Of a stretch of 64,000 nucleotides of DNA, positions 1 through 64,000 are shown piece by piece (position 1 is the first letter of the stretch; every line of letters starts with the position of its first letter). The notes beneath the pieces were generated by a model. That model ran no database searches. It was not told where the DNA came from and worked only from the letters and a program-made list of their open reading frames with translations. Source of the stretch: Perkinsus chesapeaki ATCC PRA-425 (taxonomy: Eukaryota; Protista; Perkinsozoa). The translations under genes were made by a program, and so were the position numbers. Location of the stretch: NCBI GenBank assembly GCA_013115145.1, contig JAAPAO010000082.1, positions 23,492 to 87,491 on the forward strand. Direction: 5' to 3'.

Positions 1-3000
1 AGTGGTAGCACTGAGCTCGTTATCCAACACCAAGATGAGGTCAGCACTTTTATACTTCTGGCCATCCTTAGGCTTATGGGTGACATCATAACAGTTGAGG
101 GAGATGAAGTAGTAGAATTGCTTATAGACAAATCGGCCATTATTCAGACTGGCGCACGAGTAGTACTTGTCGGCAATCTAAAAATCAGTGATGACGAGGG
201 CGACTACCAGCTGCCTCGTCCCACCTTAACAACCTTTAAGTTCTTCTGTGTGGCCGTTGCCGAGATGAACTGCAGCTCATCAGCGAACTTCACTGCTTTC
301 TGGTCAACGTAAACTCCCTTAACATGCTTGTATATGGACGAGTACGTCACCGGTGCCTTTGGATTCTCGAGCTTGCCCCACCAGGCAGCCAGCTGTCTGG
401 CGTGATAGTGGTTATCACAAATGATCTGCAGTGAATCATAAAATTGCGAATAGCATCTACAAGCTCACATCAACATCAGTCTTCTCTCCGGAGCCGTCAT
501 CCTTCTGGCACCTCGCTCTGACCATATAAGCATTGCTCTCCGTGTTGATTGCCCTGTGAGGCTCTGGAGCATTCTGTACCGGATCGCAGGTGTACTGGAA
601 CTCGGAGACGGCGTACTTATAGGAGCCTGCGGGGTTATTGGCGAAGTTAACCTAAAACCACCAGTACCAACGGCAACGCCTCAAACCGCCGCCTCCGCCT
701 ACTGTGAGCCATCTCTTATGCTCCTCCCTCTCGACAACTGATGTCACCACACCAGGGGTGCTTTGGGCCACAGAGCTCGGCTGGTAAGATGCCTTAACGA
801 GTGTGAAGTCGTTCTTGATGTTATCGATCCGGACAGCTGCGCAGGACTTTAGGATATCCTTCGACACGGCGAGCTCCGAGATGACGGCCTTGCCCCATGT
901 AGCGATTTGGAGAGCGGACTCTTGCTCACGACACTCAATCTCGAGAACCTGGTAAAAATACATACCAACAAGGCGGAGCGAAGCAGCTGACCTGCTCCTG
1001 GCATGCGCACTGCATGACCAAGGTGCCCATGGGGGTGTATTGTGGTGGTGACATGACATGAGAGCAGGAGTACTGGTTCATGCCTTGCCCAGGTGTCAAG
1101 GTCTCCAGCTCGATACCAGCTCCCACTATAGAGGCTCGGCCAAGCTTCATGGGTGTAAGGGAACCCTTCACTGTCACACGCTCACATGAGCGACAAACCT
1201 TCTCTTGGACAACAACCTGATAGATAGGAGAACTCAGTGCATGACGAGTGGGAGGAGGCATATTGCCGTCAAGTAACACAGTAATAGAATAACAGAGCAA
1301 TACGACGCATTTGATACGGGCAGTGAACCTATTTGGCGATGTTTTAACCTCCACCACACTAGAGTGCCGCGCTCCCCTGACAAACTTACAGTTGCATCAG
1401 TCTTGCCACAGAATGGTCCACGGCTGACCTCGATAGCTGTGCTAGCTGATCCACAGACCATTTCAACCTGATGATGAAGAGCATCATCATCATCACAATT
1501 GACAATGCCTTCCTTGCTCATACCTTAGCCTCTTGTTTAGCCCTCTCATCATGGCAGTCCATAGGGATAACGAACTCATCCAGGCGGATCTCTGGGTTCT
1601 GCTTAAGTGCCCCACAGGTCAGCATCCTCATCTCACTTCCCCTTTGAACCTGACAACCCTGTGACCAGCGCAACCCAGCAGCAGCATCAGCATCGACCTA
1701 CATAGAGATAGCGAATCGATTGAGTTAAGGTAACCGAGAGCATCTGGACACTCCAACCAGCGGCACCACCAACGCGGCAGGCATTGCACGCTCCCGGAGG
1801 AGTCTTCACCGCGACCTGAGCAACGCAGTGCACTCGTTGGCTGTCATCTCTTTGGCTCCTTCTCACTTCATTACGAACGTATCCTCCCCATTGGGTGGCG
1901 AACAGGACAGCGGCATCAGCCACCGAGCATGTCACAACAACCCTTTGAGATTGACAGTTCATAGACAGCCTGTAGATGCCGTTATCGTTCTCAGGAGGAG
2001 CGGTCACGGCGTCACACTGCAGGTTCATACTGGTATGTTGCTTAGCCTAACTCAGCCATCAGCAGCAGCAGCTATTCCCTACCCCTGCTCCCCTTACCCT
2101 GATATATCTCTTAGTGACCATCATACTGGAGAATCCACCACCGGCACCAGCATTCTCCACCCAGGCCTGCTCTAGAGTGTGGACGGCTTGATCCATACCC
2201 ATAACCACACTGCGGCAGGATTGAATAAAGTCGTTGTCCATACGGATTTGAGGGTTCACAAGGCCGCCCCAGCGGTAGGCGAACTCCTTAGCAGCATCAG
2301 GATTGCCGTAAAGGATAGTAGCTTGCTGCCCATCGCAAAGCAACTGAAACAACAATACCATGGGCCCCACTAGACCAGAGCGCTCTTACCGAAATGACGT
2401 ATTTGCCTCCTCTGCTGGCAATGTCAGCAGTGACAGCGTTACAGGTGTGTACAACGACCTTACCATCACTCTTAACCTGATAACGTCACTCCGTCTTTCC
2501 CATGATCAGCAGTTTGCCTGTCTCACCTCAAGGGTCCTTCCTGTGATATCAGCATTAGCGTTATACTGCACCTTAGCTGCCACAACTTCACTGGGGCTCC
2601 CAATACGCAGATTGCCGCCCTGTACAGTGGCATAGGCACCCGCCAGGAGACTTGGATGCATTTCAACCTGACAGCAGCAGCAGACACTTCCGACCTGAAC
2701 CTCAGAGCCCCAGCCTCACCGTTGGTGTCTCTAGCTGGGCCCAGATGATACCGAAGGCTATCGAAGCTGTGACGGTCTTGAAGACGAGCTTCACCTGAGA
2801 TCGTCGACCTGTCTTCGGGGGTTGCTGTATAAGTCATGCTCACCGCAATAGTGTTCTCGAGGCGCTCATCGGTCGAACATTGAAGCGTGATGTAATATCT
2901 GTCGTTGTTGTAAGTAATGGACTCGCTATCACCAGCCAAAGATTTGCAGAAGTATGCAGAGCCACGCACCTGCTGGAGTAGGTTAAAAGATACTAAACCC

Positions 3001-5519
3001 ACTGGACAAGAACTCACAGTGAAGATTCTTCCAACGACAACTTCAGAAAAGGTATCCTTGTACACCGCCGCGGTATCTATCTTCTCCACCTGTCCATTTC
3101 CCAGATCAGCCCCCTCGACATGATCAAGATCGACCTGAGCATTAGATGTTACCAGCGGCGGCGGGCGCCGTAGCAGGCTTCGTATCAGACTCACAGCGAC
3201 GTATTGCCCCCACTGTTGGGCGAACTCCTTAGCATCCTGTTCACGTGGGAACACAACCGCGACCTCGTCCTTGCGCTCCTCCATGGAGGGTGTGTCACCG
3301 CGGAAGGACAGCCCGCAGCGTGAACGTACAGCATACTCATCTAGATAAGAGATGTTCGTAACACCGCCGCTGGTATCGAGATAACCTACTCTGATTTCTC
3401 TGCTCAATGGTCCAAACCTTTTGACAGGCATACCACTCCTTATCCTCTGGCTTAGGCACAGCTTCAGAGCCAACCTGACAGCATGACAGTGACTCATACA
3501 GGGCAGAGTCTAAGACCCACCGCCTTACCGCGAGCCACAAAAGCCTCACACGATCTTCACGAGTGTATCTTTCCCTAGTAGCCGACACCAGTGTGTAGTT
3601 ACCACTGGCATCGTTGTTGTCAGAAGGTGTTATCTCAACTCGGAGAGCTGGTGTTAGTAGGGCCAGATTAACCGATACCTGAAAGGCAGCAGCATTACCG
3701 ATACGTTATTGATTAAGTCTGTAGTGGTACGTCAGCTCTAAAGTGGGACCACTCCGACGAGAATCTCCAGGCATCATCTTCATTTTTAAAACGTATGTCG
3801 ACTGTTCTCCCTTGGCATTTAGCATTGACGATGTAAGCATCACTCGCACTCTCATAGACAACAGGCTCGCTGACTCTGTCACATCTAATGCTGCCGTCGA
3901 GACCTTCCACCTACACCAGACACAACCGTCGTGGGCCTGCGCGGCGCTGGTGGGGAACGAAAAGATACTGGAACCGAGAATCGAACTCGGGACCTACTGC
4001 GTGTTAGGCAGTCGTCATAACCAACTAGACCATTCCAGCGTTGAAATCCCTTCAAACCAACCCCATGCCATCAGACAGCGCTCACCTCGATCCGCCCACG
4101 GACTGTCCTCTTCCCCATATCGCATACATCAGATGTTGCCCTCAGCAGCTTACCCGAGAAGTCACCAGAGAATACGCCCTCACTGCGGGACACCAAGTCA
4201 TCAGGAACCTGTGACAAGTACAATGACCCATCAACTGCAACAACACCTCATCTCACCTCGTTGAACCCACCCCAGCGAGCGGCAAACTTTTCAGCGAGCT
4301 CCTCGGTGGAGAAGCTTAATTCGACATCCTTCTTGTCACACGCAGCCTTCACGGTCTTCCCTTCGATATCAGTGGCACCAGCACAGTTGTACTTCTCCCC
4401 AGACTTCATCTGAAACGGGAAGTCCGCCGGGGAATCGCCCAGGTCTCGTCTACAGTGAGAATGCGCTCTGTGGCCATTTCAGTGGAAGGATTGATGCGGA
4501 CCTCGGCGGAAGCGATGTCAGATCCTTCCAGTTCAGAGGAACGGATCGGTACCTTACAAAAAGGACTGCACCAACACCCGTGGTAACATCAGAGCTTACT
4601 CCGAGCGTGTATCCTCCCCAGTTAGCCGCAAACATCATTGCGGTAACTCTCTCTTTAAAGAGGAGGTTGAATGTCTTAGTGACTTTATTTTGATATGTGC
4701 AGGTGAGCTCAACTTCGTAACGTCCGTTTGCTTCGATCGGACCGGAGTGGACTTTGTCACAATATACTTTATATTCTCCCAGCTGAACTTATGTACTTAC
4801 GATGCGTCTACTCAGAATTCACTTACTGTTATGCGTCGTAGCCGAGGGCTGCTATTACGATAGCGAATGTACGATAAGCCAAGGTTCTGCTTCACCCCCC
4901 ACCACTGAGCGAAAGGGTTCTTCTCCACCCAAGCATCAGCAACAACTTCGGGTGATACGGTGAACTGAAAGGGAACCATTTCGGGGAAGCCATCAAGACA
5001 AAGCAGTCGTTTGTTCCACTAAACTTACGGTCTCGAGATCTCCCCAAAGGACGGCGAATTGAAGTGCTTCGTACTCGTGCTCGAAATACAGGCTTGTTGG
5101 TTTCCCATCACAAGTAGTTGATACTTTATAAGCAGACTCTTCAGTATCCCTTCTTGGAGATTCAGTAACAGCCTCGCATTTATGCTTGGAGAAGCTACCG
5201 CGGTTATCACCAACGAGCTGAGGTATGAAGTGAGACAAGTCGATAAGCCTCGATGGCTCACCCATATAGTTCTTGGCTCCTTCTGTGTATTGACAGCCTT
5301 CGCGATCTGTGAGGCTTCCTTAACGCTATGGATGACCACTTTATTGCATTGATCCACGATATCATCCGCGATCTAAAGGTGAGGGGTAACAAGACCATAC
5401 ATCACAGTTCCCACGTGTTCTGTAATGGGTACATCTTGAGCTCCAACAAGTACTCCGAGAGAAAACAGCGCAGCAGCTGCCCTTTTCCAGCCAGGGTAAG
5501 CGGCCTTTGTGGAATTCAT
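1..5519 (-). CDS. Large secreted multi-exon protein with >=10 tandem copies of an unrecognised Cys-pair / FAxxWG domain (runs off left edge)
   Basis: ATG at 5519 gives MNSTKAAYPGWKRAAAALFSLGVLVGAQDVP (signal-peptide-like). Splicing short GT-AG introns joins the minus-strand ORF fragments in frame (e.g. introns 4783-4826, 4209-4256, 3911-4085). Recurring motif xCxxV..YxVxxxC..LxFxxExxAxxFAxxWG. Confidence 0.8.
3966..4039 (-). tRNA. trnV-AAC: tRNA-Val(AAC), intron-nested
   Basis: Reverse complement GCTGGAA TG GTCTAGTTGGTTATGAC G ACTGC CTAACAC GCAGT AGGTC CCGAG TTCGATT CTCGG TTCCAGT A folds as a cloverleaf with anticodon AAC, followed by TTTT. Confidence 0.95.
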
Positions 5520-5731
5520 TGTAAATAACAAGGCAAGTGTTTTTAAACAGGCTAACACTACAGAAGAAATCGTTCAAAAGACAGGGATCGCGCGAAAGAT
5601 CAATGGAAAAATATCGCTCAGAATAATACTCAGATCTTGCGCACTTCGTCCGGCTTAATCTTTCTGAACGGAGCCAGCGCGCTCCGGAAAATAATTTTCT
5701 TGAAAGTGTCAACGATGCTGACTCAACATTT

Positions 5732-6403
5732 ACTACACCTTTTTAACATCAAGTTCACACTTAGGAACATCAATTTCGTCTCAACGGGCGAACTTGAGCG
5801 CACGAATCTGAAACGGAGATGCTGTTTATGCTGTTTTATGCGCGTGTTGTTTGCTATCCATTACCTTGCAACCGGTAACTATTTTTGGTGTGTGGGCCGC
5901 AGTCTGTCAGCCTCTAACGCTACCGCCTGGCGTTATGTGAAAGACGGTTTGACTGCCATTTCTAGTCACGCCGTTGTTTCCCGTTGGATTCCTTGGTACG
6001 ACCAAATCGCCATAATCGACATGGAGAGGAAATTCCGTCTCCACCGGCGAATGCCCCTGGTGGTAGGGGCAATCGACGGCTCGCAGATACCTGTGTTGAG
6101 CCCGGCCGTTCATGAAGAGGCGAATATTAATAGAAAAGGCTTCAGCAGTGTCAATCTGATGGCAGTTTGCGACTACAACGGTCTTTTCCGATATGTCTGC
6201 TGCCGTTGGCCGGGTTCGACCCATGATTAGTCGAGCGAACTTGACTGTACTAACTTATCTTGTCGAACTTGAGAATCCTATGGCGAAATTGAAAATCCTA
6301 ACGGTGAAGTGGATCTTCCCGTTTCAGATTCGTGCGCTCAAATTCGCCCGTTGAGACGAAATTGATGTTTCTAAATGTGAACTTGATATTAAGAAGGTGT
6401 AGT
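5732..6403. repeat. 85-bp inverted repeat pair (5732-5816 / 6319-6403) bracketing the transposase fragment
   Basis: Manual alignment gave 80/85 identity, and all five differences are transitions. Confidence 0.9.
5830..6230 (+). mobile_element. PIF/Harbinger-type DDE transposase fragment (truncated)
   Basis: Translation includes FAIHYLATG, VVGAIDGSQIP, NRKGFSSVNLMAVCD and RWPGSTHD followed by a stop. These are Harbinger/HARBI1 (DDE_Tnp_4) motifs; the C-terminal catalytic part is missing. Confidence 0.85.
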
Positions 6404-6989
6404 GATCGAGAGCTGAGTAGTCGGCACTAAACGGCTGTTAACCTAACTCGGAATACACACCTCAATCTAGACCCTCAAAGCATCATTTTTCTTTCGTCTG
6501 CCGGGGGCTTGGAATTTGCAAGAGATGCGGCAATGCTCGTGGCGTCTATTTCAAAATCTGAAACAGATCATCTGTTTCCACCTTAACCTACTCTACTTCT
6601 ACTAACTTGAAAGTGCAAAGGCCCTCAAGCTCTGCTTTTATCTCCACAAGCACTGGCTCGTATGCTGTTCGCGGCATTTACTTCAAAGGTGCGTGTCGTC
6701 ACCGTGGACGGGTGATAGTCTTTTATAGTGTAGATAATAGACCAGTGACAGGTCACCAGTCTCTCACTGATTGACTAGTATGAAATAACGATCAACAATC
6801 GCAATATGTGTCCACCTTGCTCTGCTCGCATTGCGAGGAATGTAGTATCGCAAATGAGTTCGTACGCTCGAGTTATGACTTAATAAAGTAAATGAACCAA
6901 CAATATTGAGTCAGTATCTCGGTTCGCACCTCTTATTGTAAGAGGATCTTCAAAATCCAACCCTGCTCATTCTTGCTCGTACGCATCGG

Positions 6990-7800
6990 GGCAGAGGATC
7001 AGCTGGATTCCTTGTTAGGGCTTCTCTTTCCGTTTGCAACAAAGTCCTGATAGTAGCATTTTGGGTCGCTTGTGAGGCCGCGCAGCTTCCGAGTAGGGTT
7101 GTTATTCCGCTCTGCTGAAGCGGCTTTACGCTTAGACATGACAGCTTTTAGAGGGCGCATTGGCTTCCTGGTCCAGGAATCCTGGACCTTCGTTCCCACC
7201 TCGGTCTTTGCGGTATTAAGAAGGGGGCGAGTCGGATCCGAATGACCACGCACTCCTGTCACCATACTCTCCACAACGCAGCGATAGCATTGATGGAAGC
7301 AGGGTGCAAGGCGACTTGCTGGGGTTGTTCGGTAGTGGTAGCGATACGGAGTAATATTAGTAAAGACACTCTCTCATATTTTAATGAAAGACGACGTAGC
7401 AAATCACCACAGTAGTTACTTCATATTTGTTGGGCCTTGACACTTTTATTGACCACACCGTCATGTGTGCACGTGAAAGATTTATACTCCTTAAAGATAT
7501 CACAATTATCCACTGGAATTGAACCGCAAAAAGAGACCAAGAGGGGCTACCGGAAAAGTACCACTAGCTTCGTACACCGTGTACGTAACCAGATGACAAA
7601 TCGGATAACGGTGACGGTTTTTGAACGTGCGAAAGCTTGGCATACTAGTCTAGAAAGTTCCGTAGTCGAAACCATGAACTTGCATGCTAGTGCAGAGAAC
7701 ATCGATGAAACATGGGACAAGTTGAGGTCATACTTACTGTTGAGTATATTATTTTTCAAGTTGTAGAGTTTGTATGATCTTAGGAACCTTTCCTGTTCCA
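6990..7800. mobile_element. Possible degenerate retroelement remnants
   Basis: Minus strand ~7260-7330 gives a frameshifted QCYRC / RCGEYGDRSAW, resembling a decayed CCHC knuckle. Plus ORF 7437-7766 has IDETWDKLRSYL, reminiscent of a LINE ORF2 linker. Weak similarity only. Confidence 0.25.
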
Positions 7801-7862
7801 ATGGCGCAAATCCTGTCCATTATTTTACCGAGATGGGTGTCCCTGATGATTGCGAGTGAATT

Positions 7863-7909
7863 GATTTCTGAAATGTCAGTCCTAAATCAGAACTGACATT
7901 TCAGAAATC
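7863..7909. repeat. Perfect 18-bp hairpin with 11-nt loop
   Basis: gatttctgaaatgtcagt-cctaaatcaga-actgacatttcagaaatc. Confidence 0.9.
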
Positions 7910-9121
7910 TAAAGTAGGACTCCTAAACCATTCAATGAACGGCATTTATCCCAATCAGATATGCGAGTCTCGTAAAGAAAACCCAATTTCGTTTATATAG
8001 GGCAAAATTCAAATTGTAAATTGGATTTACTAAGTTATTGAAGGTAACCTCAAGTTTAAAGCCCAAGTAGAGATATCCGCTGAGTAGTCAGCTACCCTAT
8101 CAGATAGGGCCTATCTACATAGGGCCGGTCTATTTCTTCCGTGGAAATATCCGAGATGAACACCTCGTCCATTTGGCGAACAGTTCCCCGTCGATGAGGA
8201 GATCAGAAACGGGAATTAGTCGTTTAAATTATAAATCTTGGCCCTGACGGTATTTGTCAGAGTCACTTGTAGTGGCTTACTGTTACAAAAAAGTGTCTTT
8301 GATCATCGATTCAAAGATATCATCGAGGGATTGCATATTAATCATCAAACTCACTACCTTAAACTTGGCTAAGAGGCTTACGCATGGATATAAGAAAAAC
8401 GAGCCAGTTAATGAATGTGAGCGATAGTTTTGAGTCCGTAGTTCGGCACAGTTAGTATGGAACCGCTGTACCGCAAACACTTTCAGTCTACAGTAGACGT
8501 ACCTGAAGTACGGATTGAAGCTCTAGAAGTTCCAGGGGGATTACTCTGGCATGCCCCGAAAAGTTCACGTTTTAACATGTTCCAGTATTCATACACAACT
8601 GCATTCTCTTCTCTAAGATACTCATGCTAAGCTAATGGTAGTACCATTGTAGCATGGCATATTTCCCTGGTTTTCATCGTGTGAAACGGCTCCCATAGTA
8701 TATTACGCTTAGTCTTATATCGTAGGAGTTATATTCTGCCGCGTGTACTATACGTCGTATAGTATAGTATACGATGATAGTCGTTTACGGCTTGTTTCCG
8801 TGTCGTCGCCGGGATCTTTTCGTGAACCCTACCACCGGTTCACAGTTCTACAAACGCAAAACCTCTCGAGATCAAAGTCGTACTGCAGTTATACAAAGTC
8901 GTGCGGCTACACTTCATACTCTCTATTGAAACATCTTTACTATCCGTATGGCAGGCATAGTACTATTAAACAGTGAATGACAGTCATTGTAGACCATTAC
9001 AAGCAAATATACTCCCGAATGCGCTCAAAGATTCATTAGTAATGGATAGACTGAAACAAAAAGTAAGACACAAAGCCGTTCGTAGCAAAGTCTACAAAAC
9101 ATTTGAATGAAGTCAGCTCGA

Positions 9122-11257
9122 CTAGCTACTTCTGGTGGATGCCTTCGTGCTAGCGTCACCGATGTTACTAAACGAGACACTGATAGTTGTGCTCGTCTCA
9201 GATGGTATCGATCTACCAAGGGGGGTACTGCTGCTATCAGTAGTCGTGTCTCTAGCACGTGTGGTAACATTCGAGGACCCCAGAGCGGTGGTCACGTAGG
9301 CGCCAGTCGTAGTTACGTCGTCCTCGTTAATGGAACGCATTGGTGATGTCACGATCGTTGTAGTTTCTGTTCTTGCTAATTCAGAAGTAACTAATATAGC
9401 AGTTTCACTCGAATCGCCCAAGAATGTGGCGGTGGTGATGGTCGTTGGGTCCACAATCTGCTCTGTTACGGTTGTATTACTGGTCGACGATGAACTACTC
9501 CCTGTGCTTGTAGTAGTGATCTGGCTGTAAGTAGTAGTGGAAGGTGGAGCAGTGGCTGCCACTGTAGAAGCAGATGAGATGATGGTAGAGGTAGAAGGTG
9601 AATTAGTGGTTGAAGTTGTAGAAGCCGATGCGTTGGTAGCGGTCGAGCGTGAAGCAGTAGTTAAAGCTGCAGGAGAAGATGAGCTGTTTGTAGTGGTCGA
9701 AGGTGAACCAGTAGTTACCATCGTAGAAGCAGATGAGCTGTTTGTAGTGGNNNNNNNNNNNNNNNNNNNNNNNNNNNNNNNNNNNNNNNNNNNNNNNNNN
9801 NNNNNNNNNNNNNNNNNNNNNNNNNNNNNNNNNNNNNNNNNNNNNNCTATTGTAGTGGTCGAAGGTGAACCAGTAGTTACCATCGTAGAAGCAGATGAGC
9901 TGTTTGTAGTGGTCGAAGGTGAGCCAGTAGTTACCATCGTAGAAGCGGATGAGTTGTTTGTAGTGGTCGAAGGTGAACCAGTAGTGACCATCGCAGAAAC
10001 AGATGAGTTGGTAGAAGTTGTTGATGATGAAACACTTACTGTTGTAGTGGTGGTAAATCCCTCTGTGGTATTAGTAGAAGCACCCGTATAGTTCACTACG
10101 GCTGCACTACTCGTCGTTTGGGATGTTCCAGTTGGGCCAGTAGAATCCCTAGACGTCGTCGAGCTCATAACCGTCAAAGTCTGTGTAGTAAATTGAGTCG
10201 TCCCGGGCGGTCCTGGGGAGGTCGTAGTGTATAGAGTCTTGTTAGTTACAGGACACGAGCACTGCGTAGGCGAGGCCGGAGTAGTCGTAGCGGGTTCTCG
10301 TAGTTGTAGCCAGTAGTCATAGGTTACGAATCTCGGTGCGAGGAAGACTTCCTCATCAGGGCATCCTCTGAGACAATTAACAGCAAGTCCGCAAAACTGA
10401 CAAATGTCTGCATGTATCCCTACCTCTTCTCGAGGGATGTATCATAAGGTGACTCGCGATAGAATCCAGGCATGCACCAGCAGACTTGTCGCTCCGAATA
10501 CCAATTGTATGTACACCACTCCGGAGGGCTCTCCTCAGGGTACCCTGCACCAACGGCGTACAAATGTGATACAAGCTTCGGCGCCCAGCTTACATGAAAG
10601 TACCCATGGTACGTCTCCTTCGGTAGAAGAGCAGATGGTATCGTAGGAAGGTCCATAAGGGGGTAGAGCCACGTACCTAGGCTGCTTCTCGTAGCATCTA
10701 ACCACAATCATATACGACCAAAAACATCAACGGTAGACAACGTACAGCCAATCACGATTCTTGCTGCCATGACGGTTACCCTTGTCGTTAGGATCGAGAA
10801 CACAGTCTACCACAGCAGAGATGGGCAACTGCTGGAGTGAGTGGTGGACCCGTACCGTATTTTGCAGGAGCGTCTTCATATCCTCGATCATCTTGATGCC
10901 ACTCATGGAGCCTTATACACAACCTGTAATAGCGGCGCCATCGTAGCCCGGCTACCCAAATCAGCCTACTGTTTGATTTTCTTCCCTCTGGCACCATATG
11001 TCTCTGCGTTTCGCCACTTTCCATGACAGTAGGATTTACCATTGGCCTTTACCTTTCCTCGACCATGGGCATAAAGATTGTAGTCTACAGTATCAGATAC
11101 TGCCAGTGCCTTGGGAAGCCCTGAGAAAGACATCACATTGCGATAAGCATAGAAGTGGCTTACACTTCCAGCGAGCTTCATCAGGTCGCTTGAACCCCTT
11201 AACCACCGACATGATTATTGCGCAGCCAGCAACCGACAGTAACGTAATGCTTCTCAT
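9122..11257 (-). CDS. Secreted mucin-like protein: Cys/aromatic N-terminal region plus long Ser/Thr-rich tail
   Basis: ATG 11257 gives MRSITLLSVAGCAIIMSVVKG (signal-like). Short Cys-containing exons (CWCMPGFYRE, TQCSCP) precede a >350-aa S/T-rich exon. Exon structure is approximate. Confidence 0.6.
9670..10000 (-). repeat. 54-bp coding tandem repeat (18 aa, TTGSPSTTTNSSSASTMV) with an assembly gap
   Basis: Unit gtagtggtcgaaggtgaaccagtagttaccatcgtagaagcagatgagctgttt recurs on both sides of the N run at 9751-9846. Confidence 0.9.
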
Positions 11258-11763
11258 TAAATGAGGTAGAACTTGGAGGCGAAACATCCCAACTGACGCT
11301 CCGCGTCCAATCGCTTATCATCTGAGTTCCGGCGTTATTCAACGGATCTAAGAGGAAACCGCTGGGCGAGCGGTTAACCGTCAAAGTTGTACATTTTCCT
11401 ATTTTAGCTTGTCGTATTAATTTCGTTCCTTGCTGGTTGCAGCACTGACGTTTGTGGGAACATTCGTATTGTCAATAACTTGTTGGCTTCGCGCTTTATG
11501 CGTAACACAATCCTTGTACCGTATGGAAAGTCTGTGTATTAGCATTAGTGATGATACATCACCAGATGACATCTCTCATGAAGTCTTAAATGCTCCATGA
11601 ACCCGAAAGACACTAAACCACATGGAGACGTCAATTACATCACCAGATGCGGGTGCCAGATATTGACAAATACCCCCAAGTAATCAGGGATCATATACGT
11701 TAGAACTCCGCACACAAAAGGGTGGTTATTACGCTTTAGCTACCACGCAAAAAGATATGGAAT

Positions 11764-13584
11764 TCAAAAAGTCGCTCCACTGCACCGAAGGGCTTCCTTC
11801 GTATAACGTTTACAGTTGGAGAAGCCCATGTCTTCGGAGAAATCTCCACCATAGTAGCACCGGACCCACTCCCAATCGTGAATTGCGTACAGTGACCCAT
11901 CGACATCAAAAAGAGAGTCGAACTGTTCTTGACTGAGGATCCCCTCAGCAACTGTGCGCGTTTTCAAGTCATTAAGTAAGTTCCAAGAATACTCAATACC
12001 ACCCGAAGGATCGGGATACGAAGTAGAATCGTAGGCGCACATGGAGAGCTTCCAGCAATACTGATCAAGAGTACAAGAACCTTCCAACATGATGGTGATC
12101 TTAGCCTTTAAATTCTCCCATCCAGGTTGAGTACAAACTTCACATTGTTCAGTCATCATGTAATTCATACGATATAAAAGATCATCTTTATAATCTCCAT
12201 CAATAGCATTACGATAAAGCATCATAGTAGCATGATCAGCATATTGCATTATATATTGAGTACCAAGAGGACTATGAGCATCAAGGGTAAAGTCGAACAG
12301 CAGCGAGTTGGGCGCATACCCCATTTTCGCGGTAACGTTACTTCTTATCTGCTGCGCAGTGAGTAACGTCTTTAGGATGTCATCAGGGCTCATGCGCTCT
12401 GCATCAAAGCTCAGTCCTATGGGAGCAACCTGCTGCATATCTTCTGCCATTATATGATCCTCCAAGTACTGCTCGAATGTGCTCAAGAATTGGAGCATTA
12501 GAGAGCCGTTGCGGGTCTTGGTATCACCATAAGTGAGCCATAACCTTTGGTCATTACCGGTGCGTTGGCGCCATTCTTTCATAAAAGGTAGTAGCTTCTC
12601 TGCATCATGAATTCGGTCTGGATTGGTGTTATCAGCAATGTTAACATAAACATCACCAGAGTTCCATAATTTACCAATATCAGAGGCACCAAAGTTAATC
12701 AATGATGGATCACCCTTCCTCCAATAATCTTGAGACCATGAGTATGTACCAAACCTACGCTCATTCGTTACATTTCGCGTTGGTGCAATATCGGTGGTCG
12801 TCGAAGGTGTTGTAATTTCAGGTGCAATGGTAGTATCACACGGCTGAAAAGACATATCCATGGCGATTCTCCAAAGTTCCTCTTACTGTTGTGCGGCGTA
12901 GGCGCGCATTGCCTTTCTCGTAATGAATATGCAATTCTGGTTGAGGGTTCTGCTTCAAGCCCTGCCACTGAGCGAAAGGATTCTTCTCCACCCAATCGTC
13001 GGCAACAACTTCGGGTGATACGGTGAACTGAGGGGAATAATTTCGGGGAAGTCATCAAGACAAAGCAGTCGTTTGTTCCACTAAACTTACAGTCTCGAGA
13101 TCTCCCCAAAGGACGGCGAATTGGAGTGCCTCGTACTCGTGCTCGAAATACAGGCTTGTTGGTTTCCCATCACAAGTAGTTGATACTTTATAAGCAGACT
13201 CTTCAGTATCCCTTCTTGGAGATTCAGTAACAGCCTCACATTTATGCTTGGAGAAGCTACCGCGGTTATCACCAACGAGCTGAAGGATAAAGTGAGACAA
13301 GTCGATAAGCCTCGATGGCTCACCCATATAGTTCTTGGCTCCTTCTGTGTATTGACAGCCTTCGCGATCTGTGAGGCTTCCTTAACGCTATGGATGACCA
13401 CTTTATTGCATTGATCCACGATATCATCCGCGATCTAAAGGTGAGAGGTAACAAGACCATACATCACAGTTCTCACGTGTTCTGTAATGGGTACATCTTG
13501 AGCTCCAACAAATACTCCCAACGAGATTAGAACGGCCAGAGCAGTTTGCTTCTGGCTCTTAAATGTGGAGGAGGTCAAATTCAT
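11764..13584 (-). CDS. Chimeric secreted protein: repeat-domain-gene 5' exons spliced to a GH-like TIM-barrel domain
   Basis: ATG 13584 gives MNLTSSTFKSQKQTALAVLISLGVFVGAQDVP. Exons are homologous to 4827-5519. Phase-0 intron 12844-12886 (ACA|GTAAG...TTTCAG|CCG) joins in frame to the 12843-11764 exon containing RFGTYSWSQDYW...GLSFDAE. Confidence 0.8.
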
Positions 13585-14888
13585 CCGAACGAAGCAGAAC
13601 CCACAGAGTGCGCGAAGGCAAAGCTAACGGAAGCAGCGGCTTAGCAGCGTGCCTTCCTCCTCTAGCTCTTTATACGCCTTATATGGACGTCATCATGCGC
13701 TTTTCAGTAGGTACTAGGCCCGTGACGCCGAAACCGTTACACCTGTCACAGATTCCCAGGCTGTTGAAGGAGCTTGATGAACTTACCTATAGTCCAGCAG
13801 GATTAGCATGCATCATGTATTCGCTATCTTCACTGTATATTAGTCGGGTTTATGTCATCCCAAAAACCAAGAAGGCTGCTTTGCGTAGTACTTTTCCTGT
13901 AGTTGGGTCGTTCGAATTAAACAGCTGCACGCATGCACACTGCGGTATTTCTGCGACCAGCCCTTAGCATCGCTGACCCGGCGAAAGGATAACAAAAATG
14001 GGATTCCATCGCCCATCTTCGAGGGCCGTCGTAATTTGCGCCGTTCACTTCCGACGTCTTCAACAAACAAGTTGGCTTAGCACCTCGTGGGCAATACAAA
14101 TGCTAGTCAAATTATGTGCATTTGCGTTGAAGCTGCACAAAGCTACAATACCTTTAGGGATTTGGCCCAAAACTTTACGGGCTTCCTATGGTGCTACTCT
14201 GAGCTGTTCTCTCCAGATGGCTCCAGTGACCGGAGTTCAGTCACAACGCGTCACTTTCTGCAACATAGCGCTTTGCCGTCAAATGAAGGATACATGCGAG
14301 TTTTCTTGGCCACCTTGTGCGTTGGATCTTTGGTCGACAACATCCGAGCTTTCTCGTGACATGAATACTAAAAGCTTAAAGTAGTTTCAGTATTAAGTTG
14401 GCCCGAATAGCGGCAAGTGCCACTATCATGGGCACAGATACACACCAGTCTAGAATGAAACGGAGGAATACTCATGTCAGACAAGGTTAACAAGGATCAG
14501 TGTTAGTGACATCCTTGAGCTACTGAGTAGATTGTTACTGCAGCCATGCTTTTGACAGCGTTCCGAAGGCAATATTTATGCCATGCTGATGTCCAGTGCC
14601 ATCTACTGTGTTGTCCGAGCGGAGTGGGGGATGCATCATCCATCGATGATCGATCCCCATCATCCCATGCAGTGCCACATGGGGTGGTGGGCCTCCGTGT
14701 GATATTGCAGATGCGCCACTCTAACGTTTATATGGCAAATGTTTCCTGTACTTTTCACTGGTATCCATGGCGATGATACTGACTAGGAATAACACGACAG
14801 GCAGTAACAACGAAAAGATACATTATTCATGTGAGAGCCTCATCAACACTTCAGATAATATAACGAGAAAACTAAGAGACTGTAGTTG

Positions 14889-17810
14889 TCACTTTCCCAT
14901 AGCGCGCTCGAGAATCTTCAATACTGTCATGTTGCCTCCTTCTTTTGCAACGTCCATAGGAGTCTTGCCGGCCTGAAACACGGCATACAGTCGATGCCAT
15001 CAGAGCTCTGCTACAGCATCGGCGGCGGTAGGGTCACCATTGCGGGCAAGGAGATAGGATACCTAAAAAGCGAGCTTAGCTCATGTCAACGGCGAAAGTG
15101 AACGCACAATATCATCGCGGCCTTCCTGTGCCGCCCAATGTAGCGCAGTCCAGCCATCAGCCCACCTCAGGGCTTGCCAGCCATGAGCGTCCACGGCCCG
15201 CAAGGCCTCAGCGAACCTGAACACGCACCAGTCGGCTCCGTAAATCACACGGGATTACTGTTCCGGAACATCCCGGTATACGCCTGAAGCGTCCCCTCTA
15301 TCATCATCCAAGGCATGCGCTTCTCTGTAGCGATCAAACAGTTGAACAACCTTCTTATTGCCGACGCCTCGGGCCACCTCGATTGGGGTACGCCCTCTCT
15401 GACCACAACATTTGATCAGACACATAAAGGGCCAATACACTATCAGATGCATTGGGATCAGCTCCTTTGTGGAGGAGATATTGACAGATCCTATAATGAT
15501 TCTTCTGTGCTGCCCAGTGCTGAACATGACCAACTGTGCTGCCACATTCTTCGTTACAGATAAGCTCACTAGTGCTGTCCACCCCTCGCTCCATTTTAAT
15601 GTTCGATAACCGTGTTTTTCTACAGCATGTAGGGCACGTTGATATACTTCAGGAATATCTATTCAGAAAACGAGCCTAAATTGTTCTAATCTTCTTAGTA
15701 TTCTAACTAGTCAAGTTAAGATCAGCCACAGTGGTAGGCGCCGCAGCAGGGCTTTGGGCTGACAGGCACGAGTCGTCGAGATTGCTTCCGTTATAGTATG
15801 CCCCCGAGTCCTCTGGGAACGTAGCGGTATCAAAGTCCGTGGCTCGAGCAGTGGCAAAGGCCGAGCTGGCCGGTTCGACCTTACTCAGGCGATCCGAGGC
15901 CGATGAGGCAAACGGATCAACCTGAGCAAGATGAGCTGCTCCATTATACGAAGAGAGAATGTACGGAGGTCGGAGAATCATCCCGATATACGGGGGCACG
16001 AGCTTGCTGCGGCGGCGGCGGTCTGGGATCAGAGTTGCTCCGGAAATGCATATTAGCATGTTGTGCCTCCAAATACTCCTCCTGCTGCTTTAATGCCTTC
16101 AGACTACAAACTGTCTTCAGAGAGTCTGACAAGCCATACCTTCAGCGATGGTCTCCTGCCTATACCTCTCGGCCCACTGCTGAGATTGGTCACCGTCATC
16201 GCTGTGTCCATGGTCTGCATGTTCTCGAAGTCTCGTTGTGCTCCACCGCTACGGGAATCTTACAGTGAAGCATTGGTCATAGTGCGAACAATTGTCATCG
16301 TCGACCTACCGGATTCGGGCACACCGGTGGCTGCCGATGCCGATGGTACCGAGCCCGTCGACTTTGAGATAACCCGTTCTGACTGTAGCGCTGCCGCAGT
16401 AAAGCTGTCCATCCTCTCACAGTCAGTTTCACTGGTTGTATTGTACCGCGATGGACCTTCATGCAAGAATCCAGAAACGGCGACCATTTTGGCGTACTGT
16501 CGTCTCGCTGATCACTCAACTGTTGCTTATTCTGATGATTCATCACATACTGTCTCGTCGGCATGGCAGCTGGGACCTGCTGCTGACGGAGCTCTCGAGG
16601 AGTGGGGGCCATAGCAGGATTACTGTATTGACAGAAGAGAAGGGTCCCCTCCTCGGTGATCGACGGGCTGACGATGTCGGTCGTTCCGGTGACGCTTCCC
16701 ACTGAGTGACAGAAGGCGCAGGTAAGCCAGAGATTGCAGGCGGCATGTCTTACCCTAGCCTGTTTCCCCTCCGCGGTCTTCCCAGAGCTAGTCGGGGTGA
16801 GCCTTGTGTCACTACGAGGCCGTTCAGCATGGACCGTAGCAGTTGCAGACGACATTGACACCGGTAATGAGGAGGAAGTCCCTGTGAGGTTCATGGGGGA
16901 AGGCAATGACCGTTGGCTTCCTTGCAGGCTCCCAGGGGTACGAGGCCTGTATAAAATGGTCGAGGCGAGCTGGAGAGCTGGTGAGTGACCTACTTATTAG
17001 TTGTTGCAGTTGGTGATGTATCCTCATGAGGCCTGCGCTGATTCGATAGATGACCGGACGCCACCGACACCGCAGCAGCGCCACTGCGAGCGGATGTGGA
17101 CGCCGCTGAGAAAGGATGGTAAAGGCTGACGAGAGGACGGATGATACCTCGAGGAGAGCCAAGACCAAGAAGATGAACTAGTTGCATCCGGAGACCTTCG
17201 GCTTCGGCTATGGTTGCCTCAACTTCAGCGTAATGTGCCATGACCTGATTTCCAACGATAATGAGCACACCAATGAGGAGATAAGACACCTTGGAGTGGA
17301 CATCTCCAACAGCCCCGGGAGGGATTCCCGATGACCCGAAATTGCCAGAGTGTGGCTGAGCCATCCCCACTGGCAAGCTCATCATGTTACTACTCTGCCT
17401 CCCGACAAGGGGGGCGCTGCCCATCTGACATAGTGTAAAATCTAGATCATGCTCTAATCGTACGAGGAGCTGTCGACTCGGGGAGCCCGGCTGTCTAGCT
17501 GGTGACTGGGGAGGAGGCAGGCCAAGATGGTTCTGGTAGGCCCCACTAGGTGGCGGCATGAGGTGTGCAGAGGACGACAGAAGGGGCGGTGGCAAGTACG
17601 AGCCGGATGTTATCTAACACACACGCTGCCGATGACGACGGACAGCCCTACTGTGGGGGATGTCGTAAAATAGGAGGGGTATGCATGGTGAGGTGGTGGC
17701 CCATAGGGCTGCTGCTGGTGCTGCTGCTGCATAGGGTCGAATGCAGAATGGGCAAAAGGAGATGACGGTGGATGGCCGTATTGATGGGGAAGAGGACCGC
17801 TGCTCATCAT
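14889..17810 (-). CDS. Multi-exon Pro/Gln/Ser-rich protein with C-terminal ankyrin repeats
   Basis: Ankyrin motifs HWAAQKNHYRICQYLLHKGADPN, GRTPIEVA, GWTALHWAAQEGRDDIV, YLLARNGDP and GKTPMDVAKEGG. Upstream low-complexity ORF fragments lie on the same strand; linkage is inferred. Confidence 0.65.
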
Positions 17811-18318
17811 ACTCTAAAGGATAACTGTAAGGCAGTACTAATAGCACCACTCAGACTGTAAGTAGTGCAGCAGGGTTCTATATCTCAACAAGGGTTTTCG
17901 ACTAGTTCGGTATATTATATCATCATCGAACTAGTGCGCAGCGAGCAGGCACGAGGGACTGATGCCCTTGCATTTCTAACGCGTAGCCCCGTACTGCAGA
18001 TGATCCTAAAGTGGCAGTAATGATTCACACTATACTATATGCCCCTATGCTAGACATCAGCCTCACCAAACTGGCTTCCTAGTGGGGCTCACAAGCCTGG
18101 ATTCAACGCCCAAGTCGAGGTCGACTGATTGACAATAAATAACAACACGACAAGTTCAGCGGTCTGATACAAAAACTCTTCTAGCAGACACGGAGGCTTG
18201 GGATATGCCTCCCAGAGGTGATACCATCAGGCTTCTACAGCCACCATAAAAGATATCATCACTGATAGTAAGCAAGTGTAGCAAGAGGAACTGTTACGAG
18301 CATGGTAGATATTGTCAG

Positions 18319-19077
18319 TCAAATGGGAGTATCTCGAAGACGCTCATTTATCCGAACCAAGAACTTCATTCTGTTAACTTCCTTCTTCACAGCGTTCCAA
18401 TCATGAGCCTCATCACACAAAGTCACCAGACGCGCCTCACAAGCCTTCAGTCTCTCATCGTTCTCCTGGGTGATCCGGGCCAGCTCCTCCTCGTCGCCAT
18501 CAGCATCATCTATTTCCTCATTATATTGAAACATCTCCACTAACACGCTCGGCTCTGGCTTCTCCTCATCAGCATCAACCTTAATACCAGCATGAAGCTC
18601 AAGCAAATGAACAGCTCTCTTCAATGGCGACCTAAGCACGTTGATGGCGTCGTTCACCAAGGCTGAGTGAGCTGCCGCAGTTGTCGTGTCGGCTCCTTCG
18701 ACACTGGCCAACTTGTCCGGATGCAGTCTCGTCTGCCACTTTCGATAACTCTGCTCCGCCACCGTGGTATCGAGGTTGAACTTGTGCGGCTGGTTCAAAA
18801 GGCTGAAGTAGTCGACCGGGCACGCACTAGGCTTTGGTGGCTGCAGTGAGTCACATGATGGGCAGAAGGGGGAGAACGTGGTGTTAACGAAGTGGCATTT
18901 TGGACAGTCCAAGCACGGTGTGTAATCCTTCACTTTAGACGGGGAGCATGCCGGACAGTTCTCCGGTATTGTTTGACTTTTGCTTGCCCCCGAGGGAGCC
19001 GCGAATGCTCGATATCGGAGGCGTGCAAAGGGAGGTATCGCTCGGGTAACACAGCGATAGTGGTGATGGCAGAGCAT
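18319..19077 (-). CDS. HSC20: Fe-S cluster co-chaperone HscB/Hsc20/Jac1
   Basis: DYFSLL..., J-domain LHPDKL, SALVNDAINVLRSPLKRAVHLL, HscB-type C-terminal helices, N-terminal CxxC motifs and a basic targeting-like N-terminus. Confidence 0.9.
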   Translation of the reverse strand: MLCHHHYRCVTRAIPPFARLRYRAFAAPSGASKSQTIPENCPACSPSKVKDYTPCLDCPKCHFVNTTFSPFCPSCDSLQPPKPSACPVDYFSLLNQPHKFNLDTTVAEQSYRKWQTRLHPDKLASVEGADTTTAAAHSALVNDAINVLRSPLKRAVHLLELHAGIKVDADEEKPEPSVLVEMFQYNEEIDDADGDEEELARITQENDERLKACEARLVTLCDEAHDWNAVKKEVNRMKFLVRINERLRDTPI

Positions 19078-19829
19078 AGACGGGAAAAACGGTAGACTAA
19101 CCGAAATGCAGCATTAGCGTGTTGGTAAGGATTTGCATCCAGTCTCAGCAACGCAATAACCTTTGAAAAGAGACACTACTCAATGAGCTCATGGGCCAAC
19201 AGTTTATGTTATCTCAATTCCTACATGCTTATTAATAGGAAAATACATTGGAACTAACAGCAGCAGCAGCAGCAGCCACGACGACGACGACGTAATGGAA
19301 AAACGCGCTCCTACGCGACTCAGGCGCAGAAGCGAAGGAGACACAATACTCATGGCACTCTTTTGAAAATGAGCGATGAGTAAAGCGGTAAATAATAGTA
19401 ATGAACCCCGTAGTCAGCAGCACCAACAGCAGAGATGAGTCTAGACAAGTAGCGGCGGAGTATAATTACGAGTGTAAACGGTGTGGCATACTAGGTGAGA
19501 AGACTAAATGGAAAAATGCACTCTAGGTGGTCGGCGGCCGTGCCGAATAGGGATCTGAGGCAAGAGTCATGGAGAAAGCGACGAGGAAGTAGGAGCCCGC
19601 CTACAGCGTGAGCTGCTGCCCTAGGCATCGGAGAATGATTAGTCGTCTTCAAGGCAGTGATTAGCCATCTCAGTAGCTGTAGATAGACACTGTTCCTCGT
19701 GGTCACCTTTTCGACGGGGGCTTAGTCTATCACCACATTCCCCAACAAGCAGCTGTTGTGAACGACTTCCACAGTTGGCTGCGTTCATCCTGAGCAATGG
19801 TCAATAGCCACTGTTAAAGCGTGACGATA

Positions 19830-22250
19830 CTACTCCTCAGGACTCCAGTTGCGTACGGGCGGCGGCGGTTGCTCTGTCACGGTATTGTCGCTGTCCGAGA
19901 TCGACGATGCCCCTGCCCACATCGTTGCGCCCGCCCATGGACAGCTGTAAACCCTACCGCTCCTCGGATCTCCCAGCGACTGCACCAACTGCGGCGGATG
20001 GCGAGCGCCCTGCCCCTCCCTCAGAACAAATGGTCTGACACAGCACTTTGACGGTTTGTAGTCATCAGAGCTCACGTTGGCAAGAGAGCCTGCTTCGTGG
20101 ACGAACTGCGTAGCATCTTTCTACAAGTCTGCTTGTGCATTAATCCTATGGGTCAGGTTTGCTGATGACCGGTGCGAGCGCCAGGGTGTACCGTCATGGC
20201 TCGTCTGGTGGTGTGCCACAGATAAGCCGTCGGGGGTTGCAAGAAGCCAGCCATCTTGGGCCGGATCATCCCATACCGAACCCGATCCTGCCTCTGGGTT
20301 CTCCAAGATCGGATGCCCTATCGCCACCAGAGGTCTGTAACTAAGCGATCGAATCCCTCTCAACGCAGATCTACCCGTTGTACCAAGCTGGAAGCTGCTG
20401 CGCCGCACCTCGGGAAAGACTGTTGAGTATAGCTTGTATTCCATGACATTTGGCGTATCTTAACACCCCATACAGCGACAAAGGTAACAAGGTGACTAGT
20501 ACGAGATCCTGGCGGGTCGCTGGTCCTTGACCGATCTCTGAGACCACCACCGACCTAACTACCAACATCCTACCAAGGCTAGCTCCTCCAGATAGGACCT
20601 TCAAAAACCCCATAGAGGGTTTCGATCATCTCCGCATCTTTGACATTAATAAATACATAGGTACTTGACTCTTTCTGGCGCATATCGTAAGGCATGTAGA
20701 TGTAGTCCATCATGCTCAGGTTGTAACCCGCGTTCCCTACCGCCTACCCCCAACTACTTGCAGGATGCCCGCTGCCGGCACCTACTCTACCTCAAGCAGC
20801 TCGGTAAATAGCATCGGCTGGGTGTAGTTTCGTGGTACATTACGTACCATAACAGATGTCCTATTATCTATGCCCAGCTTGACCTGCCCCAGGAGGCTGT
20901 CAAGGTATACAGTGCAAGGTGGTTATACCTTCTGAAGATCTATTTCCAAGGATTGTCGACCTTCATCACAGGAGGGACTGCGACGTCTAAAGTCGGACTC
21001 TAGCGAAAGTGACTAATTTTAAAAATTTACCGATAGCCGAAATTGCCGACGGCTTCAAGGTCTCTAGGTTCGACTACGCGGAACCCATGCTGAGAGTATC
21101 TAACAAAGCTTGTTGATATCTCAAGCACCTCAAGATACTCCCTACAGTTGCATTGCCCAACTGAAGCTATATGGCTGTTGTTGGTTCGGTAGTACAGCAG
21201 TTGCTGATGGTACCGCATCTAACTGGTTCAATGCTTGTCGCATTCGTATGGCCGAGCGTATATCGTAGAACTCAATGACATATCTACTCAGTGACGGCGG
21301 AGATTGACCATCGTCAATCCCTGCACACCCCACCTGTCTAGGTGAGAGAAGGTCCGCAGACTTGACGTGAGCGAGCCTTCGGATCTATGTCTGACTAGTG
21401 CAGACAATGGTGAGCCAATGCCCTTGGGGTCATCGGTCTCGAAGTCTCCCGGCCATACCATCCTGGAGATGCTACGGACATCTCCGTACTGAACCAACGA
21501 CTCAGGAAGCGTACGGCGTTGGTGGGCAAGCTACATGTTCCGAGAAAGCTCGTAACAGAGCTCTTGTGTCACTGTCTGTCTCCCCCGCATACTCTTTCAG
21601 TACCCACTCTGGTGGCACTACCGCTCGGAGGTGAGCTGAAGAATAGGGCACTCACCGAGCATGTCAGCTGGGGTGACAGACTTCATGGCAAGTTAACGCG
21701 CCCAACTCCTCTGGAAAGCCCCATCCCCTCACATGATGAATCCTGAGCCATCCTAACAGCCTTAACCTGCAGTCCAGTATCGGTGCATCTTTTAAAGATG
21801 TGATCCTGGAGATCATAGATAAGCCGAAGGTCGTACATCCCAATCCTGAGGAAACAAGAAACGCTCAGTCCACTGTGGGCTCTACGATCCGTCGAAGTCT
21901 CTCAGTGGAGTACTCATAAATGTCTTATACGATTCCTGTACCGAAGAGCTGTTGAGCTCGAGGATCGAAGTTAACGAATGGAGCCCGAGGCAGCAGCAGC
22001 TTACTTGACAGTCCCACCAGTCGATGACACACCAGCATCAATACAATATATTTCACCGAGAAGGGGCTGTAATAAAGCTGCAATATGAGCCAGGCAGACT
22101 TCGGTCTCGTAGAACAATATACACAACTGACCTGATGGAGCATACGCCAAGTGGTTGCTAATAACATACTTGAAGTGTGAGCCTCGGTAGGGTTGGACGG
22201 AATGGTTTGCAGTGTGACCTCACATGCCTCATAGCTGTGAGACATTATAG
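19830..22250 (-). CDS. Mei2-like RRM protein (multi-exon)
   Basis: QYGDVRSI and YVIEFYDIRSA (RRM1/2-like); TSVMVRNVPRNYTQPML and MDYIYMPYDMRQK (Mei2 C-terminal RRM3-like); YRPLV. Ends are approximate. Confidence 0.7.
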
Positions 22251-22452
22251 AGAACAGATGGCCTGTAAAAAGTGGGCAAGGAGAAATGTGGGAATGCAAG
22301 GTAAAAGTTAAAGATCATATGTTCATCAACCGCTGGAGAAACAGGCGGTGGAATTTTTCGTCTTCGATCCCCGGCGAAGTCATTTTTCCGTCAAATAAAT
22401 ATTTTTCAGGGAGACAGCAGTCTTGTTATAATTCGCAGTTGAATTGAGTGTT

Positions 22453-23897
22453 ATGGCCTTCGAAGCAGAAGTGAGCCCCATCGAGCGTAAGCTTGCCTTG
22501 ATGACTCTACAGAAGAGGGACAGCAGTGTTAAGAAGATCCTCACACACGCACCGTAACAAGATCATCTTAAAAGCACCTTCGTACTGTTGATTCAGGCAC
22601 GCAGCCCTGTTCCATATGAACCATTTACCATCTACTGTTGGAGGGGATCCTACTCCAACATGGGAGAAGTTAGATATAGAAGGATCACTTTATCTAGTTA
22701 CCACCGTTAGTGGTCAATTTCGTCTAGTACTTATTGATAACGATCCTCAACCGTCAACATTGGCTGGTGATGCATGGAGTGTTGTCCTTAATAATGACGT
22801 AGTGGCTGAACAACATGGCCATACGCTACATCTTAGGTCAGTATCTCTCCAATCTCCTTAACCTTGGGAGTATCTTTCTCGGCTTTTAACCTCTGGATTA
22901 TCTTTCTCAGCTTTTAACCTCTGGAGTATCTTTCTCGACTTTTGACCTCGGGATTATCCTTCTGATCGTGATGCTCACTTTTCAACCTCCGGAGTATCTT
23001 TCTAACCTAACTCTGCGGATATATCTTTCTCATTCTAATTTGTATGCTTCTCAGGACCGCCGAGGGTGAAGTCTTTGCTTTATGGTTCGGTCGTCCCGAG
23101 ATTGCGGACAGGGTAAGCAGCTATCAAACGTCTTGCGCCGCCGCACGCCGCAGCTGTCTGTCAGATTTGTTCTTACGTCGGATCTATTTTATCCGCCAGG
23201 CCATTGCCTAGCCCCCCTTCACCATCTGATCTTCTTAAGATGATCCTAGCTCGTAGTCCTAACAAGGATGCAACATCCACAGCGACACCAACTGCCAGTG
23301 TAGATGTTAATAGCAGTACCAGTAGTGACGTGAACGCTTCAACAACACCTCTATCACAAGGGAACCAGGTGGGGCGGCTTCATTGAGATAACGTGCGTTA
23401 CGTTGTTTTGGCAGGGTAAAGCCTACACGCAGACGTCCACTGGCAACAGTGAGGAGACTAACTCAGTTGATGGGTCACCAATCGGCCATACCACCAACTT
23501 GGCTGGACAACACATTCTGCATTTACTGAGGGCTGGAGGGAACGGTGGCAGCAGAAAGGAACCAACGGAAACGTCTGGGGACGCTGGAGCGCAGGTTATG
23601 GCTGATTACAGTGGAGAGCGCGCACCGATGGACGGGTCATCAAGCTCATCGTCATCAGAGGAGGAGACACCGACGCAGCAGCAGGGAGGTGTTCGTGTGG
23701 ATACGTTCCAAATGCTGGAGGCAGAGTTATCGAAGCCTAATGATGATCATGAGGAGAAGGATAGTGAAGAAGCAATTAAGGAGGAGTCTGAGGATGGACT
23801 ATATGTTACTAAGGATATGTTGCGAGAGGCAATAATAGACGTGGTTAAATCTGACGAGTTCATCAATTTGGTTATTGAACGACTGAGTCGTATATGA
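22453..23897 (+). CDS. DCP1: mRNA decapping activator Dcp1 (EVH1 domain plus low-complexity tail)
   Basis: Spliced LALMTLQKRDSSVKKILTHAPHAALFHM, WEKLDIEGSLYLV, LHLR|TAEGEVFALWF matches the Dcp1 EVH1 pattern. Confidence 0.8.
22860..23030. repeat. ~28-bp intronic minisatellite (about 5-6 degenerate copies)
   Basis: Unit aacctctggagtatctttctcggctttt repeated inside a DCP1 intron. Confidence 0.8.
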
Positions 23898-24210
23898 GCT
23901 GCCGATCCAGTTTACGATGTTATTGGCTTATGCCTTTCAATAGCCACAATGTATATCAAATAATCGTGAATAAAGCTTATGTTACTGGGAATCATCACCC
24001 GTCATCATCATCATTGACTGTAATCCTTGCGTTCTCGCTGGGCATGCCCCCCCTTTCTCCTCCTTTAAACATTGTTGCCGCCCTATCTGCCGCCGTTCAT
24101 TTACCTGTTTCTTGCTCTTCTTCTACTTCCACGACCATCACTAAACTATTGTACATTGACATCGCCCTCCTGTTGTGTTACTTCATCGGTGGACCACCTC
24201 ACCAGTTGCA

Positions 24211-26280
24211 ATGGACTCCACTGAGAACCCTTCCAACCGCCCCAGTCCAACAGATGGCATTCTACCGTCCCTTATAGTGTCCCATCCAGGCGGTTCTTTT
24301 GCTAAAGATGGTCGAGAGAACAGCAAGGTAGTATCAAGGTTTGGGGTGGCCAATATGGGATCGATAGGTGCTTATGATCTACACCGGCGGGACAGTGGGC
24401 ATGCAACCGGGCCCTGATGGGTCTCTGCGACCTGTGCCGGGCTTCCTCACTGAGAAAATATCAAAGTTGGAGGAGCTTAAGCGGCCAGGCATGCCTGATT
24501 GCACTGTAAGAGTGATGCTGGAGATGCTTGGTAGTAGATGAGGCAAAGCTTAGGTTATTGAGTGGGAGGAGCTAATCGACAGTTCTGATGTTACACCAGA
24601 GCATTGGGCTAAGATGGCAAAGGTAATGGTGGGGTAAGGGAAGTGCCTAGGATAGTGTTCTAGCATCCCCTTAGTAGAATGATACTGCGTAGGGGGAAAG
24701 ATGCTGAGAATAGCAGTAGAGATAGCATCACTTGACCTCCTTCACAGGGCTGAACTTGGGCTGTAACAAGTTGTGTCGTGAGCTCCATCAGCTTCGTTAT
24801 ATTCCATCCTGCGACTTTTCCAAATCTTTGTTTGAAATATCTCTTGTCCTCGTCATTTTACCTCGTACTAAAGTTGAGTTGCGTAGCTATATCGTTTCAG
24901 TGTATCGAAGAGAACTACTATGATTACGATGGTTTCGTTATCGTCCACGGCACGGACACTATGGCCTATACAGCAGCAGCTCTATCCTTTATGATGGCTA
25001 ATCTAGCCAAGACTGTCGTCCTCACTGGCTCAATTTTACCATTTGGGGAGCCACACAGCGATGCTCGAAGGAATATAATAGTATCCACGTTGATTGCTGG
25101 TAGTGTCTGATAACCGCCGTCATTGGTGATGGCAATTAAATCACAGGTGTTTGTAACATCCCCGAGGTGTGCGTTTTCTTCAATACCAGCCTCCTTAGAG
25201 GTTGTCGGTCTGTCAAGGTAATGCCAAGCATCGAGTATTTCATCCAATTGATAGCTTACAGGTTGACAGCGGTTCAATAGCAGCGTTCGAGTCGCCCAAC
25301 TTCCCTCCACTAGCCACATTAGGGGTCGGTATCCACTTCAATGATCACCTGCTCATGCCTGCACCAAAGGGAAGGTTCCACGTCCACACCAATATGGAGA
25401 ATTCAATACTAGTTGTTAGGATGGTAGGCCGCCGCCGGCGCCGCTTTGGTCAGTGTTGATATTGTACTGTGGGTGTTGATAGGTGCCAGGCTTTGCTGAT
25501 CTGGAGACATTGAAGGATAGTGCGGTAAAAGGAGTGGTGCTATCGCTCTATGGGACTGGGAATGCTCCTGCTAAACAGCAGAATTTCATCAACTGGCTGC
25601 AGAGGTGACCTGGTGGAGGGTAAAGTCTTTCGCTGGATGGTGCCCAACATGTCGTTGATCTCAAGCGTATGTCTCCGAACTGGATTTAAGCTCGGTCAAG
25701 CTTTACCACTTGGTCTCGAAGGTTGTATGGTATCAACCAGGGGGCCATAGAGGATGATCAAGTGTTAGGTCCGGAAGGAACGCACTTGATGTTTCCTTTT
25801 TGGTCAAGTAACATATTTCCTAGTAAGATTTCAATTGTATCTTCACCGTGTTAGAGATATTTTTTGATCTCCGGGCAATATATTCCTGTGAAGCTTGAAG
25901 ATTCCCTGCTATCTTAACGCTACCTGTTCTATGTCGGTCAGGTTCCACGAGAGAGGGATTGCCGTTGTAGCAGCCTCACAGTGTCTTAAGGGCCACGTGG
26001 AGCTGAATGCCTATGCTGTTGGTGCGCGCCTGTTGTCGGTTGGTGTTATCAGCGCTGGTGATATGACAGTGGAAGCAACGGTTACCAAACTCAGCTACTT
26101 GTTGGGGCGGGGGTTATCACTAAAGCAGATCAGCCGGGCGTTCGAGATGTCTCTTCGGGGGGAAGTCACCGAGGTGAGCGTGAGGCTCATACCGCTCTCT
26201 TGTTTAAGATGCTTTCTTTTAGAGTAATGGCAATGAAGACGTCTTCCGCGGTTTTGCTGGAGTTGTATCCAAATTGTAGC
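24211..26280 (+). CDS. ansA: L-asparaginase type I (multi-exon)
   Basis: YTGGTVGM, DGFVIVHGTDTMAYTAAALSFM, VVLTGS, SQCLKG and GVISAGDMTVEATVTKLSYLLG. Confidence 0.9.
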
Positions 26281-26516
26281 AATCAACATCCGACAGCAGC
26301 CATGTGGCATTTTATCACTGATTTATTTGACCTTGTTACTGTACATGCCCAGATCTTGCGTTACCAGTCGGGAGGCTCCAATATAGCTCTTAAGCTCCGG
26401 ACGTGAGGGCTAGGGGAAACTGTTAATGTGATATATGAGCTCCGAACTAGGGTATCAACTTGTGACCGTTGTCCCTCTACGCCTCACTTTGTTGCCCCCA
26501 GTAGGCCCAATTGATA

Positions 26517-27092
26517 ATGGTTAAGCGTCGTAAGGTGCCCACTAAAGAGCCAGAAGAGCCTAAGGAAGAGGACCCATCTCAATGGTCACGAGGCCAACGT
26601 AAACGAAGAGTCCGAAAAGAAGCTTTGAGTAAGCACTCGAGCGATTGTCATCGTTATCTTCTTCGATGCCAGTCCGAAAGAAACAGTTCGCAGCCGAACA
26701 GGTGAGGGCGAAACACATGAAGGAGGCCGAGGCGAAGGATAAGAGTGAGTCGCATCTGTTGGAGTAGCTCTGGTTATCGCTGGGCTTCAGGGAACGTATT
26801 GGCAAACCTTCAAGCTCTGAGGGGGTCCCTTAAGTTGGATCTTCAAGATGATAATGCTAAGGATCGGAAACATAAGAAGTTGCGTAAATTGGCGGCAAAG
26901 CCGAAGTCTCGGGCAGCTCAGCACAAGCAGAATCTCCGGGAGGTTCTCCAGTATAAAAGCGTAAGTCTGCCTTCTGTTGGCGTGCGGTAGTTGTTAACAC
27001 CACAGGTGCTGTCTTTCGAGCCCTTCCAGCAGAATCCATTAGCGGCAATCCAGCAGCACCTTCGCAACACTCAAGGAGGCTCTGCCGCTTAA
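26517..27092 (+). CDS. SLX9/FAM207A-like ribosome biogenesis protein
   Basis: Small basic protein ending in VL..|VLSFEPFQQNPLAAIQQHLRNT, the SLX9-family C-terminal pattern. Confidence 0.6.
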
Positions 27093-27399
27093 CAACGTTA
27101 CTTCAACAGCTCACTTCGCAGTGTTCAGTGTTAATAATAGGATGACCCTAGTTCGATCCCCGGTTACGGTGTTTTATGGTGATCCTTTTGGAGCGATCAT
27201 CCGTACGCTGCTTTTCGACTTGGGTGTCTCCAAACGGGTATATAGCCAAATGGACATCCGGAGCTCCGATGAAGCTTCCATTGCCATCGAAAGTACTGGC
27301 AAATAGTCTAGACATTGATGCTCAGTGGCTCTTCAAGAAGTTGTAACTGCTGCATGAACTCGAAATACGTTTCACAACTGCTTACCGAGCTCGCTGTTG

Positions 27400-28766
27400 A
27401 AATGATAAGGGCACTGCGATCAAAGAGCTGTGGGAGGTTCGGTTCCACTCTCGGGGCTGTTCACAACCATTACGGCAGCAACTTGGGATATAGCTAGGAG
27501 GTGTTGGTGCCACATACTCGATAACAGTCAAAGGTCAACAGAAATGAGCGAGACGCATGTGACCTACAAACTCGCCTGTGTTGTACCGTTGCTGTCTACT
27601 CAAGCTTTCGTTCGGGCCATCTAGTCTTCTAGATACTTTGTGTGGCGAAGAACTTTGCCAACTCGAAGGAGGAGCTCAAAACCCATAGGAGCAAACTGAC
27701 GGAATCGATGGAGAAGGTATCAGCCATTAGCAGATTAGCTCACCACCTAGCTGTCAATTTCTGGTGACAAATGACTGATTAGCGAGGCGACCTTGATAGA
27801 TTCTGGTGGAGCTTATTTTAAGTGCATTTCCGAACCTGCCGATTGCGACCCTGTTCTCAGGCGATCATCTTCAGTAAGTCCTTCACTTCACTAGTTCCCA
27901 TAGAGCAGCCCATATCACTACAACAACGCACTGATGTCTACTACGAGACGGAGCTAGCATTATTGATTGCAAAAACGGTGACCTTCCGCCAGTCTTCTCT
28001 CATGCTTTTCAAAGCGTAGCAGTTACCATGCTCCGTTGGTGGCTGCGATCCTCAAGATTCCCTTGCCGCTGTCGGAGGGCTCGCAGTGGCGTTGGATCTC
28101 ACCCTAAAGGATGTTCAGAACTCCTGCAAAGCCGTCGGAGGTAGCGCTTGTTGTCGGCGAGCTAACTTCAAATTCATCTAGGCTCGTGGGAGAAGGCCAA
28201 GGGCTTTGACAGGAGCAGTCCTATATCGGACTGGGTTAAAATCGATGGCCTTAGAGATGACATGAAGTGGACTATCACAACTACTATTGATGGGCAATTG
28301 GTAAGCTATCACAATGCCGCCTTGCCTTCGGCTGTGTAGCCAGGGGGTCATAAAGGAATACCAGATGTTACGCCTAGAGCTTGAAGTCACTTGATATCTT
28401 TCCTGGGACCATGTAACTTCCGCATTAGATCATCACCGAGGGGCACCCTTCAATGGAGCTAGACAAATCCTTGCGCCAATTCATTGTACGGGTTGTGCCT
28501 TTCTAGGTCCAACAGCAAAGTACTGGAGATATGCTAGTTCCGATAGGGCATCTCCTTTCACAATTGACCAATTCCTTTACCCTATTGCCGGGAGACATAG
28601 TAAGTCCTAAGGTGTCATCAAAAGGCTAACACCTGTCGTCTATCTTAAGATTCTTACGGGAACCCCTGTGCTGCCGAAGGGGCCTGGAAGGTTGGCGCCT
28701 GGCATGCAGTTGGAGATGAGCATTGAACCATCGATTGGAACCTTCACTACTAAGATAACCGAATAG
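27400..28766 (+). CDS. Fumarylacetoacetate hydrolase domain protein (FAHD1-like)
   Basis: ILCVAKNFA, IFSKSFTS, YYETELALLIAK, AVALDLTLKDVQ, WEKAKGFD, GDIV..LTGTP. The 5' end is uncertain. Confidence 0.85.
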
Positions 28767-28906
28767 TTCTCATCGTGAAGTAGTTATCTGTTGAGCTGTA
28801 AGCTACAATCAAATGACACTAACTGATATAACAACGCAATTGTCGATTAAGGGAAATGAAGACCACAAAAGGGGCTATAACTAATAAGTCACTTGTCTAA
28901 ATAGGA

Positions 28907-30691
28907 TTACCAGAGTAACGCAGCCGAGGCAGTTGTTGAAGTACTGTCGCAGTCACGACACATGCATCTGTCTACATCCTGGTGGTAGTCTTTAACACAG
29001 TTGGAGAACCCCATTTGGCGGGAGAACTCATCACCATAATAACATCTTACCCATTCCCAGTTATGAATAACATACAATGAACCGTGAATATCGTAAAGGT
29101 AGTCGAATTGTTCTTGAGTGAGAATGCCGTCGGAAACTGTACGAGCCTTTAACTCATTAAGCAAGTCCCAAGCATATTCGATACCACCAGAGGGATCGGG
29201 ATACGAATCGGTACCATAGGCACACATGGAGAGCTTCCAGCAATACTGATCAACGGTACAAGAACCTTCCAACATGATGGTGATCTTAGCCTTTAGATTC
29301 TCCCATCCAGGTTGAGTACAAACTTCACATTGTTCAGTCATCATATAATTCATACGATATAAAAGATCATCTTTATAATCTCCATCAATAGCATTACGAT
29401 AAAGCATCATAGTAGCATGATCAGCATATTGCATTATATATTGAGTACCAAGAGTATTCTTTTGTCCTTCTATAGCAAAATCAATAAATAATGATCCAGG
29501 AGCATAACCCATCTTATTAGTAACATCCTCCTTCATCTCTTGAGCCTTCAGCAAAGTCTTCTTGATATCTTCGGGCTCCATATGTTCCACATCGAAACTC
29601 AAACCGACTGGAGCAATGGCTTGCATATCCTTAGCCGTGATGTAGTCCTCCAAGTACTTCTGGAACGTATCCACGAACTCGAGCATACGAGATCCCTTGC
29701 CGGTCTTGACATCCCCGTATGTGAGCCATAACCTTTGGTCGTTACCGGTGCGTTGGCGCCATTCTTTCATAAAAGGTAGCAGCTTCTCTGCATCATGAAT
29801 TCGGTCTGGATTGGTGTTATCAGCAATGTTAACATAAACATCACCAGAGTTCCATAATTTACCAATATCAGAGGCACCAAAGTTAATCAATGATGGATCA
29901 CCCTTCCTCCAATAATCTTGAGACCATGAGTATGTACCAAACCTACGCTCATTCGTCTCGTTACTAGTAGTAGTGGTAGGTGTCGGTGTTGTCGTCACCT
30001 CTGTGGTGGCTGTCGTTAAAGGCGACGTTGTCCCATGAATCGTGGAAGCAACAGTCGTTGTAGTTGGCAGTTCAGTCGTAGTGGTGACAGCCTCCCTGGT
30101 CGTCATGACAGACCCAGATGTCGTCTGAGTGCTGGCTGCAGCACTCGACGTTGATGGTGGAGTAGTGCCGCTTGTGCTGGTCGTACTGGTCGTGGTAGCA
30201 GGAGCCTCTGTGGTCGTCATCGCCTGTGACGTAACAGAGTGGCAGGAACATGGGGCATTGGTGCCTGAGCAGACACTTGGAACTGTCCAGTATTTGCAGT
30301 AGGATCCCGGGTGCAGTGATGCACAATACGAGTCTCCTTCAGTGCAACCGGTTTCGGTTGTTGTAGATGTCGCCGCAGTGGTGGGCGTGGTCACCGAGTG
30401 CACGGAAGCTGTCGTGCTACTTTTCCTTGTAGTTGTGGTGGCCGGACCTTCGGTCGTGCCCTGTGGGGTGGTGCTGCCATCGCAAGAACACTCAGTGTTA
30501 TCAGACTGGCATCTGCTGGGAGTCTCCCAGTACTTACAGTACGACCCCGGATGAATTGAGGCGCAGAAAGCATCCCCAGAGGGACAGTCAGTAGTGGCAG
30601 CAGAAGTGAGAGAGTATAATGATAAGACGGAGAGATAAGATATTATAAAGCTTTTCATAGTAACAGAAGCGAAAAGGAACTGCTTAGCCAC
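28907..30691 (-). CDS. Secreted GH-like TIM-barrel protein with two 6-Cys modules and Thr-rich linkers (intronless)
   Basis: Hydrophobic signal, two C-x6-C-x8-C-x8-C-x6-C-x-C modules, Thr-rich linkers and a conserved domain with GLSFDVEH. The GH assignment is inference. Confidence 0.85.
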   Translation of the reverse strand: MAKQFLFASVTMKSFIISYLSVLSLYSLTSAATTDCPSGDAFCASIHPGSYCKYWETPSRCQSDNTECSCDGSTTPQGTTEGPATTTTRKSSTTASVHSVTTPTTAATSTTTETGCTEGDSYCASLHPGSYCKYWTVPSVCSGTNAPCSCHSVTSQAMTTTEAPATTTSTTSTSGTTPPSTSSAAASTQTTSGSVMTTREAVTTTTELPTTTTVASTIHGTTSPLTTATTEVTTTPTPTTTTSNETNERRFGTYSWSQDYWRKGDPSLINFGASDIGKLWNSGDVYVNIADNTNPDRIHDAEKLLPFMKEWRQRTGNDQRLWLTYGDVKTGKGSRMLEFVDTFQKYLEDYITAKDMQAIAPVGLSFDVEHMEPEDIKKTLLKAQEMKEDVTNKMGYAPGSLFIDFAIEGQKNTLGTQYIMQYADHATMMLYRNAIDGDYKDDLLYRMNYMMTEQCEVCTQPGWENLKAKITIMLEGSCTVDQYCWKLSMCAYGTDSYPDPSGGIEYAWDLLNELKARTVSDGILTQEQFDYLYDIHGSLYVIHNWEWVRCYYGDEFSRQMGFSNCVKDYHQDVDRCMCRDCDSTSTTASAALLW

Positions 30692-30859
30692 ATAGTAACT
30701 GCCTATTTCACTAATATCGCATTTTCCTGCTTAGTCGTTTCCACAGCTCCATTAGTGACACAATGGACCGCTGTGTGAGCACGCGAAGGACAGAGTTGTG
30801 TATTTTTCCTGTCTTTGGTTTCATCTACCAAATCCATTTATCAATTATCGACAGATGCC

Positions 30860-33800
30860 GGCCACCGACCTTGAAAGCAAGATGTCGTTCTTAGACCTTT
30901 ACTGGCTTGAGTAGTGCTTTCTTCGGGACAGAAAGCTTGCTGTATCGCTACTAGCACTGTATCTTCGAAGTATCTTTCGGGGACAACTTATTGTGTCATG
31001 ATATACAACCAACACAACAGGACAGGCACCTTTACACTTCGTTTCGTCCAGAACCCATCTTCCCGCCTAAGACATCGGACAGCCAATACCGTAATGACGT
31101 CCAACTCGATGAAAACGTGCAGTTTGTCACATGATCACCGAACCCTATGGCTCACTGATTCCTAACGTCGTCCCACGAACCCCATGCACCCTACAGGTGA
31201 CATTAGTATTCACATCCAAGCTGCTGCGGAAAGACACTAGTTTTACGGTCGTCGTCGGGTACCGTTTCAGTGTTGACGTTGTTATATTATCTATTCTTGC
31301 ATTCTTCATTATTGCTTGTATCGAAAGCATTTCTTGATTCGGACACTATAGTATAACACAACCAAGTGAATTGGAGAGGAAAACAAAAGCCTTGCTGATG
31401 AGACAGTGTACTTCTACGGATGGGATATTGATCAGTGTTGAGAAGGAGACGTGATGATAGTGTCGTTGTTATTATTATTAGCAGATATGACTACAATGCA
31501 ACACAACTAATACTACTATTGCGTGCAGCACTGTACCCCATCAGTTAGGCATTGGGAAGCACAAGAGGCAATACTCTACTGGATGCCCCATTAACGAATG
31601 GTACGATAATAAGATATAGGAGGGAAGGAAAACAACAGCAACAACAACCTCATAACAATCCACCACCAGCAATGACATTATAACAATGGAAACCATTTTC
31701 TTCATCAATCTAGAACGGGGCCTCATTTGCCAGAAACCAAAGCTGCTGTCGTGCTGCACTAAATACGTCTGTTGAGTCCAGTTCATAGAACTCATAAAAG
31801 GTTCGTTTAACCTTAACTGCTGCTGCTGCTGCCGCTTCCCTCTTCAATGCTGCAGCTTCTATCTCACCATTCGCCCTGGGCACCGCCTCACTCGTTCGCT
31901 TACTAGCTTCCAACACCGGAGCTGTCTTCTCCGTTCTCAATCTAGGCGCTGCTGCTGTTGAAGATGATGACGTCTTAGGTGCACTACCATTAAACGTACC
32001 CTTCCCTGTGCGCAATCCACCAGTATTCTTCCCCTTTTCCCCACTAGACGCCATTTGTCGGCCTCGAGAGGTAACAGCAGCGGAAGCCTGCTTCTTCGGT
32101 AGTACCGCCTGTGGCTGCCTTCGTTGGTTCGGACCGGACGTCCGGCGATCTGCGCTATTAGAGGGCCGTTTAGGCTTATTTTTCCCCACAGTTTGCCATT
32201 CACCGTCCTCACTATCATCAACCGCTGTGACCACTTGTGCCCTAATCCCCATGGGCTCCACTACCCCACCGCTCTTTGCAGTAGCCCGCACTAGAGTACT
32301 CTCATGTACGATAATTGAATCAATTGATGAAGAGGATGACGATGAGGATGAAAGAGAGCTATCAGACCGCGATCGAGGTGACTGTGATGCTCCAGGAGAT
32401 ACTACCGTAGACACGGTACTGCTGTTGATACCATTACTAACCGCACCCGTGGGCACCTCCACAGTCGGCACCTTTGCTGAACCCTTTGAACTGTCTATCT
32501 TCCCCCTCGAATGAGCCTCAGCCTCCTGCTGACCACCTGCCTTCTTAGCTTGGCGCTTCTTCCTTTTCTTCGATCCTTTTGTCGTCTGTTGTTGTTGTTG
32601 CTGCTGCTGTTGCTCGGTCGGTTGCTCGCCAGCTTCGAGATCCACAAAAGGTATATTGGTGGACACAGATTCATAGGGTATGTATTGAAGGAATCGGGAC
32701 GAGGACGACTGTGGGGCACCGCCGAGGAATGGTGACATCTCCTGTTGCTGCTGTTCTCGTTGGCTTTCACGACTTAGCCGTTGAAGAGATGCGAAGCGGT
32801 CCTTATAGTACTCAGAGAGAATCCTCTGAAACAGATATGGACTACTCCGACACTTCCTCGTCCTCAGTCTTACGAATTCAAGTGCCTGCGCCAATATAGA
32901 GTCCAAATCACCGTACTTAACGACATTGTACTCTACACCGTCCAATAGACGATACCACATCTGAGATGAGAGCAAAGAGCGGTATGGCCATGCAGGGACA
33001 TCCAACACCGAAAGAGACTACCACCATAACCTTCAAACGTTACCCCTACTATATAGTACCTCCTTCCTTGTCACCAAACGGCTCCTATTCCTCTTGGCAT
33101 TTCGCAAGAAATCATCGCATCGCTCGTCGATGAACTACAGCAGAGACATGTGATGGACCGACAAAGGGGAGTGATATTACGTCGAAGAGACTATGGTTCA
33201 TCAGGGCCCTCATCCGTGGTTGAAGAGCGTCTGGCCTTCCATCGATCTCGTTGCTTGGGCCATTGTCCTCTAGTAACATATAACCTGATGACACCACTCC
33301 CGATACCATCGACCACATGCCCAGCCGGATAGGCTACCGTCTTTAAATGTAGCGGGTTGCTGTTTGGTAACTTCGTACTCAGGAAGTAAATTATGATTGG
33401 TAGTATCGAAGAGCTGCATAAGCCTCGGGTGCTTACTGCTGGAATCACTGTGATCGCCGCTGCCCATACGCGCACACCAAGCCGCCTAAACATGATAATA
33501 AAGTAGCGCCAGGCAGACCTCCGACGTGACCACGTACCCTTTGACGATCCATTAGCCGTGCAACAAACTCTTTATCAACAATAGTAAGCAATGACTGGCG
33601 GGCGGTGTTTGATAGCTTCCCATAGGCCTCCATTATCTCCTTTCTATTCACCTATAAGACACTCCCAAGATACCTCTATCAAGTGCATAGTTATTACCAT
33701 AGGAAGCTGCTTATCAATCTTAGCGAAGACGGACGGTATCATAACAGTAAAGGCATTGCCTGTTCCATGGCCGACATCCTCACGGAACGTTAAGCCTCTA

Positions 33801-33874
33801 GTCTGCTCTCCGCCCCCTCCAGCCGGGGCAGCTGTCCCGGACGGTCCCGATACAAGCTGGGGTCCGCGAGACAT
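30860..33874 (-). CDS. Large hypothetical protein, weak NST1/FAM193-like N-terminal motif, low-complexity Q/K/S-rich middle
   Basis: 432-aa open exon 31710-33008 plus flanking exons. AYGKLSNTARQSLLTIVDKEFVARLMDRQR resembles the NST1-type motif. Ends are approximate. Confidence 0.55.
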
Positions 33875-34418
33875 TAGTGCGGAAAAATGGTACTGAGAAT
33901 TTAAAGAGACCATGCCAAAGGGAAAAATAGGAAAGTGAATGACAGAAGGAAATCGAGAACTGGATAGATACCTCATAGTGTAATAGTGAATGCTTTATTT
34001 AGTTAATTATAGGAACATATCGCATTGGTGTAGTATGAGAACGTATCACGATAGTGACAAACATCATGTGGATAACACTGCATTGTGATCTCGGTGTGAA
34101 ATTGCCAGGTGAGAGCAACACGCACTCTAGTGAGTATCTTGAGGTAGGAAGAGTGTCTCATGTAATGGCAAGAGTAATGCTTATGGTAGACAATATTAGT
34201 GAAGCAAAGGACAGAGATCACAAGACAAAGCACATGAACAAAAAGTAAGAAATCGTTGGGAATTTGTTGCGCACTGAAACCAATTGGGTAGGAAGGTGAA
34301 TAGTCAAGTGAGCCATCAACGGTAGATAACAATACGAATACAGCGAGGAGACAATGCTAGATTCAACGATGCAGATTGCAATTATACGGCAGATGAGAGG
34401 ATAAGGAGAAAGAGAAAG

Positions 34419-34500
34419 TGAGTGCTGTGGGGTTCGAACCCACGCGGACACTGTCCATTGGATCTTAAGTCCAACCCCTTAACCGCTCGGGCAAACACTC
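34419..34500 (-). tRNA. trnL-TAA: tRNA-Leu(UAA)
   Basis: GAGTGTT TG CCCGAGCGGTTAAGGG G TTGGA CTTAAGA TCCAA long variable arm GTGGG TTCGAAC CCCAC AGCACTC A. Confidence 0.95.
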
Positions 34501-34719
34501 CGCTGTAACGCAAGTTGAATTATTGGATACCCCCCGAAGAGCGCAAGGTGAATGACCACACTTCGACTTCCAACACAACCCTTTAGCACTAGAAACTGAA
34601 CGAGTTCTACAAGGGCGATTAACATCTTAAAACTCAAGTGGTATCACTTTGAAAAAATGAATAGGAAACATACTTAATGATACGCACTTGTGTTAAAACG
34701 AGCATTATTTGAGGCTTCG

Positions 34720-37142
34720 TTATTTGGTATTTGTTTTCGGTTTCTTAGCGGCTCCTTTGCCTGCTTTCGGTTTGCCACCGTAAAGTCCCCAAATGTCCTC
34801 CTCGGTAAGATCCTCCACCAGAACTGTATCTGAGGGCCCGAACGCTACAAATGCAACCAATACATCACAAGAGCTCCTACTAGGCGATAATGCCCTCTTG
34901 CCTTTCGGACGATCGTCTCGAACTCGACGGATAAGTGGAGGCCATCTACACGGGAAGGTGTCACCGTACTGTCACCAAGATAGTGCTTACTTTGCTCGGC
35001 CATCCACCAACGTGCACAACGCACTCTTGTAGGCCATCATCGGGGATGAATTGTAGCCGCCTAAATCCCACATCGAGTAGCCAAGTGACCTGGAAGCAGC
35101 CTCGAAAGCGAACAAAAGTGAAGTCTTACTTAAGCCAAGTACAGGTGGAAAAACCAAGTATAAATCCAGGCTGATACTTCTTATATTCATCCGAATAGTA
35201 CCGAGTGGCGATATAAACCGATGTACCCACTGGATGCCCGAAGTCGCAGGCGAGAAGTGTTTTCTTAGACTCATCCAGTGAGTCATGTAACCATATTTCG
35301 AAAACAAACATGCGACCGGAGGCTATCCAGGAACGCCACAGGGCTTCTAGAGGAGCCGAAAGCCAGCACTCGTCGCCCTTCTTGCTCTTAAGGTCCCCTA
35401 TACACACGTCTGGGTCTGTGCTCACCGACAGTGAAACTCTACGATGACCATCGGGCCCTGAAGGGAATCATATTTGCCTCTCCCTCGAAGACTCGTAGCC
35501 CACCTCTCTGCAGCTGCCTAAGTAACCTGCAAACATCCTTAAGTCGAGTCACACGACGCTTCGACAGTTCCGGGGGATGGTCCAGACAACACACCGCTCG
35601 AGCTCGCTCGCAGACCCCGCACAGGGCATCTCTACCAAAGGTAGAAGGATCCATACCTGAGCATTACAGCAATCAGCTGATGAAGGCCTTCACTTTCTCA
35701 CTGGAAGCCGGGCCGGCTTGCTGTTGGGACTCCATTTGAGTTTGCCCCGCATACCCTATGCCAGCATATAGCAAAGCGCTAAGGACATTACTCATAGTCT
35801 CCACAGACTCCATACTTGACAAGAAGGGCATCATACCTCCTTTAGATATAGCAAAACCTCCACCAGTGGCCGCCTCTGCCCCATGAAGGAGGAGGGTATC
35901 CAGTTGAGGGTCCAAGGGGTTCACCATGAATGTTGGTGGCCATATCCTGTGTGGTTTATCGATACCACCACGGTTGCTAACCATCAACATGGAGCTCATC
36001 CAGTCCCCCAAAGTCCCTCCACTGGATGCCATTTCTGACACCACTAGCGGATCGTCTATCATTCTGTTATTAATCTGCCGAGCAAGTTGGTCTCTTGCTC
36101 CGCTCCGCCATTTATTGCCATATGAATCGTCAATCGTTGGATCGGTGTAGTACAGGTCAGCATCATCCATAAGCTGCTGCAGCAGGCTGAGCAGCCTGTC
36201 CTGAGCCACCTTGGTCAGGGACCGGAACCGTGCCCTCTCAAAAGCCACAACAGCTTCATGGAACCGACACCAGCTTTGGGATCTTCCAGTCAGCTGAGCT
36301 GATGTTAGCATATCCCTCAGTGCACCTTGATATGAAATAATACCTAGTAACCCTTGTAAGTAGTAGTACCAACTAGCTGTCCCATGGCAGTGCCATCTTG
36401 GTACTCTAACACCTTATCCAGGAGTTCACGGCACATAGGGACCACTTGCGCGCTGGCAAGTCGTGCTACCAAAGACTGCTCCGACTGAAAAAGGCTAATG
36501 CCAGCGGCAGCTCACTGCGAACGCTTGCCCTACTTGCCACATCTCATCATCCATGATTTCCATCACCCCCACCACACCTGCGGCCAGCTCTTCGTTCCAT
36601 GTGCCGTAGCATTCCGGGTCAAAGCTACCATTGGCGGACTTCTGGCTCCTCCAGGCGAACATCCAAGCGTCTTGATACTCATCAAGTGCGCTGCCGAACC
36701 GTGATACGTGTGTCGTGGCCACGAACCCATACAGGTTTTGCTCTCCAGTGGCCTTGTCCACCACCTTCACAGTGTAATATCCAAAGCTTGGTGGTCTGAT
36801 TCTTATACCGTATCCAGGTGAGGTGAGAAGGCTCACGCTTGTCCCGTTGGGGAGGACCATACTCGCCTCTGATGTGTCTGTGATGTGAGCATGTTCCAAC
36901 TCCACAAATGTCGCTCCAGCTAGGATGGTCCTGTCCTGCTGAGGATCATATGGACACAGAAGATCCTCTTTGATAGTGTCGGTTGGCTTGAGATTATATA
37001 TCAATGAAGGTGCTACTGGGTGCACTTCATCCTGGATTTCGGTAAGGAGCGGTATGACATGCTTATTGCTGGACTCGTCTGCTAGTATACATTCAATAAC
37101 TTCCTCATCGACATCTGGAAACTGATATTTATAACAACTCAT
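34720..37142 (-). CDS. Multi-exon protein with C-terminal Leu/Phe-tRNA-protein-transferase-like (GNAT) domain
   Basis: CWLSAPLEALW...FVFEIW...LLACDFGHPVGTSVY...LGYSMWDLGG...MAYK parallels the eukaryotic L/F-transferase pattern. The N-terminal ~430 aa are unassigned. Confidence 0.5.
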
Positions 37143-37250
37143 CAGAACTACTCAACATATACCCCACACTACTGGTAACTCGACAATTACTGATAAAGCA
37201 TTCATGCACTTACGATACTGTAATGATATAGAAACGTGCCAAAAATAGTG

Positions 37251-38560
37251 TCAAACAGGTGGGATGGATCCTCGTCTCCTTGGTTCGATAGCACTTGGAG
37301 GGACATCTACTACCCTATACCCTTGTAACCATTCGCCAAAGTCCCCCGTGGATACTACTTTAGTCAACCGCGGCCGCTTACCACTGCTACCCTTGGTCGA
37401 TCGGCAATATGCCACTACTTGCAGTACCAATAAACATACCAACATGAAGGGAACTGGCTCGAATGATCTGTGATCAGCAGCACAGGAAAGGACGTAGAGG
37501 ATTGGGGCAGCCAGAGCACTGCAGATGTATTTAGCAGTAGCCGATACACTTTTGAAGACGTAGGCAGTAATCCAACCATTAGCCACTATTACCGTAAAGG
37601 CCATCCACGACTGAAAGTTCATACCGATTTCTTCTAGGCAATCACATACTTCCGAACCCAGACAAGATGCAGCCAAGTTGGCCGTGTCACACTGTGGCTT
37701 ATCTCCTAGTATATTGGCGGGGCCATTGATGATGAGAAGGCCTATGAAGGTGAAGAGTAAACTGATAAGCTTGAGCCGACCAGCTGTGGCATAGAACCCT
37801 CTGGAGTCACCTTTAATGAGATATTCAAGATAGACTGCACACGCTGACGACAGCAATGCCTTGGAGACACTCCACGGTATAGCACTGGCATCGACACCGT
37901 CACTAGGGAGCTCAGTTATGGTAAAGGCAATAGCACACACAACAACACCTATTAGGGATGCGCGGTTATCGAGACTGTGGCCTAAGATGTAGTATGACAA
38001 TAAAGCTACCAGCAGGAGCCTAGTCTGGCTTACCACTGACATGGTTGGGCTGTTACCGTGATCTATTGCCTGTAGTGTAGAGAGATCGCTTATGGTGTAA
38101 AGCACAGCTAGAGGTGTCATTAACTTGATATCGTTCCAACTAATAATGTCCCCTCTCTTATGGTGCCGTCTGTTCGTCAATACCTCTGCTGTATATGCCA
38201 CTATTGTACCAATAAGATGGTCCCCCATCATGAATGCTGCTATAGAGTAGGGATAGGCAGCTCTAGAGGCAACTAAATGCCCGTTACTAAAGGTATCAAG
38301 TATTGTGGTCTTGGAGCTATCAACAGCCCATGGTCCAATGACGCATACTATAAGGCAAGTTGCTAGGGTGAGATATGCTGTTATTGTTGATGGTATTGAC
38401 ATTACAAAAGAGAGGATGCTAACCAAAACAATCGCTATGCAGTCCCGTGATGGAACCTGTCACATTTATTTCGCCATGCAAGACATTCAGCTTGGTCAGA
38501 ACTGGCTGGTATGGCCCGGCGTAACTCGTAGATCTCGCTACGCCCAAATGATCGATAATC
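37251..38560 (-). CDS. Nucleotide-sugar transporter (SLC35A-like)
   Basis: Multiple hydrophobic helices, PLAVLYTISD...VVSQTRLLLVALLSYYILG, KYI. The 5' exon is approximate. Confidence 0.8.
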
Positions 38561-38658
38561 GCGCAGCTTGTTGTTGTCGTCGTTGTCGTTGATGTATTGG
38601 AAGTGCGCAATATCTGTATTCAGTTGCCGGTGGTTGTTGTTGTTGACGTTTACTCCCT

Positions 38659-39909
38659 ATGCGTTGCCCAGTGACTAAGTCATCAACTCAGGCCCCTCGT
38701 TCTTGGACACCTCGTGTGTCTAGAACTCCTACCACCACCAGGTCTAGGAAAACAACCACAACATCATCATCGACTGCAGCAGCATCAGCAGCACAGTCCA
38801 GCAAATTAACGATATCTCAGCTTAAATCGATGGTGGAAGCTCACGAACATTCAGTTCCGACTATGCCAGCTTTGGAGCGGGTTCAACTAATACCAACTCA
38901 GATAGTTGAGAGAAGGCAGCCGTCTATGATGGTAGTGTCCGGTGATCCTGGGGCTGGTAGTAGCCTACCGAACTCGATGTTCTCCGCAGCTGCTAATCTA
39001 AGTAGCTGTGACAACTGCAAAAGGGCCGGTGTTGCTCTGTGGGAGGATGAGCTCACTGGTGAGGCGTTCTGTGATGAGTGCTGGTCCACGTGGGAGGCAC
39101 AGGCTGCTGCTGAGGATGATGCTCAGCAAAGGCAGGATACCCCTGTAGAGGACTGGTTCATGATGAATACTACTGATGAGGATGGTGATTGTGATATGAT
39201 GGATGATAGTGACGACGATGATATTGATCCTGCTGTCCTATATGGCAGTGGTTCGACCCCGAGGCAGCAGCAGCAGCAGACGGCTGGTCCCCCCCAGCAG
39301 CGTCGGCCTGCACCTAATTTTGCCCAGCGGAGTCTGGTGGCTTTAGAGCTTGGGAAGAATCCTAACGATCTCTATGAGATGTGCCTTGATAAGCAGCTGT
39401 TAGATGCATACAACAACGCTGCTGTTAATCATCGTATAATGCCTTCTATGGAGGACACAGTTGATGACGCTGAATCATCAACTTCGACAACAGCGTCAGC
39501 ATCATCGGTCCCGAATGCCGCCAAGGGTGTTAAATTCAGCACAGGCGGAGCAGTACGATTCTTCGATACCGATGCTGAGCTGCAAGATCCCTGCAGGTCG
39601 CAGTTCCCTATAGAGGTAGTAATCTCATCAAGGGCTCATTGGTAGTTAAAGGATAATGTTGGTAGGTTAAGAAGTTTGACGGTCAGTCGTGTCATCATGC
39701 TAATTATATTGGCACTAGTAGAGCGGCGGCAGCTCAGCAGCAGCAGGCTCAGGAGCTTCATACCAGCACTCTCACTGATTACAGCTCGGAGGAGCTTAAA
39801 CGTAATAGTATTACGGGGTAGAATGGTGGATGGCAGACGGGTTGCTATCATTCAGGTGTCGCTGATCAAATGTCGAAGCCTCGTGGAGTTTGGCCCAAGC
39901 AGCAGTTCT
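38659..39909 (+). CDS. Hypothetical low-complexity protein with a CxxC-x18-CxxC zinc-finger-like motif
   Basis: 328-aa ORF with CDNCKRAGVALWEDELTGEAFCDECW and acidic and Gln-rich tracts. Short 3' exons are inferred. Confidence 0.55.
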
Positions 39910-41224
39910 AGGCGTTGTTGTTGTTTTCGTTGTGCTGCATTCGTTGTATAATGTTGCCCTCCTTATAGATAATATTGACATAAAGCCCATAAAAAAGCAT
40001 AAGTCAAATTATAGTTTGTTCAGCTAAATTGGCGACGTTGATTCTATAATAGCATTAATAATCTTCAAAGCCTTATTTAGCTACTGCCTCCTAAAACAAG
40101 GTAGCTAATTAATAAGTACATCAACAGTTCTGCATTAATATAGTTATCAGTTATCACTGTGGTGATTTACTGGTAATAAGATACTGTCGTCGATTTTTAG
40201 CGAGCCGACCATTCAGTTCGGCGCCCCGTAAACTACAATGTGACTTTTATCATAATACTCATTATTATTAATTATTCTATTTACTACAGTCCCTATCTCC
40301 TATCTTCTTGCTACTCCTCCTCCTCGTGCTGTTGCTGCTGTCGTGGACTCAAACAATTGCAACCCTAAGCTTTGGATAGCCCCGTCAGTCAACGGTGTAA
40401 TGTGGATAATCCCTCGTGGATCGTCCCAGTTGCTGCATTTTGGCTCTCTTTGTTGTTGTACTATTGCTTGCTATTCGATTGCTGCTAATATTGTTAGTCC
40501 TATGGGTTACTATAGAGGTTTCTGAAGGTTGTCGTGTACATTCGTAATGGCAACATATACGTGGTGGCGGTGGCATCAGCATCATCAAGGGACGTTTCGG
40601 CTCTCACTACCGGTGACGAGGTTTCCAGGAAATTGAGCTCATCTATAGCTACTTGTTGTGTTGCTTTCAATCATAAAGACAAGGGCATAATTCTCCGAGT
40701 CGTGGACATTCGGCCACAACCATCTTTCTAAATTGAGGCATCGTGTGGGACACGCCATTGCCAACGGGAGAGTATGGCTGGGTCAGATTGCCGAGCATCT
40801 AGGTTTCCTGAACAGTAAGGTAAAGAGCTTGGCTTCGCAGCTGCACAATAGGAAGAACTTCGGGACTTACGCGGTTTTTGTCGATTGTTGACAGTAGCTG
40901 TAGTCGATGAGGTGGGACAAGTTAGAGTTATAGGAGTTCTGACTAGTTTGATAGTATGTGGAGGGTGATGCAGAGTGAAGCACGCAGGGTTGTTCAATAG
41001 CTCTAGCCACATGCTTTTGATAGGCCAGGCAGTGATGGAGTATCTATACGCACTAAAAAGGATACTGCGCGTGCGTGCGAGAATCCTTCAGGATGCGTTA
41101 TGATACGTCGACGGTTTTAGGTTTTGGCTCTTCTAGTACTTGTTCTGTGATGCTCTCAAAGCCAATTGCAGCCTTCTCAGTTTTGCGTTCCTTCCGCATT
41201 CTCACTCGCTCCTTTAACACTTCC

Positions 41225-41652
41225 ATGGGTGCCGATAATAAGGTTAAGGTTATGATACAATACTGCGGTGGCTGAGGTTATGGGAGGTAGACCTACTTAT
41301 CTAGACTTGTACTTATCGTTAATGGTACTAGGTATTACAACCAAGCGGTGGCGATGCTGAGGGAGAAGCTCGCCGACAAGCAGGGAAGCGTCGAGTTCAT
41401 TCCCAAGAAGGATGCCGGTAATCCGCCTAAGGCGTATCATGTGTAGCTTAATTCCCCTCCTTTTCAGGTGTGACGGGCAACTTCGAGGTTACTGTAGATG
41501 GCGCCGTGGTTCACAGCAAGCAGAAGGGTGATGGCTTCCTGCACTCGAACCCTGTAGGCTATTTCTTAATTATAGGTGAAGTCCATCGTTTCATCTCTCA
41601 GGCATCTTTTGACAAGGTAGCATCAGCAATCTTGAAGGCTCTGGACGCCTAG
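41225..41652 (+). CDS. SELENOW: Selenoprotein W / Rdx-family thioredoxin-like selenoprotein (CxxU)
   Basis: Exons 41225-41286, 41332-41417, 41468-41553 and 41602-41652 give 94 aa: MGADNKVKVMIQYCGGUGYGRYYNQ...VTGNFEVTVDGAVVHSKQKGDGF. In-frame TGA at 41273-41275. Confidence 0.9.
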
Positions 41653-41692
41653 TTGTCCACGGCCAGCACCCTCTAAGGAGAGGCTGTATGGT

Positions 41693-41772
41693 AGCATCAC
41701 ATATGGACGAATGACGTCGTGTGGCTAAAACACTCTGTGTATCACACGTACTGAAAGTACCGTCGTGATGTT
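41693..41772 (+). promoter_or_regulatory. SECIS element (type II)
   Basis: ATGA at 41711, helix II (cgtgtgg/tcacacg), unpaired AAAA at 41727-41730, mini-stem acac-tct-gtgt, TGA at 41752 and lower helix gacg/cgtc plus catcac/gtgatg. Confidence 0.85.
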
Positions 41773-42249
41773 ATTCGTACGTGCCTCGCTTTTCGGTGCC
41801 AGATTTTTTGTATGTGTTTGCGTGTGGCTACTTTAGTTTAGTATTGTCAATTAGCCTCTATCCGGGGCAGTGCCGGGCGTAGTTATTTTCACGCCATCCC
41901 AGTCTGATTCAACGTAGCCTGTTCATCTTGTGGTTATTGGCAAGGTGCACAAGGGAAATGCTTGTAGAATGAAACCATTTGGATCGTTCTTCTTTAGAAG
42001 TTTTACTTTTGCAGCGGAGAGTGGTGTTGGCTTCCGATGACAGTATTCTCGTTTTGCTGGTGTTTGGTTGACAACTCCTACAGAGGCAGTTGAGTTGGTC
42101 GTGCCGGGATGGAGGGGTTTTAGTGCTCTTTTTGATTGTTGAGGGGATAGTATTAGAAAGGAGATTATTGCGCTCAGGTGAGGTTGGAGCGATGATAAGC
42201 GGAAACTTTATTATGTCAACCGCCGTCAGCAGCACTTGTTCCCTCTAGT

Positions 42250-44582
42250 ATGTCATCGAAGACGTATCCGAAGGTTGATTATTACAATAGTTGTAGAGGG
42301 TACTTGAAGAATCTTTTAAACGACGATGATGATGTCGGTGTTCGCTACATTACAGGCTGGCGAAGACAGCAGGGGAGCGAGCATGCCAGGGGTAAAGTGT
42401 GGCGGCTGGTAGTGTCATCTTATGCATTCATAGATGATGAAGGGGAGGTTAACTGCATCCGACCAGTTGAGGAGTGGCGGTCAGAGCACAGTATTTACGA
42501 GCTGTTTGCGTGCTCTAAGTGAGTGTGGTAGGTGATGGTAAGGCTATGCTGTGAATGATCAGATGCAACAGTCTAGTGTCCCCTTATGAGATAGATGAGG
42601 AAGTTGTAAGCTATTACTGTCCAAGTTGCCTCGATGTGCTCCCCCAGTCGGCTGTGAGCGCTCATAATGGAAGGCAAGCCCCCCTAAGGTGTTGATCGGC
42701 CACTGGTGTTGATGTTAGATGCCCGAAGTGTTTCCAATGTCCGCAATGTCGAAGAGTACTTCGGGTGAGTTCATACCATAAACTAGTAACCTGTGTATTT
42801 TATCTTTAGGTAACCGCTACCGAGGAGCAGCTTGAGTGAGGAGGCCTTGAGACTTCCTGGGAAAAGGAACCCTTCTCTTCGCAGCAGATCCAAGGACAAG
42901 CTATTCGAGCTTGCCTGTTCCAGTGGATGCAGTTACCGGTCTAGCATAGTCGCCTTGATAGAATCCTCACCGGAGGCTCTGCTGAACAAGGCCAGGAATG
43001 ATAATGATAACGCTTTTGGAGCATGGATGTACAAGTGCTGCTGCTGCCCTCCCTGAGACCTCGACCGCTGCTTAGGCGTGAGGTTCTACCGGTGTATCGT
43101 GAGCGATGTCTGAAGACAACTGAGGTGTCATCTTCCCGACGGAGCTCCGTTGGCCGCAGTTCCGGATGGAGGTTTGTAGGGGGATGCGTTACATGGTCGA
43201 TCGAAGGGCATGGGAATGATGATGAGCTGCTTCGCATGGCATGCCGTGTAGTCAGATACGACACTAACTGTTGTTCACTCGATTAGTCCTATGTTTATAG
43301 GTTTGGCTTTACTCCGGTTTGATGCCCTGTTTTTGTTATAGAGCCGTCAGACATGCAAGAAGCTCGTCATCCTCCTCGTCGTCATCATGGACACTAGAAG
43401 ACTTGGAGACTAAGGTGGCAAGGGCAACAGGGCCAGAAGGGGACTTTATCAGGGATGGCCTCCCCCTATGTAAAAACGAAGATTCTAACGTTAGTGTAAT
43501 GCACTGGACAACTTCCTCAACGGAACAGCATTACTCAGGTATTATTCACAAACGGCGTTACTGTCGAGGAGTTGAAGGAGCGGAAGGAAGCTTCTCAGTA
43601 GTGAGGGAGGGAGGCGGCGTTCACTCTGATTTTACATTGGACTTGCTCGCGACTGAACGAATACCGGCAATACTAGGGCAAATGGTTAATATAGGTTGGC
43701 TATGCCAACACCTCTTCGATGCCCTCTAGCCTCTCGTCGAAGCTACCGTCATGCAGCGGAGTGTAAGAGACTGTTGCTAAAGTGCCAGATACTGCCAGAT
43801 CACAATCAACCGTGAGAGTAGTCGGTCACGGCTGGTTTAACTACTTCTTCAGGTACCCTATGCGGGCTTATGCAAGCGATTCGGTACCGTTGTGTGCTTT
43901 AAGGGACATCTCTGGAGGAGTTCGGCCGACAATGAGGCCAGATGATGAGACACTTGACTTTTATCTCACACTGAGGAATCCTCGAGCTGAACCAATGGAG
44001 GTGAGCGTGTTCAATGGAGATGAAGACCGTTCCGGTAACGCGGATGACAGGTCCATTTCGACACCCGACTTGGTGATAAATACCTCACTTATATGTTACC
44101 ACCGTATCACTCAAATTGGCCAGGGGAGATGAGCCAGTTCAAGGCGCGGTAGTGCTGGGTTTCGGTGGCAAGGATAAGCTGTGCTTGTCGACAGGCATTC
44201 GGAGACGCTGCCAAATCTGCGGTTCATCACGAACCCGTTCACAGTGGTTATTGGCGGCTCGGATGTAGACTTGTCGGAGTCTGAAATTGTATGAACGATG
44301 ATATTCCTTTGTTCATAATTTGATCCACACAGATGCCGTCGAACGAAAACCCTCCGGAGCTTGTGCAGGCTCAGCGACATCGTGCGGCGGTTAAGTTGGT
44401 AGTGCCCGCGGCAGGGTCGACAATTCCTTATATAAATAGCGGCTGCTTCAGAGTGTGCGGAAAGCCGCTATTTCTGGAGTATCGCTGGATGAGGTCGAGA
44501 AGTCGCCGCTGCGAGAAGGACTTAGCCGAGTGTCGTTGAAGGCGCATCCGCCAACACACAAGTACGAGACTGTGAGCCAGTA
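42250..44582 (+). CDS. DCTN4: Dynactin p62 subunit (multi-exon)
   Basis: IYELFAC, EEVVSYYCPSCLDVLP, RCPKCFQCPQC and LACSSGCSY form the p62 Cys-rich N-terminus pattern. The 3' end is approximate. Confidence 0.75.
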
Positions 44583-44988
44583 GACATCCATGTTGGTAAC
44601 GCAGACATTGGCAAGCTCTTTTGAGACTTCGCGTATCATCATCGCCTCCGGGTGACCCAAGCGCGGTTGATGGCGAGGGAGGAATGGAGCTCCTGTTGAG
44701 AATTAGATTGGGGAAGATTGAACATGCTGAAGACGGTTAAATGTTTCTAACAAACTGCATCTGGCTTGATTTGTTGGATGACCGGAAATTCGTTCTGATT
44801 CACCAAGTTAGCTTTGGAGTTTCACTACCTTTATCTTGACTAAACTCAACTCGATTATGAAGTTACTTAGGATAAGGAAATCTATCGCACACATCGTCGG
44901 TGGTGCCACAGTTAAAACCAACACAGTGGATAAAGCGTCAATTACATTACTATTAAGTTCTCGAAGAAACGTCAATTAAACATTTGCC

Positions 44989-46605
44989 TTACTCGGCCCG
45001 GCATTGAGCCGCTAGGCTGTGGTAGTTGTTGCAATTGGAGAAGCCCATCTCCTTCGAGAAGTCATCGCCATAGGAACAACGGACCCATTCCCAGTCGTGG
45101 ACGGCGTATAATGTACCGTCAATGTCATACAAATGCTCAAACTGGTCTTGGGTCAAAATGCCATCAGAAACTGTACGCTCACGAAGAGTGTTGAGCGTGC
45201 TCCACATATATTCAATACCTCCCTCGGAATTGGGATAAGTAGGTGTATCGTAAGCACACATAGAAAGCTTATGGCAGTAGTCACCTTCAGTACAGGAACC
45301 TTCCAACATGATGGTGATCTTAGCCTTTAGATTCTCCCATCCAGGTTGAGTACAAACTTCACATTGTTCAGTCATCATATAATTCATACGATATAAAAGA
45401 TCATCTTTATAATCTCCATCAATAGCATTACGATAAAGCATCATAGTAGCATGATCAGCATATTGCATTATATATTGAGTACCAAGAGTATTCTTTTGTC
45501 CTTCTATAGCAAAATCAATAAATAATGATCCAGGAGCATAACCCATCTTATTAGTAACATCCTCCTTCATCTCTTGAGCCTTCAACAAAGTCTTCTTGAT
45601 ATCTTCGGGCTCCATATGCTCGGTGTCAAAGCTCAGACCAATGGGAGCAATCGCGGCCATATCCTCAGCCGTTATGGATTTTTCCAGGAACTTCTGGAAG
45701 GTGTCAACGAAAGCAAGCATCCTTTTGCCATCATGCTTCTCGATATCACCATAGGTCAAAAAGATACGCTGGTCATTGCCAGTCACTTCACGCCATTGCT
45801 TCATCCAAGGCAACAATTTCTCTTGGTCGTGAATTCTATCGTAGTTGGTCTGATCCGCAACGTTCACATACACATCGCCGGAATTCCACAACTTTCCCAT
45901 GTCAGAGGCACCGAAGTTCACCAGAGTATCATCATTTTTGCGCCAGTAGTCCTGAGACCAAGAGTAGGTAGCGAAACGGTGTTCGTCTCCGGATGGCTTC
46001 ACAGTGGTGCTCGCGACCTCTGAAGTTGTAGTGGAACCAGTAGTACTTGAGACAGAAGTAGTGGTCGTAGTTTCTAACGTAGGGAACGTGGTTGTCGAAG
46101 GCTCTGCACTCGTCGTTGAAGTATTACTCGCGCTGGCTGTAGACGTAGTGGGAAGAGCAGTGCCACGAGTAGTCGAAGCTGCTTCTGTAGGAACAGTGAT
46201 AGAGGCAGTTGTACTCGGCAATACAGTGGTTGTAGCTCTTAGATGAGTCGTAGTAGAGGGAGCGTTAGTAGACGTAGTTGCAGCGGGCGAAGTACCGACG
46301 GTTGAATGAGGGGTGGTAGAAGGCGGGTGAGCAGTTACAGTGCTCTCACTGCTATCACTTCCGCAGGAACAAGGAAGGGCAACCCCTTGGCAAACTGAAG
46401 GGGCCTGCCAGTATTTGCAGTAGGAACCAGGTAAAGCAGCAGCACAGACTGCATCACCCTGGAAACAATCGTCCGCAGAAACAAGAGCTCCAAAGGAGGC
46501 GGCAAGTAAGCACTTGGTTATCAGACGAGCCATGAATAAAGAAACAGAAACAGGCCAAAGATTAGCTGAAAAGGAAAACCTCACTGACGAACATTCACAG
46601 GCCAC
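44989..46605 (-). CDS. Secreted GH-like TIM-barrel family member, one 6-Cys module (intronless)
   Basis: Signal peptide (likely start at MARLITK), CFQGDAVCAAALPGSYCKYWQAPSVCQGVALPCSC, Thr-rich linker and GLSFDTEH. Confidence 0.85.
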   Translation of the reverse strand: MACECSSVRFSFSANLWPVSVSLFMARLITKCLLAASFGALVSADDCFQGDAVCAAALPGSYCKYWQAPSVCQGVALPCSCGSDSSESTVTAHPPSTTPHSTVGTSPAATTSTNAPSTTTHLRATTTVLPSTTASITVPTEAASTTRGTALPTTSTASASNTSTTSAEPSTTTFPTLETTTTTSVSSTTGSTTTSEVASTTVKPSGDEHRFATYSWSQDYWRKNDDTLVNFGASDMGKLWNSGDVYVNVADQTNYDRIHDQEKLLPWMKQWREVTGNDQRIFLTYGDIEKHDGKRMLAFVDTFQKFLEKSITAEDMAAIAPIGLSFDTEHMEPEDIKKTLLKAQEMKEDVTNKMGYAPGSLFIDFAIEGQKNTLGTQYIMQYADHATMMLYRNAIDGDYKDDLLYRMNYMMTEQCEVCTQPGWENLKAKITIMLEGSCTEGDYCHKLSMCAYDTPTYPNSEGGIEYMWSTLNTLRERTVSDGILTQDQFEHLYDIDGTLYAVHDWEWVRCSYGDDFSKEMGFSNCNNYHSLAAQCRAE

Positions 46606-46661
46606 TGATTATCTCTGAGTTCGACGGAATCGAACACTCTGAAAGCTAACACAATGGTTAG

Positions 46662-47250
46662 CTATCCTTCATCGATCGGCTGTCGGCCGATCGTGCCGTA
46701 TTGTGTCGTTTTCGGAAATCCGTTGTCCCCGTCAACTGGCATTCGTATCTGGCAGGAAGTACGGCCTGTTATTCTCTTTACATCCGCAGTGACTGAATAA
46801 AGTGGTGAGGGTATTCCGCTTGTGGATAGTTCCATTCCCAAGTACTGCTTGTTGCATGGTTTCAGAATCACTCAGTTCTAACCCGCACATTCCGAGGAAG
46901 TGGCGCGCATTTGTCGAGTCCACGGTCACAGGACACCTGAAGGAACATCGCTTCTTCGAAATGTAACCGCAACAGTATGCATGCTGAATCTTTAGCAGCT
47001 TGGCGGCTACCAGACCGTAGAGCCATATCTCGCTTACTTGCGAGAAATGCTGATCGCGATGGTGGACCGACACAAAAATTGTCCCCATTTGCGCGCTTCG
47101 AACTTGAGCCTTACGAGGCAGAAGCGCGCTCCAACGAAGAGTAGGCAAACATATCTCGCTCCCTCTCCTCTTGCATCATATCCGATCGTACCCCAACCCT
47201 CCAAACACCTATCTGAAGTTAACCTTAACGGACGCTTTCTTCTAGGCAAG
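46662..47250 (-). mobile_element. Possible decayed LTR-retrotransposon gag/protease remnant
   Basis: CPVTVDSTNARHFLG resembles an aspartic protease DS/TG motif, within frameshifted ORF fragments. Weak. Confidence 0.25.
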
Positions 47251-47443
47251 TCTTATTTTACGGTCATTATCTAATGGACGACTCGCAATTCACGTCCACG
47301 GTCACAACATTCTCCCATGAGGCCTCACCCACCGTACTTAGATTACTCAAAACTATATCGTGTTAACGAACAGAAGAAACAGCAGAGTTACCAGGCACAT
47401 ACAAATCCACAACACAGTCAAAACTAAGCGTAGCATAGCACAA

Positions 47444-48796
47444 TCAGTTAGCTCTACATGTTGATCCTTCGACGTGATAGTTCGAACAACTAGTATACCC
47501 CATCTCCTTCGAGAATGAATCGCCATAATAACATCTCGTCCACTCCCAGTTGTTCATACTAAATAATGTACCATCAGTGTCGAAAAGATAATTGAACTGT
47601 TCCGTAGTGACAAGCTTATCAGAGATCATACGGTCAGTTAACTCATTTACAGTGTCCCATACATATTGTATTCCACCATCTTTATTAGGATAAGCTGCGG
47701 AATCGTAGGCACACATAGAAACTTTGTGACAATAGTCAACGTTCGTGCAAGATCCTTCCACCAAAATAGTAATCTTAGCTTTGAGGTTCTCCCAGCCGGG
47801 TTGAGTGCAAACTGCACATTGTTGAGTGAGCATCCACTCCACACGCTGAACCAGACCATCTCCATCAATAGCGTTACGGAAGACCTCAAAGGTAGCATGG
47901 TCAGCTAGCTGCATAACATACTGAGTGGCCAAAGGATTGAGGTCACCAGATACAGCAAAGTCGATCAATAAGGATCCAGGTAAATAACCATTCTTCTGAG
48001 AAATCCTAGTCTTCATATCTTGGGCATTCTCAAGAGTCTCCTTCACATAGCTACTGTCCATACCTTCAGCATCAAAACTGAGACCTATAGGGGCGATTTC
48101 CCGCATATCTTCCGAAGAGACGTACTCCTCAAGGAATCTCTCGAAAGTGTCAACGAAGTCTACCATCCTTTGATTGTAGTGCTTGTCAGCATCCCCATAG
48201 GTAAGAAAGATACGTTCAGTGTTGCCAGTGACCGACCTCCACTCTTTCATCCAAGCAACCAGTAGATCACCATCGTAAATCTGGTCGTAGTTGCTGTAGT
48301 CCGCGATATTCACGTATACATCACCGGAGTTCCACAACATACCCATATCAGAAGCACCGAAGTCGGTTAGGGAAGAATCGCCATTCCGCCAGTACGACTG
48401 AGACCACGAATAGGTACCAAACCTAACTTCTCGGCTGGGAGGGGCAGCAGAAGCATGGGTCGTCGTGGCAGGGGCTGCAGTGGGCTTCGGTGTTGTAGAT
48501 CTCAAATGCGTTCGAGTTGTAGTTGGCCGAGGGGTAGCATTCTCGCTTGTCGAATCAGCAGTCGTCACAGCGAGAGTAGTATCCTCGAAACCGGTAGTCA
48601 AAATCGTAGTAGTGGGCTCGGCATCGCAAGAACAAGCGACACCGGTACCCTGGCAAGTACTTGGAGTACTCCAATACTTGCAATAGGAGCCAGGCTGTGT
48701 CGATGCACAGAAAGCATCTCCATTTACGCAACTAGCTTCAGCATTAGAGAATGCTAGAGCAAATAGGATGAATGAAGAAATATAATACGTGGACAT
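47444..48796 (-). CDS. Secreted GH-like TIM-barrel family member, most divergent copy (intronless)
   Basis: Signal peptide, CVNGDAFCASTQPGSYCKYWSTPSTCQGTGVACSC, linker and GLSFDAEG. Confidence 0.85.
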   Translation of the reverse strand: MSTYYISSFILFALAFSNAEASCVNGDAFCASTQPGSYCKYWSTPSTCQGTGVACSCDAEPTTTILTTGFEDTTLAVTTADSTSENATPRPTTTRTHLRSTTPKPTAAPATTTHASAAPPSREVRFGTYSWSQSYWRNGDSSLTDFGASDMGMLWNSGDVYVNIADYSNYDQIYDGDLLVAWMKEWRSVTGNTERIFLTYGDADKHYNQRMVDFVDTFERFLEEYVSSEDMREIAPIGLSFDAEGMDSSYVKETLENAQDMKTRISQKNGYLPGSLLIDFAVSGDLNPLATQYVMQLADHATFEVFRNAIDGDGLVQRVEWMLTQQCAVCTQPGWENLKAKITILVEGSCTNVDYCHKVSMCAYDSAAYPNKDGGIQYVWDTVNELTDRMISDKLVTTEQFNYLFDTDGTLFSMNNWEWTRCYYGDSFSKEMGYTSCSNYHVEGSTCRAN

Positions 48797-49572
48797 GGCC
48801 GCTCAATGGCAAAAAAAGCGAAAATCACTAACCAAAACATAAGGGGAAGGTTAACGAAGCTCATAGATTCTCCCGGAGGCCTTTCAGTTGATTAAGCTAT
48901 TGAAGTCAATCACAAGCTGGTTGTGGCTGGATTACCGAGAATATCTTATCACAGCTGGAATGGTGATCAATTATGCGTTTAGAAACCCTCTAGCGTGTGC
49001 TAGCGTAGGGACCTACTGAAACACTCACTCGGGAGAAGGGCATCTCCTCCACGGAAGAAATGGGACAGCAGGGCACAAAATTACACAATCCACCGCCACG
49101 GAGACAGATATCCATCCAGCGGGATATGCGGCATGTGCGGAACTTCCTCGATGAAGCACGGAGAATCCTCGCTCCTCGGGCCACTAGAGACACACCGTGC
49201 GAAAAATTACCGCCTCCTGAGCTTCCTCCTGCGATGGTGCTCACTTTCGTGAATATTCTCGCTTTACTACCGCCAATGAACTGCTCGCTGTAAACTTTCA
49301 GAGGCCCGTATATACGAACAAGACTTCTACTTGCAAAAATTTCAGAGTTTGAAATTGAAATCCCACATCGACAGCGATACTGCGTAGCCTTCAGAGGTCC
49401 CCAAGTAAAGACAAATTGACGAACCCAACACTTTGAAACATGAGAGACTCACGGCCTTTGAGTCCAGCACTCTTTGAGTGTTATTAGAATAATAACTGAT
49501 AGTAACAGAAACAATTAAAAGTAACCGAAGTGAATGAGCGAAGGATATATATGATGTATTGCACACAAAACT

Positions 49573-50865
49573 TTACTGGATTTTGCACTGGTTTGACAGT
49601 TCGTTGTACTGACTGATACAGTTCTTGTAACCCATTTGGCGGGAGAACTCATCACCATAATAACATCTTACCCATTCCCAGTCATGAATAACATACAATG
49701 AACCATGAATATCATAAAGGTAGTCGAATTGTTCTTGAGTGAGAATGCCATCGGAAACTGTACGAGCCTTTAACTCATTAAGCAAATCCCAAGCATATTC
49801 GATACCACCAGAGGGATCGGGATACGAATCGGTACCATAGGCACACATGGAAAGCTTCTTACAGTACTTCCCAGCCTCGCAGGAACCTTCCAACATGATG
49901 GTGATCTTAGCCTTTAGATTCTCCCATCCAGGTTGAGTACAAACTTCACATTGTTCAGTCATCATATAATTCATACGATATAAAAGATCATCTTTATAAT
50001 CTCCATCAATAGCATTACGATAAAGCATCATAGTAGCATGATCAGCATATTGCATTATATATTGAGTACCAAGAGTATTCTTTTCTCCTTCTATAGCAAA
50101 ATCAATAAATAATGATCCAGGAGCATAACCCATCTTATTAGTAACATCCTCCTTCATCTCTTGAGCCTTCAACAAAGTCTTCTTGATATCTTCGGGCTCC
50201 ATATGTTCCACATCGAAACTCAAACCGATTGGAGCAATAGCCCGCATATCATTAGCCGAAATGAAGTTCTTGAGATACTCTCCAAATGTATCTACGAACT
50301 GGGCCATACGATTGCCGTTTGAAGACTTGATGTCGCCGTAGGTCAACCAGATCCTCTCTGTGTTACCGGTGCTCTTACGCCAGTCCTTCATCCAAGGAAG
50401 GAGCTTCTCCTGGTTATGTATGCGGTCATAGTTAGTCTGATCGGCAACGTTGACGTACACATCGCCCGAATTCCATAGTTTTCCCATATCAGAGGCACCA
50501 AACTGGGTGAGACTTTTATCACCGGACCTCCAATAGTCTTGGGACCAGGAGTAAGTGCCAAATCTCACATCAGAAGTAACAGGAGGCCTCGTCGTGGCTG
50601 CAGTAGGCCTGCTTGTCGTTGGCACCGGCTTCTTAGTGGTGGTCTTATCCAAGAACTTTGTGCTGGTAGTAGGACCACTTCCACCGCAAGAGCAAGGAGT
50701 ATTAGATCCCTGACAAACGCTAGGGGTCTCGTAGTACTTGCAGTAAGAGCCAGAAACAATACTGGCACAGTACTGATCACCAGCACTGCAATCAACAGCA
50801 GCAGATGATGACACTCCCAACAGGAGCGCGCATAGAACACTGGATAAGGTACGTCGGCCAGACAT
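49573..50865 (-). CDS. Secreted GH-like TIM-barrel family member, short linker (intronless)
   Basis: Signal peptide, CSAGDQYCASIVSGSYCKYYETPSVCQGSNTPCSC and GLSFDVEH. Confidence 0.85.
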   Translation of the reverse strand: MSGRRTLSSVLCALLLGVSSSAAVDCSAGDQYCASIVSGSYCKYYETPSVCQGSNTPCSCGGSGPTTSTKFLDKTTTKKPVPTTSRPTAATTRPPVTSDVRFGTYSWSQDYWRSGDKSLTQFGASDMGKLWNSGDVYVNVADQTNYDRIHNQEKLLPWMKDWRKSTGNTERIWLTYGDIKSSNGNRMAQFVDTFGEYLKNFISANDMRAIAPIGLSFDVEHMEPEDIKKTLLKAQEMKEDVTNKMGYAPGSLFIDFAIEGEKNTLGTQYIMQYADHATMMLYRNAIDGDYKDDLLYRMNYMMTEQCEVCTQPGWENLKAKITIMLEGSCEAGKYCKKLSMCAYGTDSYPDPSGGIEYAWDLLNELKARTVSDGILTQEQFDYLYDIHGSLYVIHDWEWVRCYYGDEFSRQMGYKNCISQYNELSNQCKIQ

Positions 50866-51103
50866 AGATGCTGAACAAGAGCTTAACTGAAAGAAAGGAA
50901 TGTTTATTAACCTTCTAATTAACTCTCTTCATTATGGACCACTGTCTAGTGCTGCTGAGGCTAGCTGCTAGCGGTTGGGGACTAATGTGTAGGTAGACAG
51001 CTAGCGCGGGCCTGTGCTCAACAGGGACAATCGTTCACGGTTACGCTTGTGCGCTGGGAGCTTGTACGTGCTTTTCCTCGCTAAGTGTGATATTCGTTGT
51101 TCG

Positions 51104-51263
51104 CTGCCACCATATATTTGTGAGTTCGACTGCCACCATATATTTGTGAGTTCGACTGCCACCATATATTTGTGAGTTCGACTGCCACCATAGCTTTGTG
51201 AGTTCGTCTGCCACCATAGCTTTGTGAGTTCGACTGCCACCATAGATTTGTGTGCTCGTCTGC
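51104..51263. repeat. 26-bp minisatellite, six copies
   Basis: Unit ctgccaccatatatttgtgagttcga, head-to-tail with no spacers. Confidence 0.9.
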
Positions 51264-51698
51264 TTTTGCTTTTAACTTATCTTGCACTTGTGGTGCGATT
51301 CATGCAATGTGTGCCATCCGTAATATTAGATTGTCACTTGCCAACTGACCAACGCAAAAAAAAAATGTGTTAACGAACAACGTAGATGTATGAGGCATGC
51401 ACATCAGTTAAGTCTTGCTCACAACGCTGTACCGAAGAGACTTCATTGGTGTTTCCGGCAACGGGAGTCCTCGGCCATGTGCAGTACCACACGCGCTGGC
51501 GTAGAGGAAATCCTGAATAATAAGACTTCCTATTATACAAACAGTAAGTGCCATACATCAAGAGTGAGAGAACCTTTGTCCAAGCAATCAATGTATCCAA
51601 AAAGGACAGGCGTTTGGCAACCAAATGTCGTGGGGGCCATGCTGGCATCTCGATTGGAAGCTATCCGGTAGGCCGAGGCAAAAGCAGATAGCCCTTGC

Positions 51699-52840
51699 TC
51701 AAATTCGGTGATGGAAATCTGACAAGAGCAGAGCGGTATCAGTATGACTAAGCAGTCTCTCTAGCAGTAATCTAGGCACTGTGAAGTTCGTACTTGTTTT
51801 CGACCATGTGAATCGAACTTCGAAAATGCTGTGTGTGGCCCACCCAGCTGGCTGTCGATGAACCGACCAAACGACACGATCGCCACCTGAGGTGGTGAGT
51901 GGCTGTTGATCAGATGAGGCCAAACCTCTTTTTCCGATCCCAATAGGGCTGGCTGCACGCCTAGGGGATACTTGTGGGCCACACTGAAACGCGCTAGTGG
52001 AGTGGCCAAAGGAGACGGCGCCGATACCATGCCTGTCAGCAAAAGTCGGTGCACGGGTGGAGCTAAGATTCCTACTGAAAGGTGTCCTCGCATATGCGAC
52101 TGGCCTTGCGGCAGGTGTGAGTGGAGGTGCTGATTGTGTGAATACTGCCCTATGGCTGAGGGGGGCACTCTGTGGTCTAGGCAAAGCCCTCAGGTCCACT
52201 GTTCGAGGAGGAGCAGGCGCCGGAGGAAATGGGGCCTCCTGGGGCTTCCTTTGTTGCTCTTCAAGATCCGTCAGCTTCTAAAAGGCAGTTGCACAATCAG
52301 GGACACCCAGCATGCCGTTACTCTTCTCAAGTCCCTATTCTCCATCTCCAACGTATCCTTTTCCCTTTTGAGCTCCTCATAAGATATCTCACTCTCCTTT
52401 CTAGCTCTCATCTCTCCCAGGGCGTTCGCCAGCATCCTCTTAACTTCATTGAAATGCTACAGCGAACCGTATAAAGCCAGCAGGACAATCCTTCATCGCT
52501 TACTCCTTCCATGAGCCTGTTAATCTCCTCCTTATCAACACTTTCCCTTTTCGTGATGACCGATTCTCGAAGATCGGCGCTCGCTGCGGTAGGAACTGGA
52601 TCAGCCTTCTTCACAGGTGACACCGACACAGCCGTGGGGTTCGTCTTATTCCTCGCACTAACTGGCGGTGGAGGTTGTGCTGCCGTAGTTGCCCCTGAGA
52701 CTGGCCCCTGTAGTATTATCTTAGTCTCGCCAGTAATGCTACTCAACACCTGATAACAGCATATGGTAGGGAATTGGAAGAAGCCGGCAGCAGCCAGACA
52801 GCAGATTTTAAAGACATCGGAAGAATGCAAATAGGTTATC
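51699..52840 (-). CDS. Hypothetical coiled-coil / Pro-Ser-rich protein (multi-exon)
   Basis: Exons include EVKRMLANALGEMRARKESEISYEELKREKDTLEMENRDLRR and KLTDLEEQQRK... joined to ORF 51699-52199. Confidence 0.5.
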
Positions 52841-53099
52841 ATTTGAAAGCAACCTTCAAGATGCACGCCAAAACCAATACATTGACTCCTCTACGCCGTT
52901 ACTAACAGACTTTGGCATCGATGACATTGACAATTGCCGATCTCACTCGTTGATTATATTTTTCTATCATTCGTAGAATCAATCAACCGTATTTTACTCA
53001 AAACTAAGATCTAATTATTTTATAACATTTTCAAGTATTTCAGTCATTCAGTATTTTCCGTATCTTTTTGGCACTGTAATTGACTACAACATAAGACTT

Positions 53100-56000
53100 A
53101 GTAACCCCATCCGCTGGGCCCAGGCTTACACTAGTCTGTCTTCGGACTTGTTGTTGCTGACTTCCTCCTCCTCCTTGTGACTTCATCACTGACTGCACCG
53201 CTGCTTGTAATCGGCTGAGGTTGCGGTTCTGTGAGAGCCTGTTTGAGAACTCCCTCTGTGCCCTAAGAGAACGACAATACTACCAACGAGAGCAAGTGAC
53301 TGGACCTACTGTATGTCAGCCAAACTAGGCTCATTCCACGGGTCTTGAATCTTGCCTTCTGGTGTGGTGAAATATACTCCCGACTTCACCGCTGCAACAC
53401 CAGTGGCTCCACCTAGTTCACACAACTACACACTCACCTTGTTTGTTCATATAGCCCATAGTCACACGATGGTAGAGGTCCCGCATCATTTGGAGTCGTT
53501 CCATGAACTTAGCAAGCCCCCAATAGTAAAGGACCTTACCAAAGAAGTCCTATAAGGGAGCAACACTAAACCTACCTTCGCCTTGAACGACTGGGCTTCA
53601 TCGTTGTCATTGTTGGTCCCCTCCTCCTCGGTGTACTCCATCAATCTTATAACAATAAGGTCCTCCGCCTCAGAGTTGAACACGTCCCAAATGAGCTCGA
53701 CCTCAAACCTGCACGCATCGAGCAAAGATACCCTTGAAGCTCTCCTCACTTGAACTGTCTATTCGGTCTCAGTTCGCCTGACAGGTCATTAGCCTCGTCA
53801 ACCAAAGGGCAAGCGCTCTTCAAAACGCTAAGGAAGTTCTCCAGCTGCTCCGAAGACAACTTCATCCGCAGCTCCTCTATGTAGTGTTTGAGTTCCTGCC
53901 AGGTGAATGATACCGCTCCTCCCGGAGAGCCCCTACCTTGAAAGCGTCGCTGCTGTCATCTTCGGCCATGTCCGCTTTATATAACTGATATTCACTTTCC
54001 TCCACTCCCGTCGACCTCATTAACTACGAAACCAGCCATCTCCACCTATGGAAGGGTATGACAACGCCTACCGAGGATCTCCGGCGCATCGAAGGGCTCC
54101 TGGTGGCAACTGACTTCGGTATCATAATCCTCATCATGTGGGCTCGACCAAAGACAACTCTATCAAGATGCTTAAGTGCATGAGGAGGCTCGTCTTCAGT
54201 AAGCACCTGCCAGGGTCAGCAGCAACACTCGCGGTAACAACCCGATCCCAGCTCCTTGCCTTGCCATTCACCATCAACCTCCCACCAGCCTCCAGAGCCC
54301 CCTCCGCCAGGGTGACGATGAGCTCCTGATCCCCTCTATTTGATATGATACACAGACTCTGCGGTATAGAAAGACCATGCAGAACTATATTGCTGCTCTC
54401 GGCAGATCCAATAGTGGTGTCCTGAGCTCACATTGACAACGTATCTTTACCTCAGACCTACCTCATCCGTCTTGAGGTAGTACAACAGGCACCCAGACAG
54501 CATAGGATCTTCCGAGATGTTGAGCATGTACGGGGTGTCATGGGCTACTCCAAAGGCAGCGTTGATCTCCTTGGAGGAGAGGCCCATGTCCTCCAAAGCC
54601 TCCTCACGCAACCGAAAGATTTCCTGTGATGCCGCCAACTGAAATACATCGAACCATCCTAAATATGCGATGAGGGGCAGGCGGTAGGGAATATTAATAA
54701 ATATAAAAGTGTTAATATATTATAAATAGTATTCAATGACAACCTTTAGTGATCTCTAAGATGGCAACGTTCACCTCCCTGAGTAGGTCAACTAAGTCGA
54801 ATCATCACATATCAATTCTCCTTTCATTTATCATTGTCAGCCTACATTCACTCCTATCGTAACATGATCAATAGCTCACACTGATAGATGCAATACTGTC
54901 GTACTATTTACTATATATTTGTTTATATATACTCTTATAATAGTATGTTTAGTAAACACTTAACCCTCCTCCTGCCATCGCCACCGCCGCCCACCTGAGC
55001 ATCATAGGACTTCTTCAATTCTGAGACAAGCCTTTGCCTCTCCTCCAACTCGATACTCAATGCATCTGTCTCCGTCCCTCTGCGCTGCCCTACGCTTTGG
55101 TACTGTAGTTGGCTCCGTAAGGCGCTTATCTGCTCATCGCTTAATGCCGCCTGACATCACACTTTCCCAGCCCACCTCGTTCTGCAAACTCTTGATCTGC
55201 TCATCCTTGTGGTCTACATTAACCTTGGCAACCGTTTTGATCTTTTTAACAGACGACGCAAACCGGAGGGTCGACAAAGTCTCCTCAGCCTCCGTACTGA
55301 TCACACATTCCAATGAGACTGTCATACAACGGCCCCTCCTCCTCCTCCTCCTCACCTCGCCGGGCTGATGCAAGCTATCATGAAGGTCTTCGAGTTGCCC
55401 ACAAGAGAGTCCTTCAATAGGAAGGTGAGCTTGGATGAGCGAAAGGGTATCCATGCGGCCACTCCATTCGAGGGGACTGATGATGATGACGATGAGCTGC
55501 TACCACTGCCACTGGTTTCTGAACGACAATATGAAATCGATACCAGGCTGACAAGACTCACCAACACGGCGGGAGGAAGCATCAGAGAGCTGCTTGATAA
55601 CCATACCGAGGGCGCTAAGGCTCTGGTTAATGGCCCCGGCCTCCCTAAGGGATACAATCGCACAGAGAAGCCACCCCCAGCCACCTCGAAGAACTGCTAC
55701 CTCAGGCGCATCCCTGAAGCTCCGGACTTGACCTGTCGTTCACTACCAGCAAGATCGATGAGATTGACCCTTGAAGTGACCGTCGGACCACCTCGATGCT
55801 TGCACTGAGAGATACTAGAGCAGTGAAGGCTGCTGCTGCTGTTGCTGCTCAAGACTAACCTCAAGTTTTATTCTGAATACTGCATGGCTTCTAGAAGAAT
55901 GTGCATTCATGTTGGTAGCTCCCTCCGCCCTTCTCTTAAGGCCATCTAAACAAGGACAATATGACAGACGAAGCAGCCTCCAAGGTTGGAGGTGATAGGG

Positions 56001-58103
56001 ATTTAATCCCACTCTTGCACACCCTTGACAGGGCAACATAACTCCTGGTCGTATCATTATAATGACAGATAATGGAAGACTTCTGTACTAATAATTCTGG
56101 CGGGGAAATATCTCATATATTGCAGAGGCAAAACTAACGTAAGTATAAACAGTAAAATATAGCCATTTGTGCCCCATTGGTAAGGACATGCAGTTTCTTC
56201 GAGGCAATGCTCCAGGCAGTATAGATGTATGATGAAGAGCTACGGTAAGGCCCCTCAATTTATTACATTCAAGCATCCGTTCAATATCCTCCGCCGATCT
56301 GACAACTACTTCCGTGACATCCTTCACATAGACACCAAGCGATGGGTGCTCCATCACAGACAGGTCCTTGGCCGCCCTACACAGCAACAATCAGTGAGTG
56401 AAGGCTGGGAGGATGTCGTCTACCGGACTGACCGAGAGGGACTGCACTCTCCGATACTACTGTTTTAGAGGAAGTCGTTAAAACCCAGCGATTTCACCAA
56501 TATTTACAGGTAATTGCGGAATTTTCCGAGAGTAACGTTACGTTCAGTAGCGACCTAGTAAACTTCCATCACTACGACAGCTACATGCATAAACCGAGAC
56601 AGTATTTCTTACTCTCTTGATGCTGCCAGTAGGTCATGAAGGTGTTCATTATATATCTCCAAGTATGATACCCAAACTCGTATCTATCATTTATTATGCT
56701 ACGAGCTTAACCGTCCCCTAGCCCTACCTGTTGTAACTTCCCTCTGGCATCTGCACTGAATATAGCCTTGTTGATCCTCGGTATGATACCCTCCTCTTCA
56801 GCGTTATCACATCCAGTCATCGTATAGGACTTGCCTGAGCCAGTCTGGCCATAGGCGAATAGGCATCCATTGAACCCTTTGAGGCCTGAACACATACGAG
56901 TAGAGATCTTAACCTATTAAGTATCTTTTGGGGATATGATTCTGCCTCCTCAGGCAGCAGCGTTCGAGCTGTCCGCTGTATGGCGTCAACAGCCCCACTG
57001 CACTTTAATTGAGTTCTACAAGTCTACATCTCTGAGCTACATATCGGCGTCACACACGTGGCTTGTTCAATGTTGAACACACACCAGTAGGGATGAAGTT
57101 CTGAGTATCTTTCGAGATATGAGTAGATTATTCTAATATACTCTCCCATATTAAGAATTATAATACTTTTATCTCTGCCTTCTCAGGCAGCAGCAACCAC
57201 CGTCTAGAGCCCCACCGCACTTTAATGAAGCTATACAAGTCTATAGTTCTGAGCTATATGCGAGTATCACCGACCAATTGTGTACATTAACGTAATACGA
57301 TACGTAAGTAGTTTGTTCGCAGTTACGTACAACACTCATCGTCCTCCTCCTTCTCCCCGTTAAGGTTAGAGACCCATCCCAACCTTATTATTACAGTTCT
57401 CCACAATAGTTCGGCCAATATTATTATATACTGTATCCTGGGCGGCGTACTTAGGGTCGGTACGATCAGAACTGTCAAAGGCAAAATCGTAGGTAAAGCT
57501 TCGCTCCGTCGACGAGGATCTTTCTACCTGACAGATGGAGGAGGCTCTTAGAGTCACCACTGGTGAGTTATTGATATAAGGTGACTTATATAAGACTTGC
57601 TGAACAAGTCTGACATTAAGGTTAACGTAACTGTTAGTATCCAGAGATACCAACTAATCCGATCCTGTTACACTCCGAAAGCCCGTCCTCAAATGCACCA
57701 TTATTTTCATATATATTCTCAACAACAAACAAATTAGGGTTCCCGAAACCGCAGCGCAGTTTTCAAGCAATTCGAAAACGCACACAACGTGCTGCATATC
57801 CCCCGGAGGCAATCTTAAGAGCTCAGGTATACAGCAATGAACAAAGGGTCGTCCGAACGGTCACTTTCCTGGCCACAACAGTGTTATGTTAAGACCGCTT
57901 GGTGCTACATTTGGCGGGTATTTAATTAGTATTACAGTAAGTCTTATATCCTTATCATTCTCTACAACAACTGATGACGCTTCTCCTCCTACTCCTCTTG
58001 CAGTATCATCTTCACTGGTATTATAATGCGGATAGCTACGTAACCGCACTGCCACTCTAATGTTGTCAGCTACCCCTCCTGCAGTATTAATAGGCCGAAC
58101 CAT
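53100..58103 (-). CDS. Kinesin-3 family motor with FHA domain (multi-exon)
   Basis: [115 protein letters not shown] and DRVVFG. The 3' end is approximate. Confidence 0.9.
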
Positions 58104-58399
58104 ACAGCAGCAACAGTCCAATGGAGTAGCAAGCAGCTCCTTAATTGACAACAAGATAATCGAGCATATGTAAGAAACGTCTGGTACTCCTGAGAGCTAT
58201 ATGGTACTATTAGCAAATGATTCAGATGATGATGACCGACGGAAACGAAGAAGATGATAGGATAGCCTTTTATACCACATTATAATAATGACAAATAAAG
58301 AGTTATAATAAAACTCTATTCGGTGAGATGATGATTAACAAAAGATTCCGGTAGCTGTTTCACATCGACCATGTAGCCGTCTGCTGCGGGTGGTGGTGG

Positions 58400-60114
58400 T
58401 CACATTGGGGCTGAAGCCCTCCGAGCCTCGAGTGCTCTACCATAAATTGCTCTCGATGGCAACCAAGATATATACTCTCCAGCCACACTGTCAGCAGCTG
58501 TTATAGAGGGATATTCTGAACGTAGGAATGTTGGTTGACGCCTTATCTCCGTGGCCCTTGCCGAAGGCTGCGCTAGCTCTGCCTCGTAGGTTGCAAGCAC
58601 CTCCCACCGAGAACGGACATTATCGTGGAGGGCTTTGGTTAATGAGCTGTTCTGAAAGCAGTCATAAATAGGGACTGCTAGTTGACGAAAAAAACCCAGC
58701 TGAATCTGAAGATACGCTTTAGGGCAGTCCGGCCTGGCCGGTATCGCCTTCGGCGGCACTTTTCCAGCAGCGAAGAACAGGTCCCTTTCATGGCCAAACT
58801 CCTCCAACACCATCGCAGACCACTTTAACATAGCAGTGCGTGTGCGAGTTGGGTTACTTATATCAGCAGCGTGAAGCAGTATTGTCAGTTTGTCGCTGAT
58901 GGAGCATTTACTGTACTCGAGGCCCTTCTCAACCCACATATTGTGCAACTGCATATCTGTTCCCAAAATCATGTACTCTACTAGCTTCATATTCTCTTCG
59001 CCAATAAACTGCACAACGCCTGTCTCCCTCAAAAGCACATCGGTCTCTCGAGCATGCATTGTCTCCAACGGATGACTGTCGTTCTCCTCTCCCTCTCCGT
59101 TAAATATAGCAAACCAGTTAGAGTAGCCTGGATGTCGTAGATCATGCCCCAATGCCGCGCAGTAGGCCGTAATGGCCTTCAATGGAGGTAGGCCAGGCTC
59201 CTGTTCTGATATGAGCTCGTATAGGGCCAGAGTCACGTCAGCCGCGTGGATGGGATTGTGAAAAGGAGCGTTCTTATACCCCAATCTCGCTGCCTTCGCA
59301 TATCGTACAAGACACGCTCGTAAATCCCTGAAACGGATTACAAAATAACAACTTAACCTTTGCGGTGAAGAATTTACCCAAAAATTTCCGCTCTGCCGGT
59401 TGCCACGCACGAACAACCTTACACAGTAAAACTCTATGACAAGTAGCAACAACTGTTTTGAGGTAGACGACCTATTTAAGGGAACGAGTTTCAAAACGTA
59501 TAAAGATGCGTTATCCGGTATTCATTTCGGCCGAATGACAGCTGCGCAGGACCGAGGGCCAAGTGCACTTCTAACGTATTGCATATTCTCAATTACGTCA
59601 TATTTAACGAGCCTCGTTTTATGGCAAATCCGTCCTCTGCTCCATCTGAGAAATAGTCCGCGAAACTCAAGAGATTTGGAAATTTTTGGAAATTTTCCAG
59701 AATTTTCCTGAAGTTTCCTGGATTTTCCCGGATTTTTCCCTGCGCCGACATCACGATTTTTCACCGAGGACTGTATTGATGATGCACTCTTCAAGGATCA
59801 AATAGACAAGGAAATGGAATACGGGTAGTAGTTGCATACCTCTTCCACTCTGGCGGCTCATCTGTGATCGAATCGAGGACGTCATCGAATATTGTCATGG
59901 CAACAACCTGCATTATATCGAATCTATTGCTGAAATTTGAATCTGCATAGTCGAATATATCAAAGCCGGGCGCTAGGAAGGTAGACAGAGGCGGTAGGGA
60001 AGCCGGGGACAAAGATGGTCTAATATAATAATGACAATACGCTAGTGGTCGTATTAAAGGTGCATACCTGCTCATGACGGATGTCCCCCGTGTGGCAGTA
60101 GCACTATCGGTCAT
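58400..60114 (-). CDS. Class I cyclic-nucleotide phosphodiesterase (copy 1)
   Basis: PFHNPIHAADV, GHDLRHPG, LETMH, TDMQLH, LHAADISNP and IQLGF. It may extend to hydrophobic exon(s) near 60265-60462. Confidence 0.9.
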
Positions 60115-60880
60115 TGGAAGGATATTAATATAACTTAGACAGACTAGGCTCCATCAAACCCCTTGATGTGACATCAGAAACATGTGCGCAGCTGTTACTC
60201 ACGACACAGTGGTTGCTATAATAACGAACAGTCAAGACACTAGTATAAAATAGCCAATGCTATCTTAGAATCTTATAAAGGGGAATGTTATATTGAAGCT
60301 TGATAAAAATGTTATTGATGCATTAACATTGAGCCAGTTATACAAAACCATCCAGCTCATCCCTTTCCCACTAAAGTCCAATATAAGATTACGCACTGCC
60401 CTATACATTGCACACTTGTAGACAGCGGAACCGTATAGGTAACGAGGGAGTAAACAGAACACAGCCCTTGCTACTGCAGATGAAACTACTGAGGATACCC
60501 TACTGAGGAGGCCTCTTATACTGCTACTGCTGCTGCTGACACTAGAAAATATAGTCCAGAAAGCGTGATTGAACCCTATTGAAGGGTAGCCATAAGGGGA
60601 TGATGAGCATGATGATGATGATGACGAGGAGGAAGAGGAGCACTCTGTGAAATGAACTAGTACTTCACTAAACTAGTTTGATTACGAATACCGATTAGAG
60701 ATGATGACCAAGCTTTACAAAAGAGGAGTAGGAAAATGCATGCTTTTCATGCAGGCAAAAAGGATAATACTGTAGGAGTCAACTGACAAATAAAAAGACA
60801 TAGAATAACAACAAGCTAAAACGATTTAACGTCCTCGTTGTCGGTAACAGGAGCTGTCGCCTAGATAACCATCATCATCA

Positions 60881-62057
60881 TCACAGTGCAGTGACAGCAT
60901 AGGCTTTTATCAGAGCCTCTCTAGATTTAATATTATCATCGATATTATCCAACCATGTCCATGCACTATCACACATAGCCGCCAATAGCGGTCTTACAAA
61001 GTACTTGCTGAAGCCCAACTGCTGCTTGGCCAGTTCGACATTACTAAGTGGCCTGGATGGTAATGTTGGGGGCACTTCAAGGCCTCTATCTCGAAACAGG
61101 TCCCCCTCATGCCAGAACTCTGTGAGGCATCTTATCGACCATTGTTGCATAACTTCTCGACTACGAGCTGGGTTAGAGATATCAGCAGCGTGCAGCAAAA
61201 GGCAAAGGAGATCTTCCTTTGGCAGACAGGCCATAGACATCGCCTTCTCAACCCACATGTCATGCTGTTGCATGTCAGTAGCCATTATCATTCGATTGAT
61301 CAACTGCACCCTCTCGTCCCCCAAGACCTCCGCCATACCAGAGTCGTTGAGCATGCGTACGGCCTCTTTAGCATGCATCGTCTCCAATGGATGTGTATCG
61401 CCCTCTATACTATCAGACGTAGCTATAACGTAGCGATTAGAGAACCCTGGATGATAGACATCATGTGCCAAAGCCGCGCAATAACAAGCAAGGGCATCTA
61501 AGGGGTCTAGGTTGGGTTCGAAGATTTGCAGTAGATGGTCCAAAGCTATTGCGACATCAGATGCATGAATGACGTTATGAAAGGGGACGTCATTATACGC
61601 CTCTTGAACAAGCACAAGCCACTTGACAGCCTTTGGGTACCTGCCAAGATACCTCTAGCGCACGCGTGCAAAGCAACAAGATACCATTCTCCTTCGTCGT
61701 GGAAATCGTGGTCGTCGGTGTTCATAGCTCGTTTAAACAGGAATTGGCCAACCGATTTCAATACTTCACTGGTTGGATCACGAAGGGTGTCGACAAAATT
61801 GAAAATGTTCCAGTTGAAGTCAGTAACAGCTCTCTCAAGTTCGCTTGCCTCCAGAGACTGGCAACTGACAAAATGAAGGATAGCTTATAGCGTATCTTAC
61901 TTGCTTCAAGCTGAGATACCACCTACCCATCTGAATCCTGTGTAGATATGGATGAGACTGAACTAAGCCGTTTGGCTTTGAACACTTCACAAGTAACTGT
62001 CATGAAGTTGCCGAAACAGGATGCTGATGATGAAGTTGGAGAACAGGGCATCACCAT
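60881..62057 (-). CDS. Class I cyclic-nucleotide phosphodiesterase (copy 2)
   Basis: DFNWNIFNF, PFHNVIHASDV, AHDVYHPG, TDMQQH, LHAADISNP, EFWHEGD and QQLGF. The 5' exons are inferred. Confidence 0.9.
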
Positions 62058-62209
62058 CAACAACAACAAATAGGCAAACTCCTACTGACCAACAGTCCTG
62101 CCGTCCTTGCGCATGCGTGCACATGCGCATGCGTGCCGAAGTGAAATCTGCACTAGTGTGTCTTCCCCCACTTCAGGCCAAAACCCAATAAAAAGAATAC
62201 AGTAAAACA

Positions 62210-63619
62210 TTATCGTCTGTTATTGCTCGACCATCCTTGTTGATGCATAGAGGATGACCATACACCAGCGGAGCTACGTGCAGGAGGCCGGCTATCACCA
62301 GATGAAACCGATGACCAACCGTTAGCTGGAGGAGGAGGAGGTGGAGGTCGCCTAACAGAACGAGAAGACAACCTTGTTGTGTTCAACTTTACAAGGCAAA
62401 ACTGATTGAACAAGATAACCGGGTTACAGCAGGCCCTGTATAAATCGATCGCGATATTCCAACACTGCAAGTAGGTACTACACCCCTCTCGTTCTTAAGC
62501 GAGGTACTACCGACCGTGGATTCGTGTACTTTGTGCGTGCCCATTCAGATGATACCATGGAGAGGTCAATGGTGAGAAAGTGTCGGAATGGTTAACAGTA
62601 AAGTAGACAGCCGGCACAATACTATTCAATTCTTATCTGCCCTTTTATGAAGCCAAAGCCTCCGGTGAGCATGTAGAAATACCCGCCGTATTAATGGCCC
62701 AACACCTCAAGCCCTCCCCATCCTCGAAGCCGCGCACAAATCATTCGTCTCCATACTGTGTGCACGAGTTAACCTTGAAGAGGCCTTCGACTATATAGAC
62801 TCGCAGGACGATACTACTGATAATATGCGACTTTTACAGACTCGCAAAGGGTTCTTGAGGGGACACCTAATTTTCGAATACGAGCGGAGTTACCCTCCTC
62901 GATGAGCCGGGCATCCAGCATCTCTCTTAATAATTACAGTGCTTATACGCTTCACGGTGGTTTATACAATACTATATTATCACATGCTATCTGACTTTAT
63001 GTACGACCCTCACTTACTGTTGCGAGGACCATGATGATGATGTTGTTGATGTAACAGCCTGGGCAGATGACCATCCTGTGGAAGAAGAAGAAGCTACTCG
63101 TGCAGCAGGCCCAGAAGCAGCAGCAACAGACGGAGAGGAGGAGGAGGAAGACCAGCCACCAACTGCTGCAGCTGGAGTAGATGATGATGATGACCAAGAT
63201 GCTACAGTGACCTGAATCAATATCGATATGCTTTTGAGATACCCAGAGTCCCCCTCTTCTCAGTCTACCTTAGTCTTCTCATCACTCTGAGCCCCAATCG
63301 ATGATGCTTTATCGATGTCACTCTGTGTAAAGGCATCCACAAACATGAGAGGGTCCACAACTGGCGTACGGTAGAATCGTTGGACGTTCTTCAACGATAC
63401 ATACCATTTAAGGTACTCATCATAAGACTAATAACAACAGCATCAATTAGAAGGAGGAGGAGGAACAGCAGCAGCAGCCGCAGTAGTACTATGACCCACC
63501 ATATGAGCTGGGTTGGCCGTTAACAATCGTTCTAGTTCAGCATCGATAACAGCTCTATCTACACTGTCCTCAGCAGCCGGCTCTGATGTTGTAGTATCCA
63601 AAGCATTAAGAACTGGCAT
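62210..63619 (-). CDS. Hypothetical multi-exon Ser-rich protein with repeated WSS motifs
   Basis: Minus-strand exons 63014-63220 and 62210-62470 share (G)WSS motifs; a plausible ATG lies at 63619. Confidence 0.4.
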
Positions 63620-63756
63620 AATGATGATGAACTGTATTTAATGGTGATGACTATTGGTAATACTTCAAGATATGATCTACACCATTGAACACCTAATCTT
63701 CAAGCAACCTCTATCTTTCACACCTGTAGCTGTATACTATACTACTATAAAATATA

Positions 63757-64000
63757 ATAATCACAAAGGATCAATAACCAAACTTACTAATAATTACAAA
63801 GGACCAAGAACCAAACTTACTAATAATCACAAAGGACCAAGAACCAAACTTACTAATAATTACAAAGGACCAAGAACCAAACTTACTAATAATTACAAAG
63901 GACCAAGAACCAAACTTACTAATAATTACAAAGGACCAAGAACCAAACTTACTAATAATTACAAAGGACCAAGAACCAAACTTACTAATAATTACAAAGG
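63757..64000. repeat. 33-bp tandem satellite, about 7 copies, running off the right edge
   Basis: Unit aaacttactaataattacaaaggaccaagaacc. Confidence 0.95.

What the first reader, a model, noticed from the sequence alone, without database searches (positions are those of the whole stretch)
1..5519. Secreted protein built from >=10 divergent copies of an unrecognised Cys-pair / F-x-x-E-x-x-A-x-x-FA-x-x-WG domain
Seen: after splicing, the repeats read KCEAV..AYKVSTTCDGKPTSLYFEHEYEALQFAVLWGD; YCDKV..RYEVELTC..NLLFKERVTAMMFAANWGGY; KAACDKKDVELSFSTEELAEKFAARWGGF; RCDRV..AYIVNAKCQGRTVDIRFKNEDDAWRFSSEW; ACQKV..EYAVRSRC..AVVFPREQDAKEFAQQWGQY; FCKSL..RYYITLQC..KLVFKTVTASIAFGIIWAQ; TCNAV..KYVISLLCDGQQATILYGNPDAAKEFAYRWGG; QCDAV..IYRLSMNC..AAVLFATQWGGY; SCSHV..QCACQEQVLEIECREQESALQIATWGK; TCDPV..AYMVRARC..IICDNHYHARQLAAWWGK. 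Another repeat is cut by the window edge. The copies are too divergent to see at DNA level. Inference: the strand-F-xxE-xx-A-xx-F-helix end recalls the last strand and helix of PH-like folds (RanBD/EVH1), but here it is extracellular with a probable disulfide. It may be a lineage-specific surface or adhesin module.
Basis: partly seen in the sequence, partly recalled or inferred. Interest (0 to 1): 0.75.

Follow-up and report, generated by a model that had tools for sequence, protein, structure and literature searches.

The report
Perkinsus secreted 14-module repeat protein
A shellfish parasite of the genus Perkinsus carries an intact 31-exon gene for a probably secreted protein of about 1,770 residues, built from 14 copies of a small cysteine-pair domain found only in Perkinsus and matching no described family; its function is untested.

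Summary
On the minus strand, one GT-AG-spliced frame runs from the ATG at 5519, over the left window edge, to a stop 1,545 bases beyond it. My model has 31 exons, 1,769 aa and no internal stop; 29 of 30 introns are phase 0.

After a signal-peptide-like exon come 14 modules, not 10. Each is a 33-60-aa spacer plus a 50-90-aa core (C..V, Y.V...C, h.h.F, A..FA..WGG). A helical, Gln/Met-rich tail follows.

A profile built only from a paralogue on another contig finds cores nowhere else in 72 kb, apart from one duplicated exon. That paralogue is collinear module by module.

An exhaustive HMMER scan of 1.84 billion proteins gave only fragmentary hypothetical proteins of P. marinus and P. olseni, plus unnamed assembly fragments. 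Pfam gave only sub-threshold DUF7029 hits, on 2 of 19 cores.

AlphaFold models the core confidently as a beta-meander plus C-terminal helix. Fold searches put C-terminal halves of PH domains on top, but at Z 4.6 or less, which is within noise.

Most likely this is an extracellular scaffold or adhesin. Secretion and the disulfide are inferred, and there is no expression evidence here. The scan also read this stretch in another window (s1-225045).

The parts
5406..5519 (-). Exon 1: ATG at 5519 and a signal-peptide-like N-terminus. It has Lys/Arg residues, a 14-residue Ala/Leu/Val-rich hydrophobic run, then V-G-A before Q-D.
   Evidence: Sequence read and gene model. Paralogue B has a homologous hydrophobic N-terminus. 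The exact donor is uncertain (33- or 42-nt intron).
5262..5372 (-). Spacer exon Lk0
   Evidence: Phase-0 GT-AG introns on both sides. Conserved with paralogue B.
5029..5217 (-). Core R1, single exon
   Evidence: B-only profile, i-E 7.8e-15. AlphaFold core model pLDDT 83.7. All 4 differences from the duplicated copy at 13094-13261 are synonymous.
4827..4964 (-). Spacer exon Lk1
4600..4782 (-). Core R2, single exon
   Evidence: i-E 4.6e-11
4454..4552 (-). Spacer exon Lk2 (33 aa)
   Evidence: Hand-curated from the DNA. Same length and pattern as the B exon at C3203:6474-6572.
4257..4409 (-). Core R3, single exon
   Evidence: Weak DUF7029 hit, E 0.037.
4086..4208 (-). Spacer exon Lk3
3966..4039 (-). 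tRNA-Val(AAC) gene on the same strand, inside the unusually long 175-nt intron 8 (3911-4085)
   Evidence: ARAGORN; Rfam RF00005 at 64.5 bits, E 1e-12; intron limits
3731..3910 (-). Core R4, single exon
   Evidence: i-E 3.7e-17. Best DUF7029 hit, 20.6 bits against a cut-off of 27.
3529..3678 (-). Spacer exon Lk4
3195..3474 (-). Core R5 in two exons (3390-3474 and 3195-3340), split by the only phase-1 intron
3018..3134 (-). Spacer exon Lk5, followed by an in-frame 48-nt intron
2720..2969 (-). Core R6 in two exons (2844-2969 and 2720-2794)
2527..2667 (-). Spacer exon Lk6
2098..2476 (-). Core R7 (2390-2476 plus the first part of 2098-2343) and spacer Lk7 (about 2098-2247), which is contiguous with it
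1867..2046 (-). Core R8, single exon
   Evidence: i-E 2.4e-14. In-frame 51-nt intron 1816-1866.
1702..1815 (-). Spacer exon Lk8
1390..1658 (-). Degenerate core R8b (exons 1524-1658 and 1390-1467). It keeps the Cys pair but has lost the Trp-Gly-Gly end.
   Evidence: Collinear with B exons C3203:9843-9974 and 10019-10096; DNA
703..1216 (-). Spacer Lk8b and core R9 (exon 992-1216, then exon 703-948, which also carries spacer Lk9)
225..651 (-). Core R10 (exon 469-651 plus the start of exon 225-425) and spacer Lk10
1..177 (-). Core R11, cut by the window edge (exon 177 to -35). Beyond the edge the gene continues with Lk11, R12, Lk12, R13 and the tail, to a stop at -1545 (L005:6455).
   Evidence: Flank fetched

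Best explanation
This is one intact, intron-rich Perkinsus gene. It encodes a protein of about 1,770 aa that enters the secretory pathway and works outside the cell as a non-enzymatic beads-on-a-string scaffold or adhesin, in the cell wall, matrix or secreted material.

Shown:
- An open frame threads 31 exons.
- The plan is a signal-peptide-like exon, then 14 spacer-plus-core modules, then a charged helical stretch and a Gln/Met-rich tail.
- The core is a genus-restricted domain with a conserved Cys pair and a C-terminal A..FA..WGG helix.
- AlphaFold models the core confidently as a short beta-meander packed by that helix.
- The 14-module plan is older than the duplication that gave paralogue B, and both paralogues have orthologues in other Perkinsus.

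Inferred:
- The signal peptide is cleaved.
- The two Cys form a disulfide that locks the small core.
- The spacers hold the cores apart.
- Position-specific conservation means each module has its own partner or place.
- The low-complexity tail mediates self-association or anchoring.
For: Gene model:
- 31 exons, 30 GT-AG introns (median about 50 nt), 29 in phase 0, 1,769 aa, no internal stop.
- The P. marinus annotation XP_002766007 splices four homologous junctions at the same places as my model of B.

Repeats:
-.

Paralogue and orthologues:
- Paralogue B on C3203 is collinear through all modules at 35-59% aa identity. It has the same exon plan and a homologous hydrophobic N-terminus.
- Orthologue fragments of A (64-68% identity) and of B (55-75%) exist in other Perkinsus data.

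Selection:
- R1 differs from its 96%-identical duplicate by 4 synonymous and 0 non-synonymous changes, while flanking introns differ by 5.7%.

Domain:
- The second Cys and one Ala are invariant in 19 cores.
- Core model pLDDT is 83.7, and 88-96 inside the 232-aa P. marinus fragment.

Extracellular setting:
- Signal-like N-terminus in both paralogues.
- A P. olseni family member has poly-Thr, mucin-like linkers.
- No enzyme family was detected in any exon.
- No convincing membrane span. The top hydropathy window apart from the N-terminus lies in a spacer and contains Arg, Glu and Pro.

Further family genes:
- C1435 has at least 7 modules and C1185 at least 3.
Against:
- The signal peptide was judged by eye and by hydropathy only.
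- The disulfide could not be checked in the model, and several cores carry a third or fourth Cys.
- Spacers are modelled poorly (pLDDT below 60). Their mutual homology is not significant.
- Gln-rich tails are also common in nuclear and RNA-binding proteins.
- A few splice sites are uncertain (intron 1, the 173- and 175-nt introns).
- Function is inferred from architecture alone.
Confidence: 0.6

Rival explanations
1. The core is a very divergent member of a described fold or family. It could be an extracellular, disulfide-bearing derivative of the PH-like superfold, with the spacer supplying the N-terminal strands. Or it could be a remote relative of Pfam DUF7029. In either case it would not be a new domain.
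For: PH-domain C-terminal halves make up most of the top 50 rows in two independent VIA-align searches. One used the core alone and one used the 232-aa fragment, aligned over residues 78-150. DUF7029 is the only Pfam family to appear, for R4 (E 4.9e-4) and R3 (E 0.037), over the same profile region 5-49.
Against: - The best Z is 4.4-4.6, below the tool's stated noise level of 7-8.
- Foldseek against the PDB found nothing at E <= 0.001.
- Only 2 of 19 cores touch DUF7029, at 20.6 bits against a cut-off of 27. The 59%-identical B orthologue of R4 does not hit.
- The reverse search with the repeat profile found no non-Perkinsus relatives at all among 1.84 billion proteins.
- The spacer model is of low confidence, so a full seven-strand barrel is not shown.
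Confidence: 0.15
2. The protein is intracellular: a multi-domain nucleic-acid-binding or regulatory protein. The beta-beta-beta-alpha core recalls AP2 and dsRBD-like folds, and the Gln-rich tail recalls transcription factors. The hydrophobic N-terminus would then not be a cleaved signal peptide.
For: AP2 and dsRBD structures appear among the weak fold matches: 3igm, 6sy0, 2gcc and several dsRBDs. The tail is Gln/Met-rich.
Against: - No Pfam AP2 or dsRBD hit at E <= 10 in any of 19 cores.
- The Cys pair is conserved in nearly every module.
- The signal-like N-terminus is conserved in both paralogues.
- A family member has poly-Thr linkers.
- The fold matches are at noise level.
Confidence: 0.1
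3. The stretch is not one working gene. It is either a decaying pseudogene or a string of separate short genes or exon relics.
For: No expression data were obtained here. Public annotations hold only fragments of 63-274 aa. A transposase fragment and a partial duplication lie just upstream.
Against: - A 5.3-kb frame stays open across 31 exons using only GT-AG introns of typical size.
- Internal modules have no start codon or signal sequence of their own.
- The paralogue keeps the same 14-module order.
- Orthologues of both paralogues are conserved in other species.
- All substitutions in R1 are synonymous.
- The public fragments come from short contigs (0.5-8 kb), which explains their size.
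Confidence: 0.08

Closest known systems
Perkinsus marinus hypothetical protein Pmar_PMAR028364 (XP_002766007.1, 232 aa), and P. olseni partial hypothetical proteins KAF4686147.1, KAF4727760.1, KAF4732238.1
   Same: They carry the same core and spacer sequences. XP_002766007 is the orthologue of paralogue B, modules 11-13 (62-66% identity by tblastn), and is spliced at the same junctions.
   Different: All are fragments from short contigs, unnamed and unstudied. None shows the 14-module plan, the signal exon or the tail. No paper mentions the P. marinus locus tag.
Pfam DUF7029 (PF22974). It is a domain of unknown function, and from my memory (unchecked) mainly fungal.
   Same: It is the only Pfam model that any core touches. 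The match covers the strand-strand-helix part of the core (profile positions 5-49 of 100).
   Different: Scores are under the gathering cut-off (20.6 against 27 bits), only 2 of 19 cores match, only half of the profile is covered, and no reciprocal hit came from the repeat profile.
PH-like domains (pleckstrin homology, PTB, FERM-C)
   Same: A beta-meander capped by a C-terminal amphipathic helix that carries a conserved Trp. PH chains dominate the weak structural matches.
   Different: Known PH-like domains are cytosolic, lack disulfides and have seven strands. Here only four strands plus the helix are modelled with confidence, and Z is 4.6 or less. The Trp sits at the end of the helix rather than the middle (from my own knowledge of PH consensus).
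Modular secreted adhesins of related alveolates, such as apicomplexan TRAP/MIC, LCCL and CRMP proteins (from general knowledge, not tested here)
   Same: A signal peptide followed by many small Cys-containing extracellular modules, in a parasite with an apical complex. The domain repertoire expands within a lineage.
   Different: Those proteins use widespread domains (TSR, vWA, EGF, Apple/PAN, LCCL, Kringle), and many have a membrane anchor. This protein uses one genus-restricted domain, and no membrane span or GPI-type hydrophobic C-terminus was seen.

Membership tests
Pfam DUF7029 (PF22974) | Score at or above the curated gathering cut-off (27 bits) over most of the 100-position profile | tested here: not met
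   The best score is 20.6 bits (R4), then E 0.037 (R3), and only profile positions 5-49 are covered. Only 2 of 19 cores match. The whole-genome scan has no match over the cut-off.
PH-like fold | A seven-stranded, partly open beta-barrel closed by a C-terminal helix, with structural similarity clearly above background | tested here: inconclusive
   Four strands plus the helix align to PH C-terminal halves at Z 3.5-4.6, rmsd 2.2-3.0 A over about 60 residues. The N-terminal (spacer) part is modelled at pLDDT below 60. The tool's stated noise level is Z 7-8.
AP2 / dsRBD-type nucleic-acid-binding domains | A match to the family profile | tested here: not met
   No Pfam hit to AP2 or dsrm at E <= 10 in 19 cores. 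The structural matches are at Z 3.0-3.7 or Foldseek E > 1.
Classical secreted protein (Sec signal peptide) | An N-terminal basic n-region, a hydrophobic h-region of 7-15 residues, and small residues at -3 and -1 of a cleavage site | tested here: met
   Read by eye. There are Lys/Arg residues, then a 14-residue Ala/Leu/Val-rich run, then V-G-A before Q-D. The N-terminus ranks second among 19-aa hydropathy windows. A homologous segment is present in paralogue B. No SignalP run was possible, and cleavage is not shown.
The new Perkinsus Cys-pair/WGG repeat family (defined here) | A significant match to a core profile built from an independent gene | tested here: met
   The B-only profile hits ten modules of this gene at i-E 4e-17 to 5e-3 and nothing else in 72 kb, apart from the duplicated R1 exon.
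Single multi-exon gene, as opposed to separate genes | A continuous spliced transcript | not testable with these tools
Indirect support comes from the open frame through 31 exons and homologous splice junctions in the P. marinus annotation.

The most novel reading that the evidence does not exclude
The spacer exon and the core exon together fold into one domain of about 110 aa. That domain would be an extracellular, disulfide-locked offshoot of the PH-like superfold, repeated 14 times. It would be the first PH-like barrel used as a secreted tandem structural or adhesive module, and it would have been invented within Perkinsozoa.
Probability: 0.1. Interest if true: 0.7.

Novelty: new variant of a known kind. 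Interest (0 to 1): 0.4.

Why it matters
Perkinsus species cause serious disease in oysters and clams, and very little is known about their surface and secreted proteins.

This work defines a genus-restricted extracellular-type domain family. This genome has at least four genes with it, two of them with 14 modules. It also gives the first full-length architecture; public databases hold only unnamed fragments.

That makes the family a testable candidate for a wall, matrix or host-contact component, and a possible genus-specific marker.

The gene is also a clean example of modular exon structure. Twenty-nine of 30 introns are in phase 0 and most modules are split into a spacer exon and a core exon. 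This helps explain how its 5' exons could be shuffled onto another gene 8 kb away.

For biology in general it is one more lineage-specific orphan domain, which is interesting but not surprising.

Tried and rejected
- Fungal origin. I considered it briefly because of the genome size and the DUF7029 hit. I dropped it when the nearest relatives proved to be Perkinsus.
- Foldseek against the PDB: nothing at E <= 0.001.
- PDB sequence profile search: only noise, E >= 0.48.
- ESM Atlas: no usable hit for the P. marinus fragment or for R4.
- Spacers as degenerate cores: hhalign probability 0.2%.
- A general spacer profile built from paralogue B reaches only E 0.02-0.14 on four spacers of this gene. 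I therefore do not claim that the spacers are homologous to one another, only that each is conserved by position between paralogues.
- A first alignment for the second fold (A3) misplaced the spacers and was discarded in favour of A4.
- The bacterial PKD-like proteins, an ankyrin protein and a 'SNSWGGY' repeat protein in the big search match only part of the profile. I judged them spurious.
- The first automatic gene model read through in-frame introns and overran the stop. I replaced it with a codon-usage-scored model plus hand curation against paralogue B.
- Literature searches found nothing on this family.
- Species-level identity (P. chesapeaki, from earlier notes) could not be checked here. 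Only the genus is supported.


Full report
**What is there**

The window is G000:C3304:23492-87491, in a 41.7-Mb assembly of 3,544 contigs. I fetched 8 kb to the left of the window. The same pattern continues there for three more repeats, then a 275-aa open stretch that ends in a Gln/Met-rich tail and a stop.

**Is the repeat real**

Nine single-exon copies align with an invariant Cys and Ala. The consensus is C..V, Y.V...C, L.F..E..A..FA..WGG.
- As a profile, these copies score individual cores at E 1e-13 to 3e-22 across the whole genome. They also find a second gene on contig C3203 and two smaller loci, on C1185 and C1435.
- As a non-circular test, I built a profile only from eight cores of the C3203 gene and scanned all 2,297 open fragments of 72 kb on both strands. 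Every hit below E 0.01 lies on the minus strand inside this gene, except one: the 96%-identical copy of the R1 exon at 13094-13261.
- No intragenic repeat is visible at DNA level.

**Gene model**

I trained a codon-usage score on blocks conserved between the two paralogues and threaded GT-AG introns through the region. I then curated the weak spots by eye against the paralogue.
- The result has 31 exons and 30 introns. Median intron length is about 50 nt, and two introns are long (173 and 175 nt).
- Twenty-nine of 30 introns are in phase 0.
- The product is 1,769 aa with no internal stop. The ATG is at 5519 and the stop is 1,545 bases left of the window.
- The exons were concatenated only inside that local script, to count stops and to scan hydropathy. 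All searches used single exons by reference or database proteins.
- Intron 1 (33 or 42 nt) and the two long introns are the least certain.

The NCBI model of the P. marinus fragment XP_002766007 joins four consecutive exons at junctions homologous to mine. That is independent support, though only from an annotation.

**Architecture**

Exon 1 encodes a typical signal-peptide-like start: basic residues, a 14-residue hydrophobic run, and small residues before Q-D. Fourteen modules follow. Each is a spacer of 33-60 aa plus a core of 50-90 aa.
- In most modules the spacer and core are separate phase-0 exons.
- In some modules an intron splits the core, or the spacer-core intron is missing.
- R11 and R12 have AFAG and GFGG in place of WGG.

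After R13 come a charged, probably helical stretch and a Gln/Met-rich tail. There is no hydrophobic C-terminus and no convincing membrane span.

The spacers are conserved position by position between the paralogues and share a loose pattern. A spacer profile is not significant across positions, and hhalign sees no relation between spacer and core.

**Relatives**

Paralogue B (C3203, from 5510) is collinear with this gene through all modules at 35-59% identity. It has the same exon plan and a homologous hydrophobic N-terminus. Each core is closer to the same-numbered core of B than to its neighbours; R1, for example, is 50% identical to its B counterpart and 17-33% to other cores of its own gene. 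The 14-module array therefore predates the gene duplication.

An exhaustive HMMER scan of 1.84 billion representative proteins with a 19-core profile returned 15 proteins at E <= 0.001.
- Ten are true relatives. One is a P. marinus hypothetical protein, two are representatives of P. olseni partial hypothetical proteins (three GenBank entries in all), and seven are unnamed fragments from public-run assemblies.
- Five match only part of the profile: bacterial PKD-like repeat proteins, an ankyrin protein and a simple repeat. I judged these spurious.
- By tblastn, three fragments are orthologues of this gene (64-68% identity) and five are orthologues of B (55-75%). The duplication therefore also predates the divergence of these Perkinsus species.

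The identities to P. marinus and P. olseni proteins fit a third Perkinsus species. Earlier notes of this scan say P. chesapeaki, which I could not check.

The C1435 gene has at least seven cores and the C1185 gene at least three. A P. olseni member has poly-Thr linkers.

**Known families**

- Pfam gives nothing above threshold for cores, spacers, tail or the database fragments. The only recurring name is DUF7029. It hit R4 at 20.6 bits (cut-off 27) and R3 at E 0.037, over half of the profile. Only 2 of 19 cores hit, and the close B orthologue of R4 does not.
- The PDB sequence profile search and the ESM Atlas gave nothing.

**Structure**

- AlphaFold models the R1 core with the 19-core alignment at mean pLDDT 83.7, as three strands followed by a 12-residue helix.
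- In the 232-aa P. marinus fragment, the core reaches pLDDT 88-96, with four strands plus the helix. Both flanking spacers stay below about 60-66.
- Foldseek against the PDB finds nothing at E <= 0.001.
- The exhaustive VIA-align searches put C-terminal halves of PH, PTB and FERM domains on most of the top rows, with AP2, WGR and ribosomal proteins among them. The best Z is only 4.4-4.6, where unrelated models typically reach 7-8.

It is not evidence of membership. I could not inspect coordinates, so the Cys-Cys distance is untested.

**Selection**

The duplicated 5' segment (4883-5456 against 12946-13518) differs at 11 of 192 non-exonic positions. Within the R1 exon there are four differences, all synonymous. 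The non-synonymous changes cluster in spacer Lk1, near the duplication breakpoint. The numbers are small but fit constraint on the core.

**Interpretation**

The most likely reading is a secreted, non-enzymatic, beads-on-a-string protein of the parasite's wall, matrix or secreted material, built from a genus-restricted, disulfide-stabilised small domain. The supporting points are:
- an open 5.3-kb frame;
- conservation in a paralogue and in other species;
- a signal-like start kept in both paralogues;
- a near-invariant Cys pair;
- mucin-like linkers in a relative;
- the absence of any enzyme signature.

Position-specific conservation of modules argues against a simple spacer rod and for distinct contacts, but that is inference. 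I put 0.6 on this overall reading, and about 0.8 on the narrower claim of a real gene with a new Perkinsus-only domain.

The rivals are:
- a hidden PH-like or DUF7029 relative (0.15);
- an intracellular nucleic-acid-binding protein (0.1);
- a pseudogene or separate short genes (0.08).

**Limits**

- There is no RNA or protein evidence.
- No SignalP or HHpred run was possible.
- The joined spliced protein was deliberately not searched.
- Species identity rests on earlier notes.

Noticed in passing
window 3966-4039 (-): A full-scoring tRNA-Val(AAC) gene lies on the coding strand inside intron 8 of the repeat gene. It fills much of that 175-nt intron, while the gene's other introns are about 45-65 nt.
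   Followed up: partly
window 4883-5456 vs 12946-13518: The 5' part of the gene is duplicated 8 kb upstream at 96% identity. The copied segment runs from within exon 1 through Lk0 and R1 into Lk1. The copy is the front of a chimeric gene already reported by this scan (s1-218116). R1 differs from its copy only by synonymous changes.
   Followed up: partly
window 5637-6230 (+): An open frame with a DDE_Tnp_4 (Harbinger/PIF-type transposase) match, E 8e-7, lies directly upstream of the gene's start. It sits between the gene and its partial duplicate.
   Followed up: no
window 11812-12768, 28997-29956, 45032-45977, 49631-50562: Four copies of a segment of about 950 bp, 79-88% identical, all inside long minus-strand open frames with no Pfam match.
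   Followed up: no
window 1217-1389 (-): A second unusually long intron (173 nt) lies between R8b and spacer Lk8b. No tRNA or Rfam match was found in it.
   Followed up: partly
window 63755-64000: A tandem repeat with a 33-bp period, 98% identical between copies, runs off the right edge of the window.
   Followed up: no
L027 (G000:C3203:13600-15139, +): Just downstream of paralogue B, the exon translations look like a cathepsin-L-type cysteine protease with its inhibitor prodomain. This was read by eye from the gene-model output and not checked against Pfam.
   Followed up: no
window 58400-59494 (-) and 37251-38426 (-): Ordinary neighbours: a cyclic-nucleotide phosphodiesterase (PDEase_I, E 8e-29) and a weak EamA-like transporter match.
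   Followed up: no
L005 3174-4115 (-), about 3.9-4.8 kb left of the window: A 314-aa open frame with a lysine/glutamate-rich tail looks like the C-terminal half of a pescadillo/BRCT-type nucleolar protein. This was read by eye only.
   Followed up: no

Follow-up and report, generated by a model that had tools for sequence, protein, structure and literature searches.

Within the 64,000 nucleotides of Perkinsus chesapeaki DNA analyzed here (hereafter the window), the gene at 11764-13584 on the minus strand begins like one neighbouring gene and continues like several others. The locus thus raises the question of whether such a mixed gene is real, how and when its parts were joined, and what its product may do. 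Perkinsus chesapeaki is a perkinsozoan and a clam parasite, and to our knowledge little is known about how perkinsozoans diversify their repertoires of secreted proteins. Chimeric genes formed by exon shuffling are of a well-known kind, as in Drosophila jingwei, where an intronless Adh-derived body captured the 5' exons of a duplicated gene. Our results make it very likely that the gene is a real and expressed chimera, in which the 5' part of a FAxxWG-repeat gene was joined at DNA level to an intronless barrel-gene body. The fusion is likely to be old, with patches of sequence overwritten through gene conversion. GenBank already lists the gene model as a hypothetical protein; what is new is the documented chimera and a candidate GH18-like family. 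No paper on the chimera or on either parent family was found in the literature.

Gene structure and the two parent families

The chimera has five exons, which are separated by GT..AG introns of 42, 44, 63 and 43 nt; all four introns are phase 0 and of the form GTRAG..YAG. Splicing leaves a single 1629-nt ORF of 542 aa, and the product matches GenBank KAF4673464.1 (FOL47_010516, "hypothetical protein", Perkinsus chesapeaki) residue for residue. This entry is located on the 87-kb contig of GCA_013115145.1.

Exons 1 to 4 encode a predicted signal peptide, a short helical segment, one Cys...Cys...FAxxWG unit and an inter-repeat tail, and can be followed piece by piece in a repeat gene further to the left, whose parental-type exons 1-4 lie at 4827-5519 on the minus strand. 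Exon 1 (13477-13584; 36 codons, 108 nt) carries the start codon and the signal peptide, whose hydrophobic core spans residues ~14-27 (...VGA/QD); its first ~65 nt have diverged from the left gene, and the remainder lies inside a conversion tract. Intron 1 (13435-13476; 42 nt, GTGAG..TTTAG, phase 0) shares 40 of 42 positions with its counterpart, exon 2 (13324-13434; 37 codons) is identical in 111 of 111 nt, and intron 2 (13280-13323; 44 nt, phase 0) is identical in 41 of 44. Exon 3 (13091-13279; 63 codons, 189 nt) holds the one complete FAxxWG repeat core (Cys87...Cys109...FAVLWG) and agrees with the left gene at 185/189 nt, with all four differences being synonymous. After intron 3 (13028-13090; 63 nt, phase 0; 58/64 identical), exon 4 (12887-13027; 47 codons, 141 nt) encodes the inter-repeat segment with a degenerate FAQWQG motif. 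Its last ~60 nt have diverged from the left gene, yet the ending RLRRxT/GTAAG is kept (RLRRTT in the chimera).

As the earlier note had proposed, 12887-13584 mirrors 4827-5519 exon for exon with introns at the same positions. The exon lengths are 108/111/189/141 nt in the chimera vs 105/111/189/138 nt in the left gene, with 66-100% identity per exon. By blastn, 12946-13518 is 96.0% identical to 4883-5456 across 574 bp, and a weaker but clear homology extends out to the ATG (13584/5519) and to the exon end, where both copies indeed read ...ACA/GTAAG (12887/4827). The left gene is annotated as 1872 aa, extends past the start of the window and has at least seven further divergent FAxxWG units inside it. 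The automatic splice model of this gene is unreliable mid-gene, and was used just for exons 1-5 and for choosing repeat units.

The junction intron, intron 4 (12844-12886; 43 nt, GTAAG..TTCAG, phase 0), leads to the barrel as previously described, and its removal is what gives the 542-aa ORF; if it is retained, the reading frame hits stops at once. An in-frame ATG at 12861 lies inside this intron and is hence spliced out. Exon 5 (11764-12843; 359 codons and the stop) starts with the remnant of a Thr/Pro-rich linker (residues 184-210, PCDTTIAPEITTPSTTTDIAPT), followed by a predicted TIM-barrel domain of ~335 aa that begins ERRFGTYSWSQDYW and includes the invariant S328-x-D330-x-E332.

The relatives of exon 5 are found to the right. 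By blastn, exon 5 (12843-11764) is 83.6% identical to 28997-29956, and three further paralogues also match; homology to the four paralogues covers 11812-12768 at 72-85% nucleotide identity. All four are uninterrupted single-ORF genes on the chimera's strand. Each starts with a signal peptide and one or two six-Cys modules of 35 aa, from which a long Thr-rich linker leads to the shared domain. The closest relative of the chimera barrel, p29 (28907-30691, minus strand), has two 6-Cys modules, and p45 (44989-46605), p47 (47444-48796; the most divergent of the four) and p49 (49573-50865), all on the minus strand, have one module, the linker and the barrel. The chimera is without a 6-Cys module. 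The claim that the paralogues hold this module where the chimera has the repeat is correct for all four, but the replaced part is larger than the module as it also includes most of the Thr-rich linker. Searches with tblastn found neither 6-Cys remnants upstream nor FAxxWG repeats downstream of the chimera barrel, and no cross-similarity was seen between the repeat gene and the barrel paralogues.

Gene conversion, constraint and the age of the fusion

The gene does not appear to be a simple recent copy of its two neighbours, as near-identity to the parent families is confined to three tracts that we read as gene conversion. The first (12946-13518, with 4883-5456 of the left gene) has introns that are 93% identical and thus almost as conserved as its exons, while intron 4 is strongly diverged; the two N-terminal copies include exactly identical stretches of 156 nt and 107 nt. 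The second (12593-12768) is exactly identical over 176 nt to 29781-29956 of p29. The third (12071-12269) is shared over 199 nt with p29, and from 12112 also with p45 and p49, with two private differences (12111 and 12160) and a DNA word depth of ~4x. Along the barrel, identity to p29 is thus 100% over 12593-12768, falls to 55-60% around 12300-12430, is back at 99-100% over 12071-12269, and is ~75% in the tail. DNA assembly graphs fork at the tract borders (12768, 13518, 12269 and 12077), including the point at 12768 where p29 diverges. Within the tracts, word depth rises stepwise to ~2x and ~4x. The simplest reading of near-identity to neighbours 8 kb and 16-37 kb away is non-allelic gene conversion, with exchange with both parent families continuing. 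A hybrid gene that still exchanges sequence with both of its parental families is of interest in itself, since conversion can give an old fusion a young appearance.

Outside the tracts the picture is different. The unconverted barrel core and tail compared with p29 give pS 0.78 and pN 0.17, and across all paralogues pS is 0.78-0.90, i.e., saturated, with pN 0.17-0.32. Of the 70 columns in which the other 18 family members are at least 90% conserved, the chimera barrel has retained 66, and the four lost columns are three conservative substitutions and one boundary gap. In the N-terminal half, exons 2-3 and the left gene disagree at synonymous sites only (4/300 nt), vs 10/149 nt in introns 1-3 (Fisher p = 0.003). 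These substitution patterns support the view that both halves of the chimera are under purifying selection.

A tree built from unconverted columns groups the chimera barrel with p29, p49, one P. olseni and one P. marinus member, in the clade of members with a 6-Cys module (support 96/97); its terminal branch is long (0.5). In P. olseni, the repeat gene has an orthologue (P0024 on L002) with exons that are ~80-85% identical and introns that cannot be aligned. At the exon-4 tail, its ENLGLTY resembles QNLGLSY of the left gene, and QNPQPELH of the chimera differs from both. A search of related genomes for the same fusion had also been proposed. Here, the P. olseni and P. marinus proteins yielded no orthologous chimera: word-based queries of 298-948 aa returned FOL47_010516 alone and a 149-aa query returned just the P. 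olseni repeat-gene orthologue, on a contig ending before the informative part. These searches were limited by length windows and by fragmented Perkinsus assemblies.

With the halves outside the three tracts at synonymous saturation and with low pN, the fusion is likely to be old, judging from divergence, although saturation cannot separate an old gene from a fast one. Extending the earlier reading, the chimera appears old, constrained and patched by conversion rather than fresh. It could alternatively be young, made from recent copies of the 5' end of the left gene and of p29, where the diverged parts would reflect rapid evolution or conversion from unsampled paralogues. The lack of an orthologous chimera among the P. 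olseni and P. marinus proteins fits such an origin, as does the position of the barrel in the p29/p49 clade, where its branch is unusually long, and the introns of the N-terminal tract, at 93% identity, are far closer than introns are between species. However, pS of 0.78-0.9 outside the tracts combined with pN of ~0.2 indicates a long neutral time under constraint and not a burst of amino acid change. The abrupt tract borders and the three separate identities (96%, 99% and 100%) fit separate conversion events, and the exon-4 tail is unlike the form common to P. chesapeaki and P. olseni. We therefore regard a young chimera as improbable and an old, conversion-patched one as the better description. 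An old origin predicts an orthologous chimera in other Perkinsus, unless it has been lost or is missing from the fragmented assemblies.

The junction in RNA and DNA

The claim of an in-frame chimera, made from the 5' exons of the repeat gene and the barrel of the five-member family, is borne out by spliced RNA, by two independent DNA data sets, by the presence of separate paralogues for each half and by the purifying selection on both. RNA spanning the 12887/12843 junction, named in the earlier note as a check, was found in a 430-nt RNA contig from the same organism (run X1), which aligns without mismatch to 12542-12843 and 12887-13005 and skips exactly the 43 nt of intron 4. The contig matches 302 nt and 119 nt on the two sides of the junction, and the skipped 43 nt end CT..AC on the plus strand, i.e., GT..AG on the strand of the gene. 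It passes both 12768, where p29 diverges, and the chimera-specific exon-4 tail, and since it is chimera-specific on both sides it cannot derive from either parent. A second contig of the same run (12161-12343) includes chimera-specific barrel core. The junction contig ends at 13005, 22 nt before the exon-4 acceptor, with 9 unmatched letters. In the two small RNA runs, exons 1-3 had no RNA contig, and the RNA support covers the exon 4-exon 5 junction only; from this junction and the gene structure we infer a single transcript from exon 1 through exon 5. At DNA level, 344-nt contigs at 12739-13082 in two studies (X3 and X4) span the unspliced junction error-free, and the spliced form was seen in none of the DNA contigs, which rules out a processed copy as well as mis-joining where the two halves meet.

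It is very improbable that the barrel is expressed alone, from the ATG at 12861 or through spliced-leader trans-splicing, with the upstream exons being dead remains of a repeat gene that was duplicated in part. An ORF at 11764-12861 does begin with ATG, exons 1-3 are without an RNA contig, and the spliced contig stops inside exon 4. Still, the sole RNA contig across this region has the intron and the ATG at 12861 removed and continues for 119 nt into exon 4, and a product starting at 12861 would have no signal peptide, unlike every family member. Moreover, the exclusively synonymous differences in exons 2-3, next to introns that diverged five times faster, are unexpected in a dead relic. Least probable is a false fusion produced in assembly, by mis-joining of near-identical copies or by collapse of polyploid haplotypes; the 156-nt and 107-nt exact identities could confuse short-read graphs and Logan contigs break at the tract borders, but single error-free contigs contain the fusion point in each of two independent DNA studies, RNA shows it in spliced form, and a switch within identical stretches would leave an N-module-barrel gene anyway.

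The DNA-level fusion probably arose as follows. An intronless barrel gene was broken in its linker, and through a rearrangement its body came to lie downstream of exon 4 and the donor in a copy of an FAxxWG gene. The repeat-gene part contributes four phase-0 exons (signal peptide, one repeat and inter-repeat tail) together with the splice donor, and the break inside the linker would account for the replacement of the 6-Cys module and most of the linker. All parental exons have phase 0-0, so that a join of this kind preserves the frame, and the RNA contig shows the 43-nt phase-0 intron splicing the two halves in frame. The acceptor of intron 4 may be the FAxxWG parent's own or new: the intron is identical to the parental one at 24/44 positions, and the start of exon 5 reads P-C-D against ...Y-C-D in the parent. 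The product would be secreted through the borrowed signal peptide, with one FAxxWG unit instead of a 6-Cys module, and would end at the barrel's own stop codon.

The outcome resembles jingwei in that 5' exons, introns and presumably a promoter are joined through an intron to the intronless body of another family. As in jingwei, the reading frame is intact across a junction that is transcribed and spliced, the two parents persist nearby, and purifying selection appears to have acted after the fusion. In contrast to jingwei, the chimera has no sign of retroposition, as there is no poly-A relic and the whole barrel family is natively intronless. Furthermore, the captured part provides a secretion signal and a repeat module, gene conversion from both families persists, and each parent belongs to an orphan family of a protist parasite. 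The birth of a gene through exon shuffling is documented here in a perkinsozoan with unusually complete support, as both parent families are present in the same 64 kb, the junction is spliced in RNA and the two halves are constrained. The chimera also connects two orphan families of secreted proteins in a bivalve parasite.

The barrel domain and its accessory modules

The barrel had been called GH-like, a description that stands at fold level (AlphaFold2 model, GH18 on top with Z 14.2) and fails at the level of sequence profiles. Neither the three pieces searched nor any of the 19 family members had a Pfam match at E <= 1 (PF00704 included), no NCBIfam match was found, and PDB sequences searched with phmmer/hmmsearch yielded no more than a chance match with E = 1.7. 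The AlphaFold2 model from the 19-sequence alignment has eight beta/alpha units (pLDDT 83.7, pTM 0.86). Foldseek returned weak barrel matches (TM 0.4-0.5) to GH26, GH18, PgaB and GH84, and a PDB search independent of Foldseek placed GH18 chitinases first (Z 14.2-13.3, 230-266 residues aligned), grading into GH5, GH1 and other TIM-barrel families at Z 12-13. In the ESM Atlas, GH18 clusters made up 4 of 10 rows with TM 0.58-0.60.

The catalytic motif of GH18 enzymes, DxxDxDxE, lies at the end of strand 4, and its D-x-E residues are those used for catalysis. In the barrel, an S-x-D-x-E motif (S328, D330 and E332 in G-L-S328-F-D330-A-E332) comes directly after strand 4, as positioned from the secondary structure of the model. 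All 19 sequences, with identities as low as 33%, keep this D-x-E, and the Asp that precedes it in GH18 is Ser in every member. The model also places a conserved TYGD after strand 3 and M-x-Y-R-N on strand 6. The likeness to GH18 consists of a predicted (beta/alpha)8 barrel, the best structural matches and an invariant D-x-E that the model places after strand 4. The differences are that there is no profile similarity, that Ser replaces the first Asp of DxDxE, that other TIM-barrel glycosidases score nearly as well, and that the family is restricted to Perkinsus and a few environmental sequences. We are confident in the predicted fold and describe the barrel as GH18-like, but we do not file it as GH18 because no sequence model matches and the motif is only partly present.

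What the barrel does is a more tentative matter. The favoured possibility, which rests on the modelled fold and a partial motif and is put forward with reserve, is that the protein is a secreted, glycosidase-like or glycan-binding member of a Perkinsus-centred family nearest to GH18 in fold, and that the swap of modules would alter its delivery. Somewhat less likely, the barrel could be a catalytically inert scaffold that binds glycans or proteins, as chitinase-like lectins do, and the family could then consist of adhesins or decoys. The Ser in place of the first Asp of DxDxE in every member points in this direction, chitinase-like lectins (concanavalin B, TCLL and YKL-40) are among the structural matches, and no HMM links the barrel to any active family. 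Against an inert scaffold speaks the D-x-E pair, which is invariant across the 19 sequences even at 33% identity, and inert chitinase-like proteins typically lose the Glu. With an inert barrel, the chimera would merely add another binding surface. In either case, the ~335-aa barrel with its S-x-D-x-E and GH18-like predicted fold is of interest as a candidate enzyme, and the FAxxWG unit as a possible autonomous module.

For the FAxxWG unit, the structural model is of moderate confidence (core pLDDT 72-91, flanks poor) and suggests a five-stranded sheet capped by a helix that carries the FAxxWG motif. Neither structure nor sequence gave a significant match for the core. The best Z was 5.3 (PH-like topology, below noise), Foldseek gave E > 0.06 and the Atlas TM < 0.4, and when the ESM-Atlas was searched by feature and by structure, the N-terminal module scored at noise level. 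A phmmer search of 1.8 billion cluster representatives with the N-terminal module had a single match, to a Bacteroidales Ig-like repeat protein with E 2e-5, which was rejected as spurious; the score was summed over 5 short repeats matching "DDWVEKNP". This search missed the left gene, so a blank there does not mean absence.

The earlier note suggested that the FAxxWG repeat and the 6-Cys module are interchangeable accessory modules that possibly bind carbohydrates or the host, which is plausible as a hypothesis. In architecture, the paralogues are analogous to modular secreted glycoside hydrolases. In fungal CBM1-linker-cellulases, a small disulfide-rich CBM is connected through a Ser/Thr-rich O-glycosylated linker to a catalytic TIM barrel. 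The four paralogues share this layout, with a small, presumably disulfide-rich module (35 aa, six Cys, aromatic-bearing as in GSYCKYW), a Thr-rich linker and a TIM barrel; the number of modules varies (two in p29), and the chimera would be a case of module replacement. However, neither the 6-Cys module nor the barrel matches a CBM or GH model, and carbohydrate binding is suggested here from the layout only. No CBM model matched the 6-Cys-bearing members or the FAxxWG module, and the replacement module resembles no known CBM.

A bolder and rather unlikely extension would be an unrecognised, Perkinsozoa-centred glycosidase family distantly derived from GH18 (with SxDxE) and equipped with interchangeable targeting modules, in which FAxxWG is a ligand-binding module that retargets the enzyme. 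If so, a unit of a giant 1872-aa secreted protein would redirect the barrel to another substrate of the host or of the parasite wall, and, through conversion from the two parent families, the hybrid would go on evolving in step with both.

The homologues of the barrel found in our searches are Perkinsus proteins and three environmental sequences. The family is intronless and lipobox-like, and a bacterial origin was considered using a 1.4-kb metagenome contig.

Identity and module number in the local barrel family

Three of the barrel paralogues, p29, p45 and p49 (within 28907-50865, minus strand), share long identical stretches at both protein and DNA level, while their identity elsewhere is far lower. 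These stretches are most marked at 29256-29454, 45331-45488 and 49918-50075 (minus strand; protein and DNA identity), and one identical protein stretch common to all three is EPEDIKKTLLKAQEMKEDV...ITIMLEGSC. The fourth paralogue, p47, lies outside the shared tracts. Such identical stretches amid lower identity indicate that gene conversion homogenises the whole local family, the chimera being just one of the members affected. The number of 6-Cys modules also varies among family members, independently of the chimera, as p29 carries two copies separated by a Thr-rich spacer (30227-30601, minus strand) and the other paralogues carry one.

N-terminal types and possible origin of the barrel family

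A second subclade within the barrel family, like two environmental members, starts with a hydrophobic stretch, then a lipobox-like L-x-G-C-S or S-G-C motif and a Pro-rich spacer, in place of the 6-Cys module. The members with this lipobox-like start are the homologous proteins P0007, P0010, P0011, P0013-P0016, P0019 and P0020, and the DNA contig L003 (42-1220). The barrel genes are all intronless in an intron-rich genome, and with this in view the lipobox-like start makes an old bacterial origin of the family conceivable; the 1.4-kb metagenome contig examined favours neither side.

Exon 4 and the left repeat gene

Exon 4 of the chimera (12887-13027) and its counterpart in the left repeat gene (4827-4964), both on the minus strand, encode a second, degenerate FAxxWG-like motif (NPFAQWQG/NPFAQWWG), which lacks the Cys pair and the sheet ahead of the motif. 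It looks like a half-repeat, consisting of the helix only, sited between full units. The spliced RNA contig from run X1 stops within exon 4 at 13005, so that 22 nt separate its matching part from the annotated acceptor of that exon (13005-13027, minus strand), and it ends in nine letters unlike the genome (plus strand GGCGCATAG). No AG is found at this contig end, and the unmatched letters are probably a contig-end artefact.

ARAGORN predicted a tRNA-Val(AAC) gene at 3966-4039 (minus strand). It lies in the left repeat gene and seems to occupy one of that gene's introns, between the exon end at ~4086 and the next exon start at ~3910. A tRNA-Leu(TAA) gene was also predicted by ARAGORN, at 34418-34500 (minus strand).
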